Of a DNA stretch of 11,257 nt, positions 1-11,257 are shown piece by piece. The notes beneath the pieces were generated by a model. It was given only the letters and a program-made list of their open reading frames with translations, ran no database searches and was not told where the DNA came from. Numbering within the stretch: the stretch's first letter is position 1; every line of letters begins with the position of its first letter. Position numbers and translations under genes: made by a program. Source of the stretch: Promethearchaeota archaeon (GTDB taxonomy: Archaea; Asgardarchaeota; Lokiarchaeia; Sigyniarchaeales; SOKP01); assembly GCA_019057865.1 (NCBI GenBank), contig JAHLWP010000070.1, forward strand, positions 1 through 11,257, given 5' to 3'.

Positions 1-305
1 TGCTGGTGTTCAACGCCGAAGCGCCGTTAGCGATTCCAAAAAGAAAAGTCGGTGTTCCAATGATGCTCCGCTCCAACCGAAATTGCAGCATCGACGCTCC
101 CGACTACACTCTGTATTCAGTTCAAAACCGCAACAACAAGCTGCAGTAAAACTCCACGGGGTCTTCTCGTCCCACTGGGCTTCTCCGGACCGTTCGCCGG
201 AGTGTAATTTCAATCGTCAGAAGGCTGGGACAATGGGGAGAACGTTGGACCATTCATGCACGTCTGAACTTACCAGACAAGGCATTTGGCTACCTTAAGA
301 GAGTT

Positions 306-335
306 TAAACCTCGCACGGCTATTAGACATGCGAC
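306..335 (-). other. 30-nt archaeal-type (bulge-helix-bulge) intron in the 23S rRNA helix 69 loop, after U1917 (E. coli numbering)
   Basis: Sense sequence: GGGAGU-AACU-AU^G-UCGCAUG-UCUAAUAGC-CGUGCGA-GGUU-UA^A-ACUCUC. The outer helix is GGGAGU/ACUCUC, the central 4-bp helix is AACU/GGUU, the two 3-nt bulges are AUG and UAA, and the intron stem is UCGCAUG/CGUGCGA. Cutting after the second nucleotide of each bulge restores the consensus GUAACUAUAAC. Confidence 0.92.
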
Positions 336-1640
336 ATAGTTACTCCCGGCGTTTAGCAGGACTTACTCTGGTTGTAACCAGGATTTATCAAACTGCCACT
401 GGCCAGGTATCAGCCTCTGTGCAAAAGTTTTCACTCTAGCAGAGACCTATGTTTTTATTAAACAGTCGTCCCCCCCTAGTTATTGCAACTTGTGAGCCCC
501 CACACACTGCCGAAGCTGCGTGCAGAAATTCACAAGCAAGCCTTCTCCCAAAGTTACGGCTCCAATTTGTCGATTTCCCTAGCCTCCTTTACACGAATAC
601 GCCTTAGGCTACTCACCTAGGGGCACCTGTGTCGGTTCTGGGTACGATCACGGCATTTCTTGCTCATGCCTTTTTAATAGGTCCTGGGCTCGGCGGAACC
701 TTCCACAATTGGATGGCTATTCATGTTTTAAGCTGAGTCTAAGATTTACTCTATTCATCAGCCTTATACATTTAAATAGGGAGATATTCGACAACCCTAT
801 TCCACCTACCCGGAACCGTCAGCATGGAGCCATGCGTTACCGCTAGTGTAGTGCCGTGGTACAGGAATATAAACCTGTTTCCCTTTCGCGCATGCCAGTT
901 AAGGGTGCACTTAGGATCGACTAACTCTTCGCTGACGACGCATTGCAAAGAAACCCTTGCCCTTTCGGCGGATGGGATTCTAACCCATCTATGCTTTTAC
1001 TATTACCAGGATCTGCACTCCAAGTCGGTCCACAGGAACTCACGCACCTGCTTCTGCCCAACCTGGACGCTCCCCTACCAGATCACGGGGTTCTTCCGCC
1101 CGTGCTCTTGGGTCTCGGTGGCAGATTTAAGCCCCGTCCATTTTCGGGGCTATATTTCTCGGCAAATGAGTTGTTACACACTCGTTAGGGAATGGTTACT
1201 TCTATACCTATCCTTTTGCTGTCTTAGAAATATAACGCCCTTTAGTTTAACACTTAACCTGCACTTTGGGACCTTAACCCAAGTCTAGGTTGTTCCCTTC
1301 TCGGCGATGGACTTTACGCCCACCAACCCGTTTCCCAGAGTCTACAGCGCCAGCAGTTTTGGAGTTTAAGAGTGGGGCGAGAGATTTCTCCCCCATACCA
1401 CACAATTAGTGCTCTACACCACTGGCTACCTCGTCTAAGACTTGGCTGATACCAACTTCGGGGAGAACCAGCTATCACCGATCTAGATTAGCCTTTTGCT
1501 CCTATTCCCAGTTCATCCAAGCGAATTGCACATCAGCACTGGTGCAGACTTCCATCACCCTTTCGAGCGACTTCATCTTGACCAGGAATAGATCGACCGG
1601 CTTCGGGTATTATGACAGAGACTTTAGGCCCTTTAAGACC

Positions 1641-1747
1641 ATTCTTCTGGCCTAATCCCTTAGAAGGAATAGCTAAACGTTTTCCAGATGGCAAAACCAT
1701 CCTTCAACGAGTAGTTTTCCCTAATGTGATGATTAGGTTGCAAGAAT
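1641..1747 (-). other. Enlarged expansion segment ES9 (H31 region) of the LSU rRNA, ~107 nt long hairpin
   Basis: Extra sequence lies between the conserved flanks (plus strand) ttaagacc and tggtttccct, which are almost adjacent in E. coli. Nested complementarity: attctt/aagaat, cctaatc/gattagg, ttag/ctaa, aacg/cgtt-type pairs and the terminal hairpin gatgg-caaaa-ccatc. Confidence 0.8.
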
Positions 1748-2470
1748 ATTGGTTTCCCTACGCCTACATGGGTGATCCACTTAAGCTTGCCTCTACCATA
1801 AACTCCCTGGCCAATGATTCCAGACTGATGATGCAACCCTAGTCCTCTGCACTCTGATGTTCCGTCACCAGAACTCATTCGCACAGAATCTGTCCTTTCA
1901 GGCTGCATCCTTACTAAACTATTTGGTTTCAAGCACTTTTCACTGCCCTTCCGGGTTACTTTTCATCTTTCGCTCACGCTACTATTTCTCTATCGGTCTT
2001 GGGACATATTTAGATTTACCAGCGTGTATCTGGCACATTCGTACGAGAAAACCATCCCGCACTAATCGGGGACTCTCGCAGCAACCATCTAGATTATGAT
2101 TACGCGGCTATCACGCTCTATAGCTCAGCATTCCAGAAGTATTCATCTTCTCTAGGGAGGTCGTACAAGGCCCACACACCACATCTCCCATAGGTTTCCC
2201 TAGGGATTCGGTTTGATCTGTTCCGCTTTCGCTCGCCGTTACTCACGGAATCACTATTGTTTTCTTTTCCTCCTGGTACTAAAATGTTTTACTTCCCAGG
2301 GTTCCCCTTCCCTTCCGGGAATCTTGTGGATTATTAGGCCACAAGTGGATGTCCTATTCGAGAATCTCGGGGTCAACGTCTACTTGCGACTAACCCGAGC
2401 TTATCGCAGCTTGTCACGCTCTTCATCGGTGCCCAAGCCAAGATATCCACCAAATAGTGGAGGCGTATTG

Positions 2471-2827
2471 GCGTCTAATTGAGGAAAGATTCAGATTGCT
2501 TGCATAAAGGATTGCATACTAGGATAATAAGTTAATTGGAACGATTCTTTGGAAATTATTACTCAATGGGGAGTATGTTCCTATGAGCACGATTTTTCAT
2601 GCTTGGCTTGGTTTACTCACTTCCCGTATCACCTTAATCATTAAGTACTCCATGCGCCGGAATAAAGAATTCTTTATTTTTTGTACGATTCAAGTTCTCG
2701 CATGTTTCACTTTTTAAGATGTACTTCCGCGAGGCCAATACCAATTAAAGGTGTATATCATCCAAAATAGATGACATATTTTCCCACCAATAATTTTAAT
2801 AATTTTAATGGCAAATATACCATCGGC
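2471..2827 (-). other. Structured 5' external transcribed spacer (pre-23S leader)
   Basis: Non-coding, slightly higher GC than the adjacent intergenic DNA, and contains several inverted repeats. Examples: AGCAUGA-aaaa-UCGUGCU (pairs fully, via G-U, only on the minus strand, ~2587-2604), ggagta/tactcc (2570-2575/2646-2651), aataaag/ctttatt (2661-2678), ctcgc/gcgag (2697-2733) and tcatc/gatga (2758-2774). Confidence 0.6.
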
Positions 2828-2847
2828 GAAATATTAGAGTAATTACT

Positions 2848-2865
2848 TAATTAAAAATTTTATGG
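2848..2865 (-). promoter_or_regulatory. Putative BRE/TATA promoter of the 23S rRNA transcript
   Basis: The minus strand reads CCATAAAA-TT-TTTAATTA, then 20 nt, then a pyrimidine-purine step (C-G at ~2827) where the structured leader begins. This is typical archaeal spacing, but the region is AT-rich, so the site is not unique. Confidence 0.5.
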
Positions 2866-3068
2866 TCTAAAATTATTAAAAATCAAGAATTATTTGAGAT
2901 AAATCTAAAAATAAATAAATAGTAAATAAAATCCATTTTTATATATTGGATTTAATCCAAATCAGAAAATAGATTAAGTTTTATAGTTTAAGTATAAATA
3001 CCATTAATTATTAGCAATAGAAAAGATGATTATGTATTAAATAATTACAATAAATTAACAATTGAATT

Positions 3069-3938
3069 ATGTGTTGTAAAGTTCTAATCGGTACTTCTGG
3101 CTGGGGTTATGATGAGTGGGTCGGGCCTTTTTATCCAAAAGGTCTAAAGAAAGAGGATTACCTTCTTTATTATTCAGAAATTTTTTATACGAATGAGATT
3201 AACACTACCTTTTATAACATCCCTTCAAAACGGATAGTAGAAAACTGGGTAAGTAAAACTCCAAAAAGTTTTTTATTTTCAGTAAAGATACCTCAAACTA
3301 TTACGCATGAGCATAAATTGGATATTAAATTCTGCTTAGATGATTTAGATTATTTTTTAAAAGTTATGAATCCCCTAATTGAATCTAAAAAATTAATATC
3401 ATTTTTAATTCAATTGCCTCCCTCTTTTAATAAGAAAGAGCATTTTGGCAATTTAAAGCAATTTATAGATAACTGGCCAAGAAATCGTGTAAATGATCAT
3501 TATTATATAGTAGTCGAGTTTAGACATAAATCTTGGATGGACCCCGAGACATTTAATTATTTAAAGGAAAATCTTTTAACTTATTGCGTTGTAATAGAGC
3601 CATTGTTACCGCCCCGCATGGATGTAACCAATCCAGAATTTGCTTACATTAGGTTTCATGGTTATGGAAAGAAAATCTGGTTTGATTATTTTTTTAAAGA
3701 AGAAGAAATAAAAAATTGGACACATTCAATAAAAACTATAATTCCAACAGTAAAAAAGATAGGTATCTATTTTAATAATCATTTCTCTGGCTATGCTGCA
3801 AAAAATTCTTTAATGTTAATGAAAGAATTAGAACTTGAACCTAGACATTTCCCTAAAAACATAAACATTCTAGAAATTAAGAAAAAATCAGGGACATTTT
3901 CAAAAGGGCAAATAGGCTTGGATGAATTTATGAAATAA
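3069..3938 (+). CDS. DUF72 (YecE/YunF-like) TIM-barrel protein
   Basis: 289-aa ORF with family motifs IGTSGWGYxxWxGxFYP, EINTTFY, QLPPSF, VEFRHKSW, YIRFHG and YFNNH. Confidence 0.93.
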   Translation: MCCKVLIGTSGWGYDEWVGPFYPKGLKKEDYLLYYSEIFYTNEINTTFYNIPSKRIVENWVSKTPKSFLFSVKIPQTITHEHKLDIKFCLDDLDYFLKVMNPLIESKKLISFLIQLPPSFNKKEHFGNLKQFIDNWPRNRVNDHYYIVVEFRHKSWMDPETFNYLKENLLTYCVVIEPLLPPRMDVTNPEFAYIRFHGYGKKIWFDYFFKEEEIKNWTHSIKTIIPTVKKIGIYFNNHFSGYAAKNSLMLMKELELEPRHFPKNINILEIKKKSGTFSKGQIGLDEFMK

Positions 3939-3970
3939 GTAGAAAGTATCATAACACAGAATTTCGAAGT

Positions 3971-3978
3971 TTTATAAA
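3971..3978 (+). promoter_or_regulatory. Putative TATA box for panE
   Basis: TTTATAAA preceded by a purine-rich CGAAG, 24-31 nt upstream of the TTG start at 4002. This fits a leaderless or short-leader archaeal transcript. Confidence 0.4.
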
Positions 3979-4001
3979 TTTATAACGGAGTCAAGAAAAG
4001 A

Positions 4002-5009
4002 TTGGATAAAATAAAATTAAAGATTGGTGTTATTGGAGCCGGTTCTATAGGGAGTTTGTTTGGCGGATATATTGCAAATTTTAAGTTTAAAACACATTTC
4101 CCTGAAGTAATATTTTTTTGTAGAAAAGATCATGCTGAAGCTATTAATAAAAATGAGTTAAAAATTATTAGGAATCAATCTACTTATGATATAAAAGGTA
4201 TTAAAGCATATGAAAATGAAAAAAAAATTGAAGATAAGATATCTAAGAATTTATCTTTTAGTTTTGATTTTATTTTTCTTACTACTAAGGCATACGATAT
4301 TGAAACTGCTATTTTTCAATATAAGAAAATAATTGATGCAAGTAAATATTTAATTATTTTGCAGAATGGAATTGGGAATGAAGAGATCGCAAGTAAATTT
4401 TGCCCAAAAAAAAAAATTATTAGGATAGTAACTACAAATGGAGCACTATTAGCTGAACCGGGGAAAGTAATCCATACTGGCTTAGGTATAACAAAAATTG
4501 GATTTCCATATCTTATTAGATTGGATCTTAAACCTAAAGATTTTGAACAACGCCAATCAGATATAAATTTATTGAAAAATATTTTAAATTTCGCAGGTTT
4601 AAAAACAATAATCGTTGATGATATTATTAGTGAATCTTGGGAGAAAGTATTCATAAATGTTGGAATTAATCCCATTGGAGCTTTAACTCAATTAAGAAAT
4701 GGTGAATTATTGGAAATCAAGGGGTTAAAACATTACATGGGTGAAGCAGTTAAAGAAGCAATTAATGTTGCTAGAATGAAAAAGATTAACCTTTCTGAAA
4801 AAGATTATATTGCTTTAACTTATGAAGTAGCGAAAAAAACTTCAAAGAATAAAAATTCTATGCTACAGGATATTTTAAATGGGAAAACAACAGAAATTGA
4901 TTTTTTAAATGGAAGAATAGTGAAATACGCCAATAAACTAGGAATTGAAGTGCCTATTAATAAAGTTTTAACATCTTTAATCAAGGGATTAGAATATTCA
5001 TTAACTTAA
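4002..5009 (+). CDS. panE: 2-dehydropantoate (ketopantoate) 2-reductase
   Basis: Rossmann motif IGAGSIGSLFGG, TTKAYD, LQNGIGNEE, WEKVFINVGINP (catalytic Lys), SMLQD and TEIDFLNG. TTG start. Confidence 0.93.
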   Translation: MDKIKLKIGVIGAGSIGSLFGGYIANFKFKTHFPEVIFFCRKDHAEAINKNELKIIRNQSTYDIKGIKAYENEKKIEDKISKNLSFSFDFIFLTTKAYDIETAIFQYKKIIDASKYLIILQNGIGNEEIASKFCPKKKIIRIVTTNGALLAEPGKVIHTGLGITKIGFPYLIRLDLKPKDFEQRQSDINLLKNILNFAGLKTIIVDDIISESWEKVFINVGINPIGALTQLRNGELLEIKGLKHYMGEAVKEAINVARMKKINLSEKDYIALTYEVAKKTSKNKNSMLQDILNGKTTEIDFLNGRIVKYANKLGIEVPINKVLTSLIKGLEYSLT

Positions 5010-5539
5010 TTAGTATCAGCATTTCGAACCATGTAGTACGCGTTTTCTCCATCTCGGTAATAATTCTTTTTGACACTATTCATTTTTAAGTTAAATTTTT
5101 CATATAATTTTATAGCGATATAATTTGATACCCTTACTTCTAAGACTAATTCTGTGATCTTATGTTTTTTTACAGCCGATATACTATTAGATAACAATGT
5201 TGTTCCAATTCCTCTTCTTCTATATTCTTCAGAAACTGCAATAGATACCAAGTGTCCTTTATTTACATATTTTAAACTATCCATAGAAGGAATTTGCTCA
5301 ACTCTCCACATCACATAACCCATAACTTTATTATCTTTATCGGTTGCTACCAAAAACGCTTCTGGAAAATTATCAAGAATGCTTTTATAGAAAAAGTAGG
5401 GATAATCTTCTGGTAATTCTCGTTCATTTACCTCGATTACGCCCTCCAAGTCATTTAATTTGCATCTCCTTATTAAAATCTGAGATTCAATTTTAATACT
5501 ATTCATAATGTTTATCTTAGTTTCTTTATCAGTACCCAT
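5006..5539 (-). CDS. GNAT N-alpha-acetyltransferase, archaeal Ard1/RimI (Naa10-like) family
   Basis: LPEDYP motif, GHLVSIAV, acetyl-CoA motif YRRRGIG, LEVRVSN and YYRDGENAY. The true start may be the second Met. Confidence 0.9.
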   Translation of the reverse strand: MGTDKETKINIMNSIKIESQILIRRCKLNDLEGVIEVNERELPEDYPYFFYKSILDNFPEAFLVATDKDNKVMGYVMWRVEQIPSMDSLKYVNKGHLVSIAVSEEYRRRGIGTTLLSNSISAVKKHKITELVLEVRVSNYIAIKLYEKFNLKMNSVKKNYYRDGENAYYMVRNADTN

Positions 5540-5644
5540 TGTTATCCTTGATTAATGATAGTTTTTAAAAGATAGATTGTTAATATATAGGATAATAATA
5601 ATAGAAACATTTAAGCTTTTATGAATTAGGTTATAATAGCTATT

Positions 5645-6448
5645 TCACGTTCCTAAAATTTCAAAAGCATCTTCTTTTTGTTTTTCTATATAATTTATTA
5701 TAAGATCTAAAGTATTTTGTATATTCTTTTTATTATCAAAGTTTTCAATAATTTTCTTTAATTCATTTTCACTAAATTTTTTTAGTTCTCCTACGATTTT
5801 AATCATTTCAGGTAAAGTTCTGACGATATTATCTACAATGGTTATATCTGCGCATAATGACGTTCTACTTAAAGGATTTAAATCGACAGCAATAACCTGT
5901 TTATTTAATTTTTTCAGTGCTTCGCTACGATCTCCGTCTTCAAGGGGAACTAATACTACATCTGCCAAATAAATACCATTTGGGTCAACTATTCTCCTAT
6001 TACTTGAAAGGTCTTTGATTTCAACCATTTTTTCTTCATCTATACCTAAAAGATTAGATGCACCAGCATTTTCCAATACTTTTTTAATTATCCCAATTCT
6101 ACCTTCTTTTCTATAAAATAAATTTATTTCAAGAGGGGCATTAACAGCATTAGATAATTCTATAAGGTATTTGGGGCATAAAGCAGCAGTATTACCATTA
6201 ACAGATATTACTGGTTTTTTAGCTAGTAATAAAAGGGCAACTGCCGCTTTAATAGCCTTCTTGGCTATACTATTTGTTTTCTCACCTAGTATATAATCAA
6301 AACATTCTCCCCTACCATGTGCTATTAAACCAGCTTCAGCAGTAATTAAATTTCTCATTCCTTCAATAATTTTACGTCTATAATTCAAACTCTGATAACG
6401 TGGATGATCCTTTGGAACCTTATGATCTTGGTTCTCATTAGAATTCAT
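5645..6448 (-). CDS. Phosphopantothenate synthetase (4-phosphopantoate--beta-alanine ligase, archaeal CoA pathway, DUF137 family)
   Basis: Family motifs HPRYQSL, GLIAHGRGECFDYILGE, PVISVNGN, VLVPLEDGDR and DLNPLSRT. Confidence 0.93.
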   Translation of the reverse strand: MNSNENQDHKVPKDHPRYQSLNYRRKIIEGMRNLITAEAGLIAHGRGECFDYILGEKTNSIAKKAIKAAVALLLLAKKPVISVNGNTAALCPKYLIELSNAVNAPLEINLFYRKEGRIGIIKKVLENAGASNLLGIDEEKMVEIKDLSSNRRIVDPNGIYLADVVLVPLEDGDRSEALKKLNKQVIAVDLNPLSRTSLCADITIVDNIVRTLPEMIKIVGELKKFSENELKKIIENFDNKKNIQNTLDLIINYIEKQKEDAFEILGT

Positions 6449-6470
6449 GATTCATAGATAAGTATAGGTC

Positions 6471-6478
6471 TTTATATA
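6471..6478 (-). promoter_or_regulatory. Putative TATA box for the phosphopantothenate synthetase gene, in a divergent promoter region shared with aRF1
   Basis: Minus-strand TATATAAA lies 23-30 nt upstream of the ATG at 6448. Confidence 0.35.
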
Positions 6479-6530
6479 GTTTAAAATAAAGGAAAAATAT
6501 TAATCTTTTGTATCTTTTATAATTTTGTTG

Positions 6531-7811
6531 ATGATTATGAGCTCTATGGTAGAAAAGAAAAGCAACGATTTGCAAATTTATCACACGAAAAAAGTTTTAG
6601 ATAACCTTAAAGGTAAAAAGGGATTCCACACAGAATTAATTTCATTGTACATTCCGCATGATCGTAAGGTTTCTGATGTAACAAATTATCTTAAGAATGA
6701 AATCAGTGAAAGCCAAAATATTAAATCAAAGTTAACTAGAAAAAATGTATTAGATAGTATAAATAGTCTTTTAGGTAAACTGAAAAATATAAGAGCTATT
6801 CCAGAAAATGGGCTAATTATGTTTTCAGGAGCAATTCCGCAAAATGATACACCTGGGACTGAAAAAAATGAATTAACAATTATCGACCCTCCGGAAAAAG
6901 TTACAACATTCAGATACCATTGTGCGAATGAATTTTTGTTATGGCCACTAGAAGAAGTACTTAAACCAAAAGAATCATATGGTTTAATTGTTATTGGAAG
7001 ATCTAAATCTGCCGTAGGCTATATTAGGGGTGAACACGTAGAGGTTGTGAGAGAATTCACTTCAGGAATTCATGGTAAACATCGAGCTGGGGGGCAATCA
7101 CAGAGGAGATTTGAAAGAGATATTGAGGAACAAGAAAAACAGTTCTATCGTAGAATCTCAAAGGAAATTAGTGATTTATTTTTATCTATGGAAGATTTGC
7201 AGGGCATCTTTATTGGAGGACCTGGTCTATCTAAAGAAAAATTTGTTAAGGATGAGAGCTTGGATTATAGACTGCGTGAAAAAATAATGGATATAGTTGA
7301 TCTTGGATATGGAGGTGCTGAAGGTATTCGAGCATTAATTGAAAAGATAAAGGATAAAATTGAAAACGTAAAATATATCCGAGAAAAACAAATTATGCAG
7401 CAATTTTTAAAAGAAATTTCAATCGATTCTGGACTAGCTGCATATGGTCTTGAAGAAGTCCAAAAAGCATTAAATATTGGTGCTATTAAAACATTAATTT
7501 TTTCTGAAAAATTGGATGTGTATAAATTAAATTTAGAATGTTCTAATTGTGGATATAAAGAATCGAGAACTGCTAGAGAACAAGAATTAATAATGATTGA
7601 ATCATCAATTCAAGATGAAAACTGTCCAGAATGCAGTTCGAACACATTTAATATTTCAGAAAAAACTACATTAATTGAAGACCTTGGAGCTATCGCAGAG
7701 ACTATGGGGACTGAAGTAATAATAATTTCCTCTGAAACGGAAGAAGGAGAAATGCTATATAGTACATTTGGAGGGATAGTTGCAATCCTCCGATTTAAAC
7801 TTACATATTAG
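6531..7811 (+). CDS. prf1: Peptide chain release factor aRF1 (eRF1 family)
   Basis: NIKS motif, YxCxxxF (YHCANEF), catalytic GGQ (KHRAGGQSQRRFER), C-terminal CxxC...CxxC zinc-ribbon insert and FGGIVAILRF end. The start is uncertain (TTG 6525, ATG 6531, 6537 or 6546). Confidence 0.96.
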   Translation: MIMSSMVEKKSNDLQIYHTKKVLDNLKGKKGFHTELISLYIPHDRKVSDVTNYLKNEISESQNIKSKLTRKNVLDSINSLLGKLKNIRAIPENGLIMFSGAIPQNDTPGTEKNELTIIDPPEKVTTFRYHCANEFLLWPLEEVLKPKESYGLIVIGRSKSAVGYIRGEHVEVVREFTSGIHGKHRAGGQSQRRFERDIEEQEKQFYRRISKEISDLFLSMEDLQGIFIGGPGLSKEKFVKDESLDYRLREKIMDIVDLGYGGAEGIRALIEKIKDKIENVKYIREKQIMQQFLKEISIDSGLAAYGLEEVQKALNIGAIKTLIFSEKLDVYKLNLECSNCGYKESRTAREQELIMIESSIQDENCPECSSNTFNISEKTTLIEDLGAIAETMGTEVIIISSETEEGEMLYSTFGGIVAILRFKLTY

Positions 7812-7893
7812 CCAAATATTAGTTTTTATCTTAAAATTAACTGACTCTATTAGAATGGTTATTAAAAATTTATGGTAAAATGGAGTATAATTT

Positions 7894-8886
7894 ATGGATT
7901 TAAAAGAAATTTTATTGAATTTAAATATGGTAATGTTTGGAGGCAAAGGTGGTGTTGGAAAAACAACATGTGCTTCAAGTTCAGCAATTTGGGCTGCTGA
8001 ACATGGTCGGAATACTTTAATTATTAGTATAGATCCAGCTCATTCATTGGGTGATAGCTTAGGAGTAGATTTACCTCCAGGTGAACCAAAACAAATACCC
8101 AGTATTGATAATTTAACGGCATTAGAAATTAATCCTAAAGCTAATATTTCAGAATTTCGTGGATTAACAAATATAAATCCAATAGAAGAAATGGGCATGC
8201 CTGATATTATGAGAGGAATGCCATTAATGGAAGATTTGCAAGAATTAACTTCAATGAATCCTCCTGGTATAGATGAGGCTTTAGCTTTATTAAAAATGTT
8301 AGAATTCGTAGAAACGGAACATAATTATGATTTAATAATTTTTGATACTGCCCCAACAGGTCATACACTTAGATTTTTAAGTCTTCCAGAAACTTTATCG
8401 GGATGGATAGGAAAACTTATTAACATGAGAATTAAATTTGGAAATATGTTTGGCGCAATAAAAAGAATTTTTACTCGAGAGGAAAAAAAAGAAGATAATT
8501 CTTTAAAGATTTTAGAAAGATTGAATAATTCCATCCTTAATGCAAGAGATGATCTCACTAATCCTTTGAAAAATTCATTTGTAATTGTTATGATCCCTGA
8601 AGAGATGGCAATAACAGAGACAGGTAGATTATTAAATGAACTTATTAAAAATAATATCCCCGTTTCAAATATAGTCGTAAATCAATTATATCAAGATCCA
8701 TCTGATTTATGTAATTTTTGTAGAGCCCGACGAGAGATGCAACAAAGAAACCTAATTAAAATAAGAGAAATTTTTAATGAAAAATTAGGTAAAAACTTGA
8801 TTGAAATACCTCTTTTTAAAGAAGAAATAAGAAAATACTCAAAATTGAAAGAATTAGGAAAATATTTAATTAATAATATGCGTTAA
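7894..8886 (+). CDS. ArsA/Get3(TRC40)-family ATPase, single domain
   Basis: Deviant Walker A GGKGGVGKTT, DPAHSL, PGIDE, switch II DTAPTGHTLRFL, a Met-rich helical segment and a dimer Zn motif CNFC. Confidence 0.93.
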   Translation: MDLKEILLNLNMVMFGGKGGVGKTTCASSSAIWAAEHGRNTLIISIDPAHSLGDSLGVDLPPGEPKQIPSIDNLTALEINPKANISEFRGLTNINPIEEMGMPDIMRGMPLMEDLQELTSMNPPGIDEALALLKMLEFVETEHNYDLIIFDTAPTGHTLRFLSLPETLSGWIGKLINMRIKFGNMFGAIKRIFTREEKKEDNSLKILERLNNSILNARDDLTNPLKNSFVIVMIPEEMAITETGRLLNELIKNNIPVSNIVVNQLYQDPSDLCNFCRARREMQQRNLIKIREIFNEKLGKNLIEIPLFKEEIRKYSKLKELGKYLINNMR

Positions 8887-9863
8887 GTAAAATCTTTTAA
8901 ATAATTACAATATGTGCAAATTTTAGTATTTCCACATGGATATCCACATAATTGACAAGAATTATAATTTATTTTCTCATTCTGATAATATAATGATTTT
9001 GATAGTTCTAAAAATCCATTGAATAGATTGAATTCTATCTCTGGACTATATTGTTTACATTTCTGAATAAATTCTAATACCCTCTTTCTTATTATAGGAT
9101 CTTTTTCTCTATACGGGCAGTGTGATGGATAATAATCGAATTTTTTTATGTTTGCATATAAAAAGATCTCATCCTCTGGAATTCTCATCAAGGGTGTTAT
9201 CTTCGTTATAAAATAATTTTCAATTCTACTATTCTGTTCTTTAAAGAGATACTGATTTGCTATTATATGAAAGCGTTTATATAAAATATTCATTAAAAAT
9301 GTTTCTGCTACATCAGTAAGATTATGACCTAATGCTAAAACAGTACCCCCTAAATCTTTTGCACTATCATTTAACAATCTTCTTCTAAACGTTGCACAAT
9401 AATTACATGCATATCTATAATCAATAGATTTCTTCTTGATACTTATGATCTCATCTAATTTATATCCTATTTTTTCCTTAAATGATATAATTTTATGTTC
9501 TATATCATATATCTTACAAAAATCCTTAGCTTTTTCAATGCTATTTTTTCTATAACCTTTTATTCCTTCATCAATCATTAATGCTATAATTGGTTCAGAG
9601 TTATATGTTCTTTCCTGAATTTTTATTAAATTATAGAGGAGGGAAATTGAATCTTTCCCACCAGACAATGCAACAATAATTTTATCATGAGGATGTAGCA
9701 TTTTATATTTGGAAATAGTTTTGTAAATATTTTTTTCAATATTCTTTTCAAAACATTCAGTACAGAGGATTTCTCCAGAATACCTTCGCTTAATGACAAC
9801 TGCATTTTTACAATGAGAACATTTTCCCTTTTCTAAGAATATTTTATAATTCATTAAAACCAA
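8883..9863 (-). CDS. tRNA 2-thiolation protein, Ncs6/CTU1/TtuA family (TIGR00269-like PP-loop ATPase)
   Basis: N-terminal CxxC...CxxC, PP-loop SGGKDS, central CNYC, GHNLTDVAET, CPY and C-terminal CxxC...CxxC. The start may be ATG 9854. Confidence 0.9.
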   Translation of the reverse strand: MVLMNYKIFLEKGKCSHCKNAVVIKRRYSGEILCTECFEKNIEKNIYKTISKYKMLHPHDKIIVALSGGKDSISLLYNLIKIQERTYNSEPIIALMIDEGIKGYRKNSIEKAKDFCKIYDIEHKIISFKEKIGYKLDEIISIKKKSIDYRYACNYCATFRRRLLNDSAKDLGGTVLALGHNLTDVAETFLMNILYKRFHIIANQYLFKEQNSRIENYFITKITPLMRIPEDEIFLYANIKKFDYYPSHCPYREKDPIIRKRVLEFIQKCKQYSPEIEFNLFNGFLELSKSLYYQNEKINYNSCQLCGYPCGNTKICTYCNYLKDFT

Positions 9864-9899
9864 GTAAAGTTCAATTTTTTAAGTGATAACAAATGATAA

Positions 9900-11255
9900 C
9901 TAAATCCAAAAAGTTAGTGATCCAAATTTCACAATTGATAAGATTAAGTTCCCAGCCACTATAATTAATGTAAATAATCTTAGAGTATTAATAATAGCTC
10001 TTTTTAATGGTCTTTTTCTGTCGTACCAATATTCATAAGAGATTTCAACAATTGAATTTTTATCTAATTTACTTTGTTCAGGTAAATCCAAAATCAATGT
10101 TTCTTTAAAACCGTCTCCAAATTTATCTATTAGATTATAATTATCTTCTGATAATAGAATTTCACTAGACTCTTTTATTTTTGAAGGATCTTGAATTGAA
10201 ATTTTTACAGAATTTACATTTTCTACACGATATTCTGATAAATCATATTCATATGCATCCGGTGTAAACTGATATTTCTCTTTCTTTTTTTTTATTATCT
10301 TATAATCTTCTCCAATCCCCCAATTGAGTAATTCTTTTACCATTCTATCTCCATCAAATATAGGTAAAGGTAAATTATTAAAGAGGGTTATACTGAATGC
10401 TATTATAAAAAGCCAAGCTATTTCTCTTAATAAAAATTCTGGAAAGAAGCTCGTGAAAAATTTGGCTATATCATTTTTATGCATAAAATATGAATTAGTA
10501 AATATTCCTATAACCACACCAACTACGTCCACATCTAAAGTCCATGTTTGTGTGTCTGATGAAAAATTTATAGTCTTTAAATTAAAAGAAGTTAAACTAT
10601 ACTCTAGGGTATCTCCATTTGAAACATTTATAGGCATTCCATCAATTTTATTTATGATTACTCCTTTTGTTATATTTCCATAATTATTACCCCCTTCAAC
10701 ATCTGTATAAACTTTGGTTATTTTCAATTCACTATTAGAAATATATTGATATGTTATTCCTAAATTATATCGGGGGCCTAGTGTAACATTTTTTACGAAA
10801 TATTTATCATTAGAAGGTTGATATATTCTCAATGATAAATTATCACCAACGGAACATAATAAACTTGTCTTATTATTCAAGATATTGCTAAGAGTTTTTT
10901 TATTATAATTATCAATATTTACATACTCTGTATCAGGTGTATCTTTCTTTTTAATTGCTAATATGACATCCCCTTTAGTGACATTTCCATAATTAAAACC
11001 TCCTTCTTCTTTTTTTAAAACTGAATTTATTTGTGTGACATTACGATAATAAGGAGATATCATTAAGGGAAAACTTAATAATAATATGAAAGCGATCCCT
11101 GCAGTAATACTATTTATATATGTACCTGCTGCTGCTATTCTTAACCGTGTATTTCTATGGAATTTAATAGAATTTAATTCCCTTTCATCAACTTCTACAA
11201 ACGCTCCAAATCCAATTATAAAAAAAAATCCTGCTCCCAGAACTCCTGTAGATTT
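9900..11255 (-). CDS. Site-2 protease family (peptidase M50) membrane metalloprotease with PDZ-like region; N-terminus outside the window
   Basis: The frame stays open upstream of the listed ATG (11063) to the window edge, reading KSTGVLGAGFFFIIGFGAFVEVDE...RLRIAAAGTYIN, which is typical of S2P. The NxxPxxxxDG motif is NNLPLPIFDG. The HExxH motif would lie beyond base 11257 and is not visible. Confidence 0.85.
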   Translation of the reverse strand, partial: KSTGVLGAGFFFIIGFGAFVEVDERELNSIKFHRNTRLRIAAAGTYINSITAGIAFILLLSFPLMISPYYRNVTQINSVLKKEEGGFNYGNVTKGDVILAIKKKDTPDTEYVNIDNYNKKTLSNILNNKTSLLCSVGDNLSLRIYQPSNDKYFVKNVTLGPRYNLGITYQYISNSELKITKVYTDVEGGNNYGNITKGVIINKIDGMPINVSNGDTLEYSLTSFNLKTINFSSDTQTWTLDVDVVGVVIGIFTNSYFMHKNDIAKFFTSFFPEFLLREIAWLFIIAFSITLFNNLPLPIFDGDRMVKELLNWGIGEDYKIIKKKKEKYQFTPDAYEYDLSEYRVENVNSVKISIQDPSKIKESSEILLSEDNYNLIDKFGDGFKETLILDLPEQSKLDKNSIVEISYEYWYDRKRPLKRAIINTLRLFTLIIVAGNLILSIVKFGSLTFWI

Positions 11256-11257
11256 AA

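What the first reader, a model, noticed from the sequence alone, without database searches (positions are those of the whole stretch)
299..347. Minimal bulge-helix-bulge intron interrupting the H69 loop (L1917) of a probable Asgard 23S rRNA
Seen: the normally invariant GUAACUAU-AAC loop of helix 69 is split by 30 extra nucleotides. These fold with the exons into a textbook hBHBh': 6-bp exon stem (347-342/304-299), 4-bp central helix AACU/GGUU (341-338/311-308), 3-nt bulges AUG (337-335) and UAA (307-305), and a 7-bp intron stem. The G-U pairs work only on the rRNA strand. Known: BHB motifs are cut by the tRNA splicing endonuclease EndA after the second bulge nucleotide and ligated by RtcB, and H69 forms intersubunit bridge B2a, so it is very unlikely to tolerate an unspliced insert. 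Classical archaeal rRNA introns are described mainly from hyperthermophilic Thermoproteota. Inference: this is a protein-spliced, ORF-less rRNA mini-intron (306-335) in a low-GC Lokiarchaeia-like organism, releasing a 30-nt, probably circular, RNA. I am not aware of this being described for this lineage and site, but cannot verify novelty.
Basis: partly seen in the sequence, partly recalled or inferred. Interest (0 to 1): 0.92.

Follow-up and report, generated by a model that had tools for sequence, protein, structure and literature searches.

The report
Mini-intron in Asgard 23S helix 69
The only large-subunit ribosomal RNA gene found in this Loki-type Asgard archaeon carries a real 30-base, protein-free insert in the tip of helix 69, shaped and placed like an intron cut out by the archaeal tRNA-splicing enzyme; the kind is known, the site and host group were not in the papers I could search, and removal from the RNA is not yet shown.

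Summary
Observation confirmed base for base. A 30-nt insert (335-306, minus strand) follows U1917 in the H69 loop of the only 23S gene found in a Promethearchaeota (Lokiarchaeia-type) genome. It forms a perfect 6-3-4-3-7 bulge-helix-bulge (BHB). Cutting after the second base of each bulge restores the exact loop of intron-less relatives. Five other assembly records carry the same insert (two with one loop change), so it is not an artefact. It is patchy: 2 of 29 readable family genomes. Eleven distinct same-site inserts of 29-57 nt, one in Hadarchaeota, keep the BHB register with compensatory changes. The host encodes two EndA subunits and RtcB. The RNA data could not separate splicing from intron-less relatives, so splicing and circularisation remain inferred. 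It is a new member of the known class of short hairpin BHB rRNA introns (Thermoproteales). L1917 is a known bacterial group I site; I found no paper on BHB introns there or in Asgard rRNA. This scan already reported a 57-nt intron at the same site in another Asgard genome. A second BHB mini-intron sits in H91 of the same gene (contig C46).

The parts
306..335 (-). 30-nt ORF-less BHB mini-intron inserted after U1917 (E. coli numbering); first base G335, last base A306
   Evidence: Exact indel against intron-less genus mates; boundaries equal predicted EndA cuts; same insert in other assemblies
336..347 (-). 5' exon part of H69: stem strand 347-342, central-helix strand 341-338, first two bulge bases 337-336 (U336 = U1917)
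   Evidence: numbering checked against the 1915-1938 target sequence in PMC2602781
299..305 (-). 3' exon part of H69: A305 (= 1918, third base of the 3' bulge) and stem strand 304-299
308..311 (-). Intron-encoded partner strand of the 4-bp central BHB helix
   Evidence: 40 of 44 pairs kept across 11 same-site inserts; slid controls 5-24 of 44
312..334 (-). Intron hairpin h': 7 bp (334-328 with 312-318) and 9-nt loop
   Evidence: 52 of 55 pairs at positions 1-5 across 11 inserts, four pair types at position 1; slid controls 18-25 of 55
1..2474 (-). Host 23S rRNA gene, 5' 2.47 kb; continues on contig C46 through a 55-nt identical overlap; only copy found; unlinked from 16S (C77)
2488..2506 (-). 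Leader half of the pre-23S processing-stem BHB (central strand 2501-2498, bulge 2497-2495); the partner half lies in the trailer on C46
   Evidence: (leader and trailer sequences, pairing read by eye)
290..298 (-). Empty L1927-type intron site, occupied by mini or endonuclease-bearing introns in relatives

Best explanation
A small protein-spliced archaeal rRNA intron. In the pre-23S transcript the insert pairs with the four loop bases 1912-1915 of H69, turning the helix into a canonical hBHBh' (anatomy shown). The host's two-subunit tRNA splicing endonuclease EndA cuts after the second base of each bulge, at U336|G335 and A306|A305 (inferred from established BHB chemistry). RtcB joins the exons and regenerates the normal H69 loop (the product sequence is shown to equal that of intron-less relatives; the ligation itself is inferred). 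The 30-nt hairpin is released, possibly circularised (inferred, untested). It is most likely a near-neutral passenger that persists because EndA must process this transcript's BHB processing stem anyway. It has no means of spreading alone. Gain and loss are recurrent, by decay of an endonuclease-bearing ancestor, co-conversion with homing at the neighbouring L1927 site, or RNA-level insertion (speculative, not resolved).
For: Perfect motif with boundaries at the predicted cut sites. Same insert in an NCBI genome, two JGI and two ENA assembly records at 97-99.5% 23S identity, the only change being in the loop. Present in 2 of 29 family genomes where the site is readable; absent from G220, whose 16S is 99% identical. 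Eleven distinct same-site inserts (about nine types, 29-57 nt) keep exon junctions, central helix and stem with compensatory changes. Carriers are not one clade on a 23S exon tree (p-AU 0.0002). EndA catalytic-type subunit (best solved match 3p1z, E 3e-35), a second EndA subunit and RtcB are present. Only 23S copy found in a 99.7% complete assembly. H69 deletion is dominant lethal (PMC2602781).
Against: No direct RNA proof. The four RNA runs hold relatives with fixed differences from this strain, and a spliced junction is identical to the intron-less allele. The minimum-energy fold forms only 2 of 4 central pairs without protein. Four of the 11 same-site inserts have a mismatch in the central helix. 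No L1917 intron with an endonuclease gene was found to explain its origin. The assembly has 87 contigs and could hide a second, intron-less 23S copy.
Confidence: 0.9

Rival explanations
1. The insert is an expansion kept in the mature 23S, giving an elongated H69.
For: This lineage has real rRNA expansions, for example about 75-82 extra nt near window 1655-1736 relative to other families. The insert is a stable hairpin.
Against: Patchy, sequence-unrelated inserts at one phosphodiester bond, all keeping a 4-bp partner for the loop and 3-nt bulges. It would sequester 1912-1915 and lengthen the helix that forms bridge B2a (established knowledge; PMC2602781).
Confidence: 0.03
2. The insert is cut out by EndA but the exons are not ligated, leaving 23S nicked in the H69 loop like a bacterial intervening sequence.
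For: Ligation was not observed here.
Against: RtcB is present. BHB rRNA introns are ligated in known cases (PMC4496867). A break in the H69 loop should be harmful (inference).
Confidence: 0.04
3. Assembly artefact or dead rRNA copy.
For: The window is a metagenome-derived contig that ends inside the gene; the genome is 5% contaminated.
Against: Same insert in five other assembly records from three sources. Not a duplication of flanking sequence. No other 23S in the assembly. The gene scores 1899 + 610 bits and keeps a processing-stem BHB.
Confidence: 0.02
4. A self-splicing group I intron or its catalytic remnant at the bacterial L1917 site.
For: L1917 hosts 743-774-nt group I introns with LAGLIDADG genes in Synechococcus and Thermotoga (PMC1995217). 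A group I origin of BHB introns has been proposed (PMC6125680).
Against: 30 nt cannot hold a group I core; no Rfam intron match. Distant ancestry cannot be tested at this length.
Confidence: 0.01

Closest known systems
Short (<50 nt) hairpin-forming BHB introns of Thermoproteales/Desulfurococcales 16S rRNA genes, e.g. loci 901, 978, 1205 (Jay & Inskeep 2015, PMC4496867)
   Same: ORF-less, under 50 nt, single hairpin, BHB at the exon junctions, inserted in a highly conserved rRNA loop, patchy among relatives
   Different: 23S H69 loop (L1917) instead of 16S; Promethearchaeota host (29% GC) instead of hyperthermophilic Crenarchaeota; no partner endonuclease intron in the same gene
Archaeal 23S introns at L1927, e.g. 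Vdi141.L1927 with I-Vdi141I (PMC2602781)
   Same: Same H69-H70 region; the I-Vdi141I target (1915-1938) overlaps the L1917 insertion point; relatives of the host carry L1927-type introns, one with a Pfam LAGLIDADG_1 gene
   Different: Ten bases upstream, no ORF; never seen together with an L1927 intron in the genomes read (small numbers)
Bacterial group I introns at L1917 (Synechococcus sp. C9, Thermotoga subterranea; PMC1995217)
   Same: Identical insertion position
   Different: Those are 743-774-nt ribozymes with endonuclease genes; this is 30 nt and needs a protein endonuclease
Archaeal tRNA introns cut by (alpha-beta)2 EndA in Asgard/TACK (PMC5829648)
   Same: Same motif and presumably the same enzyme; the genome has many intron-bearing tRNA genes
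   Different: Host RNA is 23S rRNA

Membership tests
Archaeal BHB rRNA introns | Interrupts an rRNA gene; removal restores the conserved sequence exactly | tested here: met
Archaeal BHB rRNA introns | Two 3-nt bulges on opposite strands separated by a 4-bp helix, flanked by helices | tested here: met
   6/6, 4/4, 7/7
Archaeal BHB rRNA introns | Intron ends fall after the second base of each bulge | tested here: met
   Indel 335-306 equals the predicted cuts; same register in 11 inserts
Archaeal BHB rRNA introns | Host encodes EndA and RtcB | tested here: met
Archaeal BHB rRNA introns | Intron absent from mature rRNA, exons ligated | tested here: inconclusive
   runs hold relatives, contigs only; spliced form equals the intron-less allele
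Archaeal BHB rRNA introns | Cleaved by EndA in vitro; excised intron circularises | not testable with these tools
   Needs bench assay or raw small-RNA reads
Short hairpin (HP) subclass of Jay & Inskeep | Under 50 nt, no ORF, hairpin | tested here: met
   30 nt, 7-bp hairpin; definition
Mobile endonuclease-encoding BHB introns | Intron-encoded LAGLIDADG ORF | tested here: not met
   30 nt; no long L1917 intron with an intact downstream flank found in 400 phylum genomes
Group I introns (L1917) | P3-P9 ribozyme core | tested here: not met
   Too short; no Rfam match
rRNA expansion segments | Clade-wide, inherited insertion at a variable surface site | tested here: not met
   2 of 29 family genomes, non-monophyletic, unrelated sequences at an invariant loop

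The most novel reading that the evidence does not exclude
Lokiarchaeia-type archaea run a pool of ORF-less mini-introns that turn over quickly and may move between sites of the 23S gene (L1917, L1927, H91). The L1917 intron is kept or spread because it breaks the 1915-1938 target of L1927 homing endonucleases, acting as an endonuclease-resistant allele. Ribosome assembly at H69 would then depend on EndA splicing in the closest prokaryotic relatives of eukaryotes. Hints: no genome read has both L1917 and L1927 introns; strains with 99% identical 23S genes have different H91 introns; the L1917 and H91 introns of this genome share 7 bases in register. None of this is tested.
Probability: 0.15. 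Interest if true: 0.7.

Novelty: new member of a known kind. Interest (0 to 1): 0.4.

Why it matters
It extends BHB rRNA introns from hot-spring Crenarchaeota to Asgard archaea (and Hadarchaeota) and to the tip of H69, a core functional element of the ribosome. It is a minimal natural EndA substrate for testing the Asgard enzyme, the closest prokaryotic relative of the eukaryotic tRNA splicing endonuclease. Such inserts also break 23S annotation, primers and probes. It does not imply a new mechanism.

Tried and rejected
RNA runs X1-X4 laid on window 1-1300: contigs only, with fixed differences from this strain (563 C>T, 909 A>G). Two joints in X3 rejoin at 336 in nearly spliced form, but intron-less relatives give the same sequence, so this is not used as evidence. 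A loose BHB scan of 23S and 16S gave no more hits than shuffles. The 16S gene shows no intron (full-length 97-99% matches to relatives). The search for any L1917 3' junction in 400 phylum genomes found only G000 and G233; it needs an intact downstream flank and rRNA is often unassembled. The search for L1917 plus L1927 together in 135 family genomes found none (low power). Pattern hits rejected as introns: L027 (not rRNA), L041-L043 and L045 (tandem copies of the H69 site), L049 (local duplication with an N), L034 (eukaryote-type flanks, no BHB). G270 was dropped from the final tree because its row misaligned. The 370-aa ORF in the G270 L1927 intron has LAGLIDADG-like motifs by eye but no Pfam, PHROG or PDB match. 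The H91 table was off by one base and was redone. The sigma-70 promoter scan is uninformative for an archaeon. Literature searches for Asgard or Promethearchaeota rRNA BHB introns and for L1917 found no report. Tocchini-Valentini 2011 was not held and most subscription papers are missing, so novelty of the site is not proven.

Full report
Observation. The window's first 2474 bases are the 5' part of an archaeal 23S rRNA gene on the minus strand. The gene continues on contig C46 through a 55-nt identical overlap and is the only 23S in the 4.26-Mb, 29% GC assembly, which is 99.7% complete by marker genes. In the H69 loop there are 30 extra bases, 335-306. Matching the flanks to the sequence numbered 1915-1938 in PMC2602781 places the insertion after U1917.

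More than chance. Shuffled inserts reproduce the 4/4 helix and 7-bp stem in this register at 2e-5. The strict motif occurs once in the gene, at this spot, against 0.02 per shuffle. The rRNA strand folds at z -3.4 and the other strand at z 0.0. A loose BHB pattern is common by chance, so the argument rests on the strict motif plus the next point: the indel against intron-less genus mates is exactly 335-306, which is what EndA cuts after the second base of each bulge would remove.

Not an artefact. Contigs carrying the neighbouring genes were fetched. GCA_019056735.1, two JGI metagenomes and two ENA assemblies have the insert at 97-99.5% 23S identity to the window; three are identical and two differ by one base in the hairpin loop.

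Host. Two neighbouring proteins fall in 90% clusters whose named members are 'Promethearchaeota archaeon' (one is labelled Hodarchaeota), which fits a Lokiarchaeia-type Asgard archaeon. The genome encodes two EndA subunits and RtcB. The C71 subunit best matches solved splicing endonucleases (3p1z, E 3e-35) and keeps the Tyr, His and Lys motif positions in that alignment; the C69 subunit lacks the His by eye, consistent with the (alpha-beta)2 type reported for Asgard. The leader (2506-2488) and trailer of the 23S form a BHB processing stem, so the transcript is an EndA substrate in any case.

Distribution. Among family genomes where the site can be read, 2 of 29 have an L1917 insert (G000; G233 with 57 nt). 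G220, with a 99% identical 16S, lacks it. Collection scans for inserts of 10-70 nt found further cases in GTDB genomes (including a Hadarchaeota MAG) and JGI metagenomes. Across 11 distinct inserts the central helix keeps 40 of 44 pairs and the first five stem pairs 52 of 55, with up to four pair types per position; slid registers give at most 24 of 44 and 25 of 55. Some of the 11 are near-copies, so these are about nine types, not 11 independent events. All start with a purine. The closest other type is 20/30 identical. On a tree of 1.3 kb of upstream exon sequence, carriers within the family need at least two changes and are rejected as one clade (p-AU 0.0002; G270 left out). This is the pattern of an intron that is gained and lost, not of an expansion segment.

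RNA. Fourteen RNA runs hold related 23S sequence. The four laid were contig sets from relatives with fixed differences, and a spliced junction cannot be told from an intron-less allele. Splicing is therefore inferred, not shown.

Mechanism. Shown: anatomy, boundaries, restored product sequence, enzymes present, only copy found. Inferred from established BHB biology (PMC4496867): EndA cleavage, RtcB ligation, release of a 30-nt hairpin that may circularise. Because loss of H69 is dominant lethal and the insert would tie up loop bases 1912-1915, retention is unlikely. Origin is open. Eight relatives carry introns about ten bases downstream at the L1927-type site, both mini forms and long ones, one with a LAGLIDADG_1 gene (E 1.5e-15). 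The known L1927 enzyme I-Vdi141I recognises 1915-1938, overlapping L1917, and co-conversion of a hairpin intron by a neighbour's endonuclease is documented for Pog.S1205/S1213. No genome read carried both introns, which fits resistance better than co-conversion, but numbers are small. No long L1917 intron was found.

Comparison with what is known. It works like, and meets every sequence-testable criterion of, the short hairpin BHB rRNA introns of Thermoproteales. It is not a group I intron, although bacteria have group I introns at L1917; archaeal group I sites listed by Nawrocki 2018 are 1923, 1931, 2500 and 2593. I found no paper describing BHB rRNA introns in Asgard archaea or at L1917, within a library that lacks most subscription papers. 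Earlier notes of this scan report a 57-nt intron at the same site in another Asgard genome and similar mini-introns in H89 and 5S; I recovered the 57-nt case independently and do not count the notes as support.

Verdict. Real, well-formed, very probably spliced; a new member of a known kind at an apparently unreported site and host group. Interest 0.4.

Noticed in passing
G000 contig C46:7488-7523, minus strand (L025; continuation of this 23S gene, outside the window): Second BHB mini-intron, 36 nt, in the H91 loop (about E. coli 2533). 22 distinct 28-43-nt inserts versus 6 intron-less forms among the family loci read; central helix 76/88 and stem 100/110 pairs kept. Much more common than L1917.
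   Followed up: partly
L096, L097, L125 versus L025: Strains with 97.6-99.5% identical 23S genes and the identical L1917 intron carry two different H91 intron types, suggesting rapid replacement at that site.
   Followed up: partly
window 311-317 and C46 H91 intron: The two introns of this gene share seven bases in the same BHB register (3' strand of the stem plus the first central-helix base) and similar 5' strands. Possible common origin or exchange between sites; may be chance.
   Followed up: no
L053, L069, L074, L076, L083, L015, L081, L082: Relatives carry introns at the L1927-type site: 29-47-nt mini forms, a ~260-nt form, a ~590-nt form with a 169-aa LAGLIDADG_1 ORF (G068) and a ~1.24-kb form with an unclassified 370-aa ORF (G270).
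   Followed up: partly
window 2488-2800 and C46 trailer: Stand-alone 23S gene with no 16S or tRNA beside it in the window and a long processing stem with a BHB; 16S lies on C77 beside an intron-bearing tRNA-Ala.
   Followed up: partly
window about 1655-1736: About 75-82 extra nt relative to 23S of other families, shared with genus mate G031; likely an expansion segment rather than an intron.
   Followed up: no
L133:646-2412 (G000 C37): Free-standing 588-aa ORF with a weak LAGLIDADG_1 match (E 5e-4) and two motif-like stretches; target unknown.
   Followed up: no
L034:4668-4760: Eukaryote-type LSU flanks with a 65-nt GT...AG insert one base downstream of 1917, resembling a spliceosomal rDNA intron in the same loop.
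   Followed up: no
L041, L042, L043, L045: Tandem 50-nt repeats of the eukaryote-type H69 target sequence in non-rRNA context.
   Followed up: no
window 3069-11255: Ordinary neighbours: DUF72, ketopantoate reductase, GNAT acetyltransferase, phosphopantothenate synthetase, aRF1, ArsA/Get3 ATPase, TtuA-like protein, and a 3' part of a protein annotated as M50 peptidase in relatives. No link to the intron.
   Followed up: yes
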